A DNA stretch of 39,990 nt from positions 1 through 39,990 of the IMG/VR virus record IMGVR_UViG_3300032225_000555, one strand, 5' to 3'. How positions within the stretch are numbered: the first letter of the stretch is position 1; every line of letters begins with the position of its first letter. Below are positions 1 to 39,990 of the stretch, piece after piece. The notes beneath the pieces were generated by a model. That model was not told where the DNA came from. It searched no databases and saw only the letters and a program-made list of their open reading frames with translations. Made by a program: the position numbers and the translations under genes. Source of the DNA: a virus (Duplodnaviria > Caudoviricetes).

Positions 1-123
1 ACGTCGACCGGCTTGAACTTAGATTGAGCAATCGGAATAAACGCCGTTGGAGCAACAGCAGTTCCGTCCGTTACCTCTTTCGCAATACCTAGATAGGATC
101 TTACGGATGCTTGTACTGCCATG
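1..123. repeat. Terminal direct repeat copy 1 (assembly circularisation overlap)
   Basis: 1-123 is identical to 39868-39990. Confidence 0.95.
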
Positions 124-125
124 AT

Positions 126-338
126 TTATTCTCCTTGAGTTTCAGGGTTCACCGGGTCAGCCTCAACTGCCTCGGAATCTTCGACGACCTTGCTCGTCTT
201 CGGTTTCTTAGTGTCGACGATTACGAGCTTGTTGATGGTCAATCCGTCTGGACCTTCAAACTCGTCGCCGTTCTTCACGGTAACGCCAAGCGTTGGAAAC
301 ACAAGTTCCTCTTCGCCTTCGTAACGATAAAATGCCAT
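126..338 (-). CDS. Small acidic virion-module protein, hypothetical
   Basis: 70 aa ORF with AGGAG RBS, between neck genes and the major tail gene (across the circular junction). Confidence 0.7.
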   Translation of the reverse strand: MAFYRYEGEEELVFPTLGVTVKNGDEFEGPDGLTINKLVIVDTKKPKTSKVVEDSEAVEADPVNPETQGE

Positions 339-349
339 TTCTTATTCTC

Positions 350-838
350 CTAAATAGCCACAGTCTGAGTGACAACGAAGTTGATTGACGCCCAAATCTC
401 GGTCGCCGATCCTTCGTTAGTGACTGGTTCTCCGTAAGTAACACTAATGTCGGGTTCGGCCGCTTGCCAAATAACATCGCCGTCTTCGAGTCCTAGTCTA
501 TGTCCGCCGTCCCTCAATCTGTCTTTGATGGCGTCGATAATCGTATCGAAATCCGTCATCGCATCTTGAGCGTATTGAGCGACCGAGTGAGTAAAGACTT
601 GGAACTCGACATCGTAGTCGACCAACTTCCACCCGGAGTAAGCTCCTCCGTTGGCAATACGGCGTTCGCTTTCGGATCTTATGAAGACAACTCCAGCCGC
701 TCGAGTCATCTCTCCAGCAGTCGAGTTGGCTTGAAAGTTGATACGTTTCGGGAAGGACGTGAAGACTTGGTTGAGGTGAGCGATACCTGCTCCAGCAATC
801 CAGTTGCCGACAGCCGTCCGAACTTCAATACGACTCAT
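350..838 (-). CDS. Putative tail terminator / head-tail joining protein
   Basis: 162 aa; syntenic position before the tail tube gene; alpha/beta pattern ending in a terminal beta strand (WASINFVV). Confidence 0.55.
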   Translation of the reverse strand: MSRIEVRTAVGNWIAGAGIAHLNQVFTSFPKRINFQANSTAGEMTRAAGVVFIRSESERRIANGGAYSGWKLVDYDVEFQVFTHSVAQYAQDAMTDFDTIIDAIKDRLRDGGHRLGLEDGDVIWQAAEPDISVTYGEPVTNEGSATEIWASINFVVTQTVAI

Positions 839-1728
839 CGAATCCTTCTAAACGGCTTAAGGATTTCTTGAGCGTGAGCAACGTCCGAACCGACTTTTTG
901 AGATCCTTCAATCTGAGTCCCGGGAGTGTTGGTGACTTGTAGGACTAGAGAGGCGTCACCTCGGATTTTGAGGTACGCCGAGGTAATCAAGATACACGCT
1001 TGCTTTACGGCCGCTGGAAGAGAGGACACGGCAACTCCGACAGCGTGAGCGTAAAGAGTTGGAGAGGCTAGAGGAACTGTTGCGGATCCGTAAGTGTAAG
1101 AGGAGGCAACAACAACGTCTTCCGAGCTAGCTCCGTCGTAAATCTTTAGAGTCTGACCCGGAGTAATACCTAACCCGGAGTCGAGGAGAAGAGTCGACGT
1201 GCCGAGCGTCGCCGTCGTCTTAATAATTGAAACTGGATAGCCGTTGACGTATGAATAGTTGATGTAAGCCTGAGAGCGAGGATTAGAAGGAAATCCTAGT
1301 CCTAAAGGTCCTTGAGTCGACCAAGAAAGTTGACCCGATTGAAGAGGGAAAGTTACCTGCTGTTCCTCAATCCAAGTCGAAGTGAGATCCGTAATCGTGG
1401 TCATTTGACCCGGATAGAAACCGACTGAGAGGGAGTTGAGGGAAACGATTGGAGAATACTTCGGGTGAAAGCGTAAAGTGCCGTCTGGAGCCAGCCTGAC
1501 CCTTTGTTGCTCTACGTCTAGGGTGGCCGCTAGGATTTGATTACAGAACTGGTCGATGTAAGAAGACGCTCGAGTGATAGCGTTCGTGAGCTCGGCATCT
1601 TGAGCCGCCTGATTGCCACCTTGGACTAGGTTGCCGTAATCCAAAGCCGTTGGAGCGTTTTTGTATTCGTCAAGCGTCAAATAAGGTCGACTAACTTGAC
1701 GGACGATTGGACTAACTATGCTTGCCAT
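835..1728 (-). CDS. Head-tail adaptor (gp6/gp15-like) with inserted beta-rich region
   Basis: N-term YLTLDEYK...ITRASSYIDQFC and C-term LPAAVKQACIL...ILKPFRR typical of adaptors; lies downstream of the capsid gene. Confidence 0.7.
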   Translation of the reverse strand: MASIVSPIVRQVSRPYLTLDEYKNAPTALDYGNLVQGGNQAAQDAELTNAITRASSYIDQFCNQILAATLDVEQQRVRLAPDGTLRFHPKYSPIVSLNSLSVGFYPGQMTTITDLTSTWIEEQQVTFPLQSGQLSWSTQGPLGLGFPSNPRSQAYINYSYVNGYPVSIIKTTATLGTSTLLLDSGLGITPGQTLKIYDGASSEDVVVASSYTYGSATVPLASPTLYAHAVGVAVSSLPAAVKQACILITSAYLKIRGDASLVLQVTNTPGTQIEGSQKVGSDVAHAQEILKPFRRIR

Positions 1729-1993
1729 TTTCCGTTCCGCATCTCGAGCAAGTGTATTTCGGGAAGACTCCGTTGAAGGAGCAAGACTCGTTCACACACG
1801 GATAACCGGGTGAGGCGAATCCGCCGATAGTTAGACCTGCCGAGGTGAAACCTTCCGAACGCAACTTCTCGATTGCCTTCTTATCGTTCACCTCAATACG
1901 TCCAGACTTGTCGGCATTGAGTTTGACTTTAGATCCGTCAGGACGCTCGAGGTCTACGCCACGAACTCCGTCCGGTCCTCTTAGGTCTGCCAT
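1712..1993 (-). CDS. Hypothetical protein with C-terminal Cys4 zinc ribbon
   Basis: 93 aa, CxxxxC...CxxC; preceded by the AGGCTAAAC start motif. Confidence 0.7.
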   Translation of the reverse strand: MADLRGPDGVRGVDLERPDGSKVKLNADKSGRIEVNDKKAIEKLRSEGFTSAGLTIGGFASPGYPCVNESCSFNGVFPKYTCSRCGTENGKHS

Positions 1994-2016
1994 GAGTGTT
2001 TAGCCTCTCTTAGTGA

Positions 2017-2054
2017 GAAGGGAGGAGAGTCCAATCAAGGATCCTCCTCCCTCC
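2017..2054 (-). terminator. Stem-loop downstream of capsid gene (terminator/processing or regulatory hairpin)
   Basis: Arms 2019-2027 AGGGAGGAG and 2044-2052 CTCCTCCCT; no strong U-tract. Confidence 0.55.
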
Positions 2055-2067
2055 GTCGTCAATCAGA

Positions 2068-3711
2068 TTACGCTGACTTGATTCCAGTCACTACACCGTT
2101 CCAAGCTGGAGCGTAGCAGACGAATCCACCTCTCCAGTATGTGCTGAACTCGTAAGCGAACTGAGTTACAGGCCATTGAACTCCCATGTAGTCCTGAACG
2201 TTCACAGCCGCCCAAACGTCCGAAACCTCGGTGTCTGGAATCGGTAGTGTGTAGGACATAACCGGAGCAACACCCTGAGGTAGCCAAGGGTGAACGCTCA
2301 AGTCGACTAGCTTACCGGTAATCTCGTTGTAAAGACCTCCGATAACTGCTCCACCCTTGTAATCGCCTCGCTCGTCTTGAGTTAGGTTCAAACGGTAGTT
2401 AGCATTGGATCCGTTCTTGATTGCGTCTGACAACTGTTTGCGGTCAGAGCCGTTCAACCAAATCTCGTCAGGATCCGCTTTCACGTTATCCCAAAGAGTT
2501 CCGAAGATGGTCTGGAACTCGGCACCCGGGTTCGATGTTGAGAACTGAGAGTTAACTCGGTTCACAGTACCACCAGCAAAAATCTGAGGCAAGATACCAT
2601 CGTAACCAGTTGCGTAAGCAGACGTGTTAGTTGAAGTTGACGGCACTCTAGTCGAGGTTGTTGAGTAAACAATGTTGTCGTTTACAGTCGGACCAGCAGA
2701 GTTCACAATACCAACCAAAGAAGTAAAACGACCTTGATAAACAGTATTAGCGGCACCTGTTGTTGTTCCGATGTAGACGTTGTAACCCAAGTTACCGACT
2801 GTGCTAGCAGGAGCAGTTACGGTGATTACCATTGACTGAGTTGAAGTGATGGTGATAGTCGCCTCTGAAGACGAAACAGATTCACCGAACGCTCCAGCAT
2901 CAGCAGTAACACGAACATAGTAAGTTCCGTTGGTCAGACCAGTCGCACCTGTTGCTGCCGCTTGCTGAGTTACTGTGATTGTCGGAGCCGCTAACGCACC
3001 AGATAAACCGGTTGCTGTTCCACGGCTCATCAACATCATTCTTTCTTCCATCAACATAGATGAGTAAAGAGTTGAAGTTGAAGACAACTGACGTAAATCC
3101 TCGTAACCCTGACCAGAGAAGTTGGCGTCAAAGCTAACTGCGTCTGATAGTGAGTATGAGAAATAAGGGAAAGTTACATCATCTGCTGTATAAGAAATCT
3201 TCGGTCCACGCTGGAAGTTGATTGACCCGAAAGCAGTTGTTGTAGATTCTGTAACACCAGGCCATACCTGTCCCTGACCACCAGTACCAGTTCCTGTGTA
3301 ACCGGTGATTCTCTTGATGCGGTGAGAAGTACCGATACCCTTTTTACGAACAATCTTGTTACGTAGAGGAGTTGGACGTGGAGTAAGCAACTTGGCTGGA
3401 GCCTCGAGGTCGAAGGCAGCGAAGGAGCTTGATAGAGGGGAGGTTAGTGTGATGTCTTTCACGATGTCGGCGTTCACTCCACGCTGAACTGCTAGAGCCG
3501 CGTTTAGAGATCCGACTGCATCAGGACTTAGGGACTTGTTAGCAACAAGAGCCTCAATCTGAGATGTAGGGTCAACCTGTGTAGGTTGTCCGGGCATAGA
3601 AGTCGGTACGCTGAAAGACTTGTTTAGAGTCGTTAGGTACTCTTCCATTTTGGTTGCGGACTCTTTTGGTGACGCATCACCAAAGAGGTCCTTTGCTTTT
3701 ACTGGTTCCAT
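2068..3711 (-). CDS. Major capsid protein with internal Ig/FN3-like insertion
   Basis: 547 aa following the protease gene; PRPTPLRNKI motif; Thr-rich beta-sandwich segment (GTYYVRVTA...GES...GYNVYIG). Confidence 0.85.
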   Translation of the reverse strand: MEPVKAKDLFGDASPKESATKMEEYLTTLNKSFSVPTSMPGQPTQVDPTSQIEALVANKSLSPDAVGSLNAALAVQRGVNADIVKDITLTSPLSSSFAAFDLEAPAKLLTPRPTPLRNKIVRKKGIGTSHRIKRITGYTGTGTGGQGQVWPGVTESTTTAFGSINFQRGPKISYTADDVTFPYFSYSLSDAVSFDANFSGQGYEDLRQLSSTSTLYSSMLMEERMMLMSRGTATGLSGALAAPTITVTQQAAATGATGLTNGTYYVRVTADAGAFGESVSSSEATITITSTQSMVITVTAPASTVGNLGYNVYIGTTTGAANTVYQGRFTSLVGIVNSAGPTVNDNIVYSTTSTRVPSTSTNTSAYATGYDGILPQIFAGGTVNRVNSQFSTSNPGAEFQTIFGTLWDNVKADPDEIWLNGSDRKQLSDAIKNGSNANYRLNLTQDERGDYKGGAVIGGLYNEITGKLVDLSVHPWLPQGVAPVMSYTLPIPDTEVSDVWAAVNVQDYMGVQWPVTQFAYEFSTYWRGGFVCYAPAWNGVVTGIKSA

Positions 3712-3725
3712 GATTGGATAACTCC

Positions 3726-5081
3726 TTATGAGTTGGCTTGTTGACGAGCTTCTTCTGCTAGTTCCTTGTATCCCTTAGCGAGAATCGGATCTAGAGTTTG
3801 ACTTGCCTTTAGTGAGTACTCTGCCGCCTTTTGGAGCAGAGCGTTATTGGTGATGTCTGGAGTTGCGTTTCCGGTCCTCTTCGGACCGATTGGAGCAACT
3901 GCCTTCTTCGCCGTCACTAGCTCATCTGCGAGTCGAGATTTCTCTAACTGCTCTGCCTCTAACGCAGACTTTAGTAGAGTAATCTCCTCTGTCACGGATG
4001 CCTTAGCCTGTGCTACGGCTTTCTCAACAATAGAGCCGATTTGCTCTTCGTTGAAATCTATGGTTGTCGACTTGTCTGCCGACATCTCGGCGTCAGCGTC
4101 TTTCGAACACTTGTCGCACTTGCCCTCGTCGTCAAGAGCCTTGCCACACTTGTCGCATTTAGCGTCTTCGGTAGCGTCCTTAGCAGACAACTCAACGTCG
4201 TCTTTGACTGCCTCAGCAATGGTTGGACTTTCGACTTCGCCTTCAGCGACTTCGCCTTCGTACCAAGCAAACAAGTGATGGACTGCCTCGAGAAGTTGAG
4301 AGATTGAATACGATTCGTTCGATCCTTCAGCCATCTCGCCAGCCTCGATTGTAATGAGGTTCGCTAGTTCGGTACGAGCTCGGTCAAAAGTCGCTTGGTC
4401 GAACTTGTTTAGAGTTGAGAAGAAAGACTTGGCGGTGTTCAATAGTTCGGCCGCTTGCTCTACTTCAGGATCTCCAGCCGGGGTTTCCTCGACAACTGGC
4501 TCTTCGGTTGGCTCGGTTGGCTCAACCACTACTTCCGGGTCAACGACCTCGGTCACTATCTCTTCGACTTCGGTGTTTTCCAACACTTCGTCTGCTTGTT
4601 CTACTGCCATCAGTTCTCCGCTTTCAGCCGCCTTAGCGAGCATTAGTTTCGCATTTGGATTTGCTGGTCTGTCGACCAGACTTACTTCAACGATAGTGCC
4701 ATCTATGATACGTCCTCCAGCGGCCTTTTCGTCACGAATAATACGAGGTGAACGGATCCCGATTGAGAAACCTTTCAACACGCCTGTTTCGACTTTCTTG
4801 ACGCTAACAGGATCGACGACTAGAGCCGTGATGTAATGTCCATCACCCTTGAGCTCGTAATCGGTTGCGACTCCAGCGGCTATGTTCGAGTGTTGCTCTC
4901 GGACGTTACCTCCAGACATCATCCAGTCCGGCATCGCTCTCTTGAGCCAAGTTTCGTCGCAAATCTGTTGGTCGATGTCGATTGAGTCGTCTGTTGCTTT
5001 GCCGTATACGGTAAGAGTTCCGTCCGGGTTCTTGTCTGCCTTCTCAATAGAGGCGTATGCTTGTGCAATCCGTTCAGCCAT
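3726..5081 (-). CDS. Prohead maturation protease fused to acidic scaffold region
   Basis: HK97-type protease motifs VREQH, LKGFSIG, EVSLVDRPANP; long acidic/coiled C-terminal part. Confidence 0.85.
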   Translation of the reverse strand: MAERIAQAYASIEKADKNPDGTLTVYGKATDDSIDIDQQICDETWLKRAMPDWMMSGGNVREQHSNIAAGVATDYELKGDGHYITALVVDPVSVKKVETGVLKGFSIGIRSPRIIRDEKAAGGRIIDGTIVEVSLVDRPANPNAKLMLAKAAESGELMAVEQADEVLENTEVEEIVTEVVDPEVVVEPTEPTEEPVVEETPAGDPEVEQAAELLNTAKSFFSTLNKFDQATFDRARTELANLITIEAGEMAEGSNESYSISQLLEAVHHLFAWYEGEVAEGEVESPTIAEAVKDDVELSAKDATEDAKCDKCGKALDDEGKCDKCSKDADAEMSADKSTTIDFNEEQIGSIVEKAVAQAKASVTEEITLLKSALEAEQLEKSRLADELVTAKKAVAPIGPKRTGNATPDITNNALLQKAAEYSLKASQTLDPILAKGYKELAEEARQQANS

Positions 5082-5090
5082 ACTGTTCTC

Positions 5091-5387
5091 CTAGATACCC
5101 GAGTAAGTTATGACGACTGCACCAGCCGCAGTAGCCGCACCATTGGTGAGAGCGTAGACCTCATCGCCAGCTTTCAGCCAAAGTTGAAAAGAAACACCTG
5201 TCGTAATTGCGTGACCTCGAGTTGCTCCAGTATTAGAAATAGTTTTATCACCAATGTAGATGGTTGCCGAATCGAGATTTTGAATTTGAACTGCGGTGGT
5301 TTCGACGCCAATCGGCATCTTCAATATCAGTTGTGGAGTACCAGGTACTGGAACTGGAAGAGTTACGTTGATGTGGACGAGTGCCAT
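5091..5387 (-). CDS. Small beta-rich virion-associated protein, hypothetical
   Basis: Start re-called at ATG 5387 (MALVHINV) after GAAAGG RBS; QN...IYIG...G pattern of small head-module proteins. Confidence 0.6.
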   Translation of the reverse strand: MALVHINVTLPVPVPGTPQLILKMPIGVETTAVQIQNLDSATIYIGDKTISNTGATRGHAITTGVSFQLWLKAGDEVYALTNGAATAAGAVVITYSGI

Positions 5388-5435
5388 TAGGGTCAACCTT
5401 TCATAGAGAGTCGAGCTCTGTTTCAATCATAGTAT

Positions 5436-6314
5436 CTATTCCTCGATTTGCTCACGGACCGGGGAAGAGTCGTCTTCGATGTAAGGGAGGATTGAGCAAC
5501 GGCAGTTCGGGTGAGCAGGTGGTTCGGTATCTCCCGAAGGGAACTCCGATCCGAGAGGAATAGGACCGGCGTCAGCGTTCTCCTCGCAATACTCGCAACC
5601 CTCAAGAGCAAACCACTCCACCCGATCTAAGCCAAGCTCGGTGTAAGTGTCCATTGAGGCGACACTCATTGCTCGGTTCATCTCGGTCGTAGCGATACTC
5701 AACGCTCTCTGCGGATCCTTCGACAAGTTACGGATACCGAGAGCGATAATCTCTTTCGCAACACTCAGGTCAGTCAACCCGAGTCCGAGAGCGTCAGCCA
5801 AGACAGTTCCAATTCGGTCACGGCTAGTCCGAGATACACCCTGAATCGTTACCGGCTTAGTCCTTCGGAGAAGAGCGTCCAATCCACCTTTCGGACGGAG
5901 AAGAGCCTCAGCCGCTCTATGCCCGGGACGCCAAGTCGACCAGTCGAATCGGGTTGGTTGTTTAGGATCTAGTTTCGGCGGCTTAGGAGCCGGAGCTTTA
6001 GTCTGAACCCGGAGGCGTATTCCCTTAGCCTCAGCGACTAGCTCGTTTGCCAAGTCTTCACCTAGAATCCACCCGGACGCATACAACTCGTCCATCGCTC
6101 TTGAAAGTTCCCTAGCGTCGATAGTGACGTGGATCCTCGTCCAATCCCTAGCCTGTTGTGGAGTGACATTGGAGCCTAAAGGGAAATCGTGTAGAAAGTC
6201 TTCGGCAATCTTGTCCGGGTCAAGTCCTCTACGGATAGCAGAGGCGATTCCGTCTGCCAGTCGAGTCGCAGTTCGGACGAGAGCCGCATCAGACGCTTTA
6301 GCCGTAGACCTCAT
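5436..6314 (-). CDS. MuF-like (Mu gpF) minor head morphogenesis protein
   Basis: IATTEMNRA, CEYC, PPAHPNCRC motifs; start at 6314 overlaps the portal stop (TAATG). Confidence 0.85.
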   Translation of the reverse strand: MRSTAKASDAALVRTATRLADGIASAIRRGLDPDKIAEDFLHDFPLGSNVTPQQARDWTRIHVTIDARELSRAMDELYASGWILGEDLANELVAEAKGIRLRVQTKAPAPKPPKLDPKQPTRFDWSTWRPGHRAAEALLRPKGGLDALLRRTKPVTIQGVSRTSRDRIGTVLADALGLGLTDLSVAKEIIALGIRNLSKDPQRALSIATTEMNRAMSVASMDTYTELGLDRVEWFALEGCEYCEENADAGPIPLGSEFPSGDTEPPAHPNCRCSILPYIEDDSSPVREQIEE

Positions 6315-8242
6315 TACAGGTATCGCTCGGCGTACCATCTAGCAGAGTCGAAGTCCCTAGCCTCAACGAACTTGTTGAGCGTCTTAGCGTAAGTCGAAGA
6401 TAGAGCAACGAACTCGAAGGACCGGGACGGCGACTTGCGAACCCAACGAATGAACTGTCGGATCTCCTCTTGAGCGGCCTTCTCTTTCTTGTCCTCTTCC
6501 TCGTCCTCAGACTTGTCCGGGTTAGGAGCTTCGTCCGTTTCAGGTAACTCTTCTCCGGGTTCCTCCTCGGCGGGTTCGACCTCTTCCCCGGGTTCTTCTC
6601 CGGGTTCAACGTCCGAGTTCTCCTCAGGAGCGACCTCGCCATTAGGCAAGATTTCTCCGGGTTGAACGTCCTCGTCCGTAGCGTCAACTAGCGATCCTGT
6701 CGACATATCCATCAAGCCGTTCTCCGTTAGGAAATAACCTGTCTGGTGAGTTAGGAAGATTGGAACGTCTGCCTCCTCAGCCTCAAGGAGTGATAAACCT
6801 GCTCTGGCTCGAGCCTCGTTGATAGCCAACGATCCGTTTTTGAGCCTGATGTCGTCTGCCTGAGCAATAGCCGTATCGTCATTTCGGACGCTTTCCATGA
6901 ACTTAAACTCGAGTTCTCGAGGCATACCGAGATAGACGTATGACAGATGCGACAGCATTCGTCCCATCCACTTTGATAGAGGCACTAGACCGATAACTTC
7001 GCTCGAGGTTGACTCTCCTGCTTGGAACCCAGCACCACCTAGTCCAGACTCTGGATTTATACCAATCTCCGAAGGCATAATACCGAAGTGTCCACAGATT
7101 GAGTTGACGAGCCACTTGTCGAGAGTGTCCTTGAACTTTTCGCCGTAGCCTTCGAATTGAACAGGATCTAGTCCAGCAGGGAGGAGCGTGGCTTTACGTC
7201 TTTGCTCGGTCTGTCCTCCGAGGTTGTCGTTCAAGATGTTTTCGTAAGCTCGTAGCAAGTCCGGGTTGTTACCAAAGTTGGCGTCCGATTTGAGCATCAA
7301 GTCTGGTAGAACGCCGTCCGTGTATTCGGCTCGTAGCCATTGTTGACGGCGAAGATAGATGTCGGCTATTGGCAGACAACGCTCGACCGGAGAATAGCCG
7401 TAGACGCTCATAGTCCTTCTGTTACGGACTAGGTAAGAGAGCTCGTCGCTGGTAAACGTTCCGTCAGCCTTCACGTTTTCGTCTGGAGCAGAGAACTCGG
7501 ATCTCGGGAAACCAAATAGTATCTGCTGGAAGGCGGCGTTCGGTGCGACAGGTCGCATACCTCGGTCGTCGATAAGAGGCTTGATAGTTGAGCCGTCTAG
7601 GATTTGTAATCCGTGGAGTTTCTCTCCAACGTTGGTCTGCGGCCAGACGGCTAGAGCGTCCAACACCAATACGTCCTCGAGAGCCATGTTCAGCCAGTCG
7701 GCAAAAATAAGTCCATTGCTTGGATCCGGGTTCTTCCAGAAAGCTCGTAGACGGCTAATCTCTGGACTGAACTCCTCTTTGGCAACTTGTTGAGCTCGAA
7801 GAGAGGATAGACCTGTTTCCTTGGCGACTTTCTCTGTCGCATCGTCCGTCAGGATAATGTCCCAATCTAGTCCGACCATTTTATTCTTCATCGCCTCGAC
7901 GCAACGTCTAATGATGTCTATCTGGTCTGCGGCGGCTCGAAGAGTTTTGAAGGGGACGAGTCGTGTTTCAGTAATGTTGATGTTTTGAGCAACTTGGTAT
8001 TCGTAACGTCTAGGATCGGGACGACCATCAGAACGGACCGGGTTGATGGCACTCGGGATAATCGGCATACCCGGAGCGAACGGCACTCGAGCTAAATTAG
8101 GGTTACGTTCAAGAGGGACGCTAGTGCCGATACCTTGATTACCGAGATTGTTCAGCATCGCCTGACTTATCGGCGTTACTGTCGGAGCAACTTTAGTAAT
8201 CTCCGTTGCGAGTCTGGTTACAAAGTTATCAAATAGTCCCAT
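6314..8242 (-). CDS. Portal protein with acidic C-terminal extension
   Basis: Follows TerL; YGYSPVE, FGIMPSEIG, INEARARAGL motifs. Confidence 0.9.
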   Translation of the reverse strand: MGLFDNFVTRLATEITKVAPTVTPISQAMLNNLGNQGIGTSVPLERNPNLARVPFAPGMPIIPSAINPVRSDGRPDPRRYEYQVAQNINITETRLVPFKTLRAAADQIDIIRRCVEAMKNKMVGLDWDIILTDDATEKVAKETGLSSLRAQQVAKEEFSPEISRLRAFWKNPDPSNGLIFADWLNMALEDVLVLDALAVWPQTNVGEKLHGLQILDGSTIKPLIDDRGMRPVAPNAAFQQILFGFPRSEFSAPDENVKADGTFTSDELSYLVRNRRTMSVYGYSPVERCLPIADIYLRRQQWLRAEYTDGVLPDLMLKSDANFGNNPDLLRAYENILNDNLGGQTEQRRKATLLPAGLDPVQFEGYGEKFKDTLDKWLVNSICGHFGIMPSEIGINPESGLGGAGFQAGESTSSEVIGLVPLSKWMGRMLSHLSYVYLGMPRELEFKFMESVRNDDTAIAQADDIRLKNGSLAINEARARAGLSLLEAEEADVPIFLTHQTGYFLTENGLMDMSTGSLVDATDEDVQPGEILPNGEVAPEENSDVEPGEEPGEEVEPAEEEPGEELPETDEAPNPDKSEDEEEDKKEKAAQEEIRQFIRWVRKSPSRSFEFVALSSTYAKTLNKFVEARDFDSARWYAERYL

Positions 8243-8246
8243 GTGG

Positions 8247-9605
8247 TTATCCTAACGCCGTATGGCAAGTCGGGCAGAACTTGGCTGTCTTCGGTGCTGG
8301 CATACGACACGATGGACAGAACTGAGCAAGAGCCGCTATACCTAGCATAGAGGACGCTCCCTCCATTAAGTCGGTCATCGCCCAAACTAGAGCGTCCAGA
8401 CGATCCGGAGAGAAGTCGGATAGAGGAGTGTAGTTTGTCATCTGGTCTTCGAGTTGAGCGAACGATCCGACATGGTGAGCTCGATTCTGTTCGTAGAGCG
8501 AGGCTACTGGTTCGGCTCGGAGAAGTTTGCCTCGGGTTGCCGTAACTTTCTTGTAAGGGATTAGCGGGTCAACTTGTCGGAGGAGCGATTCAATCATGTC
8601 GCCTCCGTTGTTGCCTTCACCGATAATGCGATCCGCTTTCCAGCGATAATACGCCTCGACTGCTTTCCTAGCCCAAGCGTCCGGTCCTGCTCTGAGGCTT
8701 ACGTCTTCGAGGATGTAGTAATGTCCGTCGCTCGTCACTCCAGCGACCACGATACCGGTTTCGTCCGAGTCCGGCTTAGAGGTTACAGCCGGGTCAATCG
8801 CAACTACAATCCTGATTAGAGGAGGACACTCTTGAACCCGGGTTTCGTCTAGTAGAGAGTTCGTCCATAGAGCTCCGTCCACCTCGTCGATAATCTCGCC
8901 GTAGAGTTCTTGGCGTCCTAGTCGAGTTCCTTCGTATCGGAGTTTGAGGTCTGCTAGAGCCGTTGGAGCGAGGTTGTTGGCATTGTCGAAAGTCGATCCT
9001 CGGGTGACGGCGACAGTTCCGTCAGGTCGATTGGCTAGGGAGCGTATGAGGCTAGTTGGTCGAGGAGTTGTAGTGACGATGATACGAGGTTTGTCGCCTA
9101 GTCGTAGACCGAACTGGAGTTGGTCCCAAGCGTCCGTGTAGCGATAGGCCGCTAACTCGTCGCACCAAGCTCCGTGATGTTGAGGACCTCGAAAGCGGTC
9201 CGGCTTGTCGGCAGAGAAGAGCTTTATTCGAGATCCGTTGTTGAGAAGGATTTCTCCAAGCGACCTATTCCAGTCTTTGAGCATTTTGTATCTTCGGAGG
9301 ACGTTGAGAATGCCAGACTCTCCCTCGGCACAGGTATCTCTAGCGTCAGCGTAAGTTGGAGCGACGATTGCCCATCTAGTACCCGGAGAGGAGATGGCTT
9401 GGTCTGCGAGCCACTCGGCCGCCGTCCTAGTCTTACCTGCTCCTCGTCCAGCCAGATACAGCCAGACGTTCCAATCGCCTTCGGGTGCTAACTGCTCTTG
9501 ACGAGCTTGTTCAGCCTTCCAACGATAGCGGCTTGCTCGAATCCACTGTGCTGAGTAGTCCAATGATTCTTTCGATGTCTTCGTTGTAGTCGTAGTTTCC
9601 GTCAT
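8247..9605 (-). CDS. terL: Terminase large subunit
   Basis: Walker A GRGAGKT, Walker B AWCDE, TTTP, RNase H-like AIDPA...DRLDA; true start may be TTG ~9563. Confidence 0.95.
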   Translation of the reverse strand: MTETTTTTKTSKESLDYSAQWIRASRYRWKAEQARQEQLAPEGDWNVWLYLAGRGAGKTRTAAEWLADQAISSPGTRWAIVAPTYADARDTCAEGESGILNVLRRYKMLKDWNRSLGEILLNNGSRIKLFSADKPDRFRGPQHHGAWCDELAAYRYTDAWDQLQFGLRLGDKPRIIVTTTPRPTSLIRSLANRPDGTVAVTRGSTFDNANNLAPTALADLKLRYEGTRLGRQELYGEIIDEVDGALWTNSLLDETRVQECPPLIRIVVAIDPAVTSKPDSDETGIVVAGVTSDGHYYILEDVSLRAGPDAWARKAVEAYYRWKADRIIGEGNNGGDMIESLLRQVDPLIPYKKVTATRGKLLRAEPVASLYEQNRAHHVGSFAQLEDQMTNYTPLSDFSPDRLDALVWAMTDLMEGASSMLGIAALAQFCPSCRMPAPKTAKFCPTCHTALG

Positions 9606-9966
9606 AGTTCACCACCTCTGCTTGAACCTTAGTTGGAGCCTCAAGTCCGAGGAGTTTCGCTCGACGATCCATTACCTTCAGGACGACTTCGGCGGCTCTC
9701 TTATCCCGGTCTACGATTGCTGGAGTCCAGAACGCTCTCTGAATCCTGTCGAGCCGATCGAGTTCAAGATCCCTAATCTCGTCTACGCTTTCACGTTGAA
9801 CCCGGGACACTACTCTCGCATACGCTTTCTGAGCTCCAGAGGCGTTAGCGTAACCAACGGCTACTGCGATACGTTCCCAAGTTTCTCCGGATCTCCTCAA
9901 CTCGAGGACCTTGTTCTCTTTATCGAACTGCTCGGGAGGGACAGACTTTCGTTTCTTTGTCGCCAC
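9511..9966 (-). CDS. terS: Terminase small subunit (HTH)
   Basis: Directly upstream of and overlapping TerL; HTH (ELRRSGETWERIA) and RRAKLLGL motif. Confidence 0.8.
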   Translation of the reverse strand: MATKKRKSVPPEQFDKENKVLELRRSGETWERIAVAVGYANASGAQKAYARVVSRVQRESVDEIRDLELDRLDRIQRAFWTPAIVDRDKRAAEVVLKVMDRRAKLLGLEAPTKVQAEVVNYDGNYDYNEDIERIIGLLSTVDSSKPLSLEG

Positions 9967-9971
9967 TATGG

Positions 9972-10514
9972 TTATCCTAACTCTCGGGATAAATAGTATC
10001 GTATCTCGGCGACGAGCTCGGACGTTGGCTTACTGCCGTCTAGGACGATAGCGTTCCAACGTTCAGCGAGGTTGCGATGTTTAGTTTGTCTGCCTAGTAT
10101 CCAACTCGGGTTTTGAGTTGCGAGGGAGAAGGCTCTGGCTCGGAGGATACGTCGTTCTTGAGCGACTCGAGGATCGGTGTTGAGGTGGAAGACGAGGGTT
10201 GTTCCGGCTCGTTTGGCTAGTTTGATAAATCGGTCGTTCGCTAGTCTGTCGCCTTCAGCAATAACGAGTCCTTCGATGCCTTCCTCGTACCAGTCGGAAA
10301 TCGGGTTTATAGCCGCCTGACCTAAAGTGTCTGTCCCGCTAAATGGAACTCGAGTCCAACCGAGTTGTAGAGCTTTGCCGTAAGGGGAGTTATAGGTCGT
10401 GTGTTTGACCGGGTGTAGTTCTAACGTGAGTTGAGTCCAAGGTTGGATTAGCTCTGCGATGAGAGTCGACTTTCCAGCACCTGGCTCGCCTAAAAGAACG
10501 AGAGTTGTAGTCAT
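9972..10514 (-). CDS. P-loop kinase, 5-hydroxymethyluracil DNA kinase-like
   Basis: GEPGAGKST Walker A plus GTDTL and EGDRL motifs of the phage hmU-DNA kinase family; in operon with the amino-acid:DNA transferase. Confidence 0.75.
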   Translation of the reverse strand: MTTTLVLLGEPGAGKSTLIAELIQPWTQLTLELHPVKHTTYNSPYGKALQLGWTRVPFSGTDTLGQAAINPISDWYEEGIEGLVIAEGDRLANDRFIKLAKRAGTTLVFHLNTDPRVAQERRILRARAFSLATQNPSWILGRQTKHRNLAERWNAIVLDGSKPTSELVAEIRYYLSRELG

Positions 10515-10532
10515 GTTTAGCCTTTGACTTGT

Positions 10533-10769
10533 TTAGAGGATTTGGAGGACGTTGACGTACGCCTGTTCTGCCTCTACTACTAAGTCTAACTCTTCTTGTG
10601 TTGCTTTCAAGTCAGCGACAGGAACATCGTTAGTACTCTCAACGTAAGCTTCGAGGATCCGTAGAGCGTCCTCCTCCGACTTGGCTTGAATCGTATAGTT
10701 CACTCCGTAAGCGAGGACGTAAGTTTTTACGCCAATACCGAGAGTTGTGGTCTTCTTGCGTTTAGCCAT
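10533..10769 (-). CDS. Hypothetical protein
   Basis: 78 aa, overlaps the upstream ORF stop; YTIQAKSEEDAL motif. Confidence 0.65.
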   Translation of the reverse strand: MAKRKKTTTLGIGVKTYVLAYGVNYTIQAKSEEDALRILEAYVESTNDVPVADLKATQEELDLVVEAEQAYVNVLQIL

Positions 10770-10980
10770 TTCTTCTTTTTCTTTCTTCTGGTTGGAATCC
10801 GAATCGTTGTTCGGGTAGCGGATCGTTGTTGGCTTGCTCGATTTGAGAGGTCAGCGTCCCGAGGTCTTCTCTCCTCGGAAGGCATTTGTGTATTCTTCGC
10901 CACTCTCTAATCAACTTGAGTTCGTCGTCCCTGTTGACCTCGATTGACGCTCCACAAGAGCAAGTTTCTTCTATCATCAT
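10762..10980 (-). CDS. Small Cys/His zinc-binding hypothetical protein
   Basis: ETCSCGA...WRRIHKC; ATGA-coupled to the FAD oxidoreductase gene. Confidence 0.65.
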   Translation of the reverse strand: MMIEETCSCGASIEVNRDDELKLIREWRRIHKCLPRREDLGTLTSQIEQANNDPLPEQRFGFQPEERKRRNG

Positions 10981-11792
10981 GTAAGGGAGCGTAGCCAGTT
11001 CTCGATTACGGCTGGAGTGATGGCGTATCCCGATCTTGCAAGGTTGCCGATTGAGGTGAACTTATTGCCAAACTCTGGAAGAGTCGGTTCGTTTCCTTTC
11101 ACTCTGGCTCGTATGCCTGTAAGTATTTGCCAAGTTGCTCCCGGTTGGACGAGGTTGGCTTGTTCGGCGGCCTCGAGCATCTCTTCGACTCCTTTGATGG
11201 CGTCTGCCTCGGTTTTGGCGACACTTGAGCCTAGTCGGATTTCGCCGTGATTGTCGGCAATCGTAATCGTGTGGTACGGACGTATGTGATGGATACGGAG
11301 CGGTCCGTGGTCGAGGACGGCGTTCGTCGAGTAGAGGGTTGCTCCCCAAAGGTCTTCGTGTTGGACGGAAAGGTCCCCTCCGTAAGCTCCAGTTGCGTTC
11401 AGGATTGCATCGAACTCGTAAGTGTCTTCTCTAGTTACGATTCGGTTGCCTTCGATAAAGAAGACTTGCTCCTCGATGTCCGGGTTGACGAGGCTTTTCT
11501 CCGGGTCGACCAACCACCAGTCCTTTTGAGTTTTCACCTCCGGGTTACGCCAATGCGACGTGAAAGCGTATTGAGTTACGTCTGCTCCCCATTTCTCGTA
11601 CCAACGCCAAGACTGCTCGATAGTTCCTCGTAACTCTGGCTTGAACCATTGAGGACGTATTGTTGCTAAAGCACATCTCGAGGCGGCTCTTCCGGGAGCG
11701 TGGTCGAAGACGACTACTTCGTGACCGAGTTCTCTGCCGATTCTTGCTGTTGCGGATCCTGCGATGCCTGACCCGATTATGCCTATTCTCAT
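10977..11792 (-). CDS. FAD-dependent oxidoreductase, D-amino-acid/glycine oxidase (DAO/ThiO) family
   Basis: GIIGSGIAG Rossmann motif, ASRCALA, ATGA, GIRAR, GNLARSGYAITPA. Confidence 0.85.
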   Translation of the reverse strand: MRIGIIGSGIAGSATARIGRELGHEVVVFDHAPGRAASRCALATIRPQWFKPELRGTIEQSWRWYEKWGADVTQYAFTSHWRNPEVKTQKDWWLVDPEKSLVNPDIEEQVFFIEGNRIVTREDTYEFDAILNATGAYGGDLSVQHEDLWGATLYSTNAVLDHGPLRIHHIRPYHTITIADNHGEIRLGSSVAKTEADAIKGVEEMLEAAEQANLVQPGATWQILTGIRARVKGNEPTLPEFGNKFTSIGNLARSGYAITPAVIENWLRSLT

Positions 11793-12694
11793 TTTGGACT
11801 CCTCACTAACAACTTACCTGTTTCTTTGAATACTCGCTTGCGAGGTTGGTCGACTCCAGTCCAGTCGTTCTTCTCTCCGAGGTAGTGGTGAGGGATTGCC
11901 CTGCTCCTCGCCTCGAACATCTGTTCGGCTAGAGGACTCGGACACTTGAGGAGGTTCTCCAACATAGCGTCTATGTCCATACCGAGATAGTAGTGACCTT
12001 CGGCGAGAGCGTATACGTCACACAACGACGTTTCAGCCTCTTCAATCTTGGCGTCGACTCCGAGGTCTGTGAGCCTGTTTAAGAGGTCGAGAGAGATTTG
12101 GTCGAGCTCGGCTACGTCTTCGGCTTTGTTGCCGTCTGGCAGGTTGTCGTATAGGAGAGCCAGTCCCTTTCTTGGACCTGAGGAGTGAGCGTGACCCATG
12201 TCTGACGCTTGAAGGGGAAGTCCGTTGACCTTCCAGAGCATTTCGGCAGTTTTGTATGATGCCCAACGTCCGTTTCCGTAGATGGACTCAAGAGCCTCAA
12301 CCACTCGATCCCACGATTGAGTCGGAGAGTCGGTGACTACGTATTTGCGAATCCAGTTCAATAGGCCGCCGTTGTTTTCGGCGATAGATACGAGTTCTCC
12401 GAGGTGGCGTTCCAACTTGGCAGGGACTCGATGAGCTCGGCGTTCCGTCCCGGTCGGTAACTTGAGTTGCTCGGCTTTCGGGATTGCTGGCTCTCGATGG
12501 TTTTCGAAGACTTGGAGCGTTGAGTTCATGTTGTAGTAAGCGACGTAAAGGAACGTCAACCAGACTGCTTGCTCCGAGTCGAGCTCTAGGATTTGACCGA
12601 ACTCTTTGAGGCAGGGATAAACGTCATCTATCTCGTTCGAGGCGACGGACTCGGAGTGGAAGAGAGCATACGTCTTCCAATCTAGTTGCGTCAT
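11789..12694 (-). CDS. Amino-acid:DNA transferase (aGPT-PPlase clade 2, HhH-glycosylase-like fold)
   Basis: EIDDVY, GTERRAHR, GNGRWASYKTAEM, SSGPRKGL, ETSLCD, HYYLGMDI motifs. Confidence 0.8.
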   Translation of the reverse strand: MTQLDWKTYALFHSESVASNEIDDVYPCLKEFGQILELDSEQAVWLTFLYVAYYNMNSTLQVFENHREPAIPKAEQLKLPTGTERRAHRVPAKLERHLGELVSIAENNGGLLNWIRKYVVTDSPTQSWDRVVEALESIYGNGRWASYKTAEMLWKVNGLPLQASDMGHAHSSGPRKGLALLYDNLPDGNKAEDVAELDQISLDLLNRLTDLGVDAKIEEAETSLCDVYALAEGHYYLGMDIDAMLENLLKCPSPLAEQMFEARSRAIPHHYLGEKNDWTGVDQPRKRVFKETGKLLVRSPK

Positions 12695-13554
12695 TTGACT
12701 TTAGAGGATCCTGATTTGAGATCCTCAGCCATACCATCTTCTCGTTTAGTTCTCGACTCTTTGGCCTTAGCAGTTTCGACAGCGTAAGTGAAACAATCCT
12801 TCATACCTCGGAGAGCGTAATACACGACCGAATAGCGATAAGCTCCCTCTTTGCGAGGAGTCATTGGAGTTACTCCGTGGACGTATTTATACCCGGGGAA
12901 GAAACTTACCCAACCATCTCGAGCCGTGAACGTGAAGTCGTATTCGGGGAAGTGGAGATAGCCGCCAGCCATGTCCCTTCGGATTACTGGCATCGCTGAC
13001 CAAGTCGCAAAGTTGAATCCGTCACGGTGATACGGAAGGGTTGAAGACTTGTTGACGACTCCCGAAGTCCAAAGAGCGTCGTCCGTCATACGCCACTCGT
13101 TCTCGAGTCCAGCCTTAGATAGATTATCGACATCATGTTCGTAGAGATCCGGAGCAAACTCTCTGAGCATCTTGGCAAACTTCTCGGCAAACTTGATTAG
13201 TACAGCGTGTTCGTCAGGTTGCTCGTTGGCGAGAGTTGTTGGACGGCAAGACTCTCGACGTTGAAATACCTTTCGTGGAGCCATACCGAAAGTTCGGCTA
13301 ATGTTCTTGAGTCCTGTTGATTGTCGGATTGTCGATCCGTACTTTATGTTGAGGACGGCCGCTCGGAGCAGAGCTACTTCCTCTTCCATAGGAAAGCAAG
13401 CGAAGATTGGTTCTTCCGTTTCATCGTCAATCCAGATACCCGGTCCGTGTAACTCCGGGTCGATACTTGGAACCTCAGTACCGACTAGCTCGGTAGCCTC
13501 GTCTTCCGTTAAAACTCTCTTGACTCTAATGATTGGAAGGTCACTCAGTTTCAC
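12691..13554 (-). CDS. TET/JBP-family 2-oxoglutarate/Fe(II) dioxygenase
   Basis: TSGVVN...YHRD (HxD), GGYLHFPEY, VHGVTP (distal His), RYSVVYY (2OG-binding Arg). Confidence 0.85.
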   Translation of the reverse strand: MKLSDLPIIRVKRVLTEDEATELVGTEVPSIDPELHGPGIWIDDETEEPIFACFPMEEEVALLRAAVLNIKYGSTIRQSTGLKNISRTFGMAPRKVFQRRESCRPTTLANEQPDEHAVLIKFAEKFAKMLREFAPDLYEHDVDNLSKAGLENEWRMTDDALWTSGVVNKSSTLPYHRDGFNFATWSAMPVIRRDMAGGYLHFPEYDFTFTARDGWVSFFPGYKYVHGVTPMTPRKEGAYRYSVVYYALRGMKDCFTYAVETAKAKESRTKREDGMAEDLKSGSSKVK

Positions 13555-14209
13555 TTGGTGCTTGCTCCTTATACTCGGTTTCTAAAAGATGAACTATTGC
13601 GTCAGCGTTGGAAGTGATGTTGTTTTTGTTTCGGTAATCCAACAACTTTTCCATTAGCCAGATGTAAGTGGCGTTCGGGTAATCGGCTATCAACATACGA
13701 GTTGCTTTTTGAGCGTAACGCTCGGCATACTCCTCGAGGCTAGGGATTGTTAGAGTTCCACTCTGACCTGTTTCGCCGGTCTTGACCTCGCTGTAAGAGC
13801 TTACAGTTGGAGCAACAGACTCCTCGAGTAACGCTCTCAGGTCGTCAAGATCGGTCTGCTCGTATCCAGAGCCGTCCAAGTCTGGAATTGAAGACAACAA
13901 CTCGAGAAGTTTCTCATTATCGTATTCTCCAAGATCGGAAGAGCGATTGTCGATGGCTACTATCTTGCCAGCCGTTTCCTCGTCAACGTCGACAAAAGTA
14001 ACGTCGATTGTTTCCCAACCTAGCTCTACGGCCGCTTGGAACGTATGGTTACCAGCAAGAATCTCCCGAGTGCGAGAGTTCACGGTGATTGGCTTGTATT
14101 GACCATACGTTTTGAGCGACTCGGCAATAACTTTTACATTGCCTTTTCTTGGATTGTTGGCGTACGGCTTGAGATCCGTAACGGCAACTGATTCGATTTT
14201 CAGACTCAT
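13541..14209 (-). CDS. ParB/Srx N-terminal-domain protein
   Basis: LKPYANNPR, SLKTYGQYKPI, ILAGNHT, IDNRSSDL; no methylase domain fused. Confidence 0.85.
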   Translation of the reverse strand: MSLKIESVAVTDLKPYANNPRKGNVKVIAESLKTYGQYKPITVNSRTREILAGNHTFQAAVELGWETIDVTFVDVDEETAGKIVAIDNRSSDLGEYDNEKLLELLSSIPDLDGSGYEQTDLDDLRALLEESVAPTVSSYSEVKTGETGQSGTLTIPSLEEYAERYAQKATRMLIADYPNATYIWLMEKLLDYRNKNNITSNADAIVHLLETEYKEQAPSETE

Positions 14210-14226
14210 TAGTTCTCCTTACCTAG

Positions 14227-14235
14227 ATTGTATCA
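14227..14235 (-). promoter_or_regulatory. Putative extended -10 promoter for the modification/packaging/structural operon
   Basis: TGATACAAT on the minus strand followed by AAGGAG RBS and the ParB-like start. Confidence 0.5.
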
Positions 14236-14649
14236 CTAGAACGGAGTGTCGTCGGAAACGGCTGTCGGTGTAGACCAGTCTGGAGTTGGCGTGGCTGAAC
14301 GGAACTGGTCGTTCGAAGAGGTTGACTCCGACTTGTCGTATCGCTCTGCCTTAGCAACTGTGTCTGCCTTGATAATGAGCGATTTGATAGACGTTCCGTC
14401 TTTTTCGTAAGTTTCTTGGTAGAGCTCGCCAGACACGATTACTTTAGAACCCTTGGTGTATAGAACCTCTGGAAGTCTGTCCCAGATAGTGACCTTGAAC
14501 CAGATTGTTTCAGCATCAGTCCACTCGCCGTTCTTCTTCTCTCGAGGAGTTACGGCTACGGTAAGGTTGCTGACCCACTTGCCCTGCTTGGTCTGACGGA
14601 TCTCTATGTCACGTCCGAGGTTGCCAATGATTGTTAGAGGGATGTTCAT
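14236..14649 (-). CDS. ssb: Single-stranded DNA-binding protein
   Basis: IIGNLGRD, WFKVTIW, KGSKVIVSG, acidic tail DDTPF. Confidence 0.92.
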   Translation of the reverse strand: MNIPLTIIGNLGRDIEIRQTKQGKWVSNLTVAVTPREKKNGEWTDAETIWFKVTIWDRLPEVLYTKGSKVIVSGELYQETYEKDGTSIKSLIIKADTVAKAERYDKSESTSSNDQFRSATPTPDWSTPTAVSDDTPF

Positions 14650-14653
14650 TTGT

Positions 14654-15859
14654 TTATTCGCTTTCTTTTATTAGTTGTTTTGGTAACAGAATCCGTAATG
14701 CGATTTCTGCTTGTTGCGGAACCACGCCGTTGCCAGCGAGTTTCAACTCTTCGTTTCTGGTCAATCCACAATCGGTTATCCAACCCTCCGGGAGTCCCAT
14801 CATCCATTCCGTAAAGACGCTTGAAAGTCTGTGAGCTCCGTCTTTGCCGTCTGGCTTGGTTGGTGCTGGTGCTGGTCGACCAAGGACGAACTCCCAACGC
14901 TTGATTGCTGGCTCGTACTTTCCCCAAATCTGAGGATTGTCTACTCCGGATCTTGCGATGTTCGTAAGAGCAACTTGATTGCCGTTGGCGATACGCTCTT
15001 CAGCCGTGATGGTCGTATCTTGTTTAGTTCCCTCCGAGGCTAGAGGAGTCGGCAGAACGTATACGTCGCTCGCAAGAGTCGAGTAACGTTTCGTGTTGTG
15101 TCCTGTGTTCTTGGCGTCGTCGACCAACGGAGTTGAAAGCAACACTATGTCCTCTCGAAGATTGCCTGTCGTGCTACGGACTGAGCCTCCCTCAACTCCA
15201 CGCCTCAACTGACGCTCCAAAGCCTCCCCGGTCCTTGCTGGTAAAGAGTCCATAGTGTTTGGAGTTGGTAAGAGATTGGCGGCTATCAAGTCTTCAACGA
15301 ACTCAGCCGGATTAGCGTTACTGTTTTTCCTAAACTCTGGTGAACGGCCGCTCAATGCCGTTGTCAAAGTTCCGAACAATTCGATACCCTCCTGCTCCAA
15401 ACGAATTGCCACGCCAAGACTTGCTCCGGGCATTCCTTTAGCTCGACCCTCAATGTAGTCTTCTCGCCTTTGAAGATAGTCGTCCAAGTCTTCGTCGTGA
15501 TTACGAATGTGACCAACAGTTGGAGTTGGCAAGTTGATTAGGTCGACAATCTGGTCCCGGAGCATCACGTAATGACCCTTCGCCTCTTTGACTTTCGCCG
15601 AGACCGCTCCACCATCTCCCTCGACTCCCATTGGAGTCATAAGTAGTTTGACGTTAGAACTCTCTTGAGGCGACGATGAAGATCCGTTCCCTGCGATGCG
15701 GAGCTCCTGCGTCGGAAGCTCGTACGCTTGTCCACCTAGCGTCATACCCGAGGGTGACCAAGTCCCCGAGAACAGCTCCAAGTGCTCGCAATACAGGCTC
15801 TGTATCGGTTTCTCCCATACAGAACGGGCATCGTTCCAAATCGCTATTGGCTTTAGCAT
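14654..15859 (-). CDS. C5-cytosine methyltransferase C-terminal subunit (motifs IX-X) with ~6 LPTP repeats
   Basis: RLSSVFTEWMMGLPEGW and LKLAGNGVVP; overlaps the N-terminal subunit gene by 206 nt in another frame. Confidence 0.75.
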   Translation of the reverse strand: MLKPIAIWNDARSVWEKPIQSLYCEHLELFSGTWSPSGMTLGGQAYELPTQELRIAGNGSSSSPQESSNVKLLMTPMGVEGDGGAVSAKVKEAKGHYVMLRDQIVDLINLPTPTVGHIRNHDEDLDDYLQRREDYIEGRAKGMPGASLGVAIRLEQEGIELFGTLTTALSGRSPEFRKNSNANPAEFVEDLIAANLLPTPNTMDSLPARTGEALERQLRRGVEGGSVRSTTGNLREDIVLLSTPLVDDAKNTGHNTKRYSTLASDVYVLPTPLASEGTKQDTTITAEERIANGNQVALTNIARSGVDNPQIWGKYEPAIKRWEFVLGRPAPAPTKPDGKDGAHRLSSVFTEWMMGLPEGWITDCGLTRNEELKLAGNGVVPQQAEIALRILLPKQLIKESE

Positions 15860-16211
15860 TAAGTATTCCTCTCACGTTTTCGATTACTACGAGTTTTGGT
15901 TGTAACGTTTCTATTGCTCGAGCGAACTCAGACCAGAGTCCACTCCTCGTCCCCTCTTTGAGTCCGGCTCTCTTACCAGCGACGCTCAAGTCTTGGCAAG
16001 GGAATCCGCCAGTCAGGATCTCGACAGGTTCAACCTGAGTGAAGTCGACCTCTCGGACATCGTGGTAGTTCGGTATCCCGGAGAAGTTCTTTTCTAAAAC
16101 CTTGGACGGAGCTTTATCAAACTCACAATGCCAGACGACTCTGCCACCTGTGACGTTAGTTACGGCTAGGTCTAGGCCGCCGTAGCCACTAAATAACGAT
16201 CCGATTCTCAT
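15654..16211 (-). CDS. C5-cytosine methyltransferase N-terminal catalytic subunit (motifs I-VIII)
   Basis: SLFSGYGG, GGFPCQ, ENV, RRER. Confidence 0.9.
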   Translation of the reverse strand: MRIGSLFSGYGGLDLAVTNVTGGRVVWHCEFDKAPSKVLEKNFSGIPNYHDVREVDFTQVEPVEILTGGFPCQDLSVAGKRAGLKEGTRSGLWSEFARAIETLQPKLVVIENVRGILNAKANSDLERCPFCMGETDTEPVLRALGAVLGDLVTLGYDARWTSVRASDAGAPHRRERIFIVASREF

Positions 16212-16702
16212 AGTTGTCTACGCAATCTGACGAAGTGTCCAACGATTGGAGTTGTCTCGAGAAAGTCTGCCTCGGCATCTGTGTAAGCGATTAGGACGCT
16301 CGGAGATCCGGCGGCTTGCCCTTGAGTTCCGTCTGGACGATAGAACGACACTCTCCCTTTGAGGAAGAGAATCCCGGTTGCTTTGCTCCAAACTTGGTCG
16401 AAGAAAGTCTTTGTTTCGGTTCTAGCAAATACCAACGCTAGTCCCCCCCCCGAGTGATTGGCTAGTCGATTGAGCCAGATGTCCATACCCGGACCATACG
16501 GCGGATTTAGCCAGACTCGTCCGTTCCAAGTCTGAGCAAGTCCGTCGTCCTCGATTGTGTAGTGGAGCTTGGCAGTACTCCAAGGTCGATTTATCGGTGA
16601 GCAAGGATCCAAGTCGAACTCCCCTAGAGCTCGGAGGAGGGAGGGAGGCGTAAGCCAGACATCCGTCTTTGATACTGAGGTTTCGCCGCCGAGATTAACC
16701 AT
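16208..16702 (-). CDS. Phage N6-adenine DNA methyltransferase (Dam-like)
   Basis: WLTP, FDLDPC, DGL, NPPY, ARTET. Confidence 0.88.
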   Translation of the reverse strand: MVNLGGETSVSKTDVWLTPPSLLRALGEFDLDPCSPINRPWSTAKLHYTIEDDGLAQTWNGRVWLNPPYGPGMDIWLNRLANHSGGGLALVFARTETKTFFDQVWSKATGILFLKGRVSFYRPDGTQGQAAGSPSVLIAYTDAEADFLETTPIVGHFVRLRRQL

Positions 16703-17366
16703 TAGAGTTGCTCCTCTGGTCTACGATGGCTGACCTGATTTCTTCCCCAAGAGCGTATGGAACCATTGAGCGAGTCTTAGCGTTGGAGCGTCCTTGAGTT
16801 CCTGTGCTTGAGCCTCGAGGAGCGGCTATGTGGCAATCCGATCCGTTGGCACAAGCAGGTCGAGGAGTCCAACCCGGGACTTCTCCCCAAAGGTCAGTTG
16901 GTTTCATCCGGTCGTCGCCGTATTGGCAATAAGTGATTGTTCGTCTAGGGAGGTCAGCGAGAGGAGGTAACTTTCGTAACATCCCTCTCGGGTTCTCGAT
17001 TAGGTATCCAAGTTTTGGAGCGAGGTCGTGTATGAGGTTGCGAACGTGAACTACGAGCTCTTGACTGAGGACGGCTCTATCGGTTCGAGGTTGAGGGAAA
17101 GATCCGCCACTAATCCAATGATGACCCATTGAGGCTACGGAGAACGCAGTACACGGAGGACTAGCCCAAACAAAGTCTGGTTGTCCGTAAGTTTTGATTA
17201 GGTATTCGGCAGTCAACTCGAGGATGTCGATGTTCTCGGTTGCGAAAAAGTCCGAGTCCAACTCGAAGGAGATTACGTTGTCGCCAGCGTCCTCGAAAGC
17301 TCGAGTTGATGAACCTGTGCCTGAGAAGAAATCAAAGACGAGGAGTGGAGTATCGGATTTGCCCAT
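16695..17366 (-). CDS. Short C5-cytosine methyltransferase-like protein
   Basis: DFFSGTGS (motif I), ASPPC (IV), IENP (VI), YCQYG...KPTDLW. Confidence 0.8.
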   Translation of the reverse strand: MGKSDTPLLVFDFFSGTGSSTRAFEDAGDNVISFELDSDFFATENIDILELTAEYLIKTYGQPDFVWASPPCTAFSVASMGHHWISGGSFPQPRTDRAVLSQELVVHVRNLIHDLAPKLGYLIENPRGMLRKLPPLADLPRRTITYCQYGDDRMKPTDLWGEVPGWTPRPACANGSDCHIAAPRGSSTGTQGRSNAKTRSMVPYALGEEIRSAIVDQRSNSNG

Positions 17367-17388
17367 TGTGTTTAGCCTTCTTTGATTA

Positions 17389-17637
17389 TTATCTTACACG
17401 CTTTTTTATCATCTGTCGCCGTTGAGCCTCGGTCAATCCTCCCCAAACTCCGTCCTCAATGTTCTCTTTGATTGAGTACTTGAGGCAGAGTTCGACGATT
17501 GGACAATCATTACAGATTCCGACAGCGAGGTCTTGAGTTGCCGTGTCGAAGAACAATTCAGGATCGACCCAAGGTTCAGCACATCTAGCTTGCTCGATGC
17601 CGTTTTCGTCCCGGGTTTCTAAGAGTCGCAAAGTCAT
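17389..17637 (-). CDS. whiB: WhiB-family Fe-S transcription factor
   Basis: C...DPELFF...CxxCP...C...GVWGG. Confidence 0.95.
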   Translation of the reverse strand: MTLRLLETRDENGIEQARCAEPWVDPELFFDTATQDLAVGICNDCPIVELCLKYSIKENIEDGVWGGLTEAQRRQMIKKRVR

Positions 17638-18050
17638 GTTCGAATGCTTACAATTGTTAGAGGGAAACCAGAGGCGTAAACCTTCGAGGCGACTATCACC
17701 GTGACCTGTGAATCGTCCTTCCAGATTTTACCCGATTGAGTGACGCCATCGAGAACGCCGCGTATCAACTTATCCAAATCGGGTTTTACTGTCGGGTGCA
17801 GACGTTTCACGGATTTTGGTCGCTCCATAAAGAAAGTTATCGATACGTGGATAGCGACCGAGGAGTCTGGCATCGTCCACTTGTGAGAGCTACGAGCCGC
17901 CTCGTCGCTGACGAGCCTCCTCCATTTCTTCAATCCCTTAGCGGACTCTACTAAAACAATACGTCCACCTTGGTTGTAAGCGTTTTTAGATCCCTGTGGA
18001 ACTGGTTGACCCGGAACGGCAAACTCAAGTTCCAAGTCAATCTCTTCCAA
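17634..18050 (-). CDS. rusA: RusA-like Holliday junction resolvase
   Basis: PVPQGSK, KPDLDKLIRGVLDG, DDSQV; start uncertain (TTG 18050 or 18035). Confidence 0.88.
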   Translation of the reverse strand: MEEIDLELEFAVPGQPVPQGSKNAYNQGGRIVLVESAKGLKKWRRLVSDEAARSSHKWTMPDSSVAIHVSITFFMERPKSVKRLHPTVKPDLDKLIRGVLDGVTQSGKIWKDDSQVTVIVASKVYASGFPLTIVSIRT

Positions 18051-18240
18051 CGTTGACCGAGTTCTCGGCATCGCACTCTGGACAATGAACAATAACTTCG
18101 TCGCAACCTCGAGATCCGATTGCGTCCGAGTCTTCAATTTCGGACTCGCAAGCGTGGCAAGTATAAGTTACAGTCATCGACACCTCGTCGTCCCAAGGTG
18201 TAGCCGTTTTCCAGCCGTCGTAACCCGGAATGCTATCCAT
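18037..18240 (-). CDS. Small zinc-ribbon protein
   Basis: MDSIPGYDGWK...CHAC...CPEC; TAATG-coupled to the upstream gene. Confidence 0.7.
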   Translation of the reverse strand: MDSIPGYDGWKTATPWDDEVSMTVTYTCHACESEIEDSDAIGSRGCDEVIVHCPECDAENSVNVGRD

Positions 18241-18530
18241 TAGAACGCCTCCCCGGTCCGAACAATCTGAGCGGCCATCTTGAGATAAGAGCAGACATCG
18301 CAATCCTCTTCGGTGACGGCTTTGTAGTTACAGACCTCATTGTGCTTAAGCAAGTTATCGGCAATTCGGTTACGCTCCTTCTGAACTATTCTTTGGAGCT
18401 CGGTCGCAAAGTCTGGCTCTACTGTTTTGTCTTCTTGCGACTTACAGAAATCGCATCGCTTGCCTCTACAAGAACAAGTTTCATCTCCACACGGATCGCA
18501 CTCGCACTCGGTTAGTTCTTTGTCGCTCAT
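18240..18530 (-). CDS. Cys-rich hypothetical protein
   Basis: 96 aa with multiple CxC/CxxC; coupled overlaps on both sides. Confidence 0.65.
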   Translation of the reverse strand: MSDKELTECECDPCGDETCSCRGKRCDFCKSQEDKTVEPDFATELQRIVQKERNRIADNLLKHNEVCNYKAVTEEDCDVCSYLKMAAQIVRTGEAF

Positions 18531-19099
18531 TTGTTTATCCCTTCGCAGTTGGTTATAGATTGGTATTCGGTTTTGTAGTTCTTCCAGCAGTTCAAGTCAA
18601 CTCGGACGAAACGGACTTGGTCTGTTCCGTAATCCGATAGCGGCTCGACGACTGTGGTCTTGTAATAGCGATTAGCGTTGAGGACTTTACCTCCACCAAC
18701 GTAAATGCCTGAGTGGTAGAAATCGGTTGAGCCTCGTCTAGCGAAGACGACTATGTCGCCAACTTGAGCTCGGTGAACTCTCTTGCCTATGTGAGCCTGT
18801 TTGTCGGCTGAGTGAGGGACTCCGACTCCGAGTTGTTCGTACATCCATCGAACTAAACCGGAGCAGTCCCAACCATAGATGGACGAGCCTGTTCGGACGT
18901 AAGGAGTTCGGTTGACCCGGGACTTTAGTTGATTGACGACTTTAGAAATCTTGGTCGCTCTAATCTCGTCCTGAAACGGATCCAAAATTACGATTGACTT
19001 GTCTGTCGGTATAGGATCCGCAACGGCGATAGAGCTTGGTGTTCCTAAGGACAAGAGGATCACCGAAGTTATCGCCGTTGCGAAGACTCGGACTTTCAC
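18527..19099 (-). CDS. Secreted NlpC/P60 peptidoglycan endopeptidase
   Basis: Signal-peptide-like N-terminus; PY...GWDCSGLV, GDIVVF, HSGIYVG. Confidence 0.88.
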   Translation of the reverse strand: MKVRVFATAITSVILLSLGTPSSIAVADPIPTDKSIVILDPFQDEIRATKISKVVNQLKSRVNRTPYVRTGSSIYGWDCSGLVRWMYEQLGVGVPHSADKQAHIGKRVHRAQVGDIVVFARRGSTDFYHSGIYVGGGKVLNANRYYKTTVVEPLSDYGTDQVRFVRVDLNCWKNYKTEYQSITNCEGINK

Positions 19100-20040
19100 T
19101 TTACGCTCAATCGAACGGATGGCTGACCAACCTTTACAGGTAGCTCCATGTTTTCGTCGACGTGAGTCTGGAGCAATCTGAGAATCTCGTCTGTGTCTGG
19201 AGTTTTACGTCCAGCGACCTCAGACCAAGAAACCTTTACTCCGTCCATCGTAACTCCAGCGAACCCTTCCAGAGCAGACTTGACGGCATCCTTTTCAGCC
19301 TCAAGGACCTTGAGAGCCTCGTTGACCTCGATGTAGCGTTTCGCCGCGTTGGAGGCGTTTTCGTCTACGATTGCCTGACCCGATAAGTCTTTCGGAATCC
19401 CTTTACAGAGGTCGCCGTAGAACGAGCAATACTTGGCACAGAAGGTAATCGGATCTCTCTCCGGGTCTGGAGCAGTTGTCCTGCCCTTTACGTCCTCGAG
19501 CCACGCCAGAGCTTGAAGAGCAACCTCTTCGCTATACGGCTCGGTGTGAACTACGATGTCGTTCTCCGTTCCATCTCTTGGAATACCGACAAGGGTTACG
19601 TTCTTGACGTGGAACCCGGCTTGAACTAGCAAGTAGCCGTAGACCTGAACTTGCCAACGTTTCTGTTGGCTCACGAACCAGTCGACGTTCTTGAGGGTGA
19701 TGGTCTTCCAGTCGACGACCTCTCCATAAAGCGGATCGAAGAAGTCGATTGTTGCTGGAGGTAGTCCCTCGATTTCGACTCGGTGTTCGAGCATTGGCAT
19801 ATGGTTCTCGTCCCGGTCCTCGTACTGAGTTAGGATAGCGGCCTCGATTGCCGTATGAATAGCCGTTCCCATAATCGCCGGGAGGGAGAGAGTTGAGTTC
19901 GTCTTCTTATCTCCCTGAGTCATGTGCCAGACTTTACGGCGACAATCTCCGAGAGCCGAAACTCCGATTGCTGTTTGCTTAGAACGAGCTCGGTCGCCGT
20001 CAACTTGACGGAGAGCGTTGATGAGTGTTGTCTTTTCCAT
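19096..20040 (-). CDS. Cas4/RecB-like PD-(D/E)XK exonuclease
   Basis: GVSALGDCRRK, GTAIH, D...DWKT, QVQVY, CxxxCxxxxxxC Fe-S ligands. Confidence 0.85.
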   Translation of the reverse strand: MEKTTLINALRQVDGDRARSKQTAIGVSALGDCRRKVWHMTQGDKKTNSTLSLPAIMGTAIHTAIEAAILTQYEDRDENHMPMLEHRVEIEGLPPATIDFFDPLYGEVVDWKTITLKNVDWFVSQQKRWQVQVYGYLLVQAGFHVKNVTLVGIPRDGTENDIVVHTEPYSEEVALQALAWLEDVKGRTTAPDPERDPITFCAKYCSFYGDLCKGIPKDLSGQAIVDENASNAAKRYIEVNEALKVLEAEKDAVKSALEGFAGVTMDGVKVSWSEVAGRKTPDTDEILRLLQTHVDENMELPVKVGQPSVRLSVK

Positions 20041-20471
20041 TAGTTGCTCCTATTGTTTATTGCTGGTAACGCTTGCTCTATGAGAGAGATTACAAGTCTG
20101 TGTGTGTCGCCACTCGAGTCGAAGGCAGGATCGGGAACTTTAGTGAGAGCAGGACTCGAGTCGAGGTATTGGACTAGAGAGATTGAATTGCCTCCGAGGT
20201 CGCTAATCGCTTTGAGGTGAGAGGGTTGAAATCCGATAACTAGGTCTGCCCAATCGACTAGGGATTTGGATAGAGCCGTTGAGCGATGAAAGTCTACTTT
20301 TGGATAGCCAGCCTCGACTAGAGCCAACCTCATTTTCTTAGACATAGGTTTATTGGCTTTGAGGTTGGTGGCCGCCGATTGAATAATCCAATCCGGGTGA
20401 AGTTGACGAGCCATTACTTCGGCCGCTGCGGATCGGTTGATGTTGCCAGTACAGACAAATAGGATCTTCAT
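20040..20471 (-). CDS. Low-molecular-weight protein tyrosine phosphatase / ArsC-like protein
   Basis: ILFVCTGNINRS (CX5R), WADLV, VPDP. Confidence 0.85.
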   Translation of the reverse strand: MKILFVCTGNINRSAAAEVMARQLHPDWIIQSAATNLKANKPMSKKMRLALVEAGYPKVDFHRSTALSKSLVDWADLVIGFQPSHLKAISDLGGNSISLVQYLDSSPALTKVPDPAFDSSGDTHRLVISLIEQALPAINNRSN

Positions 20472-21313
20472 TTCTTGAACTTCGTTTCTTGATAGCCGAG
20501 CTCGAGCTCGTGGATGTATGGACGAAACTCGGGGAACGTCCAGCCTCGAAATCCGTAGACTTGTTCGGCTGGAGTGAAGTCGGTAATGGCCGCTATGACG
20601 AAGAACTTACACCAACTGACTGCTGATTCTATTTCCATCCAGTTTGCTGTCCCGGGGAAATGGCGAAACTCGATTGTGCCGTTCTTGAAGAGAGAGCGAA
20701 GGTTCATCGCAGGTCGAGGAGCAATCTGAAACTGACGGCGACCAGACTTGGATAAAGGAGCGTGAGCCGAATAGAGCTCCTCCAGCGTCGAGGAGTTGAG
20801 GAGTTCTTGGTAACGAACCTCGGGGAGAGAGTAGTGATGGCTCACCAGTCTTCGCCTGTAACGTTTCATCGCTCCCTTGAGTTCCTCGGGATTTGGATAC
20901 TCCTCGGAGGTTGGTTTCGGGATTGGCTCAATCGTTTCGAAGACGAACCTCTCGTTGTATCGGAAGTACGTTGCGACTTGTTTGATAAGTTCAAGATCCT
21001 GTGCGAGTCCCGGGACGGCGACGTGGACGTGTAGATTACATCGATAGTTGATTGTCGGCTTGAGGAGGTCTGCTAGTTGACTAGCGATGTGAGCCTGTTC
21101 CATAGGAGTTTCGGTTGGACGAGTGTTGATTTCGCCTCCGAAGGAATAAGCTCCAGTCGGATCGTTGGCTCGTCCGTTGGAGTTGACGATGGTGTAGTCC
21201 TCGAAGTCCCAAGAGCCGAGAGTTTCGGGGATTGAGATACGTCTGTCTACATCTGCCCACTCAAGTTCTAGTCCAAAGGTCATACCCGAAACTTTATCGG
21301 TAGCCTCAGACAT
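20468..21313 (-). CDS. Amidoligase (COOH-NH2 ligase, glutamine-synthetase/GCS-like fold)
   Basis: TFGLELE, GGEINTRP, CNLHVHV, TIEFRHFPGT; start re-called at ATG 21313. Confidence 0.8.
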   Translation of the reverse strand: MSEATDKVSGMTFGLELEWADVDRRISIPETLGSWDFEDYTIVNSNGRANDPTGAYSFGGEINTRPTETPMEQAHIASQLADLLKPTINYRCNLHVHVAVPGLAQDLELIKQVATYFRYNERFVFETIEPIPKPTSEEYPNPEELKGAMKRYRRRLVSHHYSLPEVRYQELLNSSTLEELYSAHAPLSKSGRRQFQIAPRPAMNLRSLFKNGTIEFRHFPGTANWMEIESAVSWCKFFVIAAITDFTPAEQVYGFRGWTFPEFRPYIHELELGYQETKFKK

Positions 21314-21623
21314 GGCGAGCCTCTTGATAGGCGGCGAAAAGTCCTTGCCAATCGTTGAACTCGAACTGCTCCTCAACTTCGTATCGCTCGAACACTAGCC
21401 AGAGGCAATCGCCACTAGCCGAGATAACTATGTTGAACAGGTCTGGAGTCTGGAGCGAAATCCAGTTTTGATTAGACTCGTTGATGTACTCGACAACTGT
21501 GAACTCGAAATCTAGTTCGGCAAACTCGGACTTTAGAAATCCTTCGAGCAATTCCGAACCAGACTTGCCTGTGTGTTGGCGAGCAATAACTCTCAAGTAA
21601 AAGTTGTTGTAGTTGATTATCAT
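21306..21623 (-). CDS. Hypothetical protein
   Basis: 105 aa, coupled to neighbours. Confidence 0.65.
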   Translation of the reverse strand: MIINYNNFYLRVIARQHTGKSGSELLEGFLKSEFAELDFEFTVVEYINESNQNWISLQTPDLFNIVISASGDCLWLVFERYEVEEQFEFNDWQGLFAAYQEARHV

Positions 21624-21925
21624 TAGAACGGCTCCTCAAGAAACTTGTCTACGCTCTTCTTGACTTGTTTCCAAAGAGCCACTGAGGCGAGGTCTAAGTC
21701 CGAAGTAAAAGCTCGCAGGTCGACTGCTCCTTTGGACTCCATGTCCCTCTCCTCCCAACAGAGATAAGTTCCGTCGAGCCAGACTTGAAATGCGAAGTAG
21801 TCTACGTCGACGATGATTGCCTCAGCCTCAAGATCCGTCGTGGTGTTGACTCTCGAGTCGCACCAGTCTGGCAGATTGTTTAGAAGAGACTTGTCTACGG
21901 ATTCTAGGTCTACAAAGTAATCCAT
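21623..21925 (-). CDS. Hypothetical acidic protein
   Basis: 100 aa, TAATG coupling, AAGGAG RBS. Confidence 0.7.
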   Translation of the reverse strand: MDYFVDLESVDKSLLNNLPDWCDSRVNTTTDLEAEAIIVDVDYFAFQVWLDGTYLCWEERDMESKGAVDLRAFTSDLDLASVALWKQVKKSVDKFLEEPF

Positions 21926-22257
21926 TAGTTGCTCTCCTTGTATTCGATACGGACTGTGTTGAAGAAATGGTCTGACTCCATCAACTTAGTTTCGATGCCA
22001 GCCAACTCCAACGCTCCCATCATCTTGCGAGTGATGGAGTCGATTTGAGGCTTGTCTTTGTCGCTACTCCAAACAAGAGCGTGATTGACTTCGACTCTCT
22101 TGGTCGTGACGCCAGCAATCGTGAAGTCGTAGACGTTGACAAGAAATCCGTCGTTCCATAGTTTCTCGCTTGAGCGATTACGCCACTCGGCTTTGACAAA
22201 TCCTGATTCGATTAGGATCTTGGTGACCATAGGTCTAGTGATTTTACGAGTGTTCAT
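21925..22257 (-). CDS. Hypothetical protein
   Basis: Start re-called at ATG 22257 (MNTRKI) after GGAG. Confidence 0.65.
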   Translation of the reverse strand: MNTRKITRPMVTKILIESGFVKAEWRNRSSEKLWNDGFLVNVYDFTIAGVTTKRVEVNHALVWSSDKDKPQIDSITRKMMGALELAGIETKLMESDHFFNTVRIEYKESN

Positions 22258-22259
22258 TC

Positions 22260-22520
22260 TTAGAACTCCACTCTTCCACACTCGCAAGTTGGACGAGCCT
22301 CGCCAATCTCGTTGATTAGAAAGTCCTTCATGTATGCTCGTTCGTCTGCTGTGAATCGGTATGCTCCGTCGAAGGTCTTGCCCTGACGGATGTTGTTGCC
22401 GATTTCGCCGAACAATCTAGTTCCCATACATCTGTCCGAAACGCAGACAAGGTTGCCTAGTGCTGTTGACCAGATTTCGTTCTCTCGTCCCTTAGGACCT
22501 GAGTAAGTTGTAGTGCTCAT
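22260..22520 (-). CDS. Hypothetical early protein (first gene of second early unit)
   Basis: ATG 22520 preceded by GAGAAATAGGGAG. Confidence 0.7.
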   Translation of the reverse strand: MSTTTYSGPKGRENEIWSTALGNLVCVSDRCMGTRLFGEIGNNIRQGKTFDGAYRFTADERAYMKDFLINEIGEARPTCECGRVEF

Positions 22521-22529
22521 TTTGTTGCT

Positions 22530-22563
22530 CCCTATTTCTCGGGAGGCTCGCCATCCGAACCTC
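22530..22563 (-). promoter_or_regulatory. Conserved leader: 8-bp hairpin with GAUGG loop followed by GAGAAAUAGGG start motif
   Basis: Structural paralogue at 29580-29614 with compensatory changes. Confidence 0.7.
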
Positions 22564-22571
22564 ATAGGACT

Positions 22572-22601
22572 ATTATTGCCAAGTCGAGCCGAAAAAGTCA
22601 A
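22572..22601 (-). promoter_or_regulatory. Early sigma-70-type promoter P2
   Basis: TTGACT-N18-AATAAT, same layout as P1. Confidence 0.7.
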
Positions 22602-22668
22602 GACTATTTGAGATTTATTTTGTCGGCGAGTCGCCTGTAAATACAAGGGTTGTAGACCCGGGTCGAGC

Positions 22669-23691
22669 TTATTTGTCCAGCCAGACCTTGTAACTAGCCG
22701 TTACTCTGCCTTTTTCTGGATCGACGAAATGGAGGCGTTGACTCGGAGTTGCTGAGGCCGCCAACATCACTCCAGCGTAACGATTGTCCGACTCGGTTGA
22801 GCCTGTCTGGTAGACGGATCCGAGTCCGTTCGCCATCGCCCATTCGGCGTGAGTGTGATAGTGACCTATATAGACGTCACGGAAGTCCCAAGGATACGAA
22901 CCGGATCTCCAGCGATTAGCGTGTTGGACTATCGCACCCGGAGAGGCAAAGCCGTTTCGTCCAACCTCGTCGCCGTGAATAAGTAACGCTCGATAGTTTC
23001 CAATCTCGATTCGTTGTATGTCCTCGGGAGAGTCCTGCCAGACAAGTCGTTTCTCGCCAGCGAGAAGTTGACGAGCGAGCTCGTAGCACATCCTGTCGAA
23101 GTTGTCTGACCTCGGGACGTTGTCCCTTTTCGATCCGATACGTCCGTGATTACCCCACTCGGCTACGACCTCGACTTGTTCATAGTTGGCAAGAGCAATC
23201 CGAACTACGTCTACGATTAGGCGACTGACTGTAACGTATTGACCGAAGATGGTTGAATCGATTTCGAACGCTTGACCCGGAAAGTTGAAGAGTCCTTCAA
23301 TCATGTCGCCACCGAAAGCGATGACGCATTTCTTGATTGAGTGGTCTGCTCTATGTATGTTCGTAATTGAAACGGCTTTATCCGTAAATAGCAGAACCCG
23401 GTCCCTCATTACGTCCGAGTTGTAGGAAGTCGTTTTCTTCGCTCCTTGCCAATCGGTCAAGTGCCAGAGAGCAACCTCGGATCCTTTACGGCGATCCGTT
23501 TTTGGAGGCTGAACCGGAGGAACTTTGCCGAGAGTTATCATCGCATCGAAAGCGGCCTGACGAGTTACCTCGACAAGTTGCTCGGTTCGGTCTTTGGCTT
23601 GGACAAGTTGAGATTGAGTTCGACGTAGAGCAGAGCGAAGAGCTTTTACGTCTGCTGGCTCTTCCTCGGGAGGTGTTAGGTCCTCCAGCAT
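22669..23691 (-). CDS. Calcineurin-like metallophosphoesterase with N-terminal coiled coil
   Basis: TDWQ, GDMIEG, GNHG, HGD, GHYH motifs. Confidence 0.85.
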   Translation of the reverse strand: MLEDLTPPEEEPADVKALRSALRRTQSQLVQAKDRTEQLVEVTRQAAFDAMITLGKVPPVQPPKTDRRKGSEVALWHLTDWQGAKKTTSYNSDVMRDRVLLFTDKAVSITNIHRADHSIKKCVIAFGGDMIEGLFNFPGQAFEIDSTIFGQYVTVSRLIVDVVRIALANYEQVEVVAEWGNHGRIGSKRDNVPRSDNFDRMCYELARQLLAGEKRLVWQDSPEDIQRIEIGNYRALLIHGDEVGRNGFASPGAIVQHANRWRSGSYPWDFRDVYIGHYHTHAEWAMANGLGSVYQTGSTESDNRYAGVMLAASATPSQRLHFVDPEKGRVTASYKVWLDK

Positions 23692-23906
23692 AAGCAGACT
23701 CTCGTTCTGTGGTCGTGAAGGGAGTGACGATTAGTTACGATGCCTCGCTCTTTAAGAGCGTTGGTCAACGCTAACGAACTCCACTTGTCATTGGCGAGAG
23801 CCTCGACCAACTTTGACTGGTCTGTGGCGTCCAGCGATTCTAGGATCTTGCCGAACGGACAAGTCTTCTTCTGGCTCGGTGGTTCTAAGTTATCTAAAAG
23901 TCCCAT
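23676..23906 (-). CDS. Small HTH-like/Zn-binding protein
   Basis: C...LTNALKERG...HDHRTRVCLC; directly upstream of the phosphoesterase. Confidence 0.65.
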   Translation of the reverse strand: MGLLDNLEPPSQKKTCPFGKILESLDATDQSKLVEALANDKWSSLALTNALKERGIVTNRHSLHDHRTRVCLCWRT

Positions 23907-23925
23907 TGGTTTCCTATTCCTCTAT

Positions 23926-24267
23926 TTAGTCTGTCACAGTTTTAGCAATAGTTCTAGTTCCATCGTCCCAGAGCAACCACCATAGACCGCTCCAAGTTTC
24001 GTACACGGCGACCTCCTCGGGTTTTTCGTAGCCGCTAATCTTCCAACCTCGTTCTCGTCCAAGTCGAGCGACATCAGCGTCCGACTCGAGAAGTCCGTTG
24101 ACGACTGAGCAAAGAGTGATAATGTTCGAGGCTCGGTTACGGACTTTAGATCCGCCCATTCCTCGACCGGATCGATGTTGAGGTACGAGGTCGTCCCCTG
24201 CTTTGCCACAGTGATAGCATCGTCCTTCGTCCCGGGACAGATACCTCTGAAACTCTTTGTGATTCAT
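23926..24267 (-). CDS. HNH endonuclease-like protein
   Basis: RDEGRCYHCG...QHR...GMGGS...NIITLC; start re-called at ATG 24267. Confidence 0.75.
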   Translation of the reverse strand: MNHKEFQRYLSRDEGRCYHCGKAGDDLVPQHRSGRGMGGSKVRNRASNIITLCSVVNGLLESDADVARLGRERGWKISGYEKPEEVAVYETWSGLWWLLWDDGTRTIAKTVTD

Positions 24268-24437
24268 TGACCGGATCCCCAACCTGTTCCCCTGAAGGCA
24301 ACTCCTCCGAAAGTGAATAGACGCTCGAGGTCTTCTCCACACTTGACGCATTTCGGAGTTTCGGCCGCCTCTCCGATTGAACGCTCGACTTGTTGGACGA
24401 GCTCGCACCCGGAACACTTGTATTGGTAAGTCGGCAT
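24264..24437 (-). CDS. FmdB-family zinc-ribbon protein
   Basis: MPTYQYKCSGC...CVKCG...FRGTGW. Confidence 0.8.
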   Translation of the reverse strand: MPTYQYKCSGCELVQQVERSIGEAAETPKCVKCGEDLERLFTFGGVAFRGTGWGSGQ

Positions 24438-24775
24438 TAAGAGGTCTTCCACATCAACTCGACCTGACGAGCGATTACGGCAGTAGCCATAGACGCTGAC
24501 TCTAGGATCTTGAGTTTGGTCTTGACCCGATTCACCTCGGCTCGAGCGAGATCTCTCTCCAACCTAGCGTCCGAGGACTCGAGTTTGGCGACAGCCTGTT
24601 TCTCGGCTATGGTTCCTGCCTCGCATCTCAACATCGCTAGGGACTCGACCTTATCAAGTTGGTTCTCTGCCTCGGCTAGTTTTGTTTCAGCCAAGAAGAG
24701 AGCCTCGGGAGCTCGCTCAAGTTCAAGTTGAATCCTCTGGAGCTCCGAAATTACGTTGGTTGGTATTGGTTCCAT
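24437..24775 (-). CDS. Coiled-coil hypothetical protein
   Basis: 112 aa helical; AGGCTAAAC start motif. Confidence 0.7.
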   Translation of the reverse strand: MEPIPTNVISELQRIQLELERAPEALFLAETKLAEAENQLDKVESLAMLRCEAGTIAEKQAVAKLESSDARLERDLARAEVNRVKTKLKILESASMATAVIARQVELMWKTS

Positions 24776-25058
24776 TGTTTAGCCTTTCATTTGGAACGAT
24801 GTGACTCTTTTGAATACAGTCCCTATTACCGCAGAGTCGAACTCCGGGTCTGTATGGTTTTCCCCATCTGTCAAGCGGGTTGTCGTCGTAGTCGAAGTTG
24901 CCACGATGCGGACGGCAGATGCCGTAAGAGGTTTTGACGGCTCGGACCGGGATTGCGAGGCAGGATCGGCAGAGGATTTCTTGGCGGCGTTCCTTACGTA
25001 ACTCGTAGAAACTCTGCTCGCTCGGGTTGTCGTTTCCGCACTTGAGGCATTGAAACAA
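24723..25058 (-). CDS. Zinc-finger protein with HNH/His-Cys-like C-terminal loop
   Basis: CxxC...CxxC...RLCGNRDCIQKSH; TTG start with GGAGG RBS. Confidence 0.6.
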   Translation of the reverse strand: MFQCLKCGNDNPSEQSFYELRKERRQEILCRSCLAIPVRAVKTSYGICRPHRGNFDYDDNPLDRWGKPYRPGVRLCGNRDCIQKSHIVPNERLNNGTNTNQRNFGAPEDST

Positions 25059-25087
25059 GTCGTCCTCCTCTCGTTCCTATCATAGAA

Positions 25088-25170
25088 CGAAAAGAAGACA
25101 GGAGTGCTGTCTAAAACGTTCGGAGAAATAGGGGATAGAACCACGAACGGATAGCACTCCTGCCTGTTCT
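25088..25170 (-). ncRNA. Candidate ~80-nt small RNA with anti-start-motif loop
   Basis: Extended -10 TGCTATGAT at 25173-25181; stems 25099-25108/25153-25162 and 25117-25122/25144-25149; loop contains CCCCUAUUUCUC; 3' U-rich tail. Confidence 0.55.
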
Positions 25171-25181
25171 TTATCATAGCA

Positions 25182-25322
25182 CTAAAGTCCGATTAGATTT
25201 CTCAAGCTACGAATCTTACGCTTGAAGTTCGGTTTAGTGAAGAAGAGCCAACGATTACGAAGACGTAGCCACTCTTGAAAAAGCTCGGCTCTGTAACGTC
25301 TAACGAACTTATGCTTTGCCAT
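25182..25322 (-). CDS. Small basic hypothetical protein (46 aa, not in ORF track)
   Basis: MAKHKFVRRYRAELFQEWLRLRNRWLFFTKPNFKRKIRSLRNLIGL; overlaps the upstream stop. Confidence 0.5.
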   Translation of the reverse strand: MAKHKFVRRYRAELFQEWLRLRNRWLFFTKPNFKRKIRSLRNLIGL

Positions 25323-25503
25323 TAGGTTTTTGGTCAGCGTATTTGAATCGGTCTTCAATGACCCGGATAGCCTCTCGAAGTCCCTCTCGATAAAGAGTGT
25401 TCGGGACTCGTTCGATTTCGGCTTGAAGGATCTTGATTAGTTCTTCTCGCTCGGTGACTCGACCTTGCTTGCGATAGTATTCTCTAACTCGTTCGGCTGA
25501 CAT
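25309..25503 (-). CDS. Hypothetical protein
   Basis: 64 aa, GGAGG RBS. Confidence 0.65.
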   Translation of the reverse strand: MSAERVREYYRKQGRVTEREELIKILQAEIERVPNTLYREGLREAIRVIEDRFKYADQKPNGKA

Positions 25504-25944
25504 CTAAGCCTCCTGAATCCAAGTTTGAGTTTCGTTGGTTTCGATACAATCGCAATAAGGTCCTTCATCTTCAGGATCGTCAACACAACACGCTTGAGGT
25601 CGTCCACACGGACAATCTTCGTCATTGACCTCGGCGTAAAACTTAGCCAAAGCCTCCTCCTCCGAGTTGGCTCTAACCAATACAGTTTCGCCAGACAAAA
25701 CTACAAACTCAAGTGGCAACGACTCGTCAGAGCTCAGGGCATTTACAGGCATGGAGTCTAACGAGTCGTTACCTCCAGTATAGCCGCTAAGAAACTTGTT
25801 GAGAATCTCTTGAGCGTTCTCTGGCGTGTTCGTCTTCCTGCTGTATCGAGGTCTGTTGACCAGACTTACCAATAACCAGATGAGTCCGATTGTTCCAAGA
25901 GCCACCATTCCTAATCCGATTACTTGTGATTCGTTGTTATTCAT
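25504..25944 (-). CDS. Membrane-anchored Cys-rich hypothetical protein
   Basis: N-terminal hydrophobic helix; acidic Cys-rich C-terminus; GGAGG RBS. Confidence 0.65.
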   Translation of the reverse strand: MNNNESQVIGLGMVALGTIGLIWLLVSLVNRPRYSRKTNTPENAQEILNKFLSGYTGGNDSLDSMPVNALSSDESLPLEFVVLSGETVLVRANSEEEALAKFYAEVNDEDCPCGRPQACCVDDPEDEGPYCDCIETNETQTWIQEA

Positions 25945-26203
25945 TGTCGCCTCCCGGGTCAGTGATGTAGCGTGGTGCTGGCAGAAGAGCCAACTTGCGA
26001 ACGGTGTCGGCCGCCGAATTGAGTCCGTGTAGTCGCATAGAGGAGTCGGCTCGCAACCAATCTGGAGCAGACGGATCCTTGCCGACTATCGTGAGTTGGT
26101 CGATTAGGACTTGTAGTTGCTCGGTAACTTCTTGAAGAGCTCTACGCCAGCCAACTCCGAACGCTTGCTCTTGGCAGACTTGTATAAAAGAGTGGTCGCT
26201 CAC
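25937..26203 (-). CDS. Hypothetical protein
   Basis: 88 aa, GTGA coupling. Confidence 0.6.
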   Translation of the reverse strand: MSDHSFIQVCQEQAFGVGWRRALQEVTEQLQVLIDQLTIVGKDPSAPDWLRADSSMRLHGLNSAADTVRKLALLPAPRYITDPGGDNE

Positions 26204-26643
26204 TTGTGACCACTTCCACTACACTCTAGGCAGATTGCGGATCCATCTGGAGTTGGCACTCCGTAAATACGTCCATCACCTTCGCAAAGGTCGCAAACTA
26301 TGTCATCTAACTTAACTTGTTTAGTCGAGATTGACCAAACAATCGCAGACTTGCCGGATCTAGTTGGCGAACGTTTGCCTGTGTCTTCGACCATTCCGAG
26401 CTTGACAAGTTGCGAACGTCGAGTGCGAATACCAGAATCCGAGGCGTAGAAAGTTTCCTGCTTTCGAAGTTGACGACCAAACTGGAGTGCGAGGTATCTC
26501 GAGATAAGTAGTTCGTCAATCATAGGTCCTTCGTCACGAAGGATCTTGATGATGTCTTTCATCGTCTGAGTTATCTTCCCCTCGTCTAGCGAGAGAGCGG
26601 CGTCACGGCTAGTGTCCGGGTCAGTTGTTCTCCAGAGAGTCAT
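26200..26643 (-). CDS. Winged-helix-like DNA-binding protein with C-terminal CxxCxGxG zinc finger
   Basis: RTTDPDTS, SGIRTRRSQLVKLG, CDLCEGDG...CLECSGSG. Confidence 0.7.
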   Translation of the reverse strand: MTLWRTTDPDTSRDAALSLDEGKITQTMKDIIKILRDEGPMIDELLISRYLALQFGRQLRKQETFYASDSGIRTRRSQLVKLGMVEDTGKRSPTRSGKSAIVWSISTKQVKLDDIVCDLCEGDGRIYGVPTPDGSAICLECSGSGHK

Positions 26644-27464
26644 TTCTCGACCTCCTCAGGAAGTTCGTTCGACTTGCTGATGATTAGTTCCTTGAGGGTT
26701 ACGTTGTCCCCGAGAGAGTTCACGAACGGCTCGTCTAGTGAGGCAGAGTTGTCGTTCCAAATCTTACGGAGTTCGGTTTTGCTCTTGGCGTCAGCAATCT
26801 TCTTGACCAGTTTGATTCGGGACTTCGGATCGATAACTGCCGATTCGACTGGAGCTTGAACGGCTGGAGTTTCTGGAGCAACTGGAGCGACTTTCACGTC
26901 AGCCTGGTCCATTTCTTCCGAGGTGTAGATACCTGACAAGTCGTTCGGAAACGCTTTACGGATTGCTAGAGCCTCGGCGACCTTCGCCAACATCACGTCA
27001 GGCATCTTGCTCCAAAGACCAGATGGACGACCATCCTTGCCTAGAGGACAATAGCTCGTAATCGTTGCGACGGCGTAGAGAGGTTCGGCGAAACCAATAC
27101 GATAGATGCCGACTTTAGCCGCTCGAGGCAGTTCGCTCAATAGCCATACGTCTTTCCACACTCCATCCTCTCCACACCAGAGAGGTTGAGTCTGTCCAGC
27201 GTATTCTCCTGAACGTTGAGCGATGATACGAAGTCCGTCGATTGAACTTTGGATTGTGTAGCGATTCGACCCGGAGCGAGAGTCCCAACGTCCAATCATG
27301 TAAATCTGACGGCTGAAAGGATCTAGTCCGGTCTTCTGTGCGTAGTGAAGGAACAGAGCGAGGTCCCCAGAGGGAGCGTCGCTTAGTCCGATTTGTTTTA
27401 GAGCCGCCAACTGAGTGGCGTCCCATTGTGTTTGGTCTTGCTGAACTGCTAGTACTGTACTCAT
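26640..27464 (-). CDS. bet: Phage recombination protein Bet (RecT/Bet ssDNA-annealing family)
   Basis: TGLDPFSRQIY, IDGLRIIAQRSG, WSKMPDVMLAKVAEALAIRKAFP. Confidence 0.92.
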   Translation of the reverse strand: MSTVLAVQQDQTQWDATQLAALKQIGLSDAPSGDLALFLHYAQKTGLDPFSRQIYMIGRWDSRSGSNRYTIQSSIDGLRIIAQRSGEYAGQTQPLWCGEDGVWKDVWLLSELPRAAKVGIYRIGFAEPLYAVATITSYCPLGKDGRPSGLWSKMPDVMLAKVAEALAIRKAFPNDLSGIYTSEEMDQADVKVAPVAPETPAVQAPVESAVIDPKSRIKLVKKIADAKSKTELRKIWNDNSASLDEPFVNSLGDNVTLKELIISKSNELPEEVEK

Positions 27465-27473
27465 TTATTTCTC

Positions 27474-27800
27474 CTATTTCTCATTGGTGTCGGTAGTTGA
27501 ATCGTAGAACGAGCCACCGACATTGGTTATCTCGTCTAAGTCCATTTGGACGTTTATCCCGAAAGCGATGTCTAGTCCGATAGCGTCAGCCATGAAACAG
27601 ACTTTATTTCCTCTTGGATAAGATCCGATTAGAAGGACTTGATTGCCGAGCTTGATTGACTGCTCGGTTGAAACGGCAAGTTTGTCCCGGGTGAAGACCA
27701 CGATTGGTTTGCCGTCCCCTAGTCGAACTCCTATCAGAGTCGAGTTCGTTAGGACTAGAGGAGGGTTGGTGACGATGCCTCTTAGAGCCAGAGTTCTCAT
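27474..27800 (-). CDS. Degenerate SsbB-like OB-fold protein
   Basis: LRGIVTNPP...RDKLA...SIKLGNQVLLIG...ADAIGLDIAFG resembles actinobacterial SsbB. Confidence 0.5.
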   Translation of the reverse strand: MRTLALRGIVTNPPLVLTNSTLIGVRLGDGKPIVVFTRDKLAVSTEQSIKLGNQVLLIGSYPRGNKVCFMADAIGLDIAFGINVQMDLDEITNVGGSFYDSTTDTNEK

Positions 27801-28123
27801 TTGACTGCCTCGTATCTTTCTGCCAAGTCGTCTTCTGGAGGATCGCTCTTGAACATTTCTCGTTTAGGGACGGAGTTCTGAGTGAAATAGACATCGACCT
27901 TTTGTCTCAAGTTGTATAGACCTTGAGGCTCTTCAATCAAGTCTGCGTTGTAGAGCTCGAGGAGAGCGTCCGAGATGTATGCCGTATCGTATCCGTAACG
28001 TAGAGGAGTCGATAATGCGATACGTCCGTTGACCCAGATTCGATTAGAGAAGTAGGAGTTGCCTCCAGACTTGTCAAACCAAGATCGGCTCTCGATGAAG
28101 ATTGAACGAATTGGCTCTTTCAT
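27797..28123 (-). CDS. Hypothetical early protein
   Basis: 108 aa, WFDKSGGNSYFS...YGY. Confidence 0.7.
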   Translation of the reverse strand: MKEPIRSIFIESRSWFDKSGGNSYFSNRIWVNGRIALSTPLRYGYDTAYISDALLELYNADLIEEPQGLYNLRQKVDVYFTQNSVPKREMFKSDPPEDDLAERYEAVK

Positions 28124-28296
28124 TTCCTGCCTCCTCCGACTAGATAGTTGATGAACAGAAGGAAGAAGAAGGCGAAGATGATGAATAGGATTTCGCCGCT
28201 AAATGGAATCGTCGACAACCAAGCGTTGAGCAGTCCCGGAAGAGCGATGAACAGATAGAACGCTAGGACGTAGAAGACGTTTTTGACTATCTTCAT
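28120..28296 (-). CDS. Small two-TM membrane protein
   Basis: Start re-called at ATG 28296; two hydrophobic stretches. Confidence 0.65.
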   Translation of the reverse strand: MKIVKNVFYVLAFYLFIALPGLLNAWLSTIPFSGEILFIIFAFFFLLFINYLVGGGRK

Positions 28297-28493
28297 TTCT
28301 TGTCCTCCTCGACTGCCTCGATAAAACGTGTTCGGTCGAACTGGTCGTTGGTCTCTTCGAGCCATCTAAGCGTGTTGAAGAAGAGCGAGTCCCAACAATC
28401 TTGAGCGACTGGAGAGTCGAGCTCGAGGAGTCGAGAGCGATGTCCGTTTAGGATCTTGGCTAGACGAACGAAGTCTTTACGAGTCAAACTCAT
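28293..28493 (-). CDS. Hypothetical early protein
   Basis: MSLTRKDFVRLA...FDRTRFIEA; start 28493. Confidence 0.7.
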   Translation of the reverse strand: MSLTRKDFVRLAKILNGHRSRLLELDSPVAQDCWDSLFFNTLRWLEETNDQFDRTRFIEAVEEDKK

Positions 28494-28669
28494 TGGACGC
28501 TCCCTTTGATTAGTAGAGCAGGACGCCACTTGTCTTCAACCCGGGAGTTGACGCTGATGTGTTCGATAATCCATTCCCAAGCGGCCGACTTGCTGTCGAA
28601 CTCGAGGACTGTTCCGTCCAACGTTGCTACTCCGTCACGGAACGATGCGACATAGACCGATTGGCTCAT
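28490..28669 (-). CDS. Hypothetical protein (59 aa, not in ORF track)
   Basis: MSQSVYVASFRDG...; ATGA-coupled on both sides, GGAGG RBS. Confidence 0.6.
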   Translation of the reverse strand: MSQSVYVASFRDGVATLDGTVLEFDSKSAAWEWIIEHISVNSRVEDKWRPALLIKGSVQ

Positions 28670-28851
28670 GAGTTTGCCTCCTCAACGATGCCAAGCTCGA
28701 GAGCGTGAGCCATCGCTTTGTCTAGAGAGTAGAAGGTGTCTGGCAGATACGAGTTGTTGAAACGTATTTTGTAGACTGTACGAGAATCGTTGTAACGGAT
28801 CTCTAGCGTCCAACCTCTATTTCCGAGAGGTCGAGTCTGAGTGATTGTCAT
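28666..28851 (-). CDS. Hypothetical early protein
   Basis: Start 28851 (MTITQTRP) with AAGGAGG RBS. Confidence 0.65.
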   Translation of the reverse strand: MTITQTRPLGNRGWTLEIRYNDSRTVYKIRFNNSYLPDTFYSLDKAMAHALELGIVEEANS

Positions 28852-29147
28852 TCTGCGTCCTCCTTTGAGCAGTAGCCACAAACGTCTGTCGGTGGCTCAA
28901 CTTCCATTAGACCTGCCTCGAGGATTTCGTCAATCCTCTTCCAGATTGCGATAGTCCTCTTGATAGATTGCTCTTGCTCTTCGACTTGGACGACGATTTC
29001 GTGGTCGAGGTTCGACTTGAAGACGTGACCTTCTGGAGCGACGAGGACGCAACCTCGTCCAGTTACCGAGGTCGAATCTATCCAGACTTTCATGTCTACG
29101 AGTTTCGTCATTGACGAAGTGATTGTTGCGTGTGCTTGTATCGACAT
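28848..29147 (-). CDS. Hypothetical early protein
   Basis: Start 29147 preceded by GAGAAATAGGGAG. Confidence 0.7.
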   Translation of the reverse strand: MSIQAHATITSSMTKLVDMKVWIDSTSVTGRGCVLVAPEGHVFKSNLDHEIVVQVEEQEQSIKRTIAIWKRIDEILEAGLMEVEPPTDVCGYCSKEDAE

Positions 29148-29167
29148 TTGCTTTCTCCCTATTTCTC

Positions 29168-29569
29168 TTAGAAGTTGTTTAGTTGAGTTGCGATTGAGCA
29201 CCAGACCTGACGTTCACGCAACTCCATCTCGACGTTGACATTGCTAGTCGAGTTCGGAAATGAGTCACGACAAACGACACCAGTTACGGTGGTGGTGATG
29301 TGAGCGAGAATTGCTTTGGCGTCGTCCTGCCAAGTAGTAGTTAGGTTCTCGGCGATGCTGAGAAGATTGCCGTAGACCTTGATTTGAGCGTTGGCGACAA
29401 TCAAGTCGTCAATGCTGAACGAATCGGTAAGCTTGTACGACTGGATGTTCTCAATCGCTTTAGCCTTCTTCCTTTCGGCCGCCTCGTAGCCAGCAGTCCA
29501 GACTTGAACGTAAACGTCTAGTCGTTGCTCTGGAGTTACTTCGTTAGTGGTTGCTGTGTAAGTTGTCAT
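29168..29569 (-). CDS. Hypothetical early protein (first gene of first early unit)
   Basis: 133 aa preceded by GAGAAATAGGGAAGG. Confidence 0.75.
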   Translation of the reverse strand: MTTYTATTNEVTPEQRLDVYVQVWTAGYEAAERKKAKAIENIQSYKLTDSFSIDDLIVANAQIKVYGNLLSIAENLTTTWQDDAKAILAHITTTVTGVVCRDSFPNSTSNVNVEMELRERQVWCSIATQLNNF

Positions 29570-29579
29570 TTCTGACCTT

Positions 29580-29614
29580 CCCTATTTCTCTCGGAGATCC
29601 GCCATTCGAATCTC
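29580..29614 (-). promoter_or_regulatory. Conserved leader: 8-bp hairpin with AAUGG loop followed by GAGAAAUAGGG start motif
   Basis: Paralogue of 22530-22563. Confidence 0.7.
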
Positions 29615-29625
29615 TCTGTAACTCA

Positions 29626-29655
29626 ATTATTGACAACATCCAACCCGGAAGTCAA
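29626..29655 (-). promoter_or_regulatory. Early sigma-70-type promoter P1
   Basis: TTGACT-N18-AATAAT. Confidence 0.7.
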
Positions 29656-30078
29656 GGATTTGACCAAACTATTTCTCTGGCGAGTCGCAAGCCTAAAACC
29701 CTTATGTTTACAGGGCAATCAGCAGGAGGGAGGAGGGAGCAGGGAGAACGACCTGTCACGGATCGCTCTCCTCCAGCCGATTCCAGCAGTCAGGTTTCGG
29801 GATTGGTCGAACGAGCTCCAGCCACTACGGAGGGAGCAGTTGCGTCATACTTTGTCGAGGTCCTAACGGCTGAGGACGGAGGGCAACTCGGATCTTCGTC
29901 ACCTCGACAAAACTTGTTACTCTCGGTGGAACGTAACTTGTTTCACCCGAGGCTCGTCTTCCCGGGTACGCCAAATCGGCAGCCTCTAACGCTCGATGAC
30001 GTGGTGGATTAGACCGACGTTGTCCGGGTGACCGAACGAAGTCAATCCTCCGTCGAGAGTTGAAGCCGTCCAAGCGAC

Positions 30079-30135
30079 TTATCCACGCTTTCTGGATAGT
30101 TCGGTGGATAACTCTGTGGAAAAGATTGTGGATAA
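30079..30135. other. DnaA-box array, candidate replication origin
   Basis: Five TTATCCACA-like 9-mers starting at 30079, 30091, 30103, 30115 and 30127 (last one perfect). Confidence 0.65.
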
Positions 30136-30250
30136 CTTTCGGCCGCCGAAACTAGAGTTCACAACTCCCTATAAGATAGGTCAAATCGGGCAGAGGATGA
30201 ACGTAGACGGCACAACAGACTCAAGTTGAGTCAGAGTTCAACCTCTTTTA

Positions 30251-30409
30251 TTAACGTCCTAGAAGAGCGTTGACTTCTTCCTCGGTCAACCCGAGAGCCG
30301 TTAACTTTTCCAGAGCAGATTTGCGAGCAAGCTCGGCAGAAGTTGGTTCAGGATCGGCAACCTCGTATTGCTCGATAATCTCTCCGTCTTTCCAGATTGT
30401 TACTTTCAT
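30251..30409 (-). CDS. Small tail-fibre-associated protein (52 aa, not in ORF track)
   Basis: MKVTIWKDG...SALEKLTALGLTEEEVNALLGR; TAATG-coupled to the fibre gene. Confidence 0.7.
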   Translation of the reverse strand: MKVTIWKDGEIIEQYEVADPEPTSAELARKSALEKLTALGLTEEEVNALLGR

Positions 30410-31236
30410 TAGAATCCTAAAACTACTTGATGGACCGAACCGGCTTGAGTCGTTTTTGTTGCTGTAAAAGTTGAAGGCAACGCTCCGGTAACTCCTGTTT
30501 GGAGGTAAGCAATACTAGGAGAGTTATTTCCTCCGGCGATTGTGACCGCCGGAATAGGAGAGTCGCCGGATAAACCTGAAGTAACGCAAAGAGTAGTCGG
30601 AGCTGAAGTTGCTTGGCGAACACTAACCAACCAATAAAGTCCAGCAGTCAAAGATAAAGAAACGACATTGAAGTTCCAACCTGTCGCTCCGAAAGTGGTC
30701 GAGGTTTCGACAAAAGAATCCGATCCGCTAACCAAAGTATTCGGGTAATCGTCAGTTGACGAATTGGTGTAAAGTCCAGTTCTGATTCCCATAGATGTCG
30801 CTCCGGCTAGAGTGTTCACATAAATTCCAATACTTGTTGCCGTCGCTGAGGCAGGAATATAAATCGGAGTTGCGTACATCGTGTTATTAGACGGCAAGGT
30901 ACTCGAAGTCAGAGTTGCTGGAACAATCGTTCCGTAAGCGTAACCAGTCTTTATGTAACGAGGACCGAAGGGAGAACCTCCTCCAGACGAAACCAGACTT
31001 GTCACGGCTCCAAGTGAGTTGACGTATTTAGGCGTATTGCTAGTTGTGTTGAGCCAAATATCGCCAGTTCTTGGATTGGACGGATCTCCCGAGGCAAGTC
31101 CAGTAATCGTTGGTTGAGTCGTAAGGACCGGAGTGTTCGGCATCGTGAAACGTTGAGCGTTTTCGAGCTTACACAGACGAGAGTCAAGATCCGAAAAGAT
31201 GACTTGAAGATTAGGAGGCAGATTGACGAAACCCAT
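30409..31236 (-). CDS. Minor tail / receptor-binding protein
   Basis: DPSNPRTGDIWLNT linker; Thr/Ser-rich beta C-terminal domain; last large tail gene. Confidence 0.65.
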   Translation of the reverse strand: MGFVNLPPNLQVIFSDLDSRLCKLENAQRFTMPNTPVLTTQPTITGLASGDPSNPRTGDIWLNTTSNTPKYVNSLGAVTSLVSSGGGSPFGPRYIKTGYAYGTIVPATLTSSTLPSNNTMYATPIYIPASATATSIGIYVNTLAGATSMGIRTGLYTNSSTDDYPNTLVSGSDSFVETSTTFGATGWNFNVVSLSLTAGLYWLVSVRQATSAPTTLCVTSGLSGDSPIPAVTIAGGNNSPSIAYLQTGVTGALPSTFTATKTTQAGSVHQVVLGF

Positions 31237-31243
31237 AATCGAC

Positions 31244-32332
31244 CTAACTTGTTGGAAGAGTCAACGTCACAGTCACACGCTCCGGTCCTGTTTCACCCGG
31301 AGTGACGCTCAACGCGGCTATGCGATAAATCGTGTCTATGCCGTCAGGGAATCGGTCGTCCCTAATACGAACTCTAGCATCATCACCAATAACGTAAGAT
31401 CCTAAAACTGGACTAATGGACGGATTAGCAACGAGCTTGATTGTAGTCGGAGGATACGACACGGCGGCCACTCGTCCCGAGGCTAAACCTTGAATCAGGG
31501 TTGCGTCGATAATGTCCGAGAACGAAACGGAGTCCTCGAGGAGCGGCCACCCGGACGAAAGTTTTGTCGCATCGCTCGCATTGTAAATCAACTTGCCTTC
31601 GTTGGACCCGGCTCCAGTTGCGTAAATCTTATTGGCTACTAGACTTCCATCTTCTGGATACTCGTATTCGATTACGTTTCCAGCAGGGAACTCGAAGACT
31701 GGAGCAGTCGTAGAGGTCGCCGAGTATGCCGTTCCAAGTCTTGGATAGCCAAGAGCCAGCGTCTTAGTGATGTTGTTATCGGAATCGTAAGCACAACGAA
31801 TAGCGAAATCGAATCCAGTATTCGAACGGCTCAAGTCCAGCAGAGCTTGATACACGGTTTTCTGTTCGTAGCCGTAGAAGAGTCGAGTGACGTTCACGCC
31901 AGACGTTTCGGATCCTGTGAGGACTCCAATGTTGCCATTGGCTACGGCTTGAGCCGAGGTGACTAGACCTCTCGCAACGGATAGTTGGTCGGTGTTAAAA
32001 TAGGTTTGATTGGTAGCAATCCTACGGCGTTCAAAATAGGACTCAAACTCTCGAGCCGAAATAGTTAGACGTTGGTCTTTGGAGTTGTAGGACCTGAACC
32101 AGAGGATACCTCCCCAAACGATAACTCCATCTCGGTCTACGTAGACTGCCGTTTTCCCCGGGATAGTAGAGAAGGTCACGTTCATCGAGGCAGGAACGCC
32201 AGACAACAGAATCGATCCGTTGAGCGTACCAGCCGAGTTTAGAGCCTGAGTGAAGTTGACTCCAGTTATTTGTAGTTCGGCGTTGATTGCGTTCGTAATC
32301 AAATCGGCGAAAAAGTAGCGATAAGTCGCCAT
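31244..32332 (-). CDS. Minor tail protein (baseplate hub-like)
   Basis: 362 aa; VWGGILW, GFDF, YVIGDDARV motifs of actinophage hub proteins. Confidence 0.7.
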   Translation of the reverse strand: MATYRYFFADLITNAINAELQITGVNFTQALNSAGTLNGSILLSGVPASMNVTFSTIPGKTAVYVDRDGVIVWGGILWFRSYNSKDQRLTISAREFESYFERRRIATNQTYFNTDQLSVARGLVTSAQAVANGNIGVLTGSETSGVNVTRLFYGYEQKTVYQALLDLSRSNTGFDFAIRCAYDSDNNITKTLALGYPRLGTAYSATSTTAPVFEFPAGNVIEYEYPEDGSLVANKIYATGAGSNEGKLIYNASDATKLSSGWPLLEDSVSFSDIIDATLIQGLASGRVAAVSYPPTTIKLVANPSISPVLGSYVIGDDARVRIRDDRFPDGIDTIYRIAALSVTPGETGPERVTVTLTLPTS

Positions 32333-32334
32333 GA

Positions 32335-32622
32335 TTATTTCTTGTCTTTGGCTTGGTCTTCTACTGAATCGGCGGCCTTCTTGAAAGCTCGTTGAAGGTC
32401 GTCAATAATGATACGCATCTTGCCAATCATGGTTTTACCGAGCTCGCTGAATACGAGGAGCATCGCTCCACCGAACATAGTTAGAACTCCCATAAAGGCG
32501 TTCGACCCGGGGACGATTGAGCCGACACCTGCTCCAACTCCGACTACGATAAAGAACAGTCCGAGAGAGAACCAAAGAAACCAAGCGACAAGTTTTACGA
32601 TTAGTTTAATACGCTCTTTCAT
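32335..32622 (-). CDS. Putative holin
   Basis: Two TM helices, charged C-terminus, ATGA-coupled to the endolysin. Confidence 0.6.
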   Translation of the reverse strand: MKERIKLIVKLVAWFLWFSLGLFFIVVGVGAGVGSIVPGSNAFMGVLTMFGGAMLLVFSELGKTMIGKMRIIIDDLQRAFKKAADSVEDQAKDKK

Positions 32623-33089
32623 TTCGCACCTTTGTTTTCAAGTATGTGTTTCAACGGATCTATCAACTGCTCGTATTCGACTAGGTGGACGTTGACTCCA
32701 GAATAGTTGGCTCCCATTTTGCCGATAGAAAGATGAAGATGCGAGCCAATACTTGCGGTCCCGGAAGGCGTGTTCTTGCCACCACCAGTTAGACCGATTA
32801 CAGTTTTGCCACCCTCGACCTTATCGCCTTTGACCAAAGTAGGTTTCTCGGCTAGGTGAGCGTAAAGAATCCATTTTTCGTCGTGGCTCGAGTGAACGAG
32901 AATCCAACCGAGGACGTCAGTCCACGCAACAAGTCCAACAGTTCCAGTCGTGATGGCTTTGATTGTACTCTTCTCTTTCGGGTGCCAATCCATTCCACGA
33001 TGTGGACGACCATTACGGTACGGAGCTAGATTGCCGAACTCGTCGCCTCGACTCTTGGCTGGAAACGGCTCAAAATAACCGACACTCAT
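32619..33089 (-). CDS. M23-family peptidase endolysin
   Basis: HRGMD, YAHL, HLH zinc motifs. Confidence 0.88.
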   Translation of the reverse strand: MSVGYFEPFPAKSRGDEFGNLAPYRNGRPHRGMDWHPKEKSTIKAITTGTVGLVAWTDVLGWILVHSSHDEKWILYAHLAEKPTLVKGDKVEGGKTVIGLTGGGKNTPSGTASIGSHLHLSIGKMGANYSGVNVHLVEYEQLIDPLKHILENKGAK

Positions 33090-33311
33090 TTATGCTCCTA
33101 AGTTCTTGACAATAAAATAAACAAACGCTGAACTGAGTCCAGCAGTTAGAACGCTAATCAACCACGCTGATTGGTATCGAGCCTTCTCTAAGGATCGTAT
33201 ACGTTCCTCATGGTCAGCAACGATGTTGAGTTTCGCTTTGACCTCAGCGATGTCTTCAACAAGTCGAAGAAGTAACGCTTGATTGCTTGGAGGTTTTAGG
33301 TCGTCACTCAT
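33090..33311 (-). CDS. Small coiled-coil + C-terminal TM protein (lysis cassette)
   Basis: DHEERIRSLE followed by a TM helix; start 33311. Confidence 0.65.
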   Translation of the reverse strand: MSDDLKPPSNQALLLRLVEDIAEVKAKLNIVADHEERIRSLEKARYQSAWLISVLTAGLSSAFVYFIVKNLGA

Positions 33312-34744
33312 TACGCCCAAGCTCCGATAGTAGTTACAGTTGAGTTACCGATTGGAGTCAACTTACAGTAAGCACCCGGGTTGACACCAAAAGCCGAGGC
33401 GTTCGTGTTGGTTGCGTAAACTTGAGGAGTCAAAGTCAAGGCAGTCGAAGTTCTAACGACTCCCTTTACGAAGTAGTTGATTGTTTGCGAGGCCGCCGTA
33501 GTTGAAGTATAGATAGTCGCTTGTAGACCTGCTCCAGACAAAATCTTTGAAACAGTAGTTCCAGCATCGACTCCTCCATACGCTACGACATAGGCTGAAC
33601 CTAACGATCCTCCAGAGGCGGCTAAAGCTATTTGGAAAGAAATAGAAGTCGCTGTCGTGGTAGCCGTCAGTTGTCCAGCCATTTCGATTTCGTAAGTCGT
33701 GGATGCGGGAAGAGCGACACCAACTCCAAGAAGTGATTGAGCAGACGTTGAGGCTGGAGTCAAAGTTCTTGAATTGTAAAGAGTGTAAAAGTGAGGAGTT
33801 GGCAGTAACGCACGACCTCCGTTAGTGGTGTTGGTCGCAGAAACGTTAGGAGTCAAATAAGCCACGTTGCCGTCATACTCGATTGCTCCACCAACGGAAG
33901 TAGTTAAGTTAGTTCCAGACGTGAGCTTGATAGCAGCGGCGGCCGTAGTTCCAGCACCAACTTGAATTGGTCCACCAAAAAGAGCTTTAACCGAATCCAA
34001 TGTCAACTTGTCAGTTCTGACTCCACCTGTCCAAGTTCCAACGCTCCAAGCGTCAGTTGCGTAGTTGTAATAAAGATTACCTCGAACAGTTGAGCCGTTT
34101 ATGTAGTCAATGTAAGATCCGCCAGAAGATGTTCCAGCAGTCGAGGTCAAAGCAACACCAGAGTTAGCGGCCGAAGTTGTTAGTTGATACGCACCGCTAC
34201 CGTTGATGGTCAAGTTACCTGAAAGAGTTCCACCAGTCGACGAAAGAACAGGCAAGTTGGTCGTGGTCAGGACTCGAGTGTCGGTGATGTTACCCGAAAC
34301 AATTGAAGTGACGGCCGCTCCAACAGCGATAGTTGCCAAAGAAATCGAGTTGGACGGAGTTGCTGGAGCAGAAGGAGAGGCGGCTGGCGTTCCAGCGACG
34401 ACAGTAAAAGTTACGTTATTAGTTGAGCCAGAATAAGCAGCGTCGTTCACGGTGACGACAACTCGGTCAATTCTTGGCAAGCTCGCATCAGCAGTAGTGA
34501 TAGTCAAAATAGTTGTTGCGTCGTTGTAAGCGACGTAAGTTCCAGCGTTAGCCGTAGATGAAACTATGGCCGCCCAACCTGACGCCGAGTTGACAGTCAT
34601 GTTTGGAACGGCTTGAGCAGTAATCGCAAGAGAAGTCGAGTTGATGATACCAGTCGTGTTGTAGATTGCCTTCGTGGTCAATCGGTCGTTCTCGGCAGGG
34701 TGAGATCCGTTTTGTAACCAACTTGGAGGAGTTCTTAAAGCCAT
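33311..34744 (-). CDS. Minor tail protein / tail fibre
   Basis: PNMTV, PRIDRVV, ITDTR baseplate-anchor motifs followed by Thr/Gly-rich fibre sequence. Confidence 0.75.
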   Translation of the reverse strand: MALRTPPSWLQNGSHPAENDRLTTKAIYNTTGIINSTSLAITAQAVPNMTVNSASGWAAIVSSTANAGTYVAYNDATTILTITTADASLPRIDRVVVTVNDAAYSGSTNNVTFTVVAGTPAASPSAPATPSNSISLATIAVGAAVTSIVSGNITDTRVLTTTNLPVLSSTGGTLSGNLTINGSGAYQLTTSAANSGVALTSTAGTSSGGSYIDYINGSTVRGNLYYNYATDAWSVGTWTGGVRTDKLTLDSVKALFGGPIQVGAGTTAAAAIKLTSGTNLTTSVGGAIEYDGNVAYLTPNVSATNTTNGGRALLPTPHFYTLYNSRTLTPASTSAQSLLGVGVALPASTTYEIEMAGQLTATTTATSISFQIALAASGGSLGSAYVVAYGGVDAGTTVSKILSGAGLQATIYTSTTAASQTINYFVKGVVRTSTALTLTPQVYATNTNASAFGVNPGAYCKLTPIGNSTVTTIGAWA

Positions 34745-34753
34745 GAATATTCC

Positions 34754-35605
34754 TTAGATGTAGGCTGGACTATAACTTATTGTAGCAAGCGTGGACGCTG
34801 AAACTCCAGATGAGAAAGACAAGACCAACTGGCTTGAACCAACTGGACAAGTGAAAAAGTTAGATCCGGCAAGCACCAAGTTACGAACGGCAGTTCCGTT
34901 CAATGTAACCAGTTTTTGATTGAGGTCAATAACAATCGTGTCGAGAGCAGTCATCGTATAGTTGACGCCAACATAGTTTGTTGAGCCAGCCAAAGAAATC
35001 AAAGGGTTAGATCCCGGTCCAACAATCGAAATAATAGGGGACGTATAAATCGTTCCAGTATTGTTGATGGTTGTCGAGTTGTTGTTTCCTCCTCCGAAAG
35101 ACAATGGATAAACTCGGTCGTATGTGCGACCTTGAACGCTGGTCGGAGGAGTGATGGTGGCGAAAGTTGTCGTGTTGTCGTAGTAGCGAGGATCCGGACA
35201 GAACATTACGACTTGCGTTTTGATGTAGCCGTAAGTGTACTCCGGGTCAACTTTAGTTTTGACTTGACGGACTCGAGCTTGGATAGTCTTCTCGGTATCG
35301 CTAGGTGAGAGCTTGAACGCTAGAGCAGTCGTCCCTGTGGACTGAGGTTGAATAGCCGCCTGAAATAAGTTGTAGTTCGCCGAGGCTGAAAGTCCGTTAC
35401 CAGCGAAGATGTTGACGGAGAAAGTTATTGTTCGTCCGTTATAGAAATCTCGACCTGAGTAAGATCCGTCATTGTAGCCTCGGTTATCGTCTTGGACTCG
35501 GAGCTCGGGGACTCCCTCGAGTCCGTCAATCTCTAAGACTGGAAACGGCGTACCTGCTCCGAAAGTGAAAGAGCCAAACGTAAAGGAGTAATCTGCTAGA
35601 GCCAT
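34754..35605 (-). CDS. Distal tail (Dit-like) protein
   Basis: Immediately after the tape measure; GRTITF, CPDPRYY motifs. Confidence 0.75.
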   Translation of the reverse strand: MALADYSFTFGSFTFGAGTPFPVLEIDGLEGVPELRVQDDNRGYNDGSYSGRDFYNGRTITFSVNIFAGNGLSASANYNLFQAAIQPQSTGTTALAFKLSPSDTEKTIQARVRQVKTKVDPEYTYGYIKTQVVMFCPDPRYYDNTTTFATITPPTSVQGRTYDRVYPLSFGGGNNNSTTINNTGTIYTSPIISIVGPGSNPLISLAGSTNYVGVNYTMTALDTIVIDLNQKLVTLNGTAVRNLVLAGSNFFTCPVGSSQLVLSFSSGVSASTLATISYSPAYI

Positions 35606-37935
35606 TAGACACTCACAATCGGAAGGTTAAACTTTATGTTGTTGACGACAGCCTGAGAGATGTCTTGAGCCGAGGCGTTTGTCGAAACGTTGACATTGGT
35701 CGTAATGGCAGTACCCGGAGCGACAACTGGAGCGACCGGGGTAGTTCCATACGAGGCAGATCCGTAAGGCAAATCGGCGTTGGCTTGAATAAGTCTTTGA
35801 CCGGTCAATCCACCTAGAGCGATGTCGTGAATCTTGTCGTCGACGTTATCCACAGTAGTCGCAAGTCCAGCGTTGATGATCTTGAAAGCGTCCGTCAACG
35901 TCTTTGCCGAAGTTCCCATCGCATCGTTTAGAGCCGTCAGCGACTTAGCAATAGCCGTATTACGAGTAGTGGTCAACTTGGCAACAGCGTCCTCGAACTT
36001 GACTTGAAGATCCTCAGCCGATTTAGCGTAAGCGTTGTTCTCTGCTCCAAGAGCCGAAGCGAGCTCCGTTTGAGCCGTGACGTAAGCGGTCTTCAACTCG
36101 TCTGTTGCTAACCCGGACGTATTGTAAATCTGTTTCGCAAGCGTATCGACACCTGTGTTTTGGAGAGTTCCAAGATCCTTGAATAGACCTTGAACCTCGG
36201 AGGCTTGTTCTGGAGTCGCTTGAAGGAGTTGCTTAGTCAACTCGCCAGCAATCATCGGTCCTTGAGAAATAATCTGCTCGACGAAAGTCTGCGAGTAGCC
36301 CATCGCCGTCAACTTAGCGGCATCCTCGGCTAGTTTTTTACCAGAGGTCAACTTGTCTTTCAAGATCTCGACGAAGTTACTGATGTTGGCTCCAGCGTTG
36401 ATGAACATTTGACCTGCGTCAAAGTTAGTGACTGAGGCAAACGCTGAACGTAATCTATCTTGAGATTGTTTTACGATGTCGGCAAGTTTGCTAGCTCCGT
36501 CCTTTTGGATTTGAGCAATCTTGTCTGCGTGTTCTTGGTCGAGTTGAGCAAGAGCATCGTTACGTTCTTTAAGAGCGGCCTTGATACCTTGAGTGTATTT
36601 CTTCGTAGCGTCCAGCATCGTGTTTAGAAACTTCTGTTGAGCCGTTGCCTCTTTAGCGGCTCTCTTCTCTGCCTCGGTCTGACCTTTTTTACCAGATCCG
36701 CCAGCACCTCCTCCTCCTCCTTTTCCAGATAAGTCGATAGCATCGAAACCAGTCAAGTTGAGAGCGTCAACTTTAGCGACAGCCGCGTCATCGACCTTCG
36801 GAGAAATCATTGGCTCAATTTTGATACCCAAGAGAGAGGCGAGTCCACTGATGATTGGCTTGATTACGTTCTCCCAAATCGGACCGAGAACCTTCATCAA
36901 GTTTTGAAACGCTCCAACTAGATTGTCGGCAATCCAGTTCACGACTGGCTCAAGTATGTCGACCAGAGCAGACCAAGCCGGGATTAGATAGTTGGTCAAG
37001 TAGTCGACCAACATCAAAATAATCGGCATAAGAATCTTGTTGATGATTTTGATTAGAGGAGGCAGAACCTTATCTACAATCTTCAAAATCAACGTCATCA
37101 AACCATCGAACGCTGGCATTAACGCCGTCATCAGTTGCTCGACTATCGGCATAATCGCCACGACGAGCTTGTCGAATAGTTTCGCAACCATGTTGATAAA
37201 CGGCATCAACCCGAGCAGGATTTTACCGAACGAAGTTAGAATCGGGAGCAACGCTCGACCGAGAGTTTCTTTCAACCTATCCATCATCACGCTCAACTTG
37301 GCGTAAGGATTAGCGTCAGCCGCCGTCTTAGCGGCTCCCTTGAACTGCTTGGCAAGATCCCCCATCGCATCTTTAGAGTTCTTGATACCCGGAACCAATC
37401 GAGCCAGAGCCGTTCCCTGCCCTGAATATGCCTTGGCTAGAGCCTTGCTCACTTCCCCAACGTCTTTACCGGTTCCAGCCGAAACGTCCATAGCAAGTTT
37501 CTGGAGCTCCATCGCCTTAGTCGTATCGCCAGTCACTCGAACAAGACCAGCGAAAGCCGGACGAATCTTATCGTCAGCGACTCCGGACATCTCTTCTAAT
37601 GCTCCGATTTGTTTTTCGACCTGAGCGACTTGCTCTTTGCTTGCTCCAGTCGTCACCTCAAGTTGTCGAGCCAACAAAGCCATTGACTGATTATCTTCGA
37701 CGGCGGCTTTAGCAGAATCGTTTAGAAACGATACGACGGCGGCAGCTCCGAGCAACTTACCCATCGCTCCAGCAAGACCTTTGAAGGATCCGCTTAGTTT
37801 ACCAACCTTGCCAGACTGAGCCTCGATGTTGTGACCCATCTTCTCAACCTGACCAGTGACAGCCGACATCTGTTGTTGAAGACGAGCCGTTTCAAGTTGG
37901 AGGGAGATAACGATTGGATCTAGTTTCTCTGCCAC
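35605..37935 (-). CDS. Tape measure protein
   Basis: 776 aa Ala/Leu-rich helical with amphipathic repeats. Confidence 0.9.
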   Translation of the reverse strand: MAEKLDPIVISLQLETARLQQQMSAVTGQVEKMGHNIEAQSGKVGKLSGSFKGLAGAMGKLLGAAAVVSFLNDSAKAAVEDNQSMALLARQLEVTTGASKEQVAQVEKQIGALEEMSGVADDKIRPAFAGLVRVTGDTTKAMELQKLAMDVSAGTGKDVGEVSKALAKAYSGQGTALARLVPGIKNSKDAMGDLAKQFKGAAKTAADANPYAKLSVMMDRLKETLGRALLPILTSFGKILLGLMPFINMVAKLFDKLVVAIMPIVEQLMTALMPAFDGLMTLILKIVDKVLPPLIKIINKILMPIILMLVDYLTNYLIPAWSALVDILEPVVNWIADNLVGAFQNLMKVLGPIWENVIKPIISGLASLLGIKIEPMISPKVDDAAVAKVDALNLTGFDAIDLSGKGGGGGAGGSGKKGQTEAEKRAAKEATAQQKFLNTMLDATKKYTQGIKAALKERNDALAQLDQEHADKIAQIQKDGASKLADIVKQSQDRLRSAFASVTNFDAGQMFINAGANISNFVEILKDKLTSGKKLAEDAAKLTAMGYSQTFVEQIISQGPMIAGELTKQLLQATPEQASEVQGLFKDLGTLQNTGVDTLAKQIYNTSGLATDELKTAYVTAQTELASALGAENNAYAKSAEDLQVKFEDAVAKLTTTRNTAIAKSLTALNDAMGTSAKTLTDAFKIINAGLATTVDNVDDKIHDIALGGLTGQRLIQANADLPYGSASYGTTPVAPVVAPGTAITTNVNVSTNASAQDISQAVVNNIKFNLPIVSV

Positions 37936-37938
37936 GAC

Positions 37939-38364
37939 TTACCTCCATCTCTTAGCGAAAGCGTTTGTAAAGATTTCGTTGGCTCGTTTAGAAATCTTCT
38001 TACCTGCTGGTATTAGATACGGATAGTTTACACCCGGTCCCCACTTTGGAAGACCGAGCTCGACGGCTCGAGAGTAGACCATCGTAGGAAATACGTCTGC
38101 TTCGTAAGTTCCGAAACCTTTACGAACCTCAGTATGAATCGAACGTTGAAGAGCTCCAGTAACTCGAGCAGGTCCAGAACCCGGAACGGCAGAGGTCTTG
38201 ACTCCTCGAGCGTGAGTACCACCTTGAGCGGCGTTTAGTTTCGCCTCACGCTCAACGGCTAGAGCAACTTGACCGAGAGCATAGAAACCTGCTTGCTCGG
38301 CTTTAGTGGCGTCGATAGTTAGAGCTCGAATAACTTGGTCGAGTCCCTTTACGTCTATCTTCAC
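37939..38364 (-). CDS. HK97 gp10-like tail completion protein
   Basis: PARVTGALQRSI, YSRAVELG, YPYLIPA; GTG start at 38364 coupled to the upstream TGA. Confidence 0.75.
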   Translation of the reverse strand: MKIDVKGLDQVIRALTIDATKAEQAGFYALGQVALAVEREAKLNAAQGGTHARGVKTSAVPGSGPARVTGALQRSIHTEVRKGFGTYEADVFPTMVYSRAVELGLPKWGPGVNYPYLIPAGKKISKRANEIFTNAFAKRWR

Positions 38365-38920
38365 GAACCTTGCTCCATACGTTCTGCTTTCACTTCCTCG
38401 ACAACTCCAGCAATCGCAATCAACCAATCCAAGAGTTCGGCAGGTTGCTCGTCCACTTCCAGAGGAGTCCACCCGAATCGATCCGCAAATAGAAAGTATC
38501 TGTATTCACGATCCGGATAAGTGAGGTCATCGTTGCGTTCGTTGCCCCGGAGCAACCACTTTAGTCGCTGGAGCTTGCGATACGGACTAAAGGGTCGAGT
38601 TCCGCCTCAATGTCGTTAGCAAGTTTCGGGAAGAGGATTGGCATAGCGGCCTCAGCCTCTTCTTGAAGAGCGTCGTAATCGTTGATAGACAGTTCGCCTA
38701 GAGAGTCAATCTTTACGCTAGGAGGTAACAAGTCGAAGTCCCACTCGGTTACGAGTACAGCGATTAGAGTGTCAATCATACTTACGCCTCGCTCGAGTTG
38801 CGACTTGGACTCATCTCCGTTGCTCGCATAAATACGAACCCGGTCCTTCTGCTTTAGTTCTTTAGGATCCTTGAGAGTGACTTTAGAGCCTGATGGAAGG
38901 GTAATAACTTTTGATGCCAT
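38361..38920 (-). CDS. Tail assembly chaperone, -1 frameshift-extended (G-T type) form
   Basis: C CCT TTA slippery heptamer at 38588-38594 shifts into the frame of ORF 38361-38555 (FGWTPLEVD motif). Confidence 0.7.
38561..38920 (-). CDS. Tail assembly chaperone
   Basis: 119 aa directly after the tail tube gene. Confidence 0.8.
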   Translation of the reverse strand: MASKVITLPSGSKVTLKDPKELKQKDRVRIYASNGDESKSQLERGVSMIDTLIAVLVTEWDFDLLPPSVKIDSLGELSINDYDALQEEAEAAMPILFPKLANDIEAELDPLVRIASSSD

Positions 38921-38942
38921 TTTGTTTAGCCTTTCGGATTAG

Positions 38943-38996
38943 GTGACGAGATTGGTTGAGCAAAGGCTAAACGAATTGTTCAACCAACCTCGCCAC
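38943..38996 (-). other. 21-bp imperfect hairpin with loop antisense to the AGGCUAAAC start motif
   Basis: Arms 38943-38963 and 38976-38996; minus-strand loop UUCGUUUAGCCU. Confidence 0.65.
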
Positions 38997-39002
38997 GATT
39001 TG

Positions 39003-39989
39003 TTACTGGTAAGTACCTGACGCAACTGCGTTCTGAACAACGAACTTGATTGGAGAGTATCCAGAGGTCGTTCCAGCGTCTGTTGTGTTACCGATACCAG
39101 TAAGGTCTACTTTGATTTGAACGAAGTCTGAACCTCGGTCGATTACGGCAGTTGTGTAAGCTCCCTTAGTTAGAGTGGCTTGAATCTGAGTCACAGCCGC
39201 TCCAGTTCCCTGCTGGAAGTTGATTACGATTGCTGGTTGAGTGTTGGTCAAGTAGCGAGTTAGTTCAGCGTTAGTTTCCATAACGAACGTAAACGAACCT
39301 GTCGCCTCTAACGCACCCGGGAAGATTTGGTAAGGGTTCTGAGTGTTGCTTAGAGCGTAGATTGGAGTTGTTGAGCGGCTCAATTTTAGAGATCCGTCGA
39401 CCGAGTATGCGACAGTCGAGCCAGCGATGCTGACTGTTCCAATCCAAGCCGGGTTCGGCAGAATAGTAGTGAAACTCGGAGTCGGAGTTGAGGCTGAGGC
39501 AGATAACCAACCAGTCGCCTTAGCGTCATACTCGAGCATTCCGTCAGCCGAGAAGTTTAGGTTGAAGTCGCTAATGATACAGCCAGCGTAAGCTCGCACA
39601 TCAGCCGAATAGAAATCGGTAATAGTGAAAGACGTTGGAATCGTATCGGCGTTAGTGGTCGAGGCGTTCTTTAGAGAGATTGTGTGAGTAAACGGAGCAG
39701 ACGCACCAGTTGTCGCAACCGATCCGAGCAGACCAGCAATCGCCCAAGGAACAGTATCAGGGAACACCGGTCCACCGAAGTCGACTGTTGAACGAGTACG
39801 ACCCGGAAGGTAGTTGTAAGTCTTCGCAAGAGAGCCTCGAAGAGCTTGGTCGTATAGCGGGTCGATAACGTCGACCGGCTTGAACTTAGATTGAGCAATC
39901 GGAATAAACGCCGTTGGAGCAACAGCAGTTCCGTCCGTTACCTCTTTCGCAATACCTAGATAGGATCTTACGGATGCTTGTACTGCCAT
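39003..39989 (-). CDS. Major tail tube protein
   Basis: 328 aa, SYLGIAKE N-terminal motif, precedes the chaperone and tape measure genes. Confidence 0.88.
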   Translation of the reverse strand: MAVQASVRSYLGIAKEVTDGTAVAPTAFIPIAQSKFKPVDVIDPLYDQALRGSLAKTYNYLPGRTRSTVDFGGPVFPDTVPWAIAGLLGSVATTGASAPFTHTISLKNASTTNADTIPTSFTITDFYSADVRAYAGCIISDFNLNFSADGMLEYDAKATGWLSASASTPTPSFTTILPNPAWIGTVSIAGSTVAYSVDGSLKLSRSTTPIYALSNTQNPYQIFPGALEATGSFTFVMETNAELTRYLTNTQPAIVINFQQGTGAAVTQIQATLTKGAYTTAVIDRGSDFVQIKVDLTGIGNTTDAGTTSGYSPIKFVVQNAVASGTYQ

Positions 39990-39990
39990 G
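39868..39990. repeat. Terminal direct repeat copy 2
   Basis: Identical to 1-123. Confidence 0.95.

Follow-up and report, generated by a model that had tools for sequence, protein, structure and literature searches.

Can a phage modify thymine wholly after its DNA has been replicated, and in which product would such a pathway end? The question was raised by a gene run in a complete actinobacterial virus record of ~40 kb with direct terminal repeats (IMG/VR IMGVR_UViG_3300032225_000555; the 39,990 nt analyzed are hereafter the window). A sequence-only reading had seen there an overlap-coupled run of genes for a ParB-like protein, a TET/JBP dioxygenase, an amino acid/amine:DNA transferase (AADT), an FAD oxidase and a P-loop kinase, and had proposed that they convert T to 5-aminomethyl-U with glycine as the donor. 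These five families were recovered by Pfam, the Tet_JBP match lying just under its cut-off, and the genes form one run ahead of the terminase, within seven ORFs placed as in that reading at 9972..14209, all on the minus strand. The first six ORFs overlap successively by 14, 4, 4, 4, and 8 nt, while the kinase ORF follows an 18-nt gap and its junction is therefore not overlap-coupled. Two small ORFs without family assignment, of 72 aa (10762..10980, minus strand) and 78 aa (10533..10769, minus strand), are probably accessory inserts; the former has homologues in 3 of 72 related loci with the oxidase, all close kin, and the latter has none at E 1e-6 in these 72 oxidase loci or in 80 dioxygenase loci, and both were rejected as pathway members for lack of a family and poor conservation. 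Directly behind the operon lies a probable terminase small subunit (9511..9966, minus strand), called from its position before TerL (8247-9605) and a weak HTH match, with homologues in 42/72 oxidase loci; its PHROG label ‘RNase E’ was rejected as an inherited mis-annotation. The genome as a whole strongly avoids palindromes.

Searches of the complete genome gave no thymidylate synthase with the PF00303 profile (whose control recovered 10/14), no dUMP hydroxymethylase with PaMx11 gp51 (a search run without a positive control), no dCMP deaminase, no GNAT (PF00583) and no amidotransferase, PLP enzyme or radical SAM gene. General family annotation gave none of the 64 main ORFs a DNA polymerase, primase or helicase family, and the single primase-labelled PHROG match was weak and fell on a C5-methyltransferase ORF. 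The absence of thymidylate synthase, dCMP deaminase, polymerase and GNAT genes noted beforehand was thus upheld within the scope of these searches, and a hidden dUMP hydroxymethylase was rejected as the source of 5hmU. That no pre-replicative route was found in the complete genome counts for post-replicative modification.

The dioxygenase (12691..13554, minus strand, 287 aa; PF12851, 4.5e-08) belongs to an actinophage clade, with 44-50% identity to Tonitrus gp3 and mycobacteriophage B4/B5 gp2, and is adjoined by the ParB-like protein (13541..14209, minus strand, 222 aa; PF02195, ParB_N, 3.3e-06), which accompanies it in 76 of the 80 dioxygenase loci. Its Tet_JBP match reached 32.9 bits against a cut-off of 34.9, and the expected HxD..H..R motif was located at H176-x-D178, H226, and R240, each present in 108/109 aligned sequences, together with C254 and a C-terminal extension; the PHROG label ‘queuine tRNA-ribosyltransferase’ was rejected as an inherited mis-annotation. 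Phage T-dioxygenases that are activated by ParB and linked to AADTs and kinases have been demonstrated (O’Toole 2026, PMC13229309), with several tested ParB pairs yielding 0-2% 5hmU. The window shares with clade C1 of these enzymes (5mYOX176/ParB176) the HxD..H..R motif, a ParB directly upstream, a C-terminal extension that follows the last Cys, neighbouring AADT and kinase genes and the lack of a conserved C5-methyltransferase neighbour; by eye, however, its insertion is shorter and different, it groups with mycobacteriophage B gp2, and its clade differs from the dioxygenases of Dataset S11 of that report, in whose 12 supplements two motifs of the clade were not found. By analogy, ParB is likely to be the activator of the dioxygenase, which would very probably hydroxylate some T to 5hmU.

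The kinase (9972..10514, minus strand, 180 aa; PF18751, Ploopntkinase3, 1.2e-19) carries the GTDTL and EGDRL motifs already pointed out, at 60 and 87, and its Walker A and E87-G88 are common to M6 gp54 and PaMx11 gp49 in the alignment; the pairwise BLAST comparison with M6 gp54 was not significant. It was labelled ‘terminase small subunit’ by PHROG, which was rejected as an inherited mis-annotation; RefSeq labels the proven kinases gp54 and gp49 as terminase too. With good confidence it is predicted to be a 5-hmU DNA kinase that would convert 5hmU to 5-phosphomethyl-U.

The AADT (11789..12694, minus strand, 301 aa; aGPT-Pplase2; PF18724, ADDT, 1.2e-24) was modelled with a pLDDT of 96.8, and its only significant Foldseek matches were PaMx11 gp46 (TM 0.60), while its profile matches the YuA enzyme 25qc at 2e-15. 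Foldseek was the one source of fold support for the AADT and oxidase models; single-sequence PDB searches gave weak matches, and profiles and models were needed. In the alignment D23, E84, W144, K148, E221, T222, C225, Y235, and D240 are kept, which include the equivalents of the catalytic Cys (C225), the metal-binding Glu-Thr (E221, T222), and Asp24 (D23), and it is highly probable that Cys225 would attack C6, with the phosphate expelled and an amine added. The donor is a different matter. Lys248 is a proven determinant of glycine use, and K248 and Y257 together convert a diamine enzyme to glycine. Where the glycine:DNA transferases M6 gp51, PaMx11 gp46 and that of YuA have this pair, the window AADT has D226 and Y235, and where the diamine:DNA transferases of PhiW-14 and SH-Ab 15599 have G227, H230, and D238, it has D226, A229, and Y235. 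The K248 position is Asp in 50/50 distinct AADTs from oxidase loci of the window’s clade, which draws attention to the uncharacterised donor pocket of these AADTs. Because Asp226 replaces Lys248, glycine as assumed in the sequence-only reading is doubtful, and the balance tilts slightly towards another donor, perhaps a basic amino acid.

For the FAD oxidase (10977..11792, minus strand, 271 aa), DAO matched the N-terminal part only (2e-10), and a likeness to gp47, an N-glycylthymine oxidase (NGTO), was suggested by Foldseek: the three best matches of the model (pLDDT 94.8) were gp47 with TM 0.73-0.76, which outranked glycine oxidases by a small margin. The protein has a short GR2 fold with gp47 as the nearest solved structure, and W51, F52, P179, Y180, and R242 of gp47 align to W49, F50, P172, Y173, and R228, the Arg242 equivalent being invariant in the oxidase alignment; of the gp47 base-cage and carboxylate residues, W51, Y180, and R242 are thus retained, while Q182, Y244, and K268 correspond to T175, R230, and R253 in a sequence alignment of 20% identity. 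The oxidase would probably oxidize the N-Calpha bond and leave 5-aminomethyl-U whichever amino acid had been added. Up to this point, folds and residues support the earlier proposal of a post-replicative series from T through 5hmU and phospho-hmU to an amine adduct that meets a gp47-like oxidase.

A further pair of genes lies 6 kb from the operon (20040-21313). The sequence-only reading missed both, omitted the methyltransferase ORFs at 14654-17366 and gave ParB no role. The first gene encodes an amidoligase (COOH-NH2 ligase; 20468..21313, minus strand, 281 aa), assigned by PF12224 (1.6e-05), with which Atlas agrees; it starts at an ATG behind AAGAGG, and no solved relative was found by sequence. 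E16, E18, E61, H97, R200, E215, and R217 are invariant, and the Amidoligase_2 set ExE, E, HxH, R, ExR is present, which we take to be catalytic from its roles in the glutamine synthetase/GCS fold. It is overlapped by 4 nt by a low-molecular-weight phosphatase (20040..20471, minus strand, 143 aa; PF01451, 5.8e-15) in which the Cx5RS loop (C7-x5-R13-S14) and the DP general acid (D114-P115) are invariant in 11 sequences. The window pair is orthologous to a pair placed between AADT and oxidase in 11/72 related loci, with identities of 58% (ligase) and 62% (phosphatase) to the operon genes of one of them, L060. Because the pair sits inside the operon in relatives, 5-aminomethyl-U, where the pathway had been proposed to end, is probably not its last product.

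Within the 72 oxidase loci, the core genes are nearly always together (kinase in 66, AADT in 64, dioxygenase in 63, ParB in 59), and most of those missing reflect contig ends. What follows the dioxygenase differs from relative to relative, being a glycosyltransferase, a PLP enzyme or the oxidase, and the slot between AADT and oxidase is occupied by either a GNAT (18/72) or the amidoligase (11/72). The two never co-occur, in loci (0/72, p=0.055) or in whole records (13 with GNAT, 9 with amidoligase, overlap 0 among 50; p=0.089), an exclusion that is not significant, and the loci are related; on the AADT tree, GNAT loci are intermixed with ligase loci. The amidoligase was found in 9/50 dioxygenase relatives with the oxidase vs. 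0/47 without it (p=0.003), and in 4/16 vs. 0/11 when complete records alone were compared (p=0.12). Such neighbourhoods may, reportedly, already have been described by Iyer et al. in 2013.

Taken together, we tentatively favour a seven-protein, post-replicative thymine modification that may end in an N-acylated 5-aminomethyluracil, a reading built on sequences and models. On even odds, the displaced amidoligase would join a carboxylic acid to the amine of 5-aminomethyl-U at the expense of ATP, at the step where acetylation by a GNAT takes place in other phages. Its partner phosphatase would dephosphorylate the acyl group or a by-product; glutamate and a phosphorylated hydroxy acid are guesses for the acid. 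The modification would likely serve to protect the phage DNA against host nucleases during packaging. In broader terms, and still more tentatively, the amidoligase and its dedicated phosphatase could represent an undescribed mobile capping module for DNA-base amines, which is interchangeable with GNAT at one operon position and here completes a wholly post-replicative pathway that has a non-glycine donor and gives a new base.

Two other outcomes are unlikely, yet carry some weight. The donor could be glycine after all and the pathway could end at 5-aminomethyl-U, the distant pair serving elsewhere or being a relic: of the six residues of the YuA glycine pocket, five are retained (D24, E96, K159, Y257, D262), the oxidase Arg242 equivalent does not vary, and no tailoring gene (GNAT or ligase) is present in the operon of 43/72 oxidase loci or of Phelemich, Reprobate and MO526. 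This would, however, have to accommodate the clade-wide Asp in place of K248 and a ligase pair that is intact and missing from 47 relatives that lack the oxidase. Alternatively, and to about the same degree improbable, the ligase could act on the carboxylate of the adduct (giving an amide or dipeptide) or build the AADT donor, with the oxidase performing other chemistry, e.g., on the side chain of a lysine or diamine, and a product that does not derive from 5-aminomethyl-U. Of the 80 amidoligase loci, 70 have the phosphatase, 66 an AADT, and 62 the kinase, and 57 have a class II glutamine amidotransferase, the usual sign of ammonia amidating a carboxylate, together with a ViI-like AADT; the window ligase groups with amidotransferase-linked as well as oxidase-linked ligases, the acidic pocket residues D226 and D240 recall diamine transferases, and a ligase acting on a DNA carboxylate is known (CmoY, unrelated). 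(A direct supply of ammonia from the amidotransferase to the AADT was rejected, since the ViI-like AADTs of those loci are of the serine type.) Against it, the amidotransferase is absent from the window and from all 10 oxidase-bearing ligase loci, amidation would block the oxidase from binding the carboxylate through Arg228, and in 18 loci a GNAT accompanies this type of AADT, which implies that the amine is free once the oxidase has acted. In 2 loci, in favour of the N-acylation reading, the ligase also accompanies a glycine-type AADT, a PLP decarboxylase and a radical SAM enzyme, a combination whose known product carries an amine but no carboxylate.

It is quite improbable that the operon is only partly active, stopping for instance at 5hmU or phospho-hmU, or marking a few sites for packaging or regulation instead of defence; many tested ParB-dependent enzymes do show low activity, the operon position before the terminase is fixed, and the genome avoids palindromes as if still exposed to restriction, but catalytic residues are all kept across diverse homologues, and an arms race would be expected to produce the gene exchange seen next to the dioxygenase. 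Least probable is that the dioxygenase acts mainly on 5-methylcytosine made by the phage’s own C5-methyltransferases (ORFs at 14654-16211 and 16695-17366), as in TET43-type systems, since homologues of these occur in only 1/72 oxidase and 3/80 dioxygenase loci and characterized AADTs and kinases act on 5hmU, even though tested T-dioxygenases oxidize 5mC too in vitro.

If the favoured N-acylation pathway requires nothing beyond DNA made by the host, oxygen, ATP and small metabolites, it could be reconstituted in vitro or in E. coli, as a means of putting a primary amine or an amide on the thymines of ordinary DNA. It also offers a specific hypothesis for amidoligases, which earlier work had listed next to hypermodification genes but given no function.

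The novelty claimed in the sequence-only reading was overstated, as in-situ 5hmU had been inferred for TET/JBP contigs without a dUMP hydroxymethylase (Lee 2022, PMC8989533), ParB-activated T-dioxygenases have been shown (PMC13229309, whose sections covered here do not deal with downstream products) and cultured phages share the genes; it was right in that the literature searched gives no end product of the combination. The post-replicative route itself had thus already been predicted and in part demonstrated, and the likely final N-acyl cap is not yet described in that literature. Lee et al. noted amidoligases and amidotransferases beside hypermodification genes in contigs (PMC8989533, Fig. 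2), as in the window, and the available text and supplement propose no ligase function and mention neither the phosphatase partner nor the GNAT exclusion. The mycobacteriophages Phelemich and Reprobate (genes 1-5) and the Microbacterium phages MO526 and Kozie carry the window’s five genes, likewise ahead of the terminase and in identical order, and Rhodococcus phage Tonitrus has this run minus the oxidase (PMC11955845). All five share Asp at the K248 position; no amidoligase of the window’s clade was found in them, nor DNA chemistry reported in the literature found. In Phelemich and Reprobate, which grow on the harmless host M. smegmatis, the five-gene core should be directly readable, so that the question about genes 1-5 of the cluster B mycobacteriophages could be addressed by experiment. 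CmoY of Synechococcus phage S-B43 (PMC12783734) likewise forms an amide on a modified DNA base with ATP, but has an asparagine-synthetase fold and a cytosine substrate, and there the carboxylate is supplied by the DNA. Among the closest known pathways is that of 5-AcNmdU in PaMx11, with the kinase gp49, glycyltransferase gp46, FAD oxidase gp47, and GNAT gp48 (PMC8989533, PMC11472151). The window resembles it in the kinase, AADT and oxidase folds, in the AADT directly before the oxidase, and in the catalytic Cys/Glu and Arg242. It differs in having Asp at K248, only about 20% identity to gp46 and gp47, no phage polymerase found and neither the dUMP hydroxymethylase supply nor the GNAT or rSAM/PLP finish of PaMx11/M6-type systems: its 5hmU would come from a ParB-dioxygenase instead of a dUMP hydroxymethylase, and in place of GNAT it carries the amidoligase-phosphatase pair.

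The operon finding is real: the run of genes picked out by the sequence-only reading was recovered in place, entirely on the minus strand, as ParB (13541-14209), a TET/JBP dioxygenase (12691-13554), an amino acid:DNA transferase (AADT; 11789-12694), an FAD enzyme (10977-11792), two small ORFs of 72 and 78 aa, and a P-loop kinase (9972-10514), followed by a probable terminase small subunit and the large terminase subunit. The expected families were matched in Pfam for ParB (ParB_N), AADT (ADDT), the FAD enzyme (DAO) and the kinase (Ploopntkinase3), while the dioxygenase scored slightly below the Tet_JBP cut-off. The reported lack of a thymidylate synthase, dCMP deaminase or GNAT gene was borne out by a six-frame search of the window in which the controls were matched, and family assignments put a polymerase in 0/64 main ORFs. 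The genome is complete (39,990 bp, direct terminal repeats at its ends), and has all its main genes on the minus strand. Its gene content, with RecT/RusA, WhiB and the portal, terminase and tail genes, marks a tailed phage, for which WhiB and the cultured relatives point to an actinobacterial host.

Just upstream of the operon lies a methyltransferase cluster (14654-17366) in which one C5-methyltransferase is spread over a pair of overlapping ORFs (15654-16211 and 14654-15859) and is accompanied by an N6A methyltransferase of Dam type (16208-16702) and a second C5-type ORF (16695-17366); the C5-methyltransferases are not conserved as neighbours in the relatives' loci. Many 4-base palindromes are strongly depleted in the whole window (seen/expected: GCGC 0/62, CGCG 5/90, TGCA 6/85, ATAT 8/69, TTAA 23/110), TCGA (380/409), CTAG and CCGG are near expectation, and the TC/GA dinucleotide odds are 1.34. 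At a guess, the palindromes that are not avoided might mark sites shielded by modification or methylation.

The dioxygenase residues H176, D178, H226 and R240 are conserved in 108/109 aligned sequences, and the window enzyme has a C-terminal tail beyond Cys254, a trait of the ParB-dependent subclass, which is linked to AADTs, kinases and amidotransferases and in which ParB activates T to 5hmU conversion, reaching at most about 35% in E. coli (PMC13229309). Many ParB-dioxygenase pairs are weak or inactive in the accessible parts of that source, and, judged by eye, the actinophage clade is unlike the enzymes listed there, so that T to 5hmU activity of the window dioxygenase would be an extrapolation. 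Clade C1 and D enzymes are described as inactive on 5mC in the available text of PMC8256090.

A scan with the oxidase profile gave 72 loci, near-duplicates and fragments included, with the kinase in 66/72, AADT in 64/72, the dioxygenase in 63/72, ParB in 59/72 and a thymidylate synthase-like gene in 0/72. In cultured Phelemich and Reprobate, genes 1-5 are the five core genes in the window's order; MO526 shows this order too, and Kozie matches it gene for gene. Among the best 80 of 91 dioxygenase-profile loci, the slot behind the dioxygenase holds AADT (24), a TET-associated glycosyltransferase (19), a PLP enzyme (6) or unassigned genes (31); what lies between ParB-dioxygenase and terminase is a swappable cassette, and the operon represents one version of it. 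In the same 80 loci, the tailoring slot is occupied by a gene pair without Pfam or NCBIfam family (309-337 and 149-189 aa) in 15 loci (L088, L095, L103, L116 and others) and by a family-less protein of 316-327 aa in 8, all candidates for undescribed 5hmU tailoring enzymes. Where ParB-dioxygenase is joined by a ViI-like AADT, a PLP enzyme and a kinase (L106, L111, L112, L123, L124, L129), the ViI base 5-NeOmdU is predicted to be made after replication; where ParB, the dioxygenase and the kinase are present but the slot has no AADT (L084, L119-L122, L130), phospho-hmU is suggested as end product. The place directly behind AADT can also be taken by an Asp/Asn beta-hydroxylase or a SAM methyltransferase (L132:5181-6266; L065:5947-6690).

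AlphaFold models were built from alignments of 70 (FAD enzyme, pLDDT 94.8) and 107 sequences (AADT, pLDDT 96.8). The top three Foldseek matches of the FAD enzyme are all the PaMx11 oxidase gp47 (TM 0.73-0.76), which leads the glycine oxidases narrowly by E-value and is far closer in length. By alignment, gp47 W51, F52, P179, Y180 and R242, the last proposed to bind the carboxylate in the accessible part of PMC11472151, correspond to W49, F50, P172, Y173 and R228; the residues at Q182, Y244 and K268 are not identical. For AADT the significant fold matches are PaMx11 gp46 only, and catalytic Cys225, Glu221, Thr222 and Asp23 are conserved.

The glycine pocket of YuA AADT comprises D24, E96, K159, K248, Y257 and D262, and placing K248 and Y257 in a diamine transferase switched it to glycine (PMC13458397, accessible part). 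In an alignment of 126 sequences, five of the six residues are conserved in the window, as a glycine donor would have it, but the K248 position is Asp226. Asp also stands there in 50/50 distinct AADTs from this clade's oxidase loci and in Phelemich, MO526 and Tonitrus, Lys in 8/9 M6-like AADTs from ligase loci, and Gly or Ala in four close relatives lacking the oxidase. Glycine is therefore unproven as donor; a basic amino acid linked via its alpha-amine would suit both the acidic pocket and oxidase Arg228. With either donor, oxidative cleavage would yield 5-aminomethyl-U.

Between AADT and oxidase, the 72 loci have an amidoligase-phosphatase pair (11), GNAT (18), both (0) or neither (43). In the window the pair sits 6 kb upstream of the operon on the minus strand (amidoligase, 20468-21313; low-molecular-weight phosphatase, 20040-20471), with intact catalytic motifs and 58% and 62% identity to the operon genes of relative L060; it is displaced likewise in one close relative (L160). 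Whole records for 50 of the loci held the ligase in 9, GNAT in 13 (two weak) and both in 0, and the 16 complete records the ligase in 4, GNAT in 4 and neither in 8. The same ligase profile matched 0/47 dioxygenase records chosen for having no oxidase. Fisher tests, whose strength is inflated by relatedness among loci, gave p=0.003 for co-occurrence of ligase and oxidase (0.12 in complete records only) and p=0.055 for GNAT-ligase exclusion. The best 80 of 99 ligase-profile loci contain the phosphatase (70), AADT (66), kinase (62), amidotransferase (57), dioxygenase (48), oxidase (10, never together with the amidotransferase) and PLP plus radical SAM enzymes (2), and five have the ligase alone in a different context; these counts therefore place the pair in thymine hypermodification generally, mostly without the oxidase. 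Many loci (L174-L237) form a large uncharacterized cluster type of dioxygenase, amidotransferase, ligase, phosphatase, ViI-like AADT and kinase, to which some add a 2OG oxygenase or a glycosyltransferase, the latter of GT1 type in 20 and TET-associated in 5; same-clade amidoligases, tandem in some, also occur without a recognized modification gene (L164, L171, L176, L178, L240).

In the ligase tree the window enzyme groups among oxidase-linked and amidotransferase-linked ligases alike. The amidotransferase association points to amidation of a carboxylate; amine acylation, judged about twice as probable, is favoured by the primary amine, known or predicted, in each of the three contexts of the ligase (O-seryl-T, aminomethyl-U, aminoethyl-U). 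The unannotated genome record of the M6-like phage Simon (L165; PQ683277.1, 6547-11076) contains a glycine-type AADT, oxidase, ligase, phosphatase and thymidylate synthase-like gene, so that the ligase might be tested there.

In the searchable literature, with subscription papers and figures outside the search, neither the pair nor an end product for dioxygenase, AADT and oxidase was described, the latter as the sequence-only reading had maintained. Its chemistry, from T through 5hmU, phospho-hmU and N-glycyl-T to 5-aminomethyl-U on host-made DNA, is largely sound, with the core pathway already predicted in print and the first step shown for related enzymes. The present analysis adds the change in the donor pocket, a putative capping module displaced from the operon, and cultured phages suited to testing. 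As far as the accessible texts go, kinase, AADT, oxidase and GNAT functions were established, TET/JBP-primed clusters predicted and amidoligases noted with a role given as unknown (PMC8989533), the Tonitrus cluster was flagged (PMC11955845), and the enzyme of PMC12783734 is a DNA amide ligase unrelated to the window's amidoligase.

Follow-up and report, generated by a model that had tools for sequence, protein, structure and literature searches.

A predicted phage hairpin RNA whose loop varies together with a tag in the ribosome-binding regions of putative early genes

Introduction

In bacteriophage T4, the endonuclease RegB and the repressor RegA shut down early messages group-wise via a feature shared by their ribosome-binding regions. 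Other phages use RNA for control of their own genes: C4 and the CI RNA of P4 are processed multi-stem RNAs, which act on sites of their own operon via termination and give immunity. The C4 antisense RNA of P1 and P7 corresponds to family RF01695 (PMC2864571, passage on this RNA). In actinobacteria, the 6C (B11) RNA carries C-rich loops on a stable stem and, according to the relevant passages, binds many messages without Hfq, ProQ, or another chaperone (PMC6486639).

Cluster K mycobacteriophages contain a 13-bp start-associated sequence (SAS), of which four K1 genomes have one reversed copy (PMC3203893, passages on the motif). In the corresponding parts of papers from 2011 to 2024, the role of SAS in mycobacteriophages was called unknown (PMC3203893, PMC7302621, PMC11373665). 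A motif was also described for Cluster EF Microbacterium phages, e.g. AnnaSerena (PMC7302621, in part). In the literature searched, i.e. mostly open-access main texts with supplements aside, no link was found between such tags and antisense RNA, and the main-text passages considered from two surveys of structured RNAs contain no such element (PMC2864571, PMC5737381).

Here, we analyze a hairpin locus of an uncultured phage in a DNA stretch of 39,990 bp, hereafter called the window. An earlier note, made from the letters of this DNA, had proposed a trans-acting RNA that shuts off translation of early genes by analogy to P1 C4 or P4 CI RNA.

Results

Gene content and probable host

The window is a complete phage genome of 39,990 bp with direct terminal repeats, and its minus strand carries nearly all genes. 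Scanning of 64 ORFs against PHROGs gave matches to head, tail, terminase, methyltransferase, WhiB, RusA, exonuclease, and Bet/RecT-like families; an FmdB-like protein is also encoded, beside WhiB. No PHROGs match to an integrase or a CI-like repressor was obtained among the 64 ORFs. The earlier observation that the phage lacks a recognizable repressor thus held, with WhiB and the FmdB-like protein present. The best cultured matches of the phage were a Pontimonas phage and an Actinomycetia phage. Based on these matches and on the presence of WhiB, an actinobacterial host is likely. A scan of the window for tRNAs and tmRNA found none.

The minus strand also includes a DNA-modification block (10977-17366), encoding tRNA-guanine transglycosylase-like and ParB-like proteins as well as four methyltransferase ORFs. 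Two ORFs of this block with overlapping coordinates (15654-16211 and 14654-15859) correspond to consecutive portions of a single PHROG family and may represent a split or frameshifted gene.

The hairpin locus

The hairpin is located between the last ORF of an upstream operon and a Cys-rich zinc-finger-like gene that served as marker gene. The locus comprises the following features, where G numbers denote the phage genomes compared:

25182-25358, minus strand: small ORF that closes the upstream operon and stops immediately ahead of the -10 element; homologues in G001, G003, and G054
25173-25181, minus strand: extended -10 element, TG-C-TATGAT (TGCTATGAT), predicted promoter of the hairpin RNA, abutting the stop of the upstream ORF
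25088-25167, minus strand: predicted hairpin RNA of about 80 nt, assigned by fold energy; at the same place in seven relatives
25153-25165, minus strand: 5′ arm of the 13-bp outer stem, assigned by fold and compensatory changes
25144-25149, minus strand: 5′ arm of the inner stem (perfect, 6 bp), assigned by fold
25123-25143, minus strand: apical loop of 21 nt, C/U-rich, assigned by fold
25117-25122, minus strand: 3′ arm of the inner stem, assigned by fold
25096-25108, minus strand: 3′ arm of the outer stem, assigned by fold and compensatory changes
25088-25095, minus strand: U-rich tail UCUUUUCG, possible terminator tail
25079-25084, minus strand: second -10-like hexamer, TATGAT, candidate for a separate promoter of the zinc-finger gene
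24723-25058, minus strand: Cys-rich zinc-finger-like marker gene, conserved, marking the locus

The nested hairpin folds with −30.4 kcal/mol (z = −7.1), and none of 200 shuffled sequences was as stable. Its architecture is the one previously described, with perfect stems of 10 bp (25153-25162/25099-25108) and 6 bp, the former being part of the 13-bp outer stem that contains one G-U pair; the extended -10 and the U-rich tail were likewise recovered (25181-25173 and 25095-25088). The antisense word CCCUAUUUCUC (25123-25133) lies inside the apical loop and is mostly unpaired in the ensemble. In an alternative fold, the U-rich tail pairs with the ribosome-binding site of the following gene, giving a hairpin at 25061-25100 (minus strand; −23.7 kcal/mol) that is also present in G001 and G006.

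The earlier note had placed the hairpin in an intergenic gap. While the hairpin is as described, the gap is not free of ORFs: a frame of 132 codons (24779-25177, minus strand) traverses the hairpin and overlaps the marker gene, with its ATG inside the -10 box. Internal stops are missing from this frame in three genomes (the window, G001, and G006), and eight other genomes show 3-11 of them. Since its product is less conserved than the marker protein (52% vs 78%), the frame is probably a shadow. The marker gene itself had no PHROG match.

At the gathering score, Rfam yielded no match in the window and none in 12 related loci, except for a tRNA. With E values up to 10, the only match within 24700-25600 was a weak one of a miRNA hairpin to 25061-25100. 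The covariance model of P1 C4 (RF01695) matched neither in the window nor in 24700-25600. Membership in the 6C family was likewise not indicated, as an Rfam model match was absent and the window hairpin has only one apical loop.

A tag before the starts of putative early genes

The sequence GAGAAATAGG was found in five exact copies in the genome as compared to 0.10 expected, and none of 100 shuffles reached this number. Four sense copies, all of them named in the earlier note, occupy 29581-29590, 29158-29167, 27473-27482, and 22531-22540 on the gene strand, each before a translation start; the sole reversed copy (25123-25132) is situated in the 21-nt loop, as had been claimed. The distance from the end of each tag 10-mer to the ATG is 8-11 nt. 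Tags and promoter-like sequences are arranged as follows:

29626-29655, minus strand: promoter-like sequence P1, TTGACT-18-AATAAT, retained in G001
29580-29590, minus strand: target tag 1, preceding the first gene of P1 (29168-29569); best duplex among 61 called starts
29157-29167, minus strand: target tag 2, preceding the second gene (ATG at 29147)
27473-27482, minus strand: target tag 3, preceding the Bet/RecT-like annealing gene (26640-27464)
22572-22601, minus strand: promoter-like sequence P2, TTGACT-18-AATAAT
22530-22540, minus strand: target tag 4, preceding the first gene of P2 (ATG at 22520)

Complementarity to the loop extends over 11 nt at three tags and over 10 nt at the bet tag; for the 11-nt complement, the earlier note had given a word of 12 letters. 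When the 61 called starts were ranked by duplex energy, the four tagged sites occupied ranks 1, 2, 3, and 5. Hybrids of loop and tag reach −15.6 to −20.0 kcal/mol, with an opening cost of 2.3 kcal/mol for the RNA and 1.4-3.7 kcal/mol for the targets. In view of the two consensus promoters and of bet, the four tagged genes are likely early genes.

A near-copy of the tag (29668-29677, minus strand) is found just 5′ of the -35 of P1, i.e. outside the transcript. Short 5′ leader hairpins (at approximately 29592-29615 and 22543-22563, minus strand) were noted between P1 or P2 and the respective tag, with the same layout in G001 and G006. This succession of promoter, leader hairpin, and tag recalls ESAS plus SAS of Cluster K.

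The tag resembles the Cluster K type of motif in being an asymmetric repeat that occurs in one orientation a few nucleotides before non-structural starts, together with a lone reversed copy. According to the passages describing them, the Cluster K and EF motifs are likewise asymmetric, occupy the ribosome-binding position of non-structural genes, are conserved beyond the Shine-Dalgarno core, and often follow consensus promoters; in K1, the reversed copy is away from any start. However, these phages have a 13-bp consensus with 10-19 copies, whereas the window uses another word of 10-11 nt with four sense copies, and the same passages propose no RNA.

Partners in cis and in trans

For the loop at 25123-25143, the longest complement within 45 nt downstream was only 4-5 nt in all eight family members compared (see below). 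The tags are located 2.3-4.5 kb upstream and 2.6 kb downstream of the hairpin. A different situation was encountered at a further element:

38943-38996, minus strand: second hairpin, between the major-tail and the tail-chaperone genes; z = −4.9

A complement to the loop of this hairpin lies 8 nt downstream, in the ribosome-binding site of the tail-chaperone gene (38924-38934, minus strand). All nine genomes covering the region possess the hairpin, with differing stems, and in each of them a partner of 6-11 nt exists within 26 nt downstream. The loop also matches four other starts (24775, 17366, 10514, and 1993), each preceded by the word AGGCTAAAC. Judged by this arrangement, the second hairpin is probably a cis-acting, pseudoknot-like element; its 8-nt linker may be too short to span a stem of about 20 bp in a simple pseudoknot. 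As the second hairpin has a cis partner and the first has none, distant partners for the loop at 25123-25143 are supported.

Conservation of the hairpin in related phages

Twelve close, non-redundant carriers of the marker gene were compared, including the window (G000). A long hairpin with a pyrimidine-rich loop was observed in eight of them (G000, G001, G006, G007, G003, G054, G005, and G055); these eight family members were chosen by eye for the pyrimidine-rich loop, and G055 is a fragment of 12 kb. The remaining four carriers had no such loop: the hairpin is long but has a loop of another kind in G002 and L013, is short in G004, and is absent from G009. Orthologous hairpins reached z-scores of −5.9, −5.3, −7.6, and −3.5.

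In the three alignable sequences, the outer stem is fully (100%) paired, with 7 of its 13 pairs changed on both sides. None of 500 shuffles matched this result, and slid controls were 36-46% paired. A TANNNT hexamer is found 7-8 nt before the stem in six of the eight family members (background 3.2%), and a seventh has TG-A-GATAAT; this spacing would place the RNA start at the base of the stem. In seven of the eight, by raw count, a second TANNNT follows no more than 22 nt behind the stem, and two of these hexamers stand directly before a start without ribosome-binding site. The second hexamer suggests that the zinc-finger gene has a promoter of its own, in which case the hairpin need not be its leader. 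Folding energies did not favor the gene strand, which was better than the opposite strand in two of the eight members, equal in one, and worse in five.

Beyond the close relatives, inspection by eye showed no such hairpin at the distant marker-gene homologues (L010, L235-L254). It is also missing from the cultured, distant phage phiPsal1, a carrier of the marker gene. The homologue in this Pontimonas phage (MG835450; L483 26758-27000) is unannotated. Among 95 further records searched for the marker gene, only the three already known carry it. Scanning metagenomes with the marker gene produced no match, and scanning with Bet added only L398, a near-duplicate of G054; blastn of the locus against cultured phages gave no match. 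Exact loop-pattern scans of viral contigs retrieved 8 and 27 stretches, with G006 as the sole relative; the other stretches were set aside as chance or coding matches.

Loops and tags change together

G001 is the closest relative, sharing 52 of the 56 window proteins tested. Its loop contains CCCUGUUUCUC in place of CCCUAUUUCUC, i.e. one base is changed from A to G. Correspondingly, the tags preceding bet and the first genes of P1 and P2 have C instead of T, and C is also found at the second-gene position; this single-base co-change of loop and tags counts as one event. The untranscribed near-copy upstream of the -35 of P1 retains T in both the window and G001. As a loop G still pairs with U, we infer that an evolutionary path via a G-U pair exists.

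Further family members show other combinations. In G006, the stem is wholly different, the loop A is retained, and its three tags have T. G007 has a different loop, the complement of which (AGGGGAAACA/GGGAAACAAAA) precedes four starts. In G003 and G054, pairing of the loop reaches 8 nt only, with sites of the AAGGGAGA type, and neither G005 nor G055 has a 9-nt target among its own starts. The loop of G006 fits the starts of the window (six) better than its own (two). A broad count of T versus C patterns, which includes coding matches and was therefore set aside, gave 5 T and 6 C for the window, 0 T and 9 C for G001, and 4 T and 1 C for G006.

Altogether, six of the eight loops have at least three own targets of 8 nt, and four have at least two of 9 nt. 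Loops matched their own starts better than foreign starts in an exact permutation test (p = 0.003, 0.011, and 0.009 at 8, 9, and 10 nt), in which the loops were chosen by position and only eight orthologues entered; p-values are optimistic here, the genomes being related. Excluding the window, the seven remaining genomes gave p = 0.002, 0.029, and 0.026, respectively. A 12-genome matrix was left out of the test as circular, since the loops of G009, G011, G013, and G016 had been found by target matching; four energies calculated for swapped loops and sites were left out as well. For the window loop, four own targets of 10 nt were counted as compared to none in the other seven genomes, and 33 additional phages averaged 0.00; the G001 loop has three own targets of this length and none in the other seven.

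A blind screen, in which loops of strong hairpins from 41 phage genomes were compared with called starts, returned 10 of 221 gene-strand loops with at least two own 9-nt targets (four with at least three), two of the ten being loops of the window itself and some others (G009, G010, and G016) resembling chance. Corresponding controls were 79 of 8840 foreign pairs (16 with at least three targets) and 2 of 212 opposite-strand loops (none with at least three). A baseline of cross-matching exists between C/U loops and purine-rich ribosome-binding sites. The match of G009 was dropped, as its three targets are outside the ribosome-binding position.

A separate phage group (G011, G013, and G016; L022 ~18237, L024 ~7337, and L027 ~17013, respectively) displays a hairpin with an ACCCUU-type loop matching 3-7 starts of the AAGGGTA type. 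In G011 and G013, this hairpin is preceded by a TACACT hexamer.

Reversed tags in cultured phages

In Adephagia, the reversed SAS (58682-58694 of the record) is the sole antisense match of at least 8 nt in 39.6 kb. The gap separating genes 92 and 93 contains a nested hairpin (z = −5.7), and its loop holds this copy; according to the passage concerned, this gap appears to be the starting point of late transcription (PMC11373665). The region matches 161 Mycobacterium phage records, duplicates included. Validus, Niklas, and SgtBeansprout retain the loop with stem changes; when 110-nt segments of Validus and Niklas were folded, the antisense word was paired elsewhere in the best structure. In Thyatira, the Cluster K anti-tag loop is carried by a different stem and is situated not at the right but near the opposite end of the genome, with tRNA-Trp and gene 5 as neighbors (L259 995-1045, approximately 1035-1085 of the record). 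As read from these genomes, Cluster K1 and K5 mycobacteriophages share the layout of a tag and a reversed copy in a predicted hairpin loop.

The whole genomes of TM4, Pixie, and AnnaSerena contain no antisense copy of at least 8 nt in an intergenic loop, and no reversed tag in an intergenic loop was found in 1.3 kb of Ekdilam. TM4, Pixie, and AnnaSerena have retained their tags nevertheless, which means that tags can persist without the RNA. Inside the primase/helicase gene of Pixie (L256 ~18430), a long hairpin was noted, the loop of which matches the upstream-extended tag over 9 nt; this match was not counted and may be due to chance. A match of 8-12 nt at the start of TM4 gene 43 was not counted either.

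Discussion

Our preferred reading, to which we assign a probability of about 0.62, is that a chaperone-free antisense RNA blocks ribosome binding at early genes of this phage, in a manner resembling 6C rather than C4 or CI. Trans pairing is favored by the compensatory stems, the co-change of loop and tags, the better matching of own than of foreign starts, and the missing cis partner. Covariation of loop and target in related phages had been suggested as a check in the earlier note, and its outcome (compensatory stems, A→G with T→C, and own over foreign starts) agrees with the trans-acting RNA postulated there as far as pairing with the start tags is concerned; the shut-off of translation is the part that we infer.

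Transcription would start at about position 25166, driven by the -10 at the base of the stem, once the earliest phase is over. The product would be a free RNA of 75-80 nt, but could equally be the 3′ end of the message of the upstream operon or a leader. A rigid stem would provide a nuclease-resistant handle that keeps the C/U loop open, and the loop would pair with the single-stranded tag over 10-11 bp plus flanking pairs without the aid of a chaperone. By overlapping the AGGG/AGG core of the Shine-Dalgarno site, the duplex would exclude the ribosome and cause repression. In this way, promoter-proximal early genes and bet would be turned down together, and the address that spares most other messages would consist of the private bases located 5′ to the Shine-Dalgarno core. 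Side effects of the hairpin RNA on host messages are possible.

Covariation indicates pairing and is silent on the sign of its effect. The loop might therefore pair with the tags and bring about cleavage, premature termination, protection, or activation of early messages, which we regard as rather unlikely. Two tags directly follow a 5′ leader hairpin of a promoter-proximal message, and pairing at these places could affect message stability; P1 C4 and P4 CI do act through termination. Yet, the paired word covers a purine core in Shine-Dalgarno position, 8-11 nt before the ATG; a duplex at this place competes with the ribosome rather than helping it, and with 10-11 bp the duplex is short for a substrate of RNase III. 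It is improbable that the hairpin functions purely in cis, as terminator or stabilizer of the upstream operon or as leader of the zinc-finger gene, with an incidental loop match. Such a role would fit its place immediately behind the final ORF of that operon, its U-rich tail, and the capacity of this tail to pair with the next ribosome-binding site. Moreover, the second hairpin shows that these phages have anti-RBS loops with a cis partner, which then match other starts as well, and 4 of the 12 relatives lack the loop. Nevertheless, no cis partner longer than 5 nt was seen in any of the eight family members, the loop is retained or co-changed while stems are replaced, and the -10 stands at the stem base in six of the eight; also, a loop of 21 nt that follows remote tags is not required in a terminator.

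Slightly less probable still is a loop directed mainly at host messages, mimicking the anti-Shine-Dalgarno tail for host shut-off, with phage tags that merely resemble host sites. The tail of 16S rRNA is near-invariant, whereas the loops vary between phages and follow the tag of each phage. What speaks for host targets is the pyrimidine-rich nature of all loops, which makes them complementary to purine-rich ribosome-binding sites, and the regulation of many host messages by such pairing reported for 6C RNA in the passages cited (PMC6486639). The lowest probability is given to the view that the motif is bound as double-stranded DNA by a protein of phage or host, the reversed copy being another operator. 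A changed protein specificity would also co-change all copies, a near-copy exists just upstream of the -35 of P1, and the Cluster K motifs were left open as protein or RNA sites in the part of the paper dealing with them (PMC3203893). However, a DNA site would explain neither the Shine-Dalgarno spacing of the sense copies nor the placement of the lone reversed copy within a covarying hairpin loop across unrelated phages, and the untranscribed near-copy was not co-changed in G001.

As to known RNAs, the analogy to C4 and CI drawn in the earlier note proved loose, given the missing Rfam match, the single nested hairpin, and the dispersed targets; 6C RNA and the Cluster K SAS are closer. Like C4 and CI, the predicted RNA would be small, phage-encoded, and directed at genes of its own phage via short loop pairing, with no protein repressor at that step. 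In contrast to those multi-stem RNAs acting within their own operon, the window has a single hairpin with its own -10 and four dispersed ribosome-binding sites up to 4.5 kb away, and no complement longer than 5 nt within 45 nt downstream. With 6C, it shares the predicted chaperone-free pairing of a loop with several messages; 6C, as described in the passages cited, is host-encoded, conserved in sequence, and has more than one C-rich loop, whereas the window phage has one nested hairpin, the loop of which varies with a private tag. T4 RegB and RegA are proteins, whereas the reader of the tag would be an RNA here, its address co-evolving by base-pairing. The loop is complementary to ribosome-binding regions of several distant genes and covaries with them, both being features of an anti-RBS RNA acting in trans. 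Judged by fold and model matches, the predicted hairpin RNA is not a member of the C4, CI, or 6C families and resembles a multi-target anti-RBS RNA in its mode.

A wider proposal would extend this reading to actinobacterial phages in general: their early genes would carry a private barcode in the ribosome-binding site, and one hairpin RNA from a later promoter would read the barcode and switch the early set off, both being re-keyed together in evolution, even by one base, which would give each phage a lock and key of its own; this would also be the purpose of the K1 and K5 SAS. We hold this proposal tentatively, with odds somewhat below even.

The locus offers a kind of covariation that is out of reach for cultured clusters in which the motif does not vary, namely a natural one-base compensatory pair and several keys of loop and tag. 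It also indicates one testable element in Adephagia, which is cultured, editable, and covered by public RNA-seq. If the reading is right, phage biology would gain a protein-free switch from early to late expression, and actinobacteria a compact, re-addressable, and chaperone-free translational repressor.
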